From NCBI GenBank assembly GCA_964035545.1, contig OZ037765.1:22629504-22693503 (forward strand): a stretch of 64,000 nt of DNA. The letters run 5' to 3'. The stretch comes from Bugula neritina. Lineage: Eukaryota; Animalia; Bryozoa. The first letter of the stretch is position 1. Every line of letters starts with the position of its first letter. This document shows, in pieces, positions 1 through 64,000 of this stretch. A program made the translations under genes and the position numbers. Below the pieces are notes generated by a model that saw only the letters and a list, made by a program, of their open reading frames with translations, was not told where the DNA came from and ran no database searches.

Positions 1-717
1 TCTACATACTATATACCCACTGTAAATGCTTATTTGTCTCTAAAGCATTTTACAGTCCCAGCTCTCTCAGCAATTTCTAAAACACATTATAGTTGTACAT
101 ATACATATTATAATTATATAAACACCTAAAAGTTGCAGTTCAAATGTAAATTGAATGACCAAGCATCATATTTCTGTTTTCTATTCACCAAATATAAGCT
201 TATAATAAATATAATATTTTTGAGGGAAATATGTATATAATACAATAAAACACAATTGCTGTCTTTCCCATTTCACTTACAGAATTAGATTTTTATCAAA
301 AAACTGTTGACCATTCAAAATGTAATTTAAAAGTCTATATAAAACAATTAATCCAGTTTTAAATATACAGGTTTTTGCCTATAAGATTATTGCGACATAA
401 ATGATAAGTTTTGGGTTTTACAAAATTTGCTAACAACTATAGAACAACATAATTTTAATGTGCAAAAACACCCTAAGATGTATTGGTGATATGTCTCCCA
501 TTACAGAAACTAAGCTTATTTGACTGACCTAAAAGGTAATTGACATTAGCAAGCTAAGACTTCCTTGCCAGAAGCACCTTATAGTTTATAGTACTTTAAG
601 ATATTACCTTCACAAAAATGTCCGTGTTTCAAAAATCTAACTGATTTAAGTTCAAAGTTAATATATGCATATATGTATACTTTAAGTGTTAATATGTAGA
701 TCTAGCTAGCAGCTTTT

Positions 718-931
718 TAGAGAGCAGTTGAGGTTAGAGCGCATGGGTTAGTAAGCACAAAGTCATGGGTTCGAACCCCAGCAAAGGCCATTAGTGATGT
801 TAGGAAAAGCATTCAGTCATGATTGCTCCTGCGCCACATATGGATAAGTCCTTGGCCAGTTTTTTAAAAAAATCTTTCCACCAGGGGTTTCTCACAGGTA
901 TAGCGACTATAAACTTGAGTGAGTTTTTATA
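718..931 (+). mobile_element. tRNA-derived SINE, copy 1
   Basis: tRNA-like head (GGTTAGAGCGC...GGGTTCGAACCC, B-box), core GATGTTAGGAAAAGCATTCAG, 3' part CAGGGGTTTCTCACAG..GACTATAAACTT. Aligns by eye with 51476-51673 and 48303-48534. Degenerate flanking direct repeat TAGCTAGCAGCTT (703-715) / TAGCTAGAAGTTT (932-944). Confidence 0.8.
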
Positions 932-3831
932 TAGCTAGAAGTTTGATGCAGCCTTTGTTTAGTCACTGAAAGCTTTTATCCAGCTTTGCTCCAAGCTGCT
1001 GTTGCCTACCTCAATGTTTTGCCAGCTAAAAACTTGCCAAGTCTGATTCACCACAAACCTCATCAAATAGTGTCTATGCCAAGTTAAATTATTTTTAAGA
1101 TATTATATATTTCTCATAGAAATGCACCTTCTAATGTCTTCTATTCACCTTGCTATACACCACAAAATTTCAAGAAAGATGTTGATCACATCAGATTTCT
1201 CCTGTTGAAATAATTGTTTAAATTATTTGTTTCTTTCATGTGCCTGGTTGAGTGTGTCGCAGCTACATTGAAATAAAGAGTCTCTTGAAGTTAAATCAGC
1301 ATAATGACATATGTTGCAGCTTTTCTCATGAATTCATTGGGCTGCCACAAATACCTGCGATCAAGGTTGACAAGTGCTGCCTTTGATTCACAAATCTCAA
1401 TGTATTTTCATCTTTTGATGTCATTTACAAAAAGCATAATGATTAGATGCGCCCATAGAAGTAGAGACAGTGAGGGTATGCCAGTGCAGACAGCGTGTTG
1501 GCAGCAAGTATTGATAATAAGGTTGGCAAATGCATGCATGATGACCTAGTCTAGGTATGAAATATCACTATGCTACTAGTTTTATTACTATGTGGCATAT
1601 CTACGCATGTGGTTTTCGCAGTTTTACACTGTTTTTATAGATGCAGCGCTTATTACTTATTGCTGAATTATGTTTGGATGTTGTTTTACATACTCTCTCT
1701 CTCATAAAATGTATCATTAAATATGAAATTCTTGTGCAAAATTGCTTATGTATTTAATAATTAATTGCACCACTCTCATTTGTGTACCAAGCATATAATT
1801 AGTTGCATTACCTGCCTGAAAAGTAGATTCTTAGCACACTTACCCGATAAAAATTTTATTCTACTGTTAAGCAAAACTGGAAATATGTTATGCTAACAGT
1901 AAATTTACACAAGAAACAATTGAATAAAATATATTCTAAGGCTTCTTGATAGCAGACATTAAATATAATTTTATATACGTCTTAGATTTATGTGATGGAT
2001 TACCATAAAGTATATTTATATATATTTTATATAATAGTCGAAGTAATTACAAATTAAAAAGCTATTAAAAATAATAGATGGGACAAATAAAATTTATTTT
2101 TGAAATGGGGCAGACTGACTTGTTTTCAAACGTTTTTGATTTAAGGTTTTTATACTTCAAGATAATTGCTACAAATTAAAAAAATGTATATGTTTTGCAA
2201 ATTTTTATTAATTTCAGTATGACTCATTTTCTATAGGGATGTAAATTAATCTGTGCAAAACCTAGATTACCCTACAAGCTCAATACTTTTTTATAAAAAC
2301 TTTATTCTTATAAAAGCATAACGTATGCTTTTTAGCAAAGCATAACATTTGATTCAATAACCAACTTTTTAATCTCTTGTTTAATATTTTGCACTTTTGC
2401 ACAGCTTTTTGCATGAAAGATAATAGAGTAAAATTATCCCAAATAGAGTCAATCAGTTTATGAGATTTCATAGATTTGCTGTAAAAATATGTCAACACAT
2501 CATAAAATGTTGTCATAAAATCACAGGTTGTAGCAGAGACATGAATAGGCATAAAATATCAGAATAAACTTTTTCTACTATGAAATCCCTTTACTATAAC
2601 CATATAGTTTCGCATTGTTCACCGCGTAGTTTATATGATTAAAGCGTAGTAAAATTACTTTTACAGCGTCTATTACAGATCAGGCTACATATATTTATCA
2701 CAGGAAAAGTATTTTTCATTTCTTTTCATACATGGTTAGTTATTGAATCACTGCTACATATATGCACTAATATTATGATTTATTAATGTATTTACTGCAA
2801 TCTATATTATGTGTATAAGACTAATTGAATAATTTCTCTTGCTAATTATCATTACCACTTTAATTAATAAGCATAAATTGAGTTGTCTATGAAGTCCAGG
2901 TTTTTTTAAAACTTGATTATAATTATGTTTAAAAAGTGTTGGACACCTAATAATGTAGCTAAAAATGGATGTAGTTAAACTAATGTACAAAAACTCTATT
3001 CATGTTGATTGAAAAATCGATTCAGGTCTTGATATTTATAAATAGTAGAAAAACTATTTTCCAACCTCTACCAATAAGATAAATTACAAGAGACTAGGAG
3101 TTGCCAAAAACCCAACATATGCTGTAAGGTTGATTAACAGTTGCAACTTTCACAGCATATAGTTAGTACTGCCTGAGAAGTGAGATGACATGCTGACTGC
3201 AATACTTAATTGATGTTGCTGCCAGTGACTCACCCGGAGACTGGTTGACTGAGTAATGTATTATGAGGCCTAAATTTCAAAGATACATTGCCCCAGTTCT
3301 TTGTAAAGCCCCTTTATTGTTATTGTTTTGATGTTGCTAAGATACGCTTTGATAATTATTTTATATAATGCTGCAAGCTCTTGAGTTTCATTGGTGGAGC
3401 TGGAAGAGTGCTGAAACGCTATACCAGCTAGATATATCTACAACTATCACACTTCTACAGTATCACTTATTTCTCTAACCTCTTGCCAGAATCACAGAAC
3501 GGAATTATTATTTATAACTTGAACTTTTTGGCAATATTTTTCGATTTCTAAAGCGTTGAAATGTTTTTTCCTTATGTTTTTTGAGTTACAAGTAATTATA
3601 TTAACACATACTTTCTGGAGCAACTGTGAGTAGTGAACAGGTGGCAAGGCATTTCAACAAGTACAAACGTCTAGTTTTGTCCAGTACTTGAATTATTTTG
3701 TTCACAATATCACGACTCTGCTTAGACAATCACTTGGATATTGCACAACTACATCACCTGTAAGACTTTTATGTGATCGAAAGCTACAAGAAGTCAAAGT
3801 GGCTGCCTTACAGTTTCTACCACCTATTGAC

Positions 3832-6800
3832 ATGATGCACTACCCAGGGATTGATCCTTCGGCTCCTTATGGCTCGCACTCTCCTAATGTCACAGTCATG
3901 AACAGAGGGCCAACTGCAGCAGCCATGCAAGCAGCTGCCTGGTCACAGAACCCTACCAGCTGCCGCTACAATCCGGCAGTAGCAGCAGACTACATGGCGA
4001 ATTCGGCAGCAAGCTTTGCTGCTGACTCGGTCAATTTCTACCAGGACTCTTATAGACACCCTCTAATACCTGGTAGCTCAGCAATGCCAAGTATGTATTA
4101 CCCACCACATCCAATGTTGATGCAGAACAGAAATATAGCTGCACCAGGAGAATTAAATGTGGTAAATAGCTCTTCACCAACACCCACCAGCACAGCTCAA
4201 CCACCTGCAGAACTTGCCTCACCAACTGATAGCTTAGGCTCCAAAGGTTTGTTATATTTTACCAAGTCCGTTATACGTACATTTCACTTACATTTTTATG
4301 CCATACATGATACATGTTTGTTGTATTACTGCACTCGATATGAATACATATCCTACATATCAGTATCACGAGTGCTTTAATACAAAAGTGCTGCATATAG
4401 TACATAATTATGATATTTATCCTGTCCATTGTAATTGTTACAACTTCAATACAACACTTGCAAAGTGTAAAATGTATTTTTCAAGTACCAAAGTTGGTAA
4501 CACGAAATGTTGATCATTCAAAATTTCCGCTGAGTTAAAACATGAAGTCTATTAGTATTTCAATTTGTTTGAGTTTTAGTATTTTACTTGAAAAGAAAAA
4601 CAAGCTTTGAAGACAAGTGTCAAAAATTAATTTCATATCTAAAGCCACTAAAGCCAGTTTGAGTTTGAGTTTCATAAAAAAAGTCAACTAGTATACAGCA
4701 TTAGTACACCATACTTATAGTTATAAAAATTGCTTGGTGCCGTCCCCTACTTAAAACTTTTTCTCACTCCAGCTCATCATAGTTGAGTATCAAAACCTAA
4801 GCAGGTGGATAGCAACTTATACAAAGAATGCCTGATCCGGTCAATTCGTGGTTTCTAATTATTTATTAAGTATGGGTTTATTCTCAACATTAGCTCTTAG
4901 ATTATCTTACATGAAACACAAATCTCAGTTAAATTTGTGAGCAAGGCATGATTAGGTTTTTGTCAAAGGAGATTTTGTGTAAAAGTCGCAGTATGATTTT
5001 GCAATTGAACAAAGTTTAAAAAAATAAAATTCAAGTTCTATTTTCTGTTAAAGGAGATTGCATAATACACACCACTTCATTCAGAATTTGATTTACTGCA
5101 TGATTAAAAGCAAATCTAATGAATTTTCCAAATAGACAATAATTTTGTATATAGTTTATAGAACAATAAATTCAAGCAGGTGAACAAAGCCGGGCGGGCC
5201 TGAGAGAAATGCCTAAACTTATATATGCTACAAAGTTGCAGCATAGACTTGGGTAACCAACACAATTGCATAATGCCCCTTACTTACTACTAGTGCACAG
5301 CATTTAACTTTTATTAGATTATGTAAAGCGGCAATGATTGCATAATATTTTGGCAGTGTTTGCTATTAATCAAACATTTTTTATAATAAACAAGCAATGT
5401 CAAAGGCAGTTTGTTCATTGTACTATCTAATATACAAGTCTAGAATAGGCCAAATTAGCCAGTAAAATTGAAAAACACTAATAGCGTCTTATTAGTAAGA
5501 AGTTCACCCTGATTTTTATATCTCTTAACTGTAGATACTATCTAAACATGGATTAATTTTTTAATCTAAATTTCTTAAAACAGCTAATTGTTCTAAACTG
5601 TCAGTTAATGGGTACAGTATGGAGACAGAGTACAGCTTTGATATGCAGATAAACCACCTTGTCAGTTGTCAACTTATGACTGAGCATGCCTGCCTGCCCT
5701 TCTATTTAACAACAACCATTAGTTAGTTCTTGTAAGAGGGAGGGAGACGAAGCTACTTCCGGAATTAGTTAGGACTTATGTTCTCATCAATATCATTTCT
5801 TAGATTTTGCTTTCAAATAAAGCATGCAGTTTAATTAGTTTAGTTCTGTTATAGTATGTTAAATTTGGCACTCTAATTTCATAATTGCATAAGTCCTGAA
5901 ATGTTTTGAAGATTTCAACAACTCTCTTTGGTTTTGAAACGTTGAGTCAGCTCAGCTACGTTAAGCTTTTCCAGCACAACTAGCTACATTGCTTACTAAA
6001 TTGATCAGATCAGATCATGTTTTGTCAAGTCATATTGATTACAGTGACAATAAAACATAAATTAAAATTTAAATTTATCTTTCAATAACTTCAGAATTGA
6101 TATTTTTATGATACTTTTTTTCTTATTGATAAGATGGTTGTGCCAGAAAACTGTTTTACTGCAGTAACTTTTACATTAACTATATAGCCAACAAAAATAT
6201 TACGCAGACAAAATTTAATTATGTTCATCTATGTAACTTAGACATAATATGGCAATTTAACCACTTATTAGACATATCACTATTAAATATATTAGCATTC
6301 TTATAATCTACTTTTCAATAATTTATACTTTTATTCAACTTCTCACCAAGCTAAAAGACAATAAATACTTTAATGAATTTGAAAAGTGCTCTGGTAATTG
6401 GTAAGCTGTTATTAAGTAGGATGCAAACACATCTCGGAAGGTCTCATTGCACCGGAAGTTAACTTGATATTATATCGCTGTAATTTGCTAATAGACACTA
6501 AGTAATATTTTTAATGAATGATACTTTATATAAATAATTTCTAAAGAATAAAAATAATGCTGTCTTTGCTAGCACCTGTGATGAATAGCAATTTTATGGC
6601 ATTAAGTTGATGATTGTCATTAATAGTTTCCCCGAATATAAGTAAGATAAATTATTAGGATTAATAAAACTTGTTATTTACTCAATATTTATAGGCCTAC
6701 ATTAGATTCTTGTGCTGAATTCTCAGCTTTCACATTTTGAATTGAAGTATGTACACTTTTCAAAAAGTTTTGCGGGACTTGTGTTCGGCTATACAGATAT

Positions 6801-7293
6801 GTAAATAGTTTACAAACTTGTTTAGCAGAGTGCAAGAGAAGTTCCCAGCTTCTATAGAGCTTATGGGTGTACTCAATGTTTTGATTATTATTATACTTTT
6901 GTAGAAGCTGAAAACAGCTCTACTGGGACAAATGGCTCAGGTTCTTCTAGAAAAAAGCGGAAGCCCTATACTCGCTATCAAACTATGGTACTAGAAACAG
7001 AATTTATCAACAACTCGTATATAACACGACAGAAAAGATGGGAAATCTCATGTAGACTACGATTAACTGAAAGACAAGTGAAAGTTTGGTTTCAAAATAG
7101 ACGGATGAAGCGCAAAAAGTTGAATGATAGAGCTAAAAATGCTCAATTGGCTGTTCAACACACACCATCCTTGGCTCATCACGTGACAGTTGCCCTACCA
7201 TATCATCATAGTGGGCAGGCTTTACAGTGCCATGGTAACAATGAAGGTGCTACTGCAGCAGCATTAGGTCTTTGTTATGCTAAATCTAGTTGA
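3832..7293 (+). CDS. Post2: Posterior Hox protein Post2; join(3832..4246,6905..7293), ~267 aa
   Basis: Homeodomain [58 protein letters not shown] is diagnostic of spiralian Post2. Donor AAG|GTTTGT after 4246 and acceptor TTTTGTAG| before 6905 are both phase 1 and join in frame. Exon 1 is Pro/Ala/Tyr/Ser-rich. Start ATG less certain (possible 5'UTR intron ending at 3813). AATAAA at 7819-7824. Confidence 0.93.
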
Positions 7294-10200
7294 CATCCTA
7301 GCTTCACGTGATGTCATATACTTGTATAATTGCTCTCGACACCAGTTCTCTCTACTCCAGAACTATGTACACAATAGGCTGCCAGGTTTAGGCCGCCAGG
7401 TCTAATCTGTTTTGCTCATTTTTCTATTCAGAGATGATGAGTCATTGCTCAACTTGTGAATGAAGAAAAACAAAGTCTTTTTGTTTAGTAGACTATGACT
7501 GCATTTGAGTAAAAACTACGCCTAATGAAACTTTAAAACTATGCTGTTCATCTTAATTTTAGCATGGCACATGCAGCTATTGTAGAACTTTAAAATATTA
7601 AGCAAAAGAAACCCATGCATGTCTAATGTGAACGAACATACCACAATGATATTACTGCAGATTTACAATTTTAACTATAAGCTTTATATATTTAATTTAT
7701 TTTATTGTAAAAATGTACAAATTAATATGTTTATCGTTTAGGTTGTAATACATGATCTATATAGAAATGTGTGTTATTCAGTGTTATTTTTTGCTTTTGC
7801 TGACTAAAATATATTGATAATAAATCAGGTAAAGGTATTGTCTGCTGCATAACTTTCCATGAATTATAAATATTTTTAAATTATCTAGATTGGGTAGTTT
7901 TGAAAGATAGGTCTGCACAACAAGCTATTGTTAATTGTTGGCTCAAAATATTACAGGTCAATTATAAACATTATAAGCAACAGAATGACATATAGCTCAA
8001 GCCAGATAATGAGAATTTCATCATTTTATATGATCAACTAAAGCTTAGGCTTGAGTGCAAATTAATTGTTGCCCATTTTATAACATTTTACAAAACATGC
8101 ACACCCAGAGCTGCAGCATGTTTAAAGAATATTTAAATTTAACTTTGTTAAAACATGTTTTATTTGCTACTGCATTATATTATAAAGGTTGCCAATTGTG
8201 ACTTCTCTAAAACCAACGCATCAATTGCTCCAGTTTTAAATAAACGCGCAGGTGAAAAAAGTTGAATTATTAGCATTGGATAAAAGTTTATAACTTGACT
8301 TTCAAAAAAAGATAGAAAAAAGCTTGCATTTGTTCAGATAAAAGTTGAAGTATTATTCTCTACTTATGGAACTATTTTTAAGCAACACAATTCAACTCTA
8401 CGATCTAGAAAAGAGTATTTGAAGTTTGCAGGTTTCAATCCATACAGCCAATTAACTGCATTAATATTATTTAAAATTGACCTATAATTGTATTGTTTAT
8501 TTAAAGGATATAAATAATTTAACTTCATTAAGCTATACAGCAGCGTGGATGTCATTTATAACACGTAGGCTGAGGATTAATATACTCACTATGATTTTGG
8601 CTAAAAGTCCTTTAACAACAGTTTATGTGTATTAGATTTTAAACTATACTTTCACTCATTTCTATTATTAATAATGTTTTATTCTAAAAGGTTATAATAT
8701 TTGGGTAGTGATTGTTAATTAACATCGAGGCATTGTTTTTAAAAAAAGGTTGAAGGTTATTTTTATATAACCAATAATAACAAGTAATTGCAATAACATA
8801 TTTTTAGCTTACTAGGCTGTTCATAATTATTGTATGTTTATTGCAACGTATAGTAACTATGCAATTATTCATTATGTGGAAATTATATATTTTATGTCTT
8901 GTACAGTATAAAAAATGTTGCTCTATAGACCTGCAACCAGTTCTTTCTTAGTCCACCCAAGGCCTCGAAATAGTCTTGTGTTTTATAAATATGATAATAT
9001 TTTTCGAGCGGTTTGGTTGTTATAGCCATTTATACTACTTTGTTTCGTTGGGCAAATACTAAAATTTCAAGAGAAATTATTTGGTATTTTACATGCAGTA
9101 TAGCAGCTCATATGAAATATGATTATGATGCATTTTATCCATGTTTCTTGGTAGTTAGGTTTTGATTGTTTTGCCCAGTTTTGTAACATTTGCCACAAAG
9201 TAATCTGATATCTGTTGAGATTGCTTCCTTCAATTAACTACTTCTTTGTAGATTGATCTTGAAGCAATTTTAGTAGTGTACTGGGAAATATCTAAAATGG
9301 GAGACAAATGTAATTTGAGATGTGAAATGTTTGACAACAATTTAACTTCAGAAATCTTGCAAGCTTGTGGTAAGAATGTATTATAGTTAGGGTAAGAAAA
9401 TAGTTAATAAGTTGTTGAAAAGTTATTAAAAAGAGTTTAAGCTGAAATGTAAAAGTGACTTAAACACCGTTAGCCAATAATATCTTAGATTATTATAGAT
9501 GCTAAAACATTCAGTAGAATGTAATAAAGAGCATTCTTAACACCAAGTGTTATTACACACCCAAACCACAGCAGCAGGTGAGTAGCTCAACATCTGCACC
9601 TAACCGTTAATACTGTAACAAATACAACCAGCTCGACCAGTACCACCAGGTCTCAACTCATATCTACGGATTTAGACTACAGAGAAAGATTAAATGATTT
9701 ACCAGTGATTATCAGTTCGCAGACACGGTGGCTATAAACGAGTAGAGATAGACTAGCAAGTAACAGTTTACATACTTTATGTTCACCAACACCTTTATTA
9801 AACCTCAACAAATCATTATCACATTTATGAGAAAAGATACTGAGAATATTTTTATAATCAGCAAGATTATATGAACTCTCGTCTATTTTCTTAAAAAAAC
9901 GGCTCAGCTTATCTTCAGACATAATCCAATAAAAGGTAGTAAATCCCAATAATTTTAGAACCTTACAAATTAAAGCTCTATAAAGAAGTGCTGCATATTT
10001 TAGGACATTGGCAGCAATGCTGTGCTTATATTTGTATACTTATTCGGTATGAAACTCAAATGCATCCGTTATTAATATGCTTATGTATTTTAAATAAATC
10101 ATCATCATAAACTTCATCATTATCTAAAAATAATAATTTCATCTTTTTAAATATTGTAACATTTTGCCTATAAAGGCACCTACATTTGCTGATATTGAAA

Positions 10201-11361
10201 TTAGATTTATGGCTAATCTTTATTTAACAATATGTCATAATGATAGTCAAGTGCAAATTTTCAAAAATTAAAGAAAGTTACCTTCTGCAAAGTTTTTTGT
10301 ATGCTTTGGCTAAAAAATGCAATTTTAAATTTTTAATTTAAAAGTTTTAATCAAGATCTTTTGTGTTTTTACATTAATCTGTAGCACTTGTTGGTTGCAT
10401 TTATTCATACAGATCAAATTTTCAGCCTTGTTATATGTTTATCTGTTATCTATGACTGTAAGAAAATTTTCTTCAGGCCAATAATAGTTCTCCTGTCCAA
10501 AACCTTGGGAAATACTCTGTTACAACAAAATACTACATTTACCAACAAGCTACAAGAGTGTAACTCATTGTTTCCAGTAAAATTAAAGAAGGTAGTAATA
10601 AGAAAATATATATAGATCTAAAGTACGCTTATAAACAGTTCTAAAGGAAAAGGATATAAACATTTTTTGAGGTTTTGGACTAAAATAAAGCAAGAAAAAT
10701 AACAGCCCTTCTACTCACAGATTACAATTAATTATCACTTATATAAGTTGGAATGATTGCAATAATTGGCCGTGGTAATAATGCTGCTTATAAGTTTACT
10801 TTGTGGCCAAGTCAATCATGGCAGTTGACTGTCTGCTGACAAGCCTTTGAAGAATAAGGTACTTACCGCTGGAGCTGTTAGTGAAAATAAGGTAACAGAC
10901 AGGTCAGCTAGGCAGATGGTAGAAGATAACTGCAGGCGCATGATTTGCTCATTACGAGGTTAGTCAGTTCAAATCACCTATCAGCCCAGACTTTATGTCT
11001 CCGGTATTGGCAGCAGCCTCCATATGAGGTGTGAGCAGAATTTCACAAATAAAGTTTGTGGTCTTTTAAAGGTACGATGAACCTCGTTTTCAAATACCAC
11101 AAATTTAAGTAATATTGTATGTAGTCTCAGTTGTGGTAAATATGGTGGCAAACAAAGGCATTTCTCTAAAATATGAAGACATAATATGTCGAAACTCAAC
11201 ACTGAAGGCATTTTAGTCACTTACTTAGCCTTGAATATAAATTGGGTTATATAATGCAATAAGGCTACACAGCATTGAGCTGTTACAGTCATTATATCAA
11301 TTAGCTGCAAGGTCAAAATGTTTGAGTCATAATTATTGTAGTTGTTAATAATAGTTAAGAA

Positions 11362-11481
<120 letters not shown>

Positions 11482-11489
11482 TATTAATG

Positions 11490-11564
11490 ATTTTATTTCC
11501 CACTACAGCTTCGTAATTGCTACACTAAAAACTTTGTGCTGCTATGCTATATATATAAATATAA

Positions 11565-11606
<42 letters not shown>

Positions 11607-11663
11607 CATAGCAGCACAAAGTTTTTAGTGTAGCAATTACGAAGCTGTAGTGGGAAATAAAAT
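11490..11663. repeat. Perfect inverted repeat, ~68-bp arms around a TA-rich spacer
   Basis: ATTTTATTTCCCACTACAGCTTCGTAATTGCTACACTAAAAACTTTGTGCTGCTATGCTATATATATA (11490-11557) is the exact reverse complement of ~11596-11663. Confidence 0.95.
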
Positions 11664-12565
11664 TATTTATATCTACATTAAAGGGAAATTTAATATTGGT
11701 TTGAAGCTTATTTCATGCAGAAAATTTTGCTCACCTTCACCTTTCAAGCTGTATTTTTTTGTAAAGCCTGTGATAAAAGGTAGAACAATCTCAATAACAA
11801 AGTAACTCGCTCACCCAGAAAATTCATGTTGAACAAATCTCAACACCGTTGCATATACATGCAAGAACTGTTTAAGCTTTGCTATCAGTGATTTACTTTA
11901 GAATATCAGCAACTTTCATCACGATGAGCTATCTACCCAACATGTCCCACTTGTAGAGTAAATTTAATTTTAAAAATTGAGTTGCTATTCCTGAAATTAG
12001 TTTCAATTATTTTCCAACAATGTCTCAAAGACTATGTTATAGTTTCTTTTCAAAGACCTCAAACATATTTATTGATTCAAGCTTTGTTTATTAATAATTA
12101 ATTTAAAATTATACAATGCATTATTACTGTGTATTCTGAATATACACAAAGTCCGTTTTGAGTCACATAAACCCTTTATTTTCTGATGACTTACATTTGA
12201 TACAGTTAGGATAGAATATAAACTAATGGCCAATAAGTTTTTTAAATAGTCACACTAAAAAAATCATTTACCAAACACCTTTCATGAAACTAAAGAACAA
12301 AACTCCACTTTTACAGAGTTGGTTTGATTAGCAGTAGCTACTACAAACAATGAATTGAAATTATAGTCATATAGTTGTATTTAAATGGCTACAAAGTTCA
12401 TTACATAAACGCAATATAAATATGAACGAGAGGTAATAACTCCTACTTCAGTAAATCAATAATAGGTTGATTATAAATGTAACACAGGTAACTGAACAAT
12501 TCCTTGAACAGAGCACAAAGTAATATAATTTAGAACAACATAGCTTAATAAAATGACGAATTTCG

Positions 12566-15500
12566 TCATCCGGTGTACAAATCTTTTGGCTTCTCTGGAA
12601 GCGCTGGTTGACTTTCTATAGTCTCTGAAACCAAAGACATAATCCTGGATTTCAAACGAATGCTATCAAGTTGAGAGAGCTGACGGAAGATAGGTGGTAA
12701 CTGCATTGCGAAATGGTAATGTTCGTCCTCAATTTCTCTCGGCTTTGACACACACTTCACAACGTCTGCTATTAAAGAGAGTGATTGCACAACTCCCTCT
12801 GGTGTTGGAATACTCTGATCCTGAGTGTTGAGTTCTATTGGGGGCACACTAGAGGTTATGTTATCTGAATGTTGAGTGGGTTGACTAGGAGAAGCAAGAG
12901 TGGCAGGTGAAGGGAAACACGAAAGCTGTGCTGAGGATGCGGGTGAAAGGGATAAAGGAGGCAATGAGTCATCCATAACGGGAGAAGATGGAGATCTCCT
13001 AATTGTAAAGCTGGCTTTTCTCCTGAAACAATATTTATATGATTAATTATATTAAGTTTGTTTTTTCATAGACTAGTGCCTTCAAAAATATTATTCAAAA
13101 CTCAATTGATAAACTCAATTAAAATTTTAAAATATTAGTCATCACATCAGCTTATTTTTTATCATAAGTTTTCTCCCTCAAGTACCATAATAATTGCAGT
13201 GTCTGTCTCAATTTTTCATGTTGTGAAAAGGCAAAAAAAACAAAAAGTTTTTAAAAATACTCCAGTTAAAATAGTCTTGAATCTTCTATAATATAAACTT
13301 CCTACAACTAAGTATAAATGTTACAACATTTTATGCTAAGTCTGTTAATATTTTACTATGAATCACATGAAGTTATTTATTAATTTAGTTTTCTCAAAGT
13401 CTATAATTACGCATGACAATCACCCATATAAAATGCTTCTTTCCATGTATAAGCAAAATATACTGTCTATAAATACATAAATAAAATATTATAAACAACA
13501 AGTCAAACTTTTCGACTCAAAATAACATATTAAGATGTATAGTATTTGGTCAGTCTTAGTTGCAGTTAATTTTTAAACGATGTAGATGTAGATGTAACAA
13601 CAACTGCTGATATGTCAGAAGGAAACTGTAAATTATGAGCTGTACGCAAAGTTTTAATTTTTCAACAAAAAACATCATGTTTCACTATGGGGGAATAACT
13701 CTGCAATACTGATCCATAACTAAAGAGAGAACAAAATTAGTACACTACCTAGTTAACTTTGGGCAGTAGCGACTATACCACTGCATGTTCTCCCAATATG
13801 GCCAGCTGGGAGTGGTCATTTTAATTTCACTTCTTCGGTTTCTTAACATTGTCCGTTTGACGGCAGTAAAGCGATCTCGTAAAGATCGCCATCGCTCTGG
13901 ACAGGGAGTTTCTAAAATTTGTCAATACTAGTTTTAGTTAGCATGCAAATAATTTTGTAAAAAAATTAATACTTGCTATGAATATGTTAAGAGACAAATT
14001 TACATTTGCTGAAATTCTGAATAATGAAAAGACATGATTAAATAAAATAGTACTTTTTACATTTAAATTTAAATAAATAACCGAACCCAAGTTATAAATG
14101 ACTGAAAGCTTCATTAAAAGTCAAAACTAAAAGCTCTAATTAATGCTTGTAGTGATGGAAATAAATAAAATTAAAACTTAAGACCTAAAGTTACTTACAA
14201 TCAGCAAAATTAAAATGATAAAATATTCCAGTGGTATACTCATAGACACATAATGGTACAAAAACAAAATATGAACGAAAATAAAGGTACAGTAAAGCTA
14301 AGAGCTTCTCCCCTCACTTCATAAGAAATGTGGGATACAAAATCAATATAAATATGAACTATGTTGCTAGCATAGAAAATGTTGAGCTGCTGATATCATG
14401 AATAAAACACAGTCCTTAAAACATATTTACACACTAAACTGTGAAAATTACAGTTACGTATTACACATCTGTGTACTAAACATTATAGTTAAGCAAGTGG
14501 ATTACACATTTTTACTAGTTTAGATGACAAAAGAGTGTTTAAAGTAGAATGTGTCCGATAAAATTAAAGTGTTTTACATGATTCACCAGCTTTTTCTTGT
14601 ACTAAGCACAAAAAACTTAAGTTATCATGCTGGTTTTGTCATCAAAAATAAACAGCTAGTAAAATATAACAAAATAAATGCTTTAGTACAACAATTCATA
14701 TGATTCCTACTATAAAATAATGAGTAACTTTGTTAACTAAAATAGTTTAATGGTATAAAATAAAAGTAATCATAATGACCAGCTGAAACCTAGATAAGGA
14801 ATAACCTATGGTATAAATAGAGTAGAAGTAGAGTTGAAAAAGTTTTAATAATGCTAGCAAATAATAGTAGTATTAAAATATTGATATTTGTAAAACAAAG
14901 TCATCGTACTCTAAATTACAGCAATAGTTAACTACTCAAGTAAAATAAAAATATATAATTTTCCACCCAACATTTATAATGCGTCCCGATTAAAGCACTA
15001 AAATATGCATATATTGAAGTTCATGAGACAGCGGAAGCTATAACTATCATTATGATAACGATGATGTTGACAATTATGATTTATCTACTTCTAGCAATAG
15101 GTATTATCATCAATTGACTAAACTATTTTTTATAAATAACTAAAATAAAATTACAAAACAAAATAACTCACATAAAATTACATAATAAATATGAAGAGAG
15201 CGCAATCACACATCAGTCATTACATCAAAATAATGTATAATAATTAGTATAAATATCATTTACTGTTTAAAATATATTTATATAATCATATTTATAGTGA
15301 TAGTCATACATATATAATATTTTTTGCATTATGACTACCAAGCAGAATGAGTGTAAGTTTCCTTCAATAAAAACATAAATTATTAAATAATATTATCATT
15401 AAATATTAATAACTAAATATATATTATGATAATAAAAATAACAGTTTGTAACTTAGGTAAAGCTAATAAAACTAAACGAGTAATTCACTTAATTAGCTAA

Positions 15501-15957
15501 TACCAATAGTAATACTAATTATAATGGCAAGGGTTTAATAACAATAGTAATAGTGATAATTATACATAATACAAGAATAGTCACTAGTGGTACTTTTGAA
15601 TTAAACTAAAACATAAAGTTAAACTAATACTGTCAAACAGCTCAAACTGAAACTTCCAATTTTAAATTTAATGAACTACAGTGAGTACTTATTTGTTATT
15701 TGAATTGCTTATAGTTAAATTGTTAAAATACTGCTATTTCAGTTTTCAATAAAAAAATTGAAAAAAGAAGAAATACCATTAGGTAAAGGTGGGTACCGCT
15801 CCTCTACTTTATTGGTAATTTCAGCCCAAATTTTAGGTCTCGTAACTTTTGTATCCCTGTAATCAACATGAGCAGGATCATATAAGGCTGGATACTCTTT
15901 AACGAGAGAAATAAGTAGTTGAGTTCTTCCAGCGGTGTTATTTGAGAAATCTGTCAT
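12566..15957 (-). CDS. MADF (Myb/SANT-like) + BESS-like domain protein; complement(join(12566..13022,13749..13911,15777..15957)), ~266 aa
   Basis: Exon 1 LISLVKEYPALYDPAHVDYRD..KIWAEI and exon 2 (not in ORF track) CPERWRSLRDRF...WPYWENMQW form a MADF pattern. Exon 3 has a Ser/Pro linker and DEHYHFAMQLPPIFRQLSQLDSIRLKSRIMSLV (BESS-like). All junctions GT-AG with matching phases (1, 2); total 801 nt, no internal stop. Confidence 0.85.
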
Positions 15958-17492
15958 GCTTTTAATGTCATTAGACCTGGCTTAAAGTTAGTGAGCTTGA
16001 CATTTTAAAACTTTGCTTGCAACTTGGGCTTATAACATAATTTACGGGAAATGAGTTATTAATGCTATTAATGGAAAAGAGCGCTTCAAAGTTTCCTAGA
16101 ACGGAGCTGTGGCAATCAGGTAATAAAAGTTGTTTTCTCTTGCTTTAATTAATTGTTGAGAGGACAATCTTTAAAATAGACATCTCATTAAAATGGTATC
16201 AGGGAGCTTGCGTATTAATTTGTGTGCTGTGCAGCTGCTGTTGGAGGGTTTGTCCCCTTGTCAGCACAGAATATAGTACCATGGTCAACACTTTTGCAAT
16301 AGAAAAAACATATGTTTCTACTAAACCACATTTAAAAGGTGTGCATGTAAACTCAAGCCAAAGACCTCACGTAATTCTAGGAGCCCACCACAATGAGTTT
16401 ATGGTCATAGTTAGAGAGCCCTATATTCATATTATAATGTATTTTAGTTATAATCTACAGACTTCTTCAGGGTTGTATAATGTTCAAACAATTTTGTTTT
16501 ATAATAAACTTCGTGCTCATGCTGACTTGAAGTTTCTGTTGGGTTTTGAAGTACCCAATAATATCAAAACTACAGTCTTCAAGCCTTTAAGACTGCACTT
16601 GTTATATTACATAAGCTGCACTAGAATATCACAGCTTAAAAAATATTTGTATGCTAATTGTAGCTCTTTATAAACACCACCCTATAATCAACTAACCCAG
16701 CGACAAAATATTTTACCAGCTATGAAACATATATTACCGTATTTTATTATTCAGCTCGTAGGCTAATCAATATATAAGTTTTTACATGTTTTTCCCAGTT
16801 GAATGGTAATCATTTTATTATAAGCTCTCTAACGTATTCCTGCATTGTGGTTGGTTCACACTGTGAAACCTGATTTAAAATCTGCTGAGTATGAAAAGTC
16901 ATGTTTAGTCGCCTACATCTAGGTTATTGCTGAAGTGGGTAACAACTTCTCGACCCTCCAGATCACTGTGTTTTCAGTTTATCAGCTGCTATAAAGGAAA
17001 TTTGGCTTTATTATTAATAAAATGCTGCAGGAAATATTCTGTTTCTTAATAATCAAACCACCAATAATAGGCATCATAGCTGAACTCCAGTTAAGTTTTA
17101 TTTCTATTAGGAAAAGCTGGAATCTGAATACTAGAAAGCAACCTCAGTGCTTAACCAATCAATATGTAGTTGTCAATTTTTTTATTAGTTTGCAGTTTTA
17201 GTTGCTTTTCTTAGTATCATGTATTAAAATTTATAATAAATCTATTTCATTATACTATCACTTTGGTAATTAGGCCAAACAAAATATGAATTGTTTCACC
17301 TTGTGTGATTAGAGGTCTCACGATACAACTGTAACCTAACTGTTGAGAGCATGATTGACTACACCACTGATCAAAGCAAGTTAGTACTTAGTAGTATAAC
17401 AGAAGGTCTTCAACTTGCTAAGGGCTATATACTAGTATGGTGTTTCTGACTTGGTGAATACCAGGGCTAGGACTAGGACTAGCATCCAGACT

Positions 17493-17877
17493 GGCCTGGC
17501 TTCGGCTCGCGTGAATCACACAAAACTCGTGTGACGATTTTCGTGTGTTATCCTCTTGTTATGACCAGCCACACACTCGTCAGACGAAACACATAATAAA
17601 AGTCTGTGAATGAGTCTTGCACGACATACAAACAGCAGAAAATTGCCAAAAAAGATAAACGTGGTAGAAATAAAATAACTACTGTTGCTAAAATTATATT
17701 GACCAATCAAATGGTGCTTATAGTTAATTGCGATTTTTTTTTTTTTTGTCCATCGTCTTCGTTGGGTGCACCCAACGAAGACGATTTTGTTTAAATTCCC
17801 GCAAATTTGATTGTACGTTTGTGTTTTCGTGTCAAATAGATGGTTTTGTGTGATTCTCACGAGTGTGAGGCCAGGCC
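17493..17877. mobile_element. MITE, probably PIF/Harbinger-like
   Basis: Imperfect TIRs: left GGCCTGGCTTCGGCTCGCGTGAATCACACAAAAC; right (rev-comp) GGCCTGGCCTCACACTCGTGAGAATCACACAAAAC. Right flank TTA, left TSD not preserved. CpG-richer than surroundings; no coding capacity. Confidence 0.7.
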
Positions 17878-19181
17878 TTAAGACAGGACCAGTTACAGAG
17901 CTAGTACCAGAGTTAGTGCCCACTTATAAAATGCCATTTTCTTCTGCGAATGCAGACAAAATCTAAATAATTTGAATTATTGCCTAGACATGTATATTCA
18001 TTACTCAAATATTATGTAAGTGCAGTAATTGAAAAAGGTTCTGTTGTAGATGATAAATTAGCAAAAGCAGTTAAATGATCTTGTAAGAATTTCGTGAAGA
18101 TAAATGAAAAACATAGGCTAATAACTACCAAACAGATATTTTGGAAGTAGTCCTAATGGTTTATAGCTTTGTAGCCGTAGAACTAAGACTAAAGAAGAAA
18201 CTATCATCTGCCTGGAAGTTTGGCCAGCTTAAAAAGCTCAGGCTTCACAAGGAGTTTCAAGTAAAGCTAAATTAAAAGGAAGCAATAATCAATCTTAGTT
18301 CATTGTTACTGTCTTAAGCTATGTGAGTGTTAATATTTATAATTACAGTTATAAGCAAGTTTGTTTTTGACTATAACATATAAACACATTGTTGAGTGCT
18401 TACTATTACCGTTGCAGGTCTATAGTTGAGACACTGAACACAATGAATATATAAATAATTGTGAATTACAATAACAGAGAGTGCAGAGTTTAAACATCTG
18501 TTACATTTACACAAGGTAGTTATTTCAGAAAGTATTGTTTAAGAAATGTGTTATTATGGTATTATATGGTCATGTGGAGAATATTCTTGGTACCAGTCTT
18601 GGTCAGATTATAATTATAATAGTGGTGCAGCTCTTTAGTTCTTAAGCTGTGTTTAGCTAGACAACATCCTTTCTACCAACTCCTCTTCATAATAAAGCAG
18701 AACTCCTTCACCTTCAGCTATCCACAGAAAGGTATGCAAGCAATCTACTTCTTTATTCATCTTTTAAAATTGTTTTTATTTATTATTAATTAAGTTATTG
18801 CTGATTATAAGCTAGAAGCTATTGCAACTAATATTCACCTAGAGTACTAAAATTATTAATATAGCATTACTACTACTATTAGTTTCGGGCATTTCCAATG
18901 AACAAAAGTGTAAATATAACTATTAAAATAACCATATAGTTTATTACATGTTGATGTATACTAATACATATATATATTTTTTTTTTCTAATTTGCTTTTA
19001 CTCAACAATGATAACAAAATTAAATAAGAATTAGAAGTTCTACTTATATCTATCTGGTAATAAATTTAAAAATCTGAGTTTATGAATAACAGTGTCCTAT
19101 GCATTGTATTGTGTTATTTTATTTTTAGAAACCAACCTTCTGTTCAGAATTCAATTTATTACTCACATAGAACTAGATGAG

Positions 19182-20235
19182 ATGGAAAAATATACTTACA
19201 GTAAGTTGATTACTTACCACTTCTAGTTTTATTGTGAATAGCCTATCCATGCATATTGAATGTAATATTTATATATTGGTTATATGAATATTATCTTAAA
19301 TAATTAACATAAATAGATAAACAATTACTGCCTTCTATAAATAGTGAGCGTTTTTATTAATTGAAAATTGTGACAAATTATCAAAACTAATAACTAGTAG
19401 CATTCTACGCATGCTACTTTATGGACATACTGTACAGTATCTCTCCAAAGAAGCATCCAGTCAAATATAATTTTTGATTTAGAGGACATGTAGTACTTTA
19501 AACTTACAACTTGTGTTGATATTTGTGTTTAAATGTGTGCTGATAATTGCAATTCTATGAAGTAACTCATTGTGCAACTATGTTATTTTAGCTCAGCTTA
19601 AACTTTCAACTTGCAAGTTAAATGTTATTAGTAGGCAGACAACCCAACTTGCGAAAAGTGTCAACTAAATTAAAACTTCTCAAAAAACTACCTGCTATGG
19701 GATCACTAAATGTAGCAAAAAATTTGAGGTCACTAATTGTGCAGCGTTGGCATATGCAGTTTTTACTAACAATCTAGCTGGAAAGCCCTCCTGCAGTGAC
19801 CCCAAACTTTATGCTGCATTAAATAGATTCTCATCTGCATGGACGTTTTCTTTATTTGTTATTATAGACTCAGCTGCAGTCACTTCACCAAAGAATGGCC
19901 ATATCATAGAGGGCACAACTCCACTATTGGAAATGACTGAAGAGAATACAACTCCACAAGTGAAAAGTCCTGTAAAGAACATAACTCCACTAGTGAAAGG
20001 TTCTGTAGAGGACACAACTCCACAAGTGAGAGGTTCTGTAGAGGACACAACTCCACTGAATCCTGACTTGAGTGGAAAATCAAAGCAAGCGATCATAATT
20101 GCTGCAGTTACTGAAGAAATTGAGAGACACAAGAAAAACTATGAACAACAAAAAAATGCTGGCAGCCATACATTAGCGGCAGCAGAAGTTTTTGCTGCTT
20201 CAACTAAAATAGTGAAACAATTTCTCAAGGACTAA
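19182..20235 (+). CDS. Candidate orphan gene; join(19182..19200,19868..20235), ~128 aa with 11-aa TTP repeats
   Basis: GAGATGG start context, donor ACA|GTAAGT, polypyrimidine acceptor TTTATTTGTTATTATAG|, phases match (A|AC = Asn). Further splice-flanked segments upstream (18418-18515, 18657-18731, 19129-) do not join into one longer frame. No recognisable domain. Confidence 0.35.
19909..20057 (+). repeat. 33-bp tandem repeat, ~4.5 copies (encodes EDTTPQVRGSV-like units)
   Basis: Units start at 19909, 19942, 19975, 20008 and 20041; consensus GAGGACACAACTCCAC(A/T)AGTGA(A/G)AGGTTCTGTA. Confidence 0.9.
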
Positions 20236-23200
20236 CCACTATGTTATATAGTACTACTAGCTAAAGTAGCTATTATAACACATAGTACTACTAACTAGTA
20301 CTGTATTATATACATAGAGGAAAGCTTGGTCTGGTATAATAATATAACCTACTTGTACTGTGTTCGACTAAATAATTGATAACATCCAATAAGTTGAGTA
20401 TACCATCAACTACTAGTATTATACTGTGTGTAATGCACAGCATTATACTGTGTGTAATATACAGCATTATATACTATTATATATAGTGTAATATGTCATG
20501 TATGCACATTATAATACATGTTTATATATACTCTATACACTTCAATTTATCCCTTTAAAAGGAGTCATGTGCTCATTAAGTTAAGAGAACATTACTCCCC
20601 TTAAATTATTATGTTATTCATATTTTTGAGAACAAGCAACTTTTGTAAAGATACAGTATGCCTGCTATGCTGCTTAATGTTCTTATCGCGTGATCATATT
20701 AGGCTATAAATATGTTACAGCTGTACTGGCACATCATATTTAAACTATACATTAAGAATTTGTCATACCTATTTAATAGTACACCAATATGCTTAATCTT
20801 TCGGTCTTATTGATAAACGCTGTTACTTAGATGAGTCTTAGATCTTTCTGCTAACACTGTGTTAGTTACATTTCAACCTGAGCTCTGAATCATTTGTGGC
20901 TAAATTAAATTTTGATCGGAAGGTTTAAATATGATATTATAATACCAAACGTTAGCCAGCTAGCACTAATCCACTGTCTTCCTACAGTTGAAAGGTTTTG
21001 GCTGACCAGCTGCTTTAAGATGGGAGTTTTCCCTTTTTGACCTCTACTCGTTATCGCATGATTAAATCGCAGGTTTTCACATCAATAGGCAAACAAATTT
21101 ACTTGTTGATTGCCTATTTCAATCTCATGTACACTATATAGAGTATTCTTTAGCAACAATATTGGCAGCCATTTTGTTGCACATAAACAGGGTATACACT
21201 ACCAGCTGTATGTTTGACGGTCATTCAAATGAGAACTGCTGAGTGGTGCCACCCTTATGCTAGTATCACTCTATACTGATGGAACAGTAAAGCAGTCATC
21301 CAACTATAAAGCTACACCTAACTTTGTCAAGCTCAAGAAACTCACAGAGGTGTATAAACACTGAAGTGTTCACACAAAGCCAACAGTGCATGACTACTGC
21401 AAATTACTCCATTATTTGGTGAAAACCTTGCCAGCATTAATAATTGACTACTTAACTGTTCACGGGTCATAATAGAATGACTTCTCGTTTTATCTTTCTC
21501 AACTACATTTTAGAAAAATTAAAAATGTTTAACTGCTATATTTCATTACACCATCACTTTTTATTGATCTCAATTTAATACAATATTCAACAAAAACATA
21601 AATTATAATACAATACAATACAATAGGATACAATACCATCCAATGCAACAGTATTGATAATAAGTTACGCTACTATTTATGGTTTCCAAGAATTTCTTTT
21701 ATATATAGATTCTCTAAGCAAGACCATGAATACACGAAAGTTGAGAATATTAACAATAGTTTTTTATTATGCTAAAGAAATTATTAAAAGTGAGTATCTT
21801 TTTGTCCTATTTTGATCAAAACTTCTATTAGAATTGTTTGCTAATAACTTTTTACAAATTTTACTTTAATTGTTTGTTGTTAGTAAGATGTGCCGAGCAG
21901 CCGGTATATATTTTCTTGACGCAAAAAATATCTAACCAGACCTTGAGGCTGCAAGACTTTTGGCAGATAGCAAAGTATGCCAGAATACTTGTATTTTTGG
22001 TCGCCAAATACCTGCAAAAAATAAACAATGAAAGCACATTCTGCAACATTTATGTGCTGTATATTTATAAAGAATAACAACTGTTTTTGCTCACAAAATT
22101 CTTTCAAAGTAATCCTTTATCCATTAGACTTAATTTAAGTCCTAAAGCATGTCTAATATATATTTCAAATAAAGAACCACTATAGATTATATTATTTCCA
22201 TATAGGCCAAATACGTTTGTTGAATAAAACAAATGACTTGATTTTATTTTAAAAAGTTATTAAAAAAAGTTGCTATCAGAACAAGCATTATGATATATTT
22301 GCAACACCTGAAATTTATAGGTAGCTTAGTTGAGGTTGGGTTTATATTTCCATAAAATACAACTTTTTATAAAAGAAACTTGCATCCGCTAAGAACAACT
22401 GTATTTCCACGTGTATAGATACAATTACTTTGGGTTGCATATTTACATGTGCATACAAGGCCATATTTACCAGCTGCACTAAATACAGTTTCCAATTTTT
22501 CTTAAAATAAACTCCTTAAAAATTTTTACTAATTTGATTTGAAGTAAATGTTGAAATGTGTACACAACTTATTTGAGTTTTATGTAATGGTCTTTCCAAA
22601 TAATACATATATCTCAATTTCTTGCTTTATTAAAATTTTAGCATCTTACAAAAAGTAACTATGAACGAAGCAAATAAGCAGTTAAAATCTTTCGGCTGAG
22701 CTATCCAGCTAAAAATCTTTTAGTACAGAATTAGGTGTTAAAAGCATTTTTCAATTTTTGTGAAAGCTATGCAAATATTTATGCTCACTGAGCAACATGA
22801 AATGTATAATTTAATTGTAGCCTGAACTTTTTGCACCGACTATGAAAACAAATTAAATTACGGGCAGTTTTAATTTTAACCACTTAGTAGCTGTACATAT
22901 TTATAGCTAACGCTAACCACTTGAAGCCTGGGGAAATCTGGTTCTGTGGTGAGTTGAGTATAGCTGTACTGCAAAAAATAGCTTAAGCTTTAGGTTTAGC
23001 TTTAAATTTTTACTTGAATTTAAATTGATTTTGCAAAAAATAAGTTGGTATTAAATTCAGAAATTATAAAAAGCTTTAAATGTATTATCTATTTGTAATT
23101 TTTAAGTAACTGCAATTTCCTTTTTAATTAATAAAAATTAATATTCATTGGCAATTTTGCTCGTCTAACAGCTTAACGTGCTGATTTCAGAGATAGCTAT

Positions 23201-26200
23201 ATTATTTTGCAACCAGTTATTAAAATTATCATCCAATTTTGCTTTATGAGACTAGAAAAGTTGTCGATTACAAAATATTATTGAAAGTGGATATATGCAT
23301 TATATATTAAAAGTTTCTATAATGCAAACTATAGTTTACCCGAATTACTTAACATTAAGTACTAACCACTTCAAGGCTGGATAGAACACAATTAAAACTC
23401 TCACTACTAAAACTCTTCTCAATTAAATTTGTTTAATAGAGTGCCGAGTTTTTCCACCCATGCGTGTGTCAATCAGTCACAGCTGTTAACTCATCAAAGC
23501 CTTATATTAATGACACAGGTAGCATTTGCACAGCATTTCCTTTTTTAATACTAACAAAAAGGCCTATATGCTATATAGCAGCTATACACTATTTAAAGCC
23601 ATTTCAATGTATTCTGTTATGCTACTCAAGCTGCCATTGACATAGTATTTTTAAAAACAATATAATTAGCTAGACCTTTGATTATTGAACGATTGAAGTT
23701 ACAATAACTTCCAATTTCTAAGAACACTATTGAACTTCAGACTACTTCAGCTAACATTGTAAGCAGGAAGCATGCAACATTGTATATTTTATAAGATATA
23801 ATGTGCAATTGTCTCACTAAGTAGCAGCGTGTTAGTAAATATCCATAATCATTAGCAGCTGTATGGATTCCAATATTTTTGAATAGATGGCTTCTGATAT
23901 GACACTCTGGCCTATCTAGAAAGAATCTAATAGCTCACAAACACTATTCTCTTTCCTTGTAAATGCAGTTTATTTTAATTTACTATTTTACTGAAGGATA
24001 TTAATTCAGCAAGAGTCTTGCTTTAATTGTTTGTTTTACCAACTCCTATATAGCTGCAGGTCATAAAATTAAATCTTACTGGAGCAATCGTGCAATCTGT
24101 GGTGGCATAATAATTATTATCACTTTCACATTTTAATTTATGATAATTGTTGCCCTAACAAGGCTTTTATGATAAAAGAAAAAATACTAGACATGGGCTT
24201 TGCTGATAGCATAATGCTCATCATTAATTTTAATTTATGTCATGGCGTATTTATTTCAAACAAGTTAAGAGCTATAAGTTTTGGCATAGAAGATATTTTA
24301 GTTATATTACTATACAACTAATTAATCCCAGCTATCTTGTATCCATGGTAATAGATAACATTAGAAATAACATTAATTTGTAACACTGTCGTGTTATCTA
24401 AATCCGTCTATGCTTGTAGATTCGGAATGAGCTACAAGATCCTTGATTTAAGAAACAAACACTTTTTTCTCACCCTCTTTATGACTTGAACAGAAACATA
24501 TTCAAGGCCTGTAACAGGCTAATCCATTAACATTTCCAGTAAAATAGTATCAGAATCATTAGGCTTGGTAATGGGGTAATTTCGGTGAACTTAGCATTTG
24601 ATAGTTTAAAGATAACATTTGCTTCTTACGAAAACATTACATTATTTTCAGATGGAAAGAGCACTGGACAAGTTATTTTTTTAAATATTCCTCCATACCT
24701 TTACGGGAAGCTTGAGATGTATTCAAATTCAAAGCAAAATCTGAGGCAAAAAATGTAAAACATTTATTGTAATTAAAATATTTGATCTGTTAAATGAAAA
24801 AGCCTAATAAGTAATGAATGTTAACAAGTTATTATAATATTTATGCAAATACATATATAATATAACATCAGCCTAACCTATAGAGTAATTGTAGTGTCAA
24901 TAAAGCCAGTGATATTTTTTAATTCAGGCTTCACCACAATACATTATACTTATACATACATATGTATATATACACTGAATTAACTGCTCAGAAATAAAAA
25001 TAGATGTATTCAAATGTCTAATAATTGGAGCAGGAGTTTAATGTCAAAATGTTTAAATAATGATATGAGTTGTCTGCCCAATTATACTTGAAGGTATATT
25101 TCAATTTGAGACCAACTTATAATCATGTTCATAAAATTATAATTTTAACTTTTAAAACTGTCAATTATTTTTGTTAATACTAAATAACCTCACTTAAAAT
25201 TATTCATTTGCTTTTGACTAAAAAATCTTCCTTTAATATCTGTTCTTGCGTGTATTTTTCTTTACCGTTCAGCTCTTGTTGAAAAGCTACTGAAAAACAT
25301 CTAAGCATACAAATCTAATGAATAATAATTTGTCAATAATTGACTAATAATAATTATGCTTTAGCAGTCTGCCATCATTATTGTCAACCAAGTCCAGTGT
25401 AGGAACAGAGTAAAAATCATACATGATTGATCAGTATAGTGACCGGAAGAATTTTATTAGCGATAATCCTTTCAGAAAATACAGTGGCATGAGTATTATT
25501 AGATGACATATTCATTCATAATGGTCATTCTACAGGCTTAAATGGTCTTCAACAATAGCCATAATCTGTTACATACCATTATGTGGTGTTAATAGCAGCA
25601 CAGGTTGTGCTTAAATGATTATTCAAGACATATTACATCATATACCAAGTTATAGAAGTCACCATACTGTCTAGCTGTATGCACCATCTTGGCCTATGTT
25701 TGCTAATAATACTACTAATAGAATAATTGAATAGGAATCACAATCTACTAAAACAACAACATCCTTATCTTTTACTTATTATATAAACAACATTTGCTGC
25801 TCATTTACATATTTTCAAAGCCAGGATCTATGTACCATCAAATAGAAAAAATATGTGCTTCATTACTGATGGTAAGATGAATCAAATATTTGATCAAAGC
25901 AAAGTTTGAGAGCTGAAAGTATGGCACTTATATTTCTATACCATTATGTAACAATCGTAGCTATGACAACACTAATGAGTTTGTTTAGTCTTTGGGAAAT
26001 ATGTGTAAAATCTTACCTAATAAGCTATAGCTGCTAAGAAGAAAGTAAATTATGAATTTAAAACAACTAAGTTCATAGACCTATAAATAATGATAATAGA
26101 CATTCCCCTGAGAACTTTTCTATGTGTCACATTTACTTTAGAATATTTCTCTTCATCTAGTTGGCTGCCTAATGATTAATACCCGATTATACAATTTTCG

Positions 26201-29200
26201 CACCTTTGAAATGAAGTTTCTCTAATTGATAGGTTTATTCTCATGTGTTTAATTCTTGATTTTAGTATTTAAGAAACCTTCAATAGATAGTCCTTAACAA
26301 TAATTATTATTAATTTTATTGGTGCAACTTGCTTTATGTCATTAACTTTTTAATGCTAAATGTAACATATAATTATACTCAAATAATATGTCAAAACTAT
26401 AAATTTAAAAGTTTTAATACAAAAAAAGTCTATATAACATTTTGAATTTTTCTACTGGGTATTGAGAATATAATTATTTCAAAATTTTGTAGAAGTTTTT
26501 CTTTTTCATGCAGAGCGCAGAGATCAAAGGAGCCTTTGTGACAGGTCATTTGTTATTTTTGCATAAATTAAGTAGATGTTATAGCACAAAGTCTCATCTA
26601 ATGCAGTTAAATTACCGACTCTGCACAGACGATAGAGGTTGAAGCAAACTTTGTTGAAATACCTTGTCATCTTATTGCTACTTAAGCTTGTTCTTACCAA
26701 CTGTGTGATATTTCTACTATTTTAGTTTGCAATAAGAAAATTGAATTTACAAACGTGACAATCAAACATCTACAAAATTCTAAGATACATGCAAGTTACT
26801 GAATGCCTTTTAAACAAAGAAAACAGACATTTTTAATGTAAAAGTTTTGGTGACGCAAAACTTGGCAAGCAAGTCAATTTTGAAACAGAAAAATGCTTAT
26901 TGATAGAGTTTGGCATGACCAACAGTTGTACAGTTAAATTTTATTGCTGAATTGCAAGTTATAAAAGGTGCATATTGTTAGGCATGATATGTGGATTTGT
27001 TAAAAGCTCAACTTTCCTAATTTCTGCCAATACTTTGTTTTACCTTAAAGCAAAAACCGTTCTCAAACATCATTTTTTCCAGTTTTTGTAATGACTGACA
27101 CTTGAGTCTATTTCTAGCTGCTATTACACTAAAGGAGCCAAATTCTCCACTCCTTGCTACAGAGTAAGGCCAGCTGTAACTTTTGATGCAGGTTCAAAGG
27201 CATTGCCAATATTTAGACAGGAATTCACTAAGATTCTTTATTGCTCAACAAGTGCTTTGTACTAAAAGGTTATTTTCATTAAATGTCATTTTCATTTCTT
27301 TCATACCCAGAAACAACAGCAATTTGACCATAGACTAACATTAAAACTGTATAAAATGGCAGCATATCTTTGTGGTAAAATTTAACAAGTTAGGTGAATA
27401 GTTTGGTTAGCTACTGTGAATCACATAAAATATCCATCTGGTCTAAAAGCCACAGTCTGTTCTAACAGGAAAGTTGAAGAACACTGCAGCTTGGGAGCTA
27501 TGCATGTCGAAATAATATTATACTGAAAGCACATCTGGCATTTAAAATATTCCATATTAATTTACCATAATATGTTGAGTGGGCCAGTAACTTGATGAAT
27601 ACAAGGGTCAGTGGTTTCAGGATTCCTTTACAAATGATGCATATCACTTTTTGACATTACTTTGATGCCTGCTCCTACAACTCATCAAAACATCCATTTG
27701 CCTTACCTGACTATCAAAGCCGTAGCATCAATTTTCAAATTAAAAATGCATAGTTTGAGGTCAATAAGTAATTAGCATTTTTCAGAATTTAATTTTAGCT
27801 GTGAGGCAAATTTTAAAAGTATAGGGAAGTAGTATAGCTATATGCATAAAAAAGCATATCATCTAGTTTCAATGTTTTCCTGGAAAATGTATTCTCTAAA
27901 ATGCTTTAAGGGGTAACAGATAGACAAACTTCAACAAAATATGCCAACAGTTTTAATTCAGATGCACAGTTGCTAAATAACACTTGATATATGTAACAAG
28001 TGAATAATACAAGTTTAAGAGTAGAACAGATAAGGCAGCTAGGGTAAAGCTGTTATAGTTAGTAAGAAGCAGCTATGCCCAGGTACAAGCATGCGTACCT
28101 AGGTAGCAGGCTAATAGTAACTGTACAACTTTCATTTTGCTTTGAATAGTTACGATAGGCTATTTACATGGTTAATTAGATCAAAAAGCATATAAGAACT
28201 ACGAAAAATGCATTCAGTCAATTTTCTTTAATAACCAGTAAAATCCTTGTTCCTTGTATATATGAGTAATAATTTGACCGGCTATTAGATTACTGTTATT
28301 TTAATTAAAACAAAGAACCATAGTTTCAAAAGCATGGCTTACAATTTGCAGGTAAATTGTTTTAGACCTTGGAGTAACAAGAGTCAAATGCTAATGGATG
28401 TCCGAAATGCACACACCTCTTGTGTTGTATGAGTCAGGCTTGATCTCTCAAAAAGTTTAAATAATCAGAATAGGTGCAATGGCAGTCTTTTGGAATTCTG
28501 TAAAAACCAACAGCCACAGCGTAACCACAAGTTATTGCAACAGATAACTTTCATTGATATCTTATAACTAGAAATGATTTTTTAATCAGTTTATGTTATT
28601 GTACTCCAAGGCAGACCACATCTCACCAGCCAACTATCTGATAAGATGGTTTGTCACTGCACAGCCTATGATGAACAAAGAAAAGTACCTAAACGAACTA
28701 TGTAATATGTTTATACAGCTCGCATATATTCACACCTTTTACTAGTTTTTTTTAGAAATTTATGTTCGGTGCTAATATCAGAAGTATTTATTCTGGTAAA
28801 CTGCTTTTGTAAATAAATTGTTAGTGAATAAAATAAATTGGTTCTATAAAAGAGAGCGAAGCCGTGATTTTTCGTTGTTATATTAAATTCAATTTTCAAA
28901 ACTTACTAGTTTTATCTTTAAAAAACTGTTTCTAAGAGTACTGAATAATATATAGTATAATATATTTTCATTTTAAAGATTTATTCAAACTTTTCAAGTT
29001 AATCAAGCCAAGACCAATACTGATTTACAATATTATTGAAACATAATATATAAAGATATGATATAAAATATTGCATTCTCAAGTGCTAACCGGTTAATCT
29101 ATATCTTTCACTTCCCCTAATAGAAATAAGCATCTTGATGCATCCATTTTCGTAGAAAATAGTTGCCAAAACTATCTCTAATCCTAAACGTCTGCATGAA

Positions 29201-30331
29201 TCTATATATAGATAACATATCGGTTGAAAATATAACTTGGTCAACAATTATTATAACAACTGTTTTAAAACAAAACCAATGTTTTATTATGACTTTTAAA
29301 GTCTTTGCTAAAAAAAAAATCTGCTTTTAGTCCAAGTTGGAGTAAAAATAAGTGCTGCTGACAAAGTCAAGTTGATAGCTGCAGAAGCCCGTATAGCTAT
29401 ATTGGCAGCTAGTCTACATGCAGCATAAGGCCCAATTAACACCATGGTGGTACTAGAATTATGCACTTGTAAAAAGTGTCATCACAAAGTATAAGCTGAT
29501 GAATTATCATAAGATTTATGGAACCTCTAAGTTGATTTAGCAAAAATGTTAAATGAAATTGATTGAGCTTCCAAGTGCAACTAAATTCGTTAAAGAATTT
29601 CTGCTTTCAAATACATTTCATAAAATTCTACAGTAAAAAGTGTAGGATTGTACCCATAAATATTAAGAATGTTTTTTAATTGTCATCAAACAACTTAATT
29701 TGCTTAGAGGGCAATATGAACAAGTATAATTAATTATTCTCAAGTAGATCACTGCTTTGATGCAGAAAGTCATTAAATTTTCATAACTTCTCTTAATCAC
29801 TCAACTTGTTACTTATTTGCCCTATTTTATTAAATAAATTATAAAACTGACAATCTTTATTATGGCTGTTTAGTTTCTATTTAATGCATCCATTCAAAAC
29901 TTTACTATTGTTCAAAGTAATTATATACCAAAACTAGGCCTATAATGTTATGGTAATAGGCCAGAATATATTTAATGTGTAAACTATGTTAACAATATTA
30001 TTTGAATATTAGTATAATATATATGTTACACAAATTAGCAAATCAATTATTGTGAAATAAATTTGAGTTTATTGTTGCTTACGAAGCAATGCATTTAATC
30101 AGAAATATTCAGTGGATGATTACAATTGAACAAAAGAAACAAAGCTTGTTTCAAAATAGAACAGAATTTTATAGAAACAAATGACGATTTTATTGTTGCT
30201 TGTCCATGAGAGTTTATATAAACATAAATAGGAAATTGCTCTATCCATCAACACAATTATTTTAGGCTCAGGCACTGTTTAGTTAGATGGTGAGTTAGAC
30301 TGGGTGCACAGAACCATATCAATATGGCAAT

Positions 30332-30341
30332 AGCCAATCAG
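30332..30341 (+). promoter_or_regulatory. CCAAT box (NF-Y-type) upstream of predicted Lox5 first exon
   Basis: AGCCAATCAG about 80 bp upstream of ATG 30422; motif match only. Confidence 0.35.
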
Positions 30342-30421
30342 AACAAAGGTGGTTCAAGTTGGTAAAATGCTGAAGCATGGTTGAAATGGGGCAAATGTGA
30401 GCGAACCTCTGTTAGATAAAG

Positions 30422-33572
<3,151 letters not shown>

Positions 33573-36500
33573 CGAGGGGAGATAATTCTCCCCAAATAAT
33601 GTTTATTTTTCGGTCCATCATTCTTTCTTAATTATTTTTAAGCATACTCTTGTACTATAGACTATGATAATGGTATTATTACATGCATACTGCCGCAAGC
33701 ACATATATATTTATTTAGAACTATAGTAACACTTTAAAAACTGTATGGTGCTGCATAGTTTCAGCTACATACTAGTCCATTGATGCTGCAATGCAAAAGG
33801 ACTGCTCAAACGTCATACATAGTCATCTCCATGTAGCAACCTGGAGATACGATTGTTTGAGTTCGGCCTACAGGCACCATATATAATTGCTCAATGCTGC
33901 TGTAACTGGGAAAAGCAGCAAGTTGTGAAGTAACCTTCATTAATTTCTATGATTTCAAGTATTTATAACATTATTGTTTGTATATCCACTGTTATTCTAA
34001 TCCATGTATTTTAGTTTAGTCAATTTTGTCTGGAAAATATGATTTGCAATCAGTTTGTCATAATAGACCTTATCAAGAATTGTCCATGGCTCGAGTTGAG
34101 AGTATAGATCTTCATTTCTAGAATATTCTCTAAATTTTGTTGAGCCCGTAATTAAAAATAAGAATTGAATCTCTCATAAACAGTAATTAGTAGCCAAATT
34201 ATTTTGTTGTGAAGTAGTAATAGGAGTTGTTTTTTTCTACTTTATACACGCCTCATTTTGCTATGGATTTGCTATTTTAAAATATTTTCAATTTTCATAA
34301 GCTATTGTCAACTGTTCCATAGCTGATTTAAGTCTCTTTCGGACTTCTGAATTTTTGAAACCTCTACGGTGTGTTTTTGCCAATAAACTATAATTAATTA
34401 CTAGCGTGTAAACAGTCATATATTGAACTAATATTTCTCTTACTTGACTTTTTTGTTACTTTTTATGACATGCATATACAGAACTTGTACTCCATACTTA
34501 GAATATTCCACATTGCAAAGTAGATTAGCATTTATAAAAGGACACAAAATGAAAGACTTGACAGAGTGAAAAATTAAATTTTATTTCAGACCAGTGTCAT
34601 TGTCAAAATGATATTGGTGAAGATGACAGATAGTTGTGGCATTGAGGCCTAGTGCCTATAATATAATGTAACTGTGCCAAAGTTTCATAATGGTATAACC
34701 AGTTGAACAGATGAACAAAGCACTATTGCAGAGAATCTGCTTTTTACCTTCGATAGTAATGAGTATTGGTCTATCTCAACTTATGCTAAAATTCAGAATA
34801 AGTTTTGGCTTGAAGTCTCTGAGTATAAAATGCTAATTTATATTTGCAGATATATTTTACCATAATAAAATGGCTCAGCTTTTTTTCATTTATGTTATTA
34901 TCAAAAAATGAATTCGCTTCAGTTTTTGGGGTGATGAGTATAAGCCTGCTGCTGTTGCAATAAAAATTATGTTGCAATAGACAATTATTATCAATAATTA
35001 AAGTTTTTGATGAAATGTTGCCATTTTAAGGTGTTAGTGGTGAGTTCTATATATTAGGTTAGTTTAAGCTTATTATGGCAAACGAGAATGTGTGAAATGG
35101 CAGAATTAAGAATTTTAATAATATTATACATTTGTCACTCTCCCAGTGACAGCTGTAATGGTGACATATTGATATATAAATAGGCTAGAAACCTGCATGG
35201 CAAACAGAACAATGTGACATTGAATAAATCAATCAATATTCCTACATCATCCTGGTGAACGTTGCAAACTACTGCTGGCTATATATATATGTAAAGTATT
35301 TTACAAAATTGAATTATTGTTGCAGATCTGTGACAGACAAGTGTTTAATTATGACAACTCATTTGGTCAGCTACCGTTTTCAAAATTTAGGTAGCAAGGA
35401 GTGATTTATTTCCATCACATGATTTGATTTCTTAAAAAAAAATTTTCAAATCCGGCTAAGAAAATATTTTTTTTAAGTTTAGTGCTTCAACTAGTCTCTG
35501 TACATTTTCCTAGTAAACATCGAAACCTAATTTTCTGCGTTGGAACAAAATAGATCAAACTGTGAACATGATTGCAAATTCAAATTCAATATCCATTTAT
35601 AATAATTATATCTATTTTGTATTCATGAAAAATTTGACCACAAAATGTCAATCATAGTGATTGAAAGCTGGAAGTATATAATATTACTTAGTTGATAAAT
35701 TTTAAAATGTTGTGGCAAGTCATATGGGTACAGCTATACTGTGAAAACTAAATCTTCAATCTGTCTACATACTTGCTAAATCTATTGAATACGACTAGTT
35801 TCTAAACTGTATGCACACAACGATTGCAGCATATATCGCTAAATATACAACTTATACAAAATAACCAAACAAATGGGTCCAGGACAAAATTTGCACTCAG
35901 AAGATTGATTGACGGCAAGGGTATAAACAAGTTCTACATTATAGCATTACATGAATTTTTTATTTAATACAGTTTTTTCTCAAATTCCTAAGATTTCTAG
36001 CAGTCTGATAGAGTATAGTACAGTTCTTGAGTTTGAAAGTCAGGAAAAGCATCAGATTTTCTTACTTGTATTACAATGTATACAGGAAACAACATATAAA
36101 TAATGTTATGGGTAAGTTTGCTCAAACATGAATGAAATTCACTCGCACTAATGAAGAGATGAGAATCTAAAACCAATCATGTCTGCATGGTAAGAACCAG
36201 CAAGATTCTAGAGAAAGGTAAGTTTGAGGTTGAAGAAAAAAATTAATGAGTTTCAGGATGGCAGGTAGAAAGATTCATGTATAAACTGGGTCGATCTGCA
36301 AGTATATCTGACAGTTTGTGAACTGACACACTCTATAAATAAATGCAACTTTCTAGACGTTGTCGAATGCAGACAGATGACTATTTTTTGTATAGTATTT
36401 CTGCTGATTAATATGTCACTATCTCCTAAGGTCACATTCTAAGTAGTATATTTTTATGCAGACATAACTCTCTAATGGATGACAAATTATTTAGGTCTAG

Positions 36501-39500
36501 GTATAAAATGATTGGCTGTCAGTGAATCTAGCCAAAATAGTTGTTTGAAGTATATTTGACTGGTATGATGCCAAATAACTAATTCTAAAATTGATTATGG
36601 TTCATCTTGCCATGTTAAGTGAACCTGCACACGGGAGCCAGAAGTGCACAGCGCTCATTTAACATCTAAAACTAGTCCTTATTGGTATGCAAAAAGTCAG
36701 AGTAAAAATAAGAAAATTAAGAGTTTATTTGATTTCATTTTTCTGTCATTAATCAAGAGCCTTGCTCACTGCTTGTCATATAGACTCTGATATCGCTGAT
36801 CCGATGATTGATTCAGGCTTTGATCTGTGGCGCGTGTAGCCTAGATTATGTTATTGTGGTTTTGCTCTGCATTTTTAATAGGCTTTCTCAGTCACTAACA
36901 TTGACCAGTCTAAATAAATTTACTTATAACTAATGCTAGAATAACTCCACGGTGCTCCAGCTATAATCCTCTCAAAACTATGGTGGCAAAAACTTAAGGT
37001 GAAAAACTGTAAGTGGGTTTTTATTAGCTAGCAGGTGATAGCAAACTCCTTTTAACACCATTAATTCAATACAAAGAGATCTCAAAGGTTAAAGGTATAC
37101 TGCCATTTTGCGAAAGTAATTAAACTTCACATCTATGTAGAAGGCATTTCCTTAATCAAAAATACTCTTGAGCAGCTTTCTGCAATTAGCATTTTCACAA
37201 TCTATTCTTGCAATGTTGGTAGTGGTCAAAGGTGCAGGTAATCATATGTGAGTAAGTTATCGCTAGGTCAAGTGTAAATACCTGTCTAGCATCCTAACAG
37301 CATGTTACATATGTCTAAGAAATTTAAAAGGATGGGTTAGTAACTACCCCATAGTTAACCTGTTATCTAAAACACCTGAATATGCTTGCTATGACTACTA
37401 AAAGAGTCTACAAAGCTCTGGTAGTGTGTAAAGAAGTGATTTGTCAGTTAGTTTAGCTGTGGTTCAATAACGGTTTACTTCAACTTACATCTGTATCTTT
37501 TTACAACTGGCCAATTTTTTTACAAGTATAATGTGTAAAGATTTTTTTGTAATGTTATTCATTATATCTCTTTATTGAGCTGTAATACATTTGGAGAAAA
37601 TTTTTAAAAGTAAAAAAATGCTAAATAATTTGAACTTTTATCCAATTAAATTAGTGTTATTAGAATTGTTAGATTATGTTACAAAGCTATAGCTCTCTTG
37701 TCCAGTGGAGATTGCCAGCTCTATATTACTAGACATATTATACTCAACACTGCTTTAATGCTCGCTGTATAAAATTAAGACTGATCGACATAACAGCTTC
37801 ACTGTTATGTCATACTGTTAAAAACATCTTTGTCATAGCTCTTTGTATGTTTTAAATCACATTAGGTCACCAAAACCAACATAATAGCAAATTGAATTGA
37901 TTTATGTACTGGCACAACAATTCTCTATAGTGCAATTTATCCCGCATTTGTTTGTCTGTCACGTTTTTTTCAATTGTTATAAGTTTAGACAATATCTGTT
38001 TGGTGTGAGCCCACCAGTCTGTTCCTGAAAATGGAGGTTTCTGGAACTTCCACGTAATTAAAACTATAAATAGTCAATGTTTACTTTACCACTTTTCTGC
38101 TTTGATGTTGAACAAAAGAAATAATGTATTAATTGCATGCAGTGTACTCAGTATACTCCAATACCCTGCCTACTCACTAAAATGCATGGAGCAACTGTTT
38201 AACATTAACCAATAATTGCTATGTGCTACAATATAATCTACAATTATCTTTTAAACATTTTAAAACCGTATCATGAGGAATTCTTGTATAAGTTTTATAA
38301 GTTATTTTCATGTTGTATCACTGCATGGGTCATTTAAACAGATGTCTAACAATATTATTAGAACATATTAATGCACTTTTGAAAGTTAACTGCAATAATA
38401 ATGAATAGATATTACTATCTGAGAGATTATAGTCTTTAGATAATAAATGCATAACACTCTGTTATTATAATTAAACACTTTTTATTTATTGCAACTAATA
38501 TCTTTTATTGCCCATTACTTGCTTACATTAAGCATTTGTGCCAAATTTCAAACCATTTCATTCTCATACAAGTGGTAAAGATTATCATCTAAGAATTGTA
38601 AATTGATTTTTGATTGCATCTACTTTAGACTGCAACAATTGCACTGCAGCTTTTACACAGACTTTAAACTATTTTGATCGATGTCAGCTTTGATTTTTGC
38701 TCGCTGTATATATAAATACTATATCTACCCCGCCCTTCATAGTCATTGCAAGTTATTTTTTAAATAAAGTGTTTTTTTCACCCATACAAACACCAGAATC
38801 AAATTTTACAACAAAAATAAATTGTCAAGAAACTTTGTCATGGTATAGGCACACATAAAATAATATTCTTTCATTTTCTTCTCAGATATAAGATGCATGA
38901 CAAAGATTTTCAGTTACTTTAATAGAACATAAAATGTAAATAACTAAATTGTCAAATATGTCTCAAGTTTTAGTGAATTGTGTTGGATTTTCTTAATCGA
39001 TGTAAACAATTACACCAAGTAGACATTTCCTAACCAATCCCAGTAAGATAGTTAGAAGGCATTGCATATTATTGAGCCTGAAATAATTATTTACAAGTAA
39101 AGATAACCCCGTGAATTTATCAAACTGCCACCATCATAATCAAAAAGTAGAAATAATAGGTGAATAAACAGCAAATAAGCTAAATACCAAATTATTGACA
39201 CTTGCAGTCTTTAAAAAGAAAAAAAATAATTGGGATGACAACAATTTTTGAATGAACTTTGATCTTAAATCAATTTCATGGTTGACTAAACACTCTAGTG
39301 ACTGTATCTATTGGAAGAGTGTACAGTGTCATATCTAGTAAGCATTCAGAAGCATATCAGAGGTGCACAGCTTCAAAACAGTGTACTACTCATCTCAGTC
39401 ACGTTGGCTCCAGTTTTGACACAGCTTTACGTGACTAATCATCATTTTTGTATTTCACGACTGGAACGTAACGTTGGCCAAGGAGCAAGATGTGTACAGT

Positions 39501-42500
39501 CGGAGTAATCCCTGCAACCATAGAAACTAAACATATTTTGCATAAATTGCTAGCCTATAGAATTGTCCAACAGAGCAAGCGATACAGTGTTGCTTTCCTG
39601 GCAAAATAATTGTCAGAAGAATTTTTAAACGTCATGTCATCATTAGCTGTGGAATAGATTGCGATTAAAACTGATTTATTAGCAGTATTCTGAACTGTCA
39701 TATTATTTTTCTTAAGATGAGCGTTAATCTGCTAATTAAAGAGATCAAAAAACCTAATTAAATTCATTAGCATATATCAACCAGATTTTAAGGGCAAAGA
39801 TATAATCTAAAATATCCAATAGTCACTACAATTGCTTTAGGTCAGCCAATAACAATTATGTTTTACTATTTTACAACAGAAGTCTTGAATAAAGGTTTTT
39901 TTAAAATTCATCATTGCTACAATTAAGAAAATATTGCATAATTTGTTACTTCTGCATCTATATTGAATGAGACTACTATGAGTAAAATATGATAACCATT
40001 ATCTATATGAATTATATAATAACTGTTTACCCTATTCCTGAATACAACAAGTTTTTCGTTTATTCTGAATGGTTTTTTGGTTACTTTCTCTATATCATGA
40101 AAATTTGGGATTTCCGCGAAAAGATAATATATGCTATTGAAGTGATTATGCAATAGTACAGTCGATTGATTTTAAATTAGGTTTTAGACATGAATTTTGG
40201 ATATCTAAAAATACTCTTTGATTATGTGGTATATTATTTCCCCAGGGCCATTGATTGGTATGAAGCCTTAGAACCCACTCCTATACATGTAAAAAGAGGT
40301 ATAGGCCTTTCAAGTGAATAGGTAAGATAACATGCCCATATGTGGTAATCAAAGGATTGATGTGAAAGTTTCAACAAAGGTAGCTGGTACATTCATAACA
40401 GTAGAGGAAGGCTTCTTTGACACACTGCATGAAATAAAAGCTTTGAAACACATTGTCTAATAACCAATTAATTAGCTGTGATGAGAATAATGAATGCATA
40501 CGTGTGGCCTGTGCGTCTCACTTCACCAAGGTCAATGCTAATAAGAACAAAATTAGATATTGAATAATCTTAGTATCTTTCTAGTTGCACAGCAGCCATA
40601 ATCTCCCTCAGGTCTACCAACAATTTGAGCTAAAGTTTTTTAAAGAACCAGCAAAAAGTTTTGGTTATTAAAAATGCCTTCAATCCTGCCTTCTTTGACT
40701 ATAACTGCATCAGTGCATATAAACATTATGCTACATCTTTATCTTTTTATAGCTAATAATTTTACTCTTAATAATAGTTTAGAAAGAATTATAAATAGTT
40801 TGTTGTATGCCATCACACACATATCCATTAGATACAACTTTTTGGGACTAAGTAGGCAATTATAAACATTAATTTATTCTTGATTTACTGTAATTTACCA
40901 CATATTTTATAAAATGGCAGTATTCCAGCGATGTGTATACAGTTTGAGCTGTCACTTATCAGCCCGTATGACATCTGTTTATGGAACAAAGACTATATGA
41001 ATGTTATGCCAAGGTCTAGAATAACACATAGACAAATTTCATTCTAAGCCAAATGCCAGTGCGATCAACTGTAAATAAAGAGCCAATATTTTTTCATGAA
41101 AAATATCACTTTTGATGATTCAAAAATAAAAGTTGGCAGTTTCAATTTCAGATTTTCAAACAAATTTTTTAAAAGTTCCTCTTAGAACCTGAATTTAGGA
41201 AATAGTTGATTGTGATTAGCCGTGCGTTGAGGTAACTACGCAAATCAGTAGACGTTTATTTTCAATGAATCATAAAACAAGTTTTATGCACTTTAAGTTC
41301 TGCAAAAAACAAAAGTATAGGTTTAGCTTTAGTTACTTAAATGTGAAGAAAAATTTAGAAAAGTTTTAATTATAAGTCTTGTATAATAATGTTCGTAGGC
41401 CACTGCTAGTGTAGGCCATGCCATTTTCTTATACAATGCTTATTGAATAGCTGGAAACTACAATGCAGCATATTTCAGTCAAGTATATGCAGATGACACG
41501 AGCATGCTGTTGAGTGTAGTGCTCCAATAAGTGAAAGCTTATAATTACTTTTTCATTATGCAAAGTGCAAATCAACAGGATTGTGATTGAAAAGTGACAT
41601 TGTAAGTGCTGAGTCAGAGTTATATTTACTAACTAAAGCAGGTTCAGTCCCAAGAGCTGATGAATTCTTCCTTTTTCACTAGAGTTGCTGGCAATCTTCC
41701 TGAATTCTAACAACTTTCTCACGACTCAAGGTTCTTACAGTAAATAAAATACCTCGACTTCAGATTTGAAAGGGGAAATTTTAATTTCAATCTTATTTTT
41801 ATTTGTTGCTGGCAAGTATAGCTATATTGGGAATATGACATCAACTTCCACCATTTAGGAGATAAGATAGATAAGGGCTCTACATTATCAAGTGTCATCA
41901 CTAAAGTGCTGTTTTAGTTTGTAGAAACTTAAAAGTTTATACATGGCAAAAAACAAAATCTCCCACCTGTTGGAAATTGTTTAGCTTTACCTTGCCATTT
42001 GAGTTTAATGAAAAATAAAATTGATAGCATATAAGGTATATTATATCATAACGTTCAAATGATATAGAATTATTATTTATCAATATATTAATAAATGTTT
42101 ACAACTACATAATTATGATATTTTTGTAATTTTACAAATTAAATAGTTTGTAAATTATAAAAAATCAAATAGCCTTTTTAATTGAATACTCAACAGGTTT
42201 ATAGGACAAAAGGAACGATCTGTATTATATTTGATAGTCTTTATCACAGTTATTCATGCATGTGGTGAAGCTTTTGCATAGACAAACATGAATTAATATT
42301 ATAAAAATTGTAATAAATGAGACAATTAGCTGCAATACATGACAGAGTATAAGCTTGAAAACCTGAGTAATGTAGAAAAGTTTAGCAATTATTGGTTAAC
42401 ATTTATCATTATGTTGAAAGATCTAAAGAAGTGAATATACATTTCATCCGTTTTGTCAATGAAAATAATTGATTTTCATTTTCCTCTACAGTATAGCCTT

Positions 42501-45500
42501 AAAGGTATATATCCCAAAAAATAATTATATATTATAAATGGTTAAAATAAAAACTATTTTAATTGCCAGGCAGTGTAAGATGTTGGTAAAGCTTACTAAT
42601 AAAACTAATGCATCAAAAGTGATTATAATTTTGATATTATCAATACATTAAATCAAACCAGAATTTATTAGTCTAATCGCTAGTTAACAAGGAATTAGAG
42701 CATATAATGTTATCATCGCAATGCACTAGCCGAGCTATGAATGCTTATTCATACACATGCAAAGGAATGTTTTTATATAGCAAGTCTACATTGCAGCAGT
42801 AAAATATCTAATTATCATTTCCCAACTCATAACTCCAAAATAAACATAATATTATAGTATTATTACACATCATAAATAATTTATTATAATATTCTTATCA
42901 AATTTGTTTATTAAAAGCTGTAATAATTTTGTCAGTTTTACAAAAGTCTTAAAATAAGTATACAAAGCAAGTGAAGGCCCATCAGTATAAACTATTTGAA
43001 GGAGAATAAATTTTAGTCAAGTTTCAGTATTGAAAAATAGCTTTGCAAAATTTATTTGTCTTTTTACTGTAAATATTTTTATATAGTATTTATTTTTTCA
43101 AATTAACTTAAGCTTTATGTTATAGGTTTGCATTGTAATATCATGAATAATTCTAATATGAATTTACTGTTTGGTAGAAACAATGTTGATTTTCACTGTT
43201 AAGATACAGATATCATATCTTAATTGGCTTTGCCAAATCATTTATTATTCTGAAATTCTATGATAGACACTGGAAAAAAAATTAGATTTTGCTAAAAAAG
43301 GTTCTCAATACATTGCATAATTTTTATATAAGCAAAAAATAGACACAATGGTTTATGCAAGACATTCTTATCTGTAAATATAAAAATATGAAATTCAGTC
43401 ATACATTTTTTAGTAGCAGCTGAAAAATATTTACATTTAATTTAAATACTTTTAGATGTCAAAAACAGTTTCACTAAATTACATAGTAATAACGTAGATA
43501 ACAAAAACTAGAAATGCATTTTATGATTATATGGTTTGTTGCTTTTAATCTGTTAACCAACTAATATAATACTTTATGTATAGCGCCACATCAGGGTGTA
43601 AGAAGAAGAGAGCTAAGCTGAATTAATGTTTTACTGGAATTGAAAAAAATGTCTGCACATTATATTTTTGCCAAGTCTTAATAAAGTTTGTAATTTACAA
43701 AAATAAAATGAAAGAGATATTAAATCTGCTACATCGTAGCATTATGCACTGTGCATTTACCTCTACTCCTCGTCCTATGCTGTGTTAATTAATTTGAAAT
43801 CATGTGACAAAAATAAGAAAATAGTTTGTTTTAGGGCTCGACCCGCTTATAATGGAGATGTTCACTTTGTGTAAAACTGCTTTAATGTTTCAGGAAATAG
43901 ATGTACAGGTAATGGGTTTTACTGCAAACTTACTTTACAACATAATGAAGTCAAAAGCAAAACAGGTATTATAATTTCAAATATTTATGATAAAGACTCA
44001 TTTTATAAGCAGGGGGGATTTGAACCTTTTCGTTACTGGTACCAAATTACTTAGCAAGGTGTAATTAGCACTTTTTTCCTATATACCACCAACCCTTTAA
44101 AAGGAAGGTTTAGTAGTGAGTAAGAAGATTAAGATTTGCACCAATCATGGCAACGGTTCCCTCAAGTGACAATTTTCAGTTCTGAACTGCTAAAAAAGTT
44201 TTTTTATTTCAGAATAGTATGTTGTTATAACTTGAGCTCATATTTAGACCAGCAATCATAACTCATTATCAACACTTTCTATTTATTTGACTTTTATTTT
44301 AAAGACATTCACCAGGAGTTGTCTTGTCTTGTACCATAGCTATTTCATACCAGGTTAATCATAAATTCCAAAATTTGCCACAGATAATAGTAAAGGCAGA
44401 ATTTTGCTAATGTTGTTGAAAGCACTTGTTACCATATTATAGGTAAATAATGAGGTAACAAGTAAATAAAACTCACTCTACTGACACCTGCATTGAGCCT
44501 GGAAAAGGTGAACTCATCACCTGCTGGTTAGCAAGATTAGAGTTATAAGCAGAGAGATTAATTTAATTATTGGCTAAACATATTATTAAAAGAAATAACC
44601 TGGGTTAGTGACATCTAGGAGGAAATGTTGGCTCTCAGGGTGTGATAAAATAATTGAATGTGGCAACTGCCCGGCTGTCAGGGGTAAGACAGATTAGAAA
44701 AATCAAGTGTATAGGTGTAGACTGAGAACGGTGCCTATACAAGCATGCATGAGTTTAAATGATGTATAGTGAAATGTAAATAAACTATTTGTTGCTAACA
44801 GTGTCATAAGTATTAACAACAAATAAGTATCAATAAAAAGATAGTGACGATCATAAAGATCTATTAACAACACTTGAAAAGTGACTTTACACTAGGGCGT
44901 TGAACACTTGTTGATAAAGAAAGATCTTTATGACTCATTTAAAGCAGAGTCTCTGCTCCAAACTCACATTTAACTCTGGAGTAACAAGGATATGCAAGGA
45001 GAAAATCGCGGCTGGCAGATTCCAGAGACAGCTCGGCTGACTTTAAGAACAACGGATGACCTTCGGTATCTTCCGTGACAATATTGCTTCATGCAAAGTC
45101 TGTTGCTATGTTTTACATTTGTAAAGTCAGGAAACTGTGTGTTGAGATTAGAAGTGCAGCTTTATATCTGTACCAGCTACTAAGTGTCAGCTGAGTGCCT
45201 AGAAACAGCTTCATTGCTAAGGTTTTATTTTTGTTGGCTTTTTCATCAACTAGGCTTACAATATTTTGATAAAAATTGCTATTTATTGATGTAAAAGCAT
45301 ATCCTACAATTCTAGTTTACATTCCAGTGCTGTGAGTTGCTCGGCTCTTTCATGCAGTCCACTGTATAATTGGTCTGCACTCAATTTTGACTACTCTCAC
45401 CCTTACAACACGAAGACTGCAATGAAGCCAAGCTTGGCTTTGTCAACTGCTGGCAACGTACAAGCTCAATGTTTTACTGTTTGATAAAATTGAGCTTAGA

Positions 45501-45508
45501 AAGTTAAC

Positions 45509-45583
45509 CATCTTCTTTAACCCTGTAGATTCGAATTTGTTTGTAACAACTAACACAAATTCAGCTCTACAGGGTACTAGATG
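45509..45583 (+). ncRNA. mir-10: microRNA mir-10 precursor hairpin
   Basis: 5p arm AACCCTGTAGATTCGAATTTGT (45519-45540) differs from canonical UACCCUGUAGAUCCGAAUUUGU at 2 positions. It pairs with ACAAATTCAGCTCTACAGGGT (45555-45575); basal CATCT/AGATG stem; located in the conserved position upstream of Hox4. Confidence 0.95.
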
Positions 45584-48302
45584 ATTGGAACTGCCTATCA
45601 CCGTAGCTAGATTTCTGGTGTCTTATCTTAAGGAAATCTAAAAACAGGTAGATGCAGGTCTTGAAAAAATTCGACAAGGAATTACTGACAACATGACCTG
45701 ATTTTAACCATGTATTTATTAATATAAAATTAGTAATCATATGTGAATGTCTTTGCATAGCGAAAAAACCTGCTTGGATTTAGCATCACATAATCTAGGA
45801 AGTTGAGAATTAACTATTCATACCACGGATATTTTTATTTCTGATGCTCTATAGATTTCCCATTATCTATTCACAGACGGAATTATCAACAATTACAATG
45901 TGTTAATTTCATTTCATTTCTCCTCCATACGCAATTGGTATATTATATAAATTTATATTTCTTAACATTTTTTTTATATTTTACATGTTTTGCTGTAATA
46001 TATCTGGTGACTAGACGAACTGGAATATTTTGTGGTTAAAGTCCCTGCTTATGGTTAGACCTTAATTGAACTCTAACTGGTCTGATTGATGATAGATTAC
46101 TAGAACTAGCTTTTATCTATAATTGCCATCTACATGATGTGAGAAGTAAAACTGGATATATCCCTGCGATAGTGTAGTGCTCTCACACATTATATAAGTT
46201 TTATGAGCTGGGTGTGTATATTCAAGTGTTTGATCTAAGCCCTCCAAATCAGGGGTGCTTCCTACCCACTCCTTGTTCACACTTCCACCCCCTGTTTACT
46301 CACCCCCTCCCCCTCCTTGACAATATAACAATAACATGGTTGTTTATTATATTTATATATTACAACAGCGTGAATCAACCTGACATCCAACTTCATTGTG
46401 TCGGCACACAAAAGTATAACAACGGCCAAAATTCAAACAATTTTTTTTTCATTAACTTGTTATGGAAATGAATAAGTATTTCACAGCTAGCCATAGGCAT
46501 ACAATATCATAGTTCAAAAGCTTTCTATATTACCATACAGAGAGAATGTTGGGTTGTTTTGAAGTTCTGCTCTACCTAATGTAATTAATTTTCTACTTTA
46601 CTTGTGACAATTGCCAATAACAGTCCATAACACTTTATTTCTGTCATTATTGAAGAGTAGCATCAATGATGTGTAAAAAGCCTTCCTAAACATTGTAAAA
46701 AGGGTGGGGGATACAGTTTTCAAGCAGGTGCCAATACTGCTATAGATCAAACCATTTTAGTTTCACACCTATCAACTTGTGCAAGCTAACTGCACATCAT
46801 AGGTTCTACTCACTCTCTGCTCATGCTAAAGCATTGCTCCAGCTACATATCTAGATAGACAGGCATGAACTGCTGACATAGCAAACAGATGCCTTACTAT
46901 ATCGTCAGACTAACTCTTAAAATGAATTAATATCCAAAGGTGAACTTTGAAATCCCTCAGATTTGATGGGAGATAAAAAGCTTTCCCTCAACTTAATCCA
47001 TCTTCTTACCCCTAAGTTATAAAAACGCATTTATTTGAACTAGATTAAAAATAGGTTTCTTCCCCGTAAAGTACTTCGATCTAACAACTCTTTATAGAAT
47101 GAGTATAACTGTTAGTTGCATTTCAGGCTACTATTCATAGTGAGGCTGAAAGTTCACATTAGTATATGCAGTGCAGTCTCATGTGCTAGAATTGATATTT
47201 GCCTTGCCTAGAGGATAATACTGGGAGACTAGGGATGTGCTATAGTAGATTGTCACAGAAAACCATTTTTTGCAATTCATTCGCAGTAATCGGTTTGTGC
47301 CTGCTTATGCATTAAAATTTAATCCATAATCTCAAAACATCCCTTGCACTGAGTAGGATCTTTTCAGTTTATAATACATAAAGTTAAGCATTACTTAGTA
47401 TGATACTTTGTTTTTAAAGTGAATTTGAAATTGGACGATATTTTATAAGTTTATAATTATCATTGTCAAACATTAATGCAACAGACATAACTTAATATTT
47501 TAATACACCATTCAATTATTTCATACTAGTTTAATTTGCTTTATATTTCAGATATTTAGGCTTTGCATAGCAAGCAGTTTGACAATATTATCTGTCCAAC
47601 ATAGTTGCAAGCAGTTTTGGAACTAAATTATGATATAATTCATAACAATTTTAGCAAATAAATTTTGGATCTAAACTATTTTTATCATCATCCACTAAGC
47701 CTTATAACTATCTAGAGCTTATAAAAACAGGGTTGATATACCAATAGCATACAGATGCGTTTAATTAGAAGGCTAATTATGCAGAGTGGAATAATAATAT
47801 TATTATAGAAATAATTAATTCTGATAGAATTGTTTTGAAGTTGCCTACTCATTTGCCAAATTCCCTTCTCACAATGAGGATGTGATTCTAAAGGTTGGAA
47901 TGCAGGTGGTAAAATTTGAGTTTGTAAAAATCAATATCATATTGAAAAACTATAGCAATGTAAAAATTAAATGAGAATTGGCAAGCATAAAAAATTTTGT
48001 AAAATCATAATATAATATCTAAACAAAATATCAATTTTCAAACTTGACTCTGTGAATGGTGATATAATGAACAGTTTGCTATTTATTTTGAATAGCATTC
48101 ACAATCACTGCTTTGTTTCAATATTGCAGTTGCTGAATCATACTTGCTATGGAACCATTTACTGCAATGTATAGCATTTATTTCAATTTGAGTTGCCAAA
48201 AAATGCATAATATGTTTTGTTCAATAAACATGTTGAACTTTTTAATTACTTGAGAAATATTACTTATATATTATATTTACTAATGCAAAGTAGACATGTC
48301 AA

Positions 48303-48534
48303 GGAGCAGCTGTGGCCTAATAGTTGGAGCGCAAGTCAAGTATGACACAGGTCATGGGTTCGAGTCTAGGTAAATGGTGATGTCAAAAAGAGCATCCAAT
48401 CATAATCGCTCCTGTGCGACAATGAAATCTCTCAAATAATGTTGTCAGCATGATAAGAGGTACAGTATTTAGCCCACTTTAAAACCCTTGTAACTAGAGG
48501 TACTCGCAGAGATGAAGACTTTAAACAGACATAA
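48303..48534 (+). mobile_element. tRNA-derived SINE, diverged copy
   Basis: GGAGCAGCTGTGGCCTAATAGTTGGAGCGC (A-box-like), GGGTTCGAGTC (B-box), core GATGTCAAAAAGAGCATCCAATC, 3' GACTTTAAAC; ACATGTCA repeated on both flanks. Confidence 0.65.
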
Positions 48535-48589
48535 GTTACACATGTCAGCACACTAGTACTGCAGTATTTCAACTTAGTATCTAGCATTA

Positions 48590-48643
48590 AATTCAAGTTT
48601 ATAGTCACTATTGGTGAGAAACCCCTGATGAAAAGGGTTTGTT
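48590..48643 (-). mobile_element. 3' fragment of the same SINE family, antisense
   Basis: Reverse complement CATCAGGGGTTTCTCACCAATAGTGACTATAAACTTGA matches the 3' ends of the copies at ~880-918 and ~51626-51662. Confidence 0.7.
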
Positions 48644-50585
48644 ACATTAGTTTAATATCTACCTTTAGCATTAAACTGATGCAATTAAAACTACATATGA
48701 TATAGGGTGTAGGACACTAGTAGTTGAAGTGTAATAATTTGCATGGGCATTCAATGTAGTTAGGAATAATTTAATCAGCCAAAACTAAACAACAGAGAGG
48801 AGACAACTCATATATTTGTAATGCGATTTGAATATATCGATTTGGCTCTATTTTATTATTTTCATTACTTTTATGTTGGTTACAATAATATATTTCATAA
48901 ATAGTTTGTATATAAATTAGACTTTAGCAAAAAAATTCATATAATCTTAAACTTCCAATGAATGCAAGATGCAGTAAATACAGCGGTTGACATTTTCTGT
49001 TTGATTATGTGCATTATGGCGGACAATTCATTAAGGTCAAAGGTCGAGATTGCAACATAAGGTTTTACTAAATTCAATAAATATATTTATATACAAAACT
49101 ATGCCAGCATAGCTACCGTTAGTTTTATACATAGTAACATATATAGTTGAATTAATTAACAATTTCTAATGACACTAGTTAAAAAGAATAATTGCTATGG
49201 AATCGTTTTGGAATTGTCATTACTTTATTTCTGATTAAGTACTAGAATTAGAGGGGATAACTCTATACTAGAAGACTATACTGTACTATAAAATTATAAT
49301 ATTGTGTTTAAACATAGAAGCCATTGTTATCTCTAGTAATCTGAATAAACTAGTAATTTACAAGTATGAGAACTAGTTTCAATGCTATGTCAGTGCCATT
49401 TGCTAACAGTTGAAAACTGTTTATCGAGCACCAATTTTCTGCAATGAGTATAATAATAGTTATGTTGGTATAACTTTTAAAAACTATCTACTCTTGTGCA
49501 ACATTGAGCAGATAACTCTCATTTACCAGTTTTTATTTAACTCTAAATATAGAAGGAAATACAATGCTATAGTGTAGTGATCTTTTGCTTATAGCCATAT
49601 ATCTAGACTTTATATCTGATCAACTGTTTTAATATTGCTTAACATGTGTTCAATGCTATTTTAGAAAACTTATACTCTGCCAACAATTTTAGATTTAAAT
49701 TACAACAAAACTCAAGTTGATGATTTATATGAGCTGAATCTCTCTGGTGCTTTCTTCTATCATGGTTTCAGTTTTCACAAACAAGAGGTACAAGACATAT
49801 ACATTATCATTATCAACATGAGTTGTAAAAAAACTGTCGATCCATTTTGACATAATGGTTTTGATTGTGCAACAATAGTCTTTATTTACTGCTAAAGTGC
49901 AAAGTTGTGATGAACTTGGCATAACTTGAAATATCCACGTTGCCAAATTTACCAAAGTATTGACAATTTTTAAAAAAAAACAAATTTTTGTCAAATTTAT
50001 TATCACTTCAAAAATAAAATAAAAAATATTAGTTCTACCACCACGCACTAAACTCTCACAATAATTTAGAATGCTAACTATAAGTGTCACTTCTATTCAG
50101 TATTTCACTGTCTTTAATTCATAATAATTTAAATTAAAAGAGAAATTGTGTAACTAATGTTCATGATGCAGCATAAAATTATATGTTATATTGCCAGTTA
50201 TGCTTTCATAAAGTTATGATTTATGGATCAAATACATATTTCATAAAGATTTAGAAATACAAAAAATAGATAGTTAGACGTGTCAGAAACTAAAAAGGTT
50301 AACCTTTACTATCAAAATAAAAAATAGGCAATTTAATTTTATCTGCTTAAAACTATTAATCTATTAATTCTGACTGATCACCTTGTAAAGGTTAACATGT
50401 ATAAAAAAACAGGTGACAAATAAATAATAATATTGCACAAATTTATACATAAAAAACGCATTATTAAATATTTCAAGTTAGTATATAAAATTCACAGCAA
50501 ATAAATCTGTAAAGTCATCTGTTTTGCTCTCAGCCTTATTTTGGTAATATTGAATTAATCTCATTGTGATCTTAAAATTCACTAA

Positions 50586-50930
50586 GCCTAGGGCCACACG
50601 GTGCGTATTTTCGCATGCGAAAATTGAAATCACAAGTAGCAAAGGTGTCCACTGTGCGCGTTGAGAAAACATTCGCACTTGTCGCTCTGCATTTTCAACG
50701 CAAGTGCGAATCGTCTCTGTCGTCGTCACCTAATTGGCTAGTAGTTATTAAGCGAGCCCAATTTCTTTATTTTAGTGCTACATTCCAGTAAATTGCGTTT
50801 TATTGAAAGCGAGTGCGATTTAAAAATGAAAGCTTTATTCATCACGCGTCACTGACGCTACAGTGGACGCCTTTGCTACTTGTGATTTCAATTTTTCGCA
50901 TGCAAAAATACGCACCGTGTGGCCCGAGGC
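50586..50930. mobile_element. PIF/Harbinger (Tourist-like) MITE, 345 bp, TAA TSD
   Basis: ~70-bp near-perfect TIRs GCCT(A/C)GGGCCACACGGTGCGTATTTT..GCATGCGAAAATTGAAATCACAAGTAGCAAAGG(T/C)GTCCACTGT; TAA at both 50583-50585 and 50931-50933. Confidence 0.9.
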
Positions 50931-51475
50931 TAAGAGTTGGGCCTCTAAAGCTGCTACAAGAATACTCTGTTCTAGTATCATTTAATGCATGCATCTTTTT
51001 ATTCAAAAGTTAACTTGCTCAGCAAAACTATGAAATAATACAATATATAGTTGAACTCTGTTCGAATGCATTAAATGTTATGTACTGTTAATAAGTCTTT
51101 AGGTTGTATTTTTTCAAAACCTTTTTTAATGCCCAGTCAGTAGCTACTTTGTATATGTTTTTGTAAAAATTTTGAGTTATAAATGTATAACTTCTTGAAG
51201 TGAGGAAATGTATTACAAAATTATACCAATTAATATTTTTATAGTTTACCATTTGGCTTTTATTTTTTTAACTGTTATATTTATGTATATTATATATCTA
51301 ATAGCAATTTGCAAAAATGCATATCTTTATTCCGTGAGATAAACATAATTAGTGCACAAACTTATAGCAAGACTTGCATATTATATTCTGAGGTTCAGAG
51401 AATCGAATAATGCTCTAATATGTTAGAATAGTAACATAAATATACTATTTGTAGGCAGTATGTAGAGCTGTCCAA

Positions 51476-51673
51476 GGGGGTTAGAGCGTTTGCCTAGGAA
51501 CCACGAAGTTATAGGTTCGAACCCTGAGAAAGGCTATTAGGGATGTTAGGAAGGGCATCCAGTCACAATTGCTTCTGTGCCCCATCTGAATAAGTCCTTA
51601 GCCCGATTTAACAAAAAAACTTTCCATCAGGGGTTTGTCACAGAGATGGTGACTATAAACTTCATTGAGTTTT
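51476..51673 (+). mobile_element. tRNA-derived SINE, 5'-truncated copy with 17-bp TSD
   Basis: GGTTAGAGCG..GGTTCGAACCC..GATGTTAGGAAGGGCATCCAG..GACTATAAACTT; flanked by TATGTAGAGCTGTCCAA (51459-51475) and TATGTAGAGCTGTTCAA (51674-51690). Confidence 0.88.
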
Positions 51674-52586
51674 TATGTAGAGCTGTTCAATATATAATGC
51701 TATTATTCAACAACTATTTTGCTGATTGGTTGACAGATTAACAAGTCCTCAAAATAAAGTCAATACCTATAGCTCACTTTATTTACAAGATCTAACAGTA
51801 AAACACATATACTCCGATCTAATGGTTACATGACTATGTCTAAGTGTCATATATTCTGACCAACTAATAAATTAATACATAATGTTTGTAATTTTATTGA
51901 CAACTTTTCATATAACATTACAAAGTGTGTGTATGTATAAGCTCAAACTATAATGTATCTGCAGTGTCTGCTAGAAAAATAAACAGTGGTCAACCTATTT
52001 TTTTACCAGATAATATCTAAAATATAATTTTCTGACTTAAATGTTACTATGTCATATGTTCAAAATGAGCTCTAAAAGATGCTTTTTATAATGGAAATAC
52101 ACATATTAAAATGTTAACTAAGCAGATATTAATTATGACCTTGTATTCTAGGAAACTTAACCCATAAGCCACTTAGCTTAAAAAGAGCTGGATAAAAACA
52201 AGGTGTTTCAAAATTAAGACATCATTTCTGGTGGTAATCAAAAGAAGAAAAACGGCAGAAGAGGAGGCTCTGTGACATGTGGTAAAGGAGGTATGTGGTT
52301 AAGAAGATAATTGTTGAAGCTACACAAAGAGTTTGCCCAAACAGTACAATGCCTTGCAGTTGTGCTGCAGGCCCTGATCGTGGAATTATAAATTGACATA
52401 TCACCATGGCAACTGGAGCGTATACCTATCGTTAAGCATGGGAAATGGAGTTAAGGGATTTTCCTGTTACCATTGCTACAGTGTGTACCATCTAACTAGC
52501 TGTTAGACAGTGAACCTCTTGTGCAATGCTCATTGAGCCAAATCGTTTAGTTATCATTCCTGGCAACTGGTTGAAGAACTACAGAC

Positions 52587-54889
52587 ATGAGTACATTTCT
52601 ATTAGGGCAAACTGAAGCATACAATGGCCCAAATGATGGCGTAATTGACTACAGCGTGTACAGCAATGGTCAAAGCAGAGCTACAGAAGATTTCTACAGA
52701 CAGCATTACGACAGCACTTACGTTTCAACAGCGAATGGCGAGCCATCTGCGGCCAGGTACTGGTATGACATTATAATAATTGGTTAGGCTGACATTAGTC
52801 ATGCGTTATTAACTTTATATCGTAAGCTAAGACAATTTGGTAAGAGATCTTGTAAAGATAACAGTACCCAATACTTTTCTTGTACTTCTCTCTTTGTAAT
52901 GACAAATATTGCACCCATTCACCCTACTTCAATGCTTAATATCTCACTTTCGGCTGTAAAATTTCCTAATCTTTTCTTTTACATCACACAGTCAATGGCG
53001 TCTTTCAAGTACTTAGGACTCAAGTGTTCAGTAGCATAGCAATTTGCTTACTAAGCTTATAAGATATGGGTTTCACATTCTTTCTGACCATGTTGCCCCG
53101 CTGCACCAACATATCTCTTTCAACAGCTACATTAAAGTAATGTATCATGTAGCATACAGACAAGATATACACACTTCACAGTATTTTTGAAGTTTTACTG
53201 TTGTGCATAAAACTACCCACAGTCGTCGCATAAGAGTTGACCAGAAGAACGTTAAAGCCTATCTTACAAGTTTCGTTCTACAAATGGGTGTTCTATATTT
53301 GGCTCTATAACCAATCAGGCATTACATATGCTATAACTGAAGGGTGCATCATAAGTGAGGCTGAAACTATATCAATGAAAAAAAAAAAATGGCAATCGCC
53401 TGCATAGAGAAATTTATGAGATCAACCCATTAGTTATTTTGGCCGAGTGATATTACTGTGTTCCTGCAGATACAATTAGCAGATACTACATAAAAAGTTG
53501 CGTTATGTTTTAGGAGTTTAAGAAAGGAACTTGCTGGAGAGATTTACAACTTCTATAGTCAACTCTAAGTTCCAGCCAAGCGAGATCAATCTAATGCGAT
53601 GATCATTTGTATTTTTCTGTGTGTTGTTTGCAGATACTCAAGCAATGGAGTTGATATTAACACATCCAACAGCAGTTACCCTCTGCATGGCTTACGGATG
53701 GACTACAGTAATTTAGCTATACCTTCATATCAGCCTCCTTTACCTCACAGCACCAGCCATCCTGAAACACCCTCCACTCCAACCAATGAGAATGACTCAA
53801 CCTTCACCGCATCAACTAACTCAGCTGTGCAGATCTATCCATGGATGAAAAAGTTACATGTTAGCTGTATGTACCAGATAACCAATGAAATTGTTTTAGA
53901 AGTAGTCAAATTGACTGTTAGCATACCCAACCTTATCTGTGGGTTTTGCTTAGAAATTAGTCTAGCATACATTTACCACACTAATGCTCGGAATTTGTTC
54001 TATGTTCTTTACAACATTGAAAAAGATATTTACAGATCCTGCTCATAACTTGCACTGACTAGTCATAGAATCTGTATACCCAGTTTCGGGCTCTAGATTT
54101 TTCTTAATTGAACAATTATATAACTATATTCATTACTAAGAAATGCTTTGATGTTATCAATGCATTGGTAATGCGTCAAAAACACTCCGAAATGGTGAAA
54201 TATAACATCTTAGTAAACGTAAGCATTCTAGAAAGGTTTAAACAAATGTGTGCTATATTGCTAGATGATATGATAGATAACCAAGTGCTTAGCCATTACG
54301 TTGCATAACCTCTCCTTGATCTGAGGTCTTGAGACAGTAAACACTTGACTACAAAGTGTTACCTTCATAGCACTAATTGCAACACTAACAACTAAAAGCT
54401 GATTTGCAGCTAATATTTTACTTAGTCCTGATACTGGAATAAAGTTAATGAAATGTGACATGAGTTTAATAAAATATCTAAGATTCCAACCTAGGAATGT
54501 GCAAAAGTATTGAGACTAAAAAAGCTTAAACAGTAAATTTTTGAAACAAGATTATAGTTGTGATTGGTTTACAATTTTGTTTTAATACAGCATCCAATGA
54601 CCCAGATGGCATGGATCCAAAGAGAGCCAGAACTGCCTACACTAGACACCAAATTTTAGAGCTAGAAAAAGAATTTCATTTCAACCGTTATCTCACAAGA
54701 CGCAGACGTATAGAGATTGCACACACTCTTGATCTCTCAGAAAGACAAATAAAGATCTGGTTTCAAAACCGTAGAATGAAATGGAAAAAAGAACACAAAT
54801 TACCAAATACAAAAGGTAAGATTCCAGAAATAAAGCCCCAAGAGTCAACATCTGGTGGATCAGAAAAGAGTTTGGATGATGAAGACTGA
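52587..54889 (+). CDS. Dfd: Hox4/Deformed; join(52587..52756,53634..53866,54591..54889), ~233 aa
   Basis: N-terminal MSTFLL (Hox4-type MSSFL), hexapeptide [10 protein letters not shown], homeodomain [60 protein letters not shown] plus the Hox4 signature LPNTK. GT-AG introns of phase 2 and 1 join to 702 nt in frame. AATAAA at 55350. Confidence 0.92.
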
Positions 54890-55539
54890 ACTACCAATGC
54901 TAAGCTACGCCCACTCACTGCTTGAAAGCTGATTTACCTGGCATGAAAATAGCATCATATTTTGTTTTCAAGTTGGTAATTTATCAGTTGAAATCGTCAT
55001 AGCAATTGATATTAAAATCTTTTTGTAATCCAAAAAATATTAGATCTAAGCTGTACATAGATTGATCAATATAATAGATAATTATACATTTTAGCTTTTA
55101 GCTGGTCCAGTGAATAATTAAGCATTTTCTCATGATGATGCCATATCTGATTATTTATGTAATAATTTGTGATTTCCAATTCATTTACCAGCCTAATAGT
55201 ATTAGATTTAAGTTGTTTGTAAATAATTACTATTTAAAACTGGTATGTGCTATTTTTCAACTGAGTTTAAGTTTAAAGCTAATTAATCTCACAATATACA
55301 TTATAATGCTGAAATATTTACTATGAATAGCATTAATGACATTTGTATCAATAAACTCTCCGTGCTATCAATACAAATAGTGATAAATTACTACAGGAAA
55401 ATTTAAATTTGTTGATTTTAGAATGAATAATGATTCACTCTTAAGCCAAAATCATTAACTAAAAACATTAACTCTATGACACGTATAATTTGTCTAACGC
55501 TTAAGTACTGGCCCGAATGCTCCAGCTGGAGCTTCTTGC

Positions 55540-55700
55540 TGCATAAAGTAGAAGACCACGGAGACAACGGCATTTGAAAACTTTCAAGAGATTGACCTCA
55601 GCAAGCCTGTAGAAATGAATAAAGTCATAACAAATTCCTATAGAAAAAAGATGTGGTTTGACGTTGTTATGCCGAGTGTCACAATATGTGGATGTTGTCA
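55540..55700 (-). mobile_element. Possible decayed non-LTR retrotransposon (RTE/L2-like) ORF2 fragment
   Basis: Peptide RLAEVNLLKVFKCRCLRGLL resembles the post-RT 'L.VFERRCLRRIL' segment of RTE/L2 LINEs; short and weak. Confidence 0.25.
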
Positions 55701-58639
55701 TGACAACCAGAAGAATAAATTATAATTGGTAAATAGCTACATAGCAATGTGCATGACAAACTTATTCAAGTATGGTAAGGTTAATCTCATCAATCAAATC
55801 CTGTTACACACATGGTGACAAGTTCTACTGAAAACTAACCAGCCGAATACCTGTAATCATATGCAGTTGTTCCCGCAATCAATCCTCCACAGAATAAACT
55901 TGAGCTTCAGATTTTCTTTAAATATCTTTAGCTTTAAGTTATTTTTGCCAGTCATGGCACCTATACAGGTGATCTATACCTCAGTAGTATCATTTAAAAC
56001 TTTTTAAAACAGTTAGAAATAGAGCAGCTGTGAAGACTGTTCGGAGATAATGAAGTGTTAACTGACCAGACGATTGAGCAAGAAAAACTTGCAGTATTTT
56101 AATTGTTAATTCTTAGAATTCTGGGGCTGTGGTATCTATAAGGCTTATCCGATAGTTTAGTAACTAACGTTCTGCTCTACCTTGGCAAGGAGCCATTTTT
56201 ATGAGATGGTTCTAAGTTACACCAAACTAAGCATATTATTTCATATCCCACTGTCAGAGAATACAACCAATGAGCCAGATAATGGAAACTTTCACTAGTC
56301 AGTAGTTCCATGCTAGCCATGCCTATAACACACGAACTCAAAGATTTCTCCAGTAATACTTCAAGGTGATAGTGTGATAGTTGTTAAAAAAGTTGTGAAC
56401 AAATGAAAACCATGTCAACTTCTCTATTTTCCACTCAGCTCTGCATTTTGTTTTTATGTGTAGCATATTCTTGTTAGTAATAGTAGTAGATAGCATGCTT
56501 CTTACAACAATACCACTTAACAGCTATGAGGTCACAAAGCACACTATACGATATCGATATCGCAAATATGTCCTATTAAATCTAAAGACAGACAACATGT
56601 TGTTATATGGCATGGTGTTGCAGCTATCAACTTGACAAATTACAGTTAAGAGACAAAATAAGCGAAAATCATAAATATTAGAATTATAAACTATAGTTAC
56701 ACGCTTTTGTCAGAAGTAACATTCATATTATATTATGTTGTTAAGTAATATTATATTATTTATTATCAAAGGTAGCTAAAGTAATAATTTAATTAATTTC
56801 TTTCCGCATACTAATAATATATTAATAAGGAAATCAGTAAATAGTCAAATTCAATAAAGTTTAATTGCTTGGTTGAAATTGCAAAGCCACAAATTACGCA
56901 AACCATTTAGAATAGATTTCTGGTATCTCCAGTTACCTGAAAGGATTAAAAACGGATACGGTGAGAATACATTTCTGGCATTTGAGTTGAAACTGAATTT
57001 AAAAAATGTCATCAGTTTTATCAGATTAGTAATTGCTAACAGTAGAAGGAAGGGTGTAGCAGCTTGCGTTCCTCTATATTTAAATTGAAAATATCAAAGA
57101 AGACGGTGTATTGCATAGGCCATAGGGCTGTATACCAGCAGTACCGGCGTGTACCACGTCGACTAATACCACATGCTGCATATACTAACTCACCATGGCT
57201 CAAACAGTCACTCAACCTAAACTATTCTTGTTGCTCCTGGAATCATTTTTATAGTTAGTATATTAACTTTATAGATTTTCTCCAAGTGATTAATAAAAAA
57301 CTCAGACTTTAAAATGTGTTGCTGTTGATACTTGATATAATAGATTTCAGTTGAACTAGCAAGACTTTACAGTCATTAAAAGCTAGTTACCACCTTCATT
57401 TACTAAAGTTGTATACTACTTGATGGGTATTAAAATCATGCTACCACTCTAACTATGGTAGTGTGAGCAGACCAGTAAGCATTTCTGCTATCAATCAAGC
57501 ACTTAAATGAGTACTCATGAATTAAATAAATGTTATAGCATATTTTGACTGCAATCTTGTCACCCAAGACCATGTTCTTAAATTAATAACAATGTGTAAG
57601 TAAAATTGCATACAATAAACAATAGCTATAATTATGTGAAGTTTACTTTATATGCGAATATCCTTTTCAACAATTCTTTGCTTACATGTGATGAAAGCTT
57701 TATATTTCAAATTATATTTTAAAACCATGTGCTAATATCAGTTTCCTGGAAGTATATGAGATCATACATTACATAACATTATTGCTGGCAACATGCTTTG
57801 ATTATACACATAGCTAATTATGTCAATTAATAGTAGCTTACTCGAAGGCAATGAAATTAATGTCTTTTCTCATTCATTTACTGTAATGAAACTATTCATG
57901 CAAAATCCATCAATTTTTTCCAATGACATAATGTGATGGCTTCACAGCTTGTTGCTGCATTATGTTAATGGCAACATTATAAAGAATTAGAAAAACCAGA
58001 TGCTATTTTAGAAAAATAAGCATCACAGCTGACGTACTGAAGAGCAATTTCATTGAAACTGCAAATTATTCTTGTTCATATAGCAAAATTTGCATTTTGA
58101 ATTCTTGCTGTTAGTAAAATACTAAAATACTAAAATACTGGAGTACCAGAACTTTATAATCTTCACAAGATTAAGTAACTTGGTAAAAATATATAAGCCA
58201 AGTATATTGCAGCTCAGTCAGATATAAACCACTAAGAATAGATAAGTAAAACTCTAAAAATATTCAACATTGCCAACTATATCTTTATTTCTAGTTGTAA
58301 TATCTGATACAATACATTGCACAGTATTTAATATTAGTACTTAGCCTATTGTAAACATTATAAGGCTATCAAAAGACCCTGTAGCTAAATGGCTTAGTAG
58401 TCATTACCCATGCAATTCATGCAGTAGTCACTGTTACTGAAAATTTACAGCATTGCAACGAATTCACAAATCCAGCAGTGATTACTGTAAAAATGTGGAA
58501 ACTGGGTTAATGAAATTTATTTTTGCCAACATTTATTACAAATGCTTTCCAAAAAAGAAAATTGCAAAATGTTTACTTTAAAGACTGCAGGTGAAAATTT
58601 AGGTAAATCATAGTAAAAGAGAGAAGTGATAGTAATAAT

Positions 58640-58673
58640 AGTCATAAGTCATAGGTCATAGGTCATAAGTCAT
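58640..58673 (+). repeat. 7-bp tandem repeat (A(A/G)GTCAT), ~5 copies
   Basis: AGTCATAAGTCATAGGTCATAGGTCATAAGTCAT read directly. Confidence 0.85.
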
Positions 58674-59879
58674 GGTAATAATAAATGCTTAACAAATTCC
58701 AAGTTTTTAAGAAAAGCTGATTGATTGGTTTCATAATTCTAGTCTAAAGTAATTAAACTTCACCAGTTAGTTATTTGCGTCTCTCAATCGAAGTTGTTCA
58801 TCTACTTTCAATAATAACGTTCCAACATTTGATGCACTTGAATAAATCTTTAAAGTCTTCATGTTTTCAATTCCTCAAAAATGAGTAATTGATTGATTGA
58901 AAAAAAATTGGCAATGCTATATGAGGAAAAAAGTTTCACATTAAACAGATATACTCTTACTTCAAATATGCTACGTCTTACTAAGTCATTCCTATGTTTG
59001 TATTTATAGTTATTCAGGGCAATGAACTGGTGTCTACAATCTTTGCATAACATAAATAATCAAATCATAAAAACTTGGCTGCATAAAATGTTTACAAATA
59101 ATGTTTGTTTCAATCAAAATTCATTTATATGCCACTTTTTATGCTTTCATTAAATACACTATTATATACAGAAGTTGTCTTTTCATTGAATCATTGATGA
59201 AGTTTATTCTGTTGAAGCAATAATTTACTGGACAAAAGTAAGAAAGTATAGATGGCTAAAAGAATTCAGTTAGTCATATCATGCAGCTGCCTTACTAAAT
59301 ACTAAAAATATTCATGAGAATTGTGCGCTCTTGCTGGAAAATGTCAACCATGAGGACTAGAAGTAAATTTGGAGAACAGCTAACAATTAGTATAGCAGTG
59401 GTAATGTCAATTAATTCTGCTTTTGCATATTATATACCATAGTTTATAGCCTTTAATAACAAAATATATTTTGATTCAATTTATCAACAGTGTCAAGCCC
59501 AGCAACTAAAAGGCAGGTTTTTATTTTGCCAAAAATATGCTACTGGGTTAAAAGAATATTATGATATTTTTAGTTTGTTACGATAGATGTGTGGTTTAGT
59601 TACAATAGATTACAATGGGTGATTAAGTTTTTAAACTTATCGTACTCTTCTTTCAGGGGTTTTAAAATTCTTGGGAAGATTATTTAAAATGAAAGCCTAG
59701 CAAGCTCCATATAGTATTAGATTTAGCTTATACTGCAGCCAAGTACATATACAGTACAGTGCTTGTACACGTTGTTTAGCAACAATCTGCTAGAGGTTTA
59801 CTATCAACACTAGCTGCACACCGTAACTGTAATCAAAGATAGCAAAATTAGATCTATAAATTACTTAAAGAAACATTTT

Positions 59880-60025
59880 AGACAGTATTATAATCTCAAT
59901 TTAGACAGGTATATATAGTATAGATTCATAGACAGTAATGTAATAAGGATTTATATACAGTAATATCATACCAATTTATAGACAGTAATATAATAGGAAT
60001 TGATAGACAACAATAGAATATAAAT
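59880..60025 (+). repeat. Degenerate ~26-bp tandem repeat (TAGACAGTAATATAATA...)
   Basis: TAGACAGT-like motif recurs about 6 times at near-regular spacing. Confidence 0.55.
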
Positions 60026-60450
60026 TTACGTGCAATAACATAGCAACCAGCAATTAATATATCTTGTTAATTTTAAAAATTATAAGGTCAAGAATTTTAA
60101 TGGGGCAGAAATTACATTGAAATACATTTAGAATAAAAATCACTTTAAGGTGTTCTTCTTTACTGTATATTTTTATTTTTAAATTTAAAATAACAATCAG
60201 CAAAAATTTATTATAAGTAGCAAATCCTGTTTGCGCTATCAAGAGTTTGAAAAATTTTACTTTGAGTACATCTTGTCTGCATGCAGCTAAATCACTTGTT
60301 ATATACAAAACCTTACACTGTACCAACGGCTTGTTTTATTGGCTGGGAGTTAGTGTTTTATAGACTCAAGTTTAATTAATTTCAACTAATTAGTTGATTC
60401 TATGTTTGAATTTTAAGGTTCATAAAATAGTTTCATTCTACGATTAGCCA

Positions 60451-60673
60451 TATTACACAGCACTACACAGCACTACACAACAATACACAACACTACACAG
60501 CACTACACAACACTACATAACACTACACAACACTACACAACACTACACAGCACTACACAGCAACACTACACAACACTACACAACACTACACAGCACTACA
60601 CAACAATACACAGCACTATATACAGCACTATACAACACTACACAGCACTACACAGCACTATACAGCACTACAG
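60451..60673 (+). repeat. 10-bp minisatellite (CACTACACAG/A)n, ~21 copies
   Basis: Read directly from the sequence. Confidence 0.97.
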
Positions 60674-62133
60674 CTTATCGTCAGAACAAAATAAATTGCT
60701 ATCATTACTCGATTCCCACCAAGACTTTCTGATCAGTGACTAAATTGCTTGTCAGTTCCTTACCTGGACATAATCTCTTTTTCAGAATAGTTCTCAAAGA
60801 AATGAAATTGATCTACTCAGCTCCAAAATATTGCTGTATGAAACTTTTCCAAGTAGTTTGTGCAGTACAAGTTATTCAATACATTAACTGTAATATTCAC
60901 AGTTTTGATTCGAATTTTTATATGACCTTAGTTTGATCATCACATGTTTGCTTCCATGTAAATACAGTTACGTTAACGTAAAAACTTATATTGTATATTT
61001 AACATATATTATACGTAAATTGAACAATTAAAAAGGCATATTTTCTAAAGTTGGTGCATGCTACGCTAAACATTTTAGCTGTTTTTTAAGAAAAGATAGC
61101 AATAAATTTATCAGGGCTTAACTACTTTAAAGCTGATAAAAATTACTTCAAATGAGTCCTTATATTTTCAAAAGCAAATAAAGATAAAGGTTATAAAATT
61201 TTTACCTCAAGTTTGAAAAGGTGCAAAACCAATTCCTATTAATTGTTGGCCACATTAGGTTTCTAATGAGCGACTAATATAGACAAGAAAAATATTTAAA
61301 ATTTTTTGAAATGTTGCTCATAATACTATATTATGTGCCTAGGAAAATCTATGCCAACAATTGGTTAGTTTTTCAATAGCACTATTTTTTGCATGTCAAT
61401 TGTATATAATTGGAATAAAAACAATGGTTTCAATGGCAATGGAGCATCATTTGTCTAATAGCTAATTAGAAATAGATTTTACTGATTTAATGAGTAGCTG
61501 ATTTAATCTTGTGTGCTTTGCATATTATATAACATGTTATCATATTTCTATTATTCAGCCATAGTCATTAGCAATTATCACTTGTGACATAAAAATAAAT
61601 GTTACAGTAAGCCCATATCTGTGTAATATCTTTTAACTTTCCATTTTATTTTTGTCCAACTATCATGTGTTGATTAGAAATGAATATCAATAAATCAAAG
61701 TTGTGACATATAAATTTGTGTCGTTATACTGTCCGCCAGTAGAAAGAGCTTGCATATATAAGTAATGTGCTTGCTGAAGGACTCAGTTGTGAGCTGAATC
61801 TACTTACTTTACGACACCCAGTCTCCATGCTGATTTTATCTGCATTATAAGTCACTGGCCGTGACATCAGGAAAAAGAGCATTGCAATCTGTGGCTTAAA
61901 ATACTCACCCTTGGAGGACAGCGAGTGCGAGAGGGTGTGCTCTTCTATTGCATGGAATCAAAGCTGTATAAACTCTCCCAGCAAGTGCTTTGCGTGGCAG
62001 TTAGCGTTGATAATCCACGAGGACAAAGTGCTTCGCTGCTAATATTTTGAACGCAAGCAGTATTGCTGGAATACTACAACTGATGCTGACAGGTGCTCAT
62101 AAGTAAGAGACTAAGAAGTTATCTACAGGAAAC

Positions 62134-62254
62134 ATGGCAGCTGGACTTCAGCATCAGCAAAGTTTGGACAGTGTTTTGTCGTCATCAGAATCAGAGTGTA
62201 GATGGATAAGTGACCAGAAACTGTTAGACAAACAGTCCACATCCTCTTCCCCAG
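62134..62254 (+). CDS. Candidate first coding exon of the next downstream gene (possibly the next Hox gene)
   Basis: AACATGG start context, 40 open codons (MAAGLQHQQSLDSVLSSSESECRWISDQKLLDKQSTSSSP), strong donor CAG|GTATGT, GC-richer island 61.8-62.25 kb with TATAAA at 61967. No diagnostic motif; remainder of the gene not seen in the window. Confidence 0.35.
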
Positions 62255-64000
62255 GTATGTATGAGGTTTATTGTTTATATTTAGTAACCAGTGGCTAACA
62301 AGCAAAGCAATGTTCAAATACATGCATTAGTGAGATGCAACCCTGAACTGTGTTTATAGCAATTTGGCTCAGGATTTCTATAAATCTAGTATTATACTTA
62401 TATATTATACTATATTATAGTATTATCTTGAAATAAATTTGTTTGCATATGAACTTCCATCTATTAATAAAATATGTTGTGCTAAAATATAGCATTTTAA
62501 AAAACGCATGTTATCGAAATGTGGCACACCAAAATGTTGTATTAACATCGGTATAGACCTAATATAAGCCTAATTATGTTCATATATATAGCTTTATTAA
62601 AAAACCTGCTAACTGACTTTTGGTATAAACAACAAAACTATACATTTCTTCTGTTTTAAGTTTCAAAAACATCTACATACTAGAAGCTTACTTTTACATT
62701 ATTAGTAGTAATTGTGTTGTAGTATTCATGAAAAGCTTATATTTCATTACATACATTGTATGGAAATAGATGGTGTATTATGTACTTATAATATACAGTC
62801 TAGGAATGAATTCAAAACAAATAAATAATTATAAATGCACGTCAACATCAGTTGTCAAAAACTAATTGTAAAAATAGATAATCAAAATGTGAGCAAAGCG
62901 CTCTTTGAATGCAGGTTATAAATTTCTTAGCATTGCCTGCATATTATTTATGGTATTATAGAAAGGGTATTGGTTGTCCAAAAAATTATTTCTATCTGCA
63001 GTAAAAAATTAATAACCATTTTGTAAAAATAACGGTTACTTCAAATTGTTGAGAATATAGGTCTGTGCATACACAACAAATGAGTGATTATGAGTTGTTT
63101 AGGCTAAACTGTATCCATGTTGTATAAAATTTGGTTAAAGTTAAGAGCAATCAACAAATAGTAGCTAATAGTTTCAATAATACAACTGTGCAGCCATTGA
63201 ACTGGTAGTCTCAATGTTTCCATCAAACATATTAAAAAAAGATCTTTATGGAATTGATGTAACAGAATAATTTTAAAAAGCAACTTTGGAACTATCAAAT
63301 CTGTCTTTGTGTTGTTACATCAAAGCACACACAGCATATTCCAGGTATTGCACAATAGGAGATTTACTAGTAGCAATAACTTGGCTATAAACACTGTAGT
63401 TATCATTCTATCATGCCAAAAAGAAGACATGTTGTAATTACATCAAGATTTATTTGGTATTCTAGGTAAGCATTTACTTAGATAAGTAGATCAATACTTG
63501 CAAAGTAAAATAATTCCCACGGCTAAATTTTAAAATATTTAGTAAATGAATTAGTCCCAGGGATAAGCTTTTACGACACATGTAGTAATAAACTATGATA
63601 TTTAAGTTTAAAAAGCTGTATATAAAATACACTTGCTAGAGGCTCTATTGCATGTATTTTTCTTTTGTAATTGTTAATATTCATAATTATGAATGAATGT
63701 GATTTCTATGAGTTTTTGCGTTTCTTGATAATGAGTGGTAATAAATAAATTCATTTGTAAATTTTAAAGGTTTTACCCTTGATAAATGGAGCCTACTTAT
63801 AAATTAATTCAAATTTTAAATTAGAAACTGTAATTAAAATGCAATGGATTAATTGGTTCCTTTATAAAAAGTATTTTTACTATTTAGATAATACTGTGTT
63901 ATTACTAGTGTATCATGTTTAACTACTCAACCCAGTTGTCCGTATCAACTATATCTGCAGTGCTATGGACCCATAGAGCATGGTCTTTATTACCTTTCTT

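What the first reader, a model, noticed from the sequence alone, without database searches (positions are those of the whole stretch)
12566..15957. Intact antisense MADF-BESS gene sitting where Lox2/Lox4/Antp should be
Seen: three phase-compatible exons give a 266-aa MADF + Ser/Pro linker + BESS-like protein, opposite in orientation to all Hox genes; the middle exon is invisible in the ORF track. Known: MADF-BESS proteins (Drosophila Adf1, Dip3, Stonewall) are chromatin/transcription regulators, Adf1 is linked to Polycomb response elements, and Myb/SANT-like MADF genes are carried by PIF/Harbinger transposons. Inference: a non-Hox chromatin regulator has been captured inside the cluster and may be co-regulated with it or separate the Post2 and Lox5 regulatory domains. 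Best candidate here for an undescribed system.
Basis: partly seen in the sequence, partly recalled or inferred. Interest (0 to 1): 0.8.

Follow-up and report, generated by a model that had tools for sequence, protein, structure and literature searches.

The report
Tamed transposon gene inside Hox cluster
A DNA-binding gene most likely taken from a jumping gene sits, intact, spliced and under purifying selection, between two body-plan (Hox) genes of the moss animal Bugula neritina, but nothing here shows that it regulates those Hox genes.

Summary
Three exons on the minus strand (15957-15777, 13911-13749, 13022-12566) give a 266-aa protein: MADF domain, Ser/Pro linker, BESS-like tail (Pfam BESS not reached). 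The genome matches Bugula neritina tzBugNeri2.1.

A sibling lineage (Type S assembly, about 10% diverged) has the gene at the same place. A 973-nt contig from that lineage carries exactly both splice junctions, and dN/dS is 0.12 (p about 3e-9). The gene is single copy, with no transposase or terminal repeats nearby. Its closest exon-2 and exon-3 relatives are ORF2 genes of PIF/Harbinger transposons lying tail-to-tail with a transposase, and it shares intron phases with Harbinger ORF2 in this genome. Best reading: a domesticated Harbinger MADF gene, a known kind.

The gap where Lox2/Lox4/Antp 'should be' is published lineage-wide loss: Antp and Lox2 in all bryozoans, Lox4 in Bugula and Bugulina. 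At least three similar orphan MADF genes lie elsewhere in the genome. Co-regulation or boundary function is untested, and conservation beyond the species complex was not found. I found no paper reporting this gene in the cluster. The scan noted one other MADF gene in this genome.

The parts
15777..15957 (-). Exon 1 coding part: start codon and MADF helices 1-2. The 5' untranslated part runs on to at least 16026; an in-frame stop lies 9 codons upstream of the ATG
13912..15776 (-). Intron 1, GT-AG, phase 1, inside the MADF domain; same place and phase as in Harbinger ORF2 genes of this genome
13749..13911 (-). Exon 2: MADF recognition helix and the W..MQWY motif
13023..13748 (-). Intron 2, GT-AG, phase 2, just after the MADF domain
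12566..13022 (-). Exon 3 coding part: Ser/Pro/Thr-rich disordered linker (48% S+P+T), BESS-like tail and stop. The 3' untranslated part runs to at least 12468; candidate AATAAA at 12180, 12092, 12073
12629..12727 (-). BESS-like helical hairpin starting DEHYHFAMQL, a motif shared with ORF2 of one Harbinger lineage
3832..7293 (+). Post2 (exons 3832-4246 and 6905-7293), the 3'-side neighbour, tail-to-tail, 5.3 kb between stop codons
32285..33572 (+). Lox5, the 5'-side Hox neighbour, head-to-head, about 16 kb away
53599..54889 (+). Dfd-a/Hox4a (approximate span from ORFs); pb follows just beyond the window at G000:C1:22695370

Best explanation
The gene is a domesticated ORF2 of a PIF/Harbinger DNA transposon. 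A Harbinger element of the lineage whose ORF2 has the QWY and DEHYHFAMQL motifs landed between Post2 and Lox5 before the Plymouth and Type S lineages of Bugula neritina split. Its transposase and terminal repeats decayed beyond recognition, while the MADF gene kept its three-exon structure and has been held by host-level purifying selection. Shown: structure, splicing, single copy, orthologous position, selection, no transposase or TIRs, closest kin in Harbinger elements. Inferred: insertion at this very site rather than relocation. Inferred from the family: the protein is a nuclear, sequence-specific DNA binder (MADF trihelix) that dimerises or recruits partners through the BESS-like tail and works in trans as one of several MADF transcription or chromatin factors. 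Its place in the Hox cluster is most likely a tolerated accident of insertion in a reduced cluster that takes up Harbinger elements.
For: Spliced contig with both junctions. Collinear locus in GCA_010799875.2 at about 85-91% DNA identity, with Post2 next door. 24 synonymous against 11 non-synonymous changes, dN/dS 0.12, Fisher p 3e-9. dS 0.15 is close to intron divergence 0.10-0.12 and Post2 dS 0.10-0.13, as expected for vertical descent. Single copy by exon 2, exon 3 and single-copy contig depth. No DDE_Tnp_4 match within about 200 kb; no transposase remnant by tblastn with four transposases; no TIR of the two characterised families near the gene. Best exon-2 match (43%, E 4e-11) and exon-3 matches (E 2e-15 to 7e-11) are in contigs L081, L083, L084; L081 and L083 carry a convergent DDE_Tnp_4 transposase. 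An element of this layout is also in this genome at C1:6237438-6240001. Intron 1 (same offset, phase 1) and intron 2 (phase 2) match TIR- and TTA-bounded Harbinger family A. A family-A MITE sits in the same cluster at 50586-50930.
Against: Exon trees do not resolve the gene's sister group with support. Exon 1 is closest to a transposase-less paralogue on C5 (49%), so duplication from an already domesticated gene is possible. The phase-1 intron is shared by transposon and non-transposon MADF genes alike. Selection is shown only over about 10% divergence inside one species complex. No orthologue was found in other bryozoans. DNA binding and nuclear function were not tested.
Confidence: 0.62

Rival explanations
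1. It is a relocated duplicate of an older host MADF(-BESS) gene. The subfamily was domesticated once, earlier and elsewhere, and a DNA-level duplicate with introns moved into the cluster. It works as an ordinary trans-acting factor.
For: At least three other single-copy, transposase-less MADF genes (C5:9226156, C7:12601441, C6:2727633) share the intron phases and the M.W[YF]-type motif. The best exon-1 match is the C5 gene (49%).
Against: The BESS-like tail is much closer to transposon ORF2 (DEHYHFAMQL in L081, L083, L084) than to the C7 paralogue, whose tail groups with family A. Exon 3 finds no paralogue in the genome.
Confidence: 0.18
2. It is kept as a transposon controller. The protein binds sub-terminal motifs of Harbinger elements and MITEs and dampens or silences them, with no developmental role.
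For: Harbinger Myb-like proteins bind a 9-bp sub-terminal motif (PMC9710019). The genome has 113 DDE_Tnp_4 matches and two young MADF-carrying families at 93-99% identity. The same transposon lineage is still present.
Against: The protein is only 27-31% identical to the active families in exon 2, so it may not share their binding sites. An arms race would predict faster change than dN/dS 0.12. No binding data.
Confidence: 0.1
3. One reading: the gene was co-opted as part of the Hox cluster. It shares enhancers with Post2 or Lox5, or its locus or protein acts as a boundary or Polycomb-recruiting element between them, perhaps linked to the loss of Lox4.
For: Position and orientation are kept in two lineages. 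It occupies the interval that holds Lox4 in Membranipora (PMC10675955). Drosophila ADF1 is a PRE component (PMC4009610), CP60 sits at insulators (PMC10573801), and a fish Harbinger-derived ADF-1L is reported to regulate its neighbour in cis (PMC11893794).
Against: No expression-pattern or chromatin data. Sequence similarity upstream of the gene ends 240 bp from the ATG and the next 3.4 kb differ between the two lineages, which does not suggest a constrained regulatory block. No Lox4 remnant lies near it. It is no closer to Adf1-like proteins than to other MADF proteins (22-35%). Position shared by sibling species is the default expectation.
Confidence: 0.07
4. It is a neutral transposon relic whose frame has survived by chance.
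For: Transposon ancestry. The Type S assembly shows a 1-bp deletion in exon 3.
Against: The deletion is absent from four independent Type S-like contigs (L059, L060, L079, L080), so it is probably an assembly error. dN/dS is 0.12. Exons have no indels while introns have 11 and 23 gap openings. Variants in run X1 avoid the coding exons except one synonymous change.
Confidence: 0.03

Closest known systems
Domesticated PIF/Harbinger MADF genes of insects (DPM7, APM1/APM2, LPM2; PMC9710019)
   Same: Single copy, no TIRs, syntenic, purifying selection (their dN/dS 0.07-0.52, here 0.12), MADF domain from Harbinger gene 2.
   Different: Those were recognised next to a co-domesticated transposase and are conserved across genera. 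Here no transposase is adjacent, depth is shown only within one species complex, and the site is inside a Hox cluster.
ORF2 (Myb/SANT-like, MADF) of active PIF/Harbinger transposons, e.g. family A here (G000:C2:20194379-20198131) and contigs L081, L083
   Same: MADF + linker + BESS-like tail, three exons with phase-1 and phase-2 introns; the DEHYHFAMQL-type tail is shared with L081, L083 and L084.
   Different: No convergent transposase, no TIRs or TWA duplication, single copy, introns grown to 1.9 and 0.7 kb (intron 1 is about 95 nt in family A).
Drosophila MADF-BESS factors (Adf1, Dip3, Stonewall, CP60; PMC10573801)
   Same: Domain order and size; arthropod proteins named Adf-1-like align over the whole length.
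   Different: Only 22-35% identity, so no orthology. The Pfam BESS cut-off is not reached. No function was tested.
Fish ADF-1L (PMC11893794)
   Same: Harbinger-derived MADF gene proposed to act on a neighbouring gene.
   Different: Its neighbour is 7SL, not a Hox gene; cis action is untested here and no sequence comparison was made.
Cheilostome bryozoan Hox cluster (PMC10675955, PMC11789643)
   Same: Post2-Lox5-Dfda-pb on one chromosome, Dfdb on another; no Antp, Lox2, Scr or Lox4.
   Different: The passages I read do not mention a non-Hox gene inside the cluster.

Membership tests
MADF domain family (PF10545) | Score above the Pfam gathering cut-off over the whole trihelix | tested here: met
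   Exon 1 33.2 bits and exon 2 25.7 bits; P0004 61.7 bits over profile 1-83; helices modelled at pLDDT above 90
MADF-BESS proteins | C-terminal BESS motif above the PF02944 cut-off | tested here: not met
   No hit or 35
MADF-BESS proteins | C-terminal two-helix motif homologous to BESS | tested here: met
   Custom profile 23.6 bits against shuffle maximum 4.1 (seeds partly ascertained by this query); ESM Atlas 0.92; helices 215-252
MADF-BESS proteins | Dimerisation through BESS and sequence-specific DNA binding | not testable with these tools
   Needs biochemistry
Active PIF/Harbinger transposon | DDE_Tnp_4 transposase gene beside ORF2 | tested here: not met
   Nearest match about 200 kb away; no remnant by tblastn
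Active PIF/Harbinger transposon | Terminal inverted repeats and a 3-bp TWA duplication around the gene | tested here: not met
   None enclosing the gene; the same test finds them for families A and B
Active PIF/Harbinger transposon | Several near-identical dispersed copies | tested here: not met
   Exon 3 one match; next exon-2 match 38% or lower among significant hits; single-copy depth
Domesticated PIF/Harbinger gene (criteria of PMC9710019) | Homology to transposon ORF2 | tested here: met
   Closest exon-2 and exon-3 kin lie beside transposases; intron phases shared; tree support weak
Domesticated PIF/Harbinger gene (criteria of PMC9710019) | Single copy, no TIRs | tested here: met
Domesticated PIF/Harbinger gene (criteria of PMC9710019) | Purifying selection | tested here: met
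   dN/dS 0.12, p 3e-9, one pair of lineages
Domesticated PIF/Harbinger gene (criteria of PMC9710019) | Conserved synteny in close relatives | tested here: met
   GCA_010799875.2 collinear
Domesticated PIF/Harbinger gene (criteria of PMC9710019) | Conserved synteny in more distant genera | tested here: inconclusive
   Post2 contigs of four other probable bryozoans end at most 3.5 kb after Post2, short of the 5.3 kb needed; no orthologue in protein searches
Domesticated PIF/Harbinger gene (criteria of PMC9710019) | Transcription | tested here: met
   Intron-less contig with both junctions in SRR4125604; library type inferred, not read from metadata; no RNA run for the window's own lineage
Co-domesticated transposase + MADF pair | Intact domesticated transposase next to the MADF gene | tested here: not met
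Bugulid Hox cluster | Post2-Lox5-Dfda-pb linked, Dfdb elsewhere, no Antp/Lox2/Lox4/Scr | tested here: met
   PMC10675955 Table 1
Functional component of Hox regulation | Shared expression, binding in the cluster or boundary activity | not testable with these tools
   No RNA reads or chromatin data available

The most novel reading that the evidence does not exclude
A Harbinger insertion between Post2 and Lox5 coincided with the loss of Lox4 in Bugulidae, and its MADF gene was recruited into the cluster's own regulation, as a shared-enhancer passenger or as an Adf1-like Polycomb or boundary factor acting on the neighbouring Hox genes.
Probability: 0.07. Interest if true: 0.8.

Novelty: new member of a known kind. 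Interest (0 to 1): 0.4.

Why it matters
It is a well-supported case of a transposon gene turned host gene in a phylum for which my literature searches found none described. It lies inside a compact Hox cluster, in the interval from which Lox4 was lost. That gives a cheap comparative test with the many bryozoan genomes now being released: does the insertion date to the same branch as the Lox4 loss? If it does and expression follows Post2 or Lox5, it would link transposon capture to Hox cluster reduction. If not, it is one more domesticated MADF gene and shows that this cluster tolerates insertions. It also indicates that the truncated public model EB796_019290 (169 aa) probably rests on a 1-bp assembly error.

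Tried and rejected
The joined spliced model of the window was not searched. Exons were searched one by one by reference, and whole-protein steps used P0004, a natural database protein from the sibling lineage.

Pfam BESS: no hit. Foldseek against PDB: nothing significant; the Zeste DNA-binding domain appears only at E 8.5. Metagenome scan with P0004: no locus. Rfam: none. RNA runs for the window's own lineage: none served; the one run is DNA-like. Hox or Lox4 remnants between Post2 and Lox5 or between Lox5 and Dfd: none. Post2 contigs of other bryozoans: too short to test synteny. Exon trees: unresolved. Paper searches for the run accessions and for MADF + Hox cluster: nothing relevant.

The MITE at 17493-17888 was considered as a border of the ancestral element and rejected: it has its own two ends, at least 40 copies, and is absent from the Type S locus. 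A retrocopy explanation for the intron-less contig was rejected because the genome has one exon-3 match and the contig is 99-100% identical to the Type S genomic exons.

Full report
Observation. On the minus strand, exons 15957-15777 (181 nt), 13911-13749 (163 nt) and 13022-12566 (457 nt) add up to 266 codons plus a stop. The introns are GT-AG, in phases 1 and 2, and the exons are much richer in G+C than the introns. Pfam MADF is split cleanly over exon 1 (profile 1-40) and exon 2 (45-83), each above the cut-off. Exon 3 has no Pfam hit, and a genome-wide BESS search finds only another locus. Its last third is nevertheless BESS-like. It scores 23.6 bits on a profile of five Pfam-confirmed BESS motifs, against at most 4.1 for 1000 shuffles (four seeds were found with this protein as query). 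Its first ESM Atlas hit is a BESS cluster (0.92), and the model shows a confident helical hairpin after a disordered linker. Exons were searched by reference, and whole-protein steps used the natural database protein P0004.

Organism and Hox context. G000 has 216.0 Mb in 321 contigs, and its chromosome lengths match Bugula neritina tzBugNeri2.1 from Plymouth (PMC11480708). The window holds Post2, Lox5 and Dfd-a, pb follows just outside, and a second Dfd lies on C2. A search with the Lox5 homeodomain finds no other central Hox gene, and no Hox remnant lies in the interval. This is the published arrangement: Antp, Lox2 and Scr are missing in all bryozoans examined, and Lox4 is missing in B. neritina and Bugulina stolonifera but present in Membranipora (PMC10675955, PMC11789643). 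The missing genes are therefore no peculiarity of this locus. Only Lox4 could, in principle, have been lost near the time this gene arrived.

Orthologue, transcript and selection. Exon 3 finds one protein, EB796_019290 of the Type S assembly GCA_010799875.2 (Type S per PMC7576161). That contig is collinear with the window at about 85-91% identity over most of its 22.8 kb and has Post2 next to the gene. A run close to the window's own lineage differs at 5 sites over 715 nt where Type S differs at 44, so the two assemblies are distinct lineages. The protein's cluster holds a 266-aa member encoded without introns on a 973-nt contig of SRR4125604. It maps as 16026-15777, 13912-13748 and 13024-12468, with exactly the two predicted junctions. 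That the run is RNA is my inference from this structure. Exon by exon there are 24 synonymous and 11 non-synonymous differences: dS 0.148, dN 0.018, ratio 0.12, Fisher p 3e-9. Introns differ by 0.10-0.12 with many gaps, and Post2 has dS 0.10-0.13, so the two copies descend vertically from one locus and the selection acted after it was fixed there. The 1-bp deletion that truncates the NCBI model is absent from four other contigs and is probably an assembly error.

Origin. The genome has at least 32 MADF and 113 Harbinger-type transposase matches. Two multi-copy MADF families, 93-99% identical among copies, lie tail-to-tail with transposases and are bounded by inverted repeats with TTA or TAA duplications: ordinary Harbinger elements. 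The gene under study is single copy. It has no transposase within about 200 kb, no remnant of one, and no such ends. Yet its first intron falls at the same offset and phase, and its second in the same phase, as in Harbinger family A. A search of 1.84 billion representatives found no orthologue outside B. neritina (relatives above 50% identity could be hidden there, but the word searches found none). It did return proteins that share the tail motif DEHYHFAMQL or a close variant. Two of their three contigs carry a MADF gene followed by a convergent DDE_Tnp_4 transposase, and these contigs give the best matches for both exon 2 and exon 3. An element with this layout also exists in G000 at C1:6237438-6240001. 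Trees on single exons are too short to resolve the sister group. At least three other transposase-less single MADF genes exist (C5, C6, C7), one of which is the best exon-1 match, so relocation of an older host gene cannot be excluded.

How it most likely works. Shown: a spliced, selected, immobile gene with a MADF trihelix and a BESS-like tail. From the family: Harbinger Myb-like proteins bind DNA and enter the nucleus without the transposase (PMC9710019), and BESS directs dimerisation and partner binding (PMC10573801). Inferred: a trans-acting DNA-binding factor, one of several, kept for a host function (about 0.8 when direct domestication and relocation are added together). A role in restraining Harbinger elements is possible (about 0.1). 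A role in Hox regulation has precedent only by analogy (ADF1 at PREs, PMC4009610; cis-acting ADF-1L, PMC11893794) and no support here. The DNA more than 240 bp upstream of the ATG is not conserved between the two lineages, and the cluster accepts other Harbinger-type insertions, such as a family-A MITE at 50586-50930. I put that reading at about 0.07.

Novelty and verdict. By the criteria used for insects (single copy, no TIRs, synteny, purifying selection; PMC9710019) the gene qualifies as domesticated, with the limit that synteny is shown only inside the species complex. Post2 contigs of four other probable bryozoans were too short to extend the test. It fails the tests for an active transposon and for a co-domesticated pair. 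My paper searches found no report of this gene or of a MADF gene in a bryozoan Hox cluster. From my own knowledge, non-Hox genes inside Hox clusters are known in other animals, for example in the Drosophila Antennapedia complex. Verdict: a real and well-supported new member of a known kind, in an unusual place. Interest 0.4; it would rise to about 0.8 if comparative genomes tied it to the loss of Lox4 and expression tied it to Post2 or Lox5.

Noticed in passing
window:50583-50933: 345-bp Harbinger MITE between Lox5 and Dfd, with the terminal repeats of autonomous family A (G000:C2:20194379-20198131) and TAA duplications on both sides.
   Followed up: partly
window:17493-17888: About 395-bp MITE with GGCC-starting ends and an internal palindrome, at least 40 copies at 84-88% identity, absent from the Type S locus; 1.5 kb upstream of the MADF gene.
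   Followed up: partly
window:19747-20235: Second open frame in the Post2-Lox5 interval, + strand, with 33-nt repeats and a helical tail. The frame is kept in Type S (called there as a 128-aa gene) but dN/dS is about 0.7; only a weak ASNSD1-SEP match below cut-off. A conserved donor-like site near 16121 could make it a divergent partner of the MADF promoter (untested).
   Followed up: partly
window:5534-5652: About 120-bp non-coding element in the Post2 intron, 83% identical in another probable bryozoan (L076:476-597) whose Post2 exon is only 72% identical at DNA level; contains TAAT cores; candidate enhancer.
   Followed up: partly
window:2325-28710 against L058: The Plymouth reference and the Virginia Type S assembly, both named Bugula neritina, differ by about 10% here, far more than run X1 differs from the window. 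The UK reference may be a different cryptic type from Type S.
   Followed up: partly
window:16227-16381: Fragment of a high-copy repeat that elsewhere forms 272-bp tandem arrays flanked by (TA)n runs; depth about 45 times single copy.
   Followed up: no
window:11481-11672: Perfectly palindromic element with (TA)n centre, 0.9 kb downstream of the gene; absent from Type S, where the alignment skips 11373-12006.
   Followed up: no
L061:7128-7330, L066:4400-7296, L063:6124-6771: Three more single-copy, transposase-less MADF genes with the same intron phases (C5, C7, C6); the C5 gene has a 7-kb first intron holding a LINE-like fragment. Further candidate domestications.
   Followed up: partly
L058:12706: 1-bp deletion in the GCA_010799875.2 assembly that truncates the model EB796_019290 to 169 aa; absent from four other contigs.
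   Followed up: yes
L052:4210-4857: A minus-strand exon that looks like Seipin/BSCL2 (recalled resemblance, not tested) lies about 1 kb after the pb stop and closes the cluster on that side.
   Followed up: no
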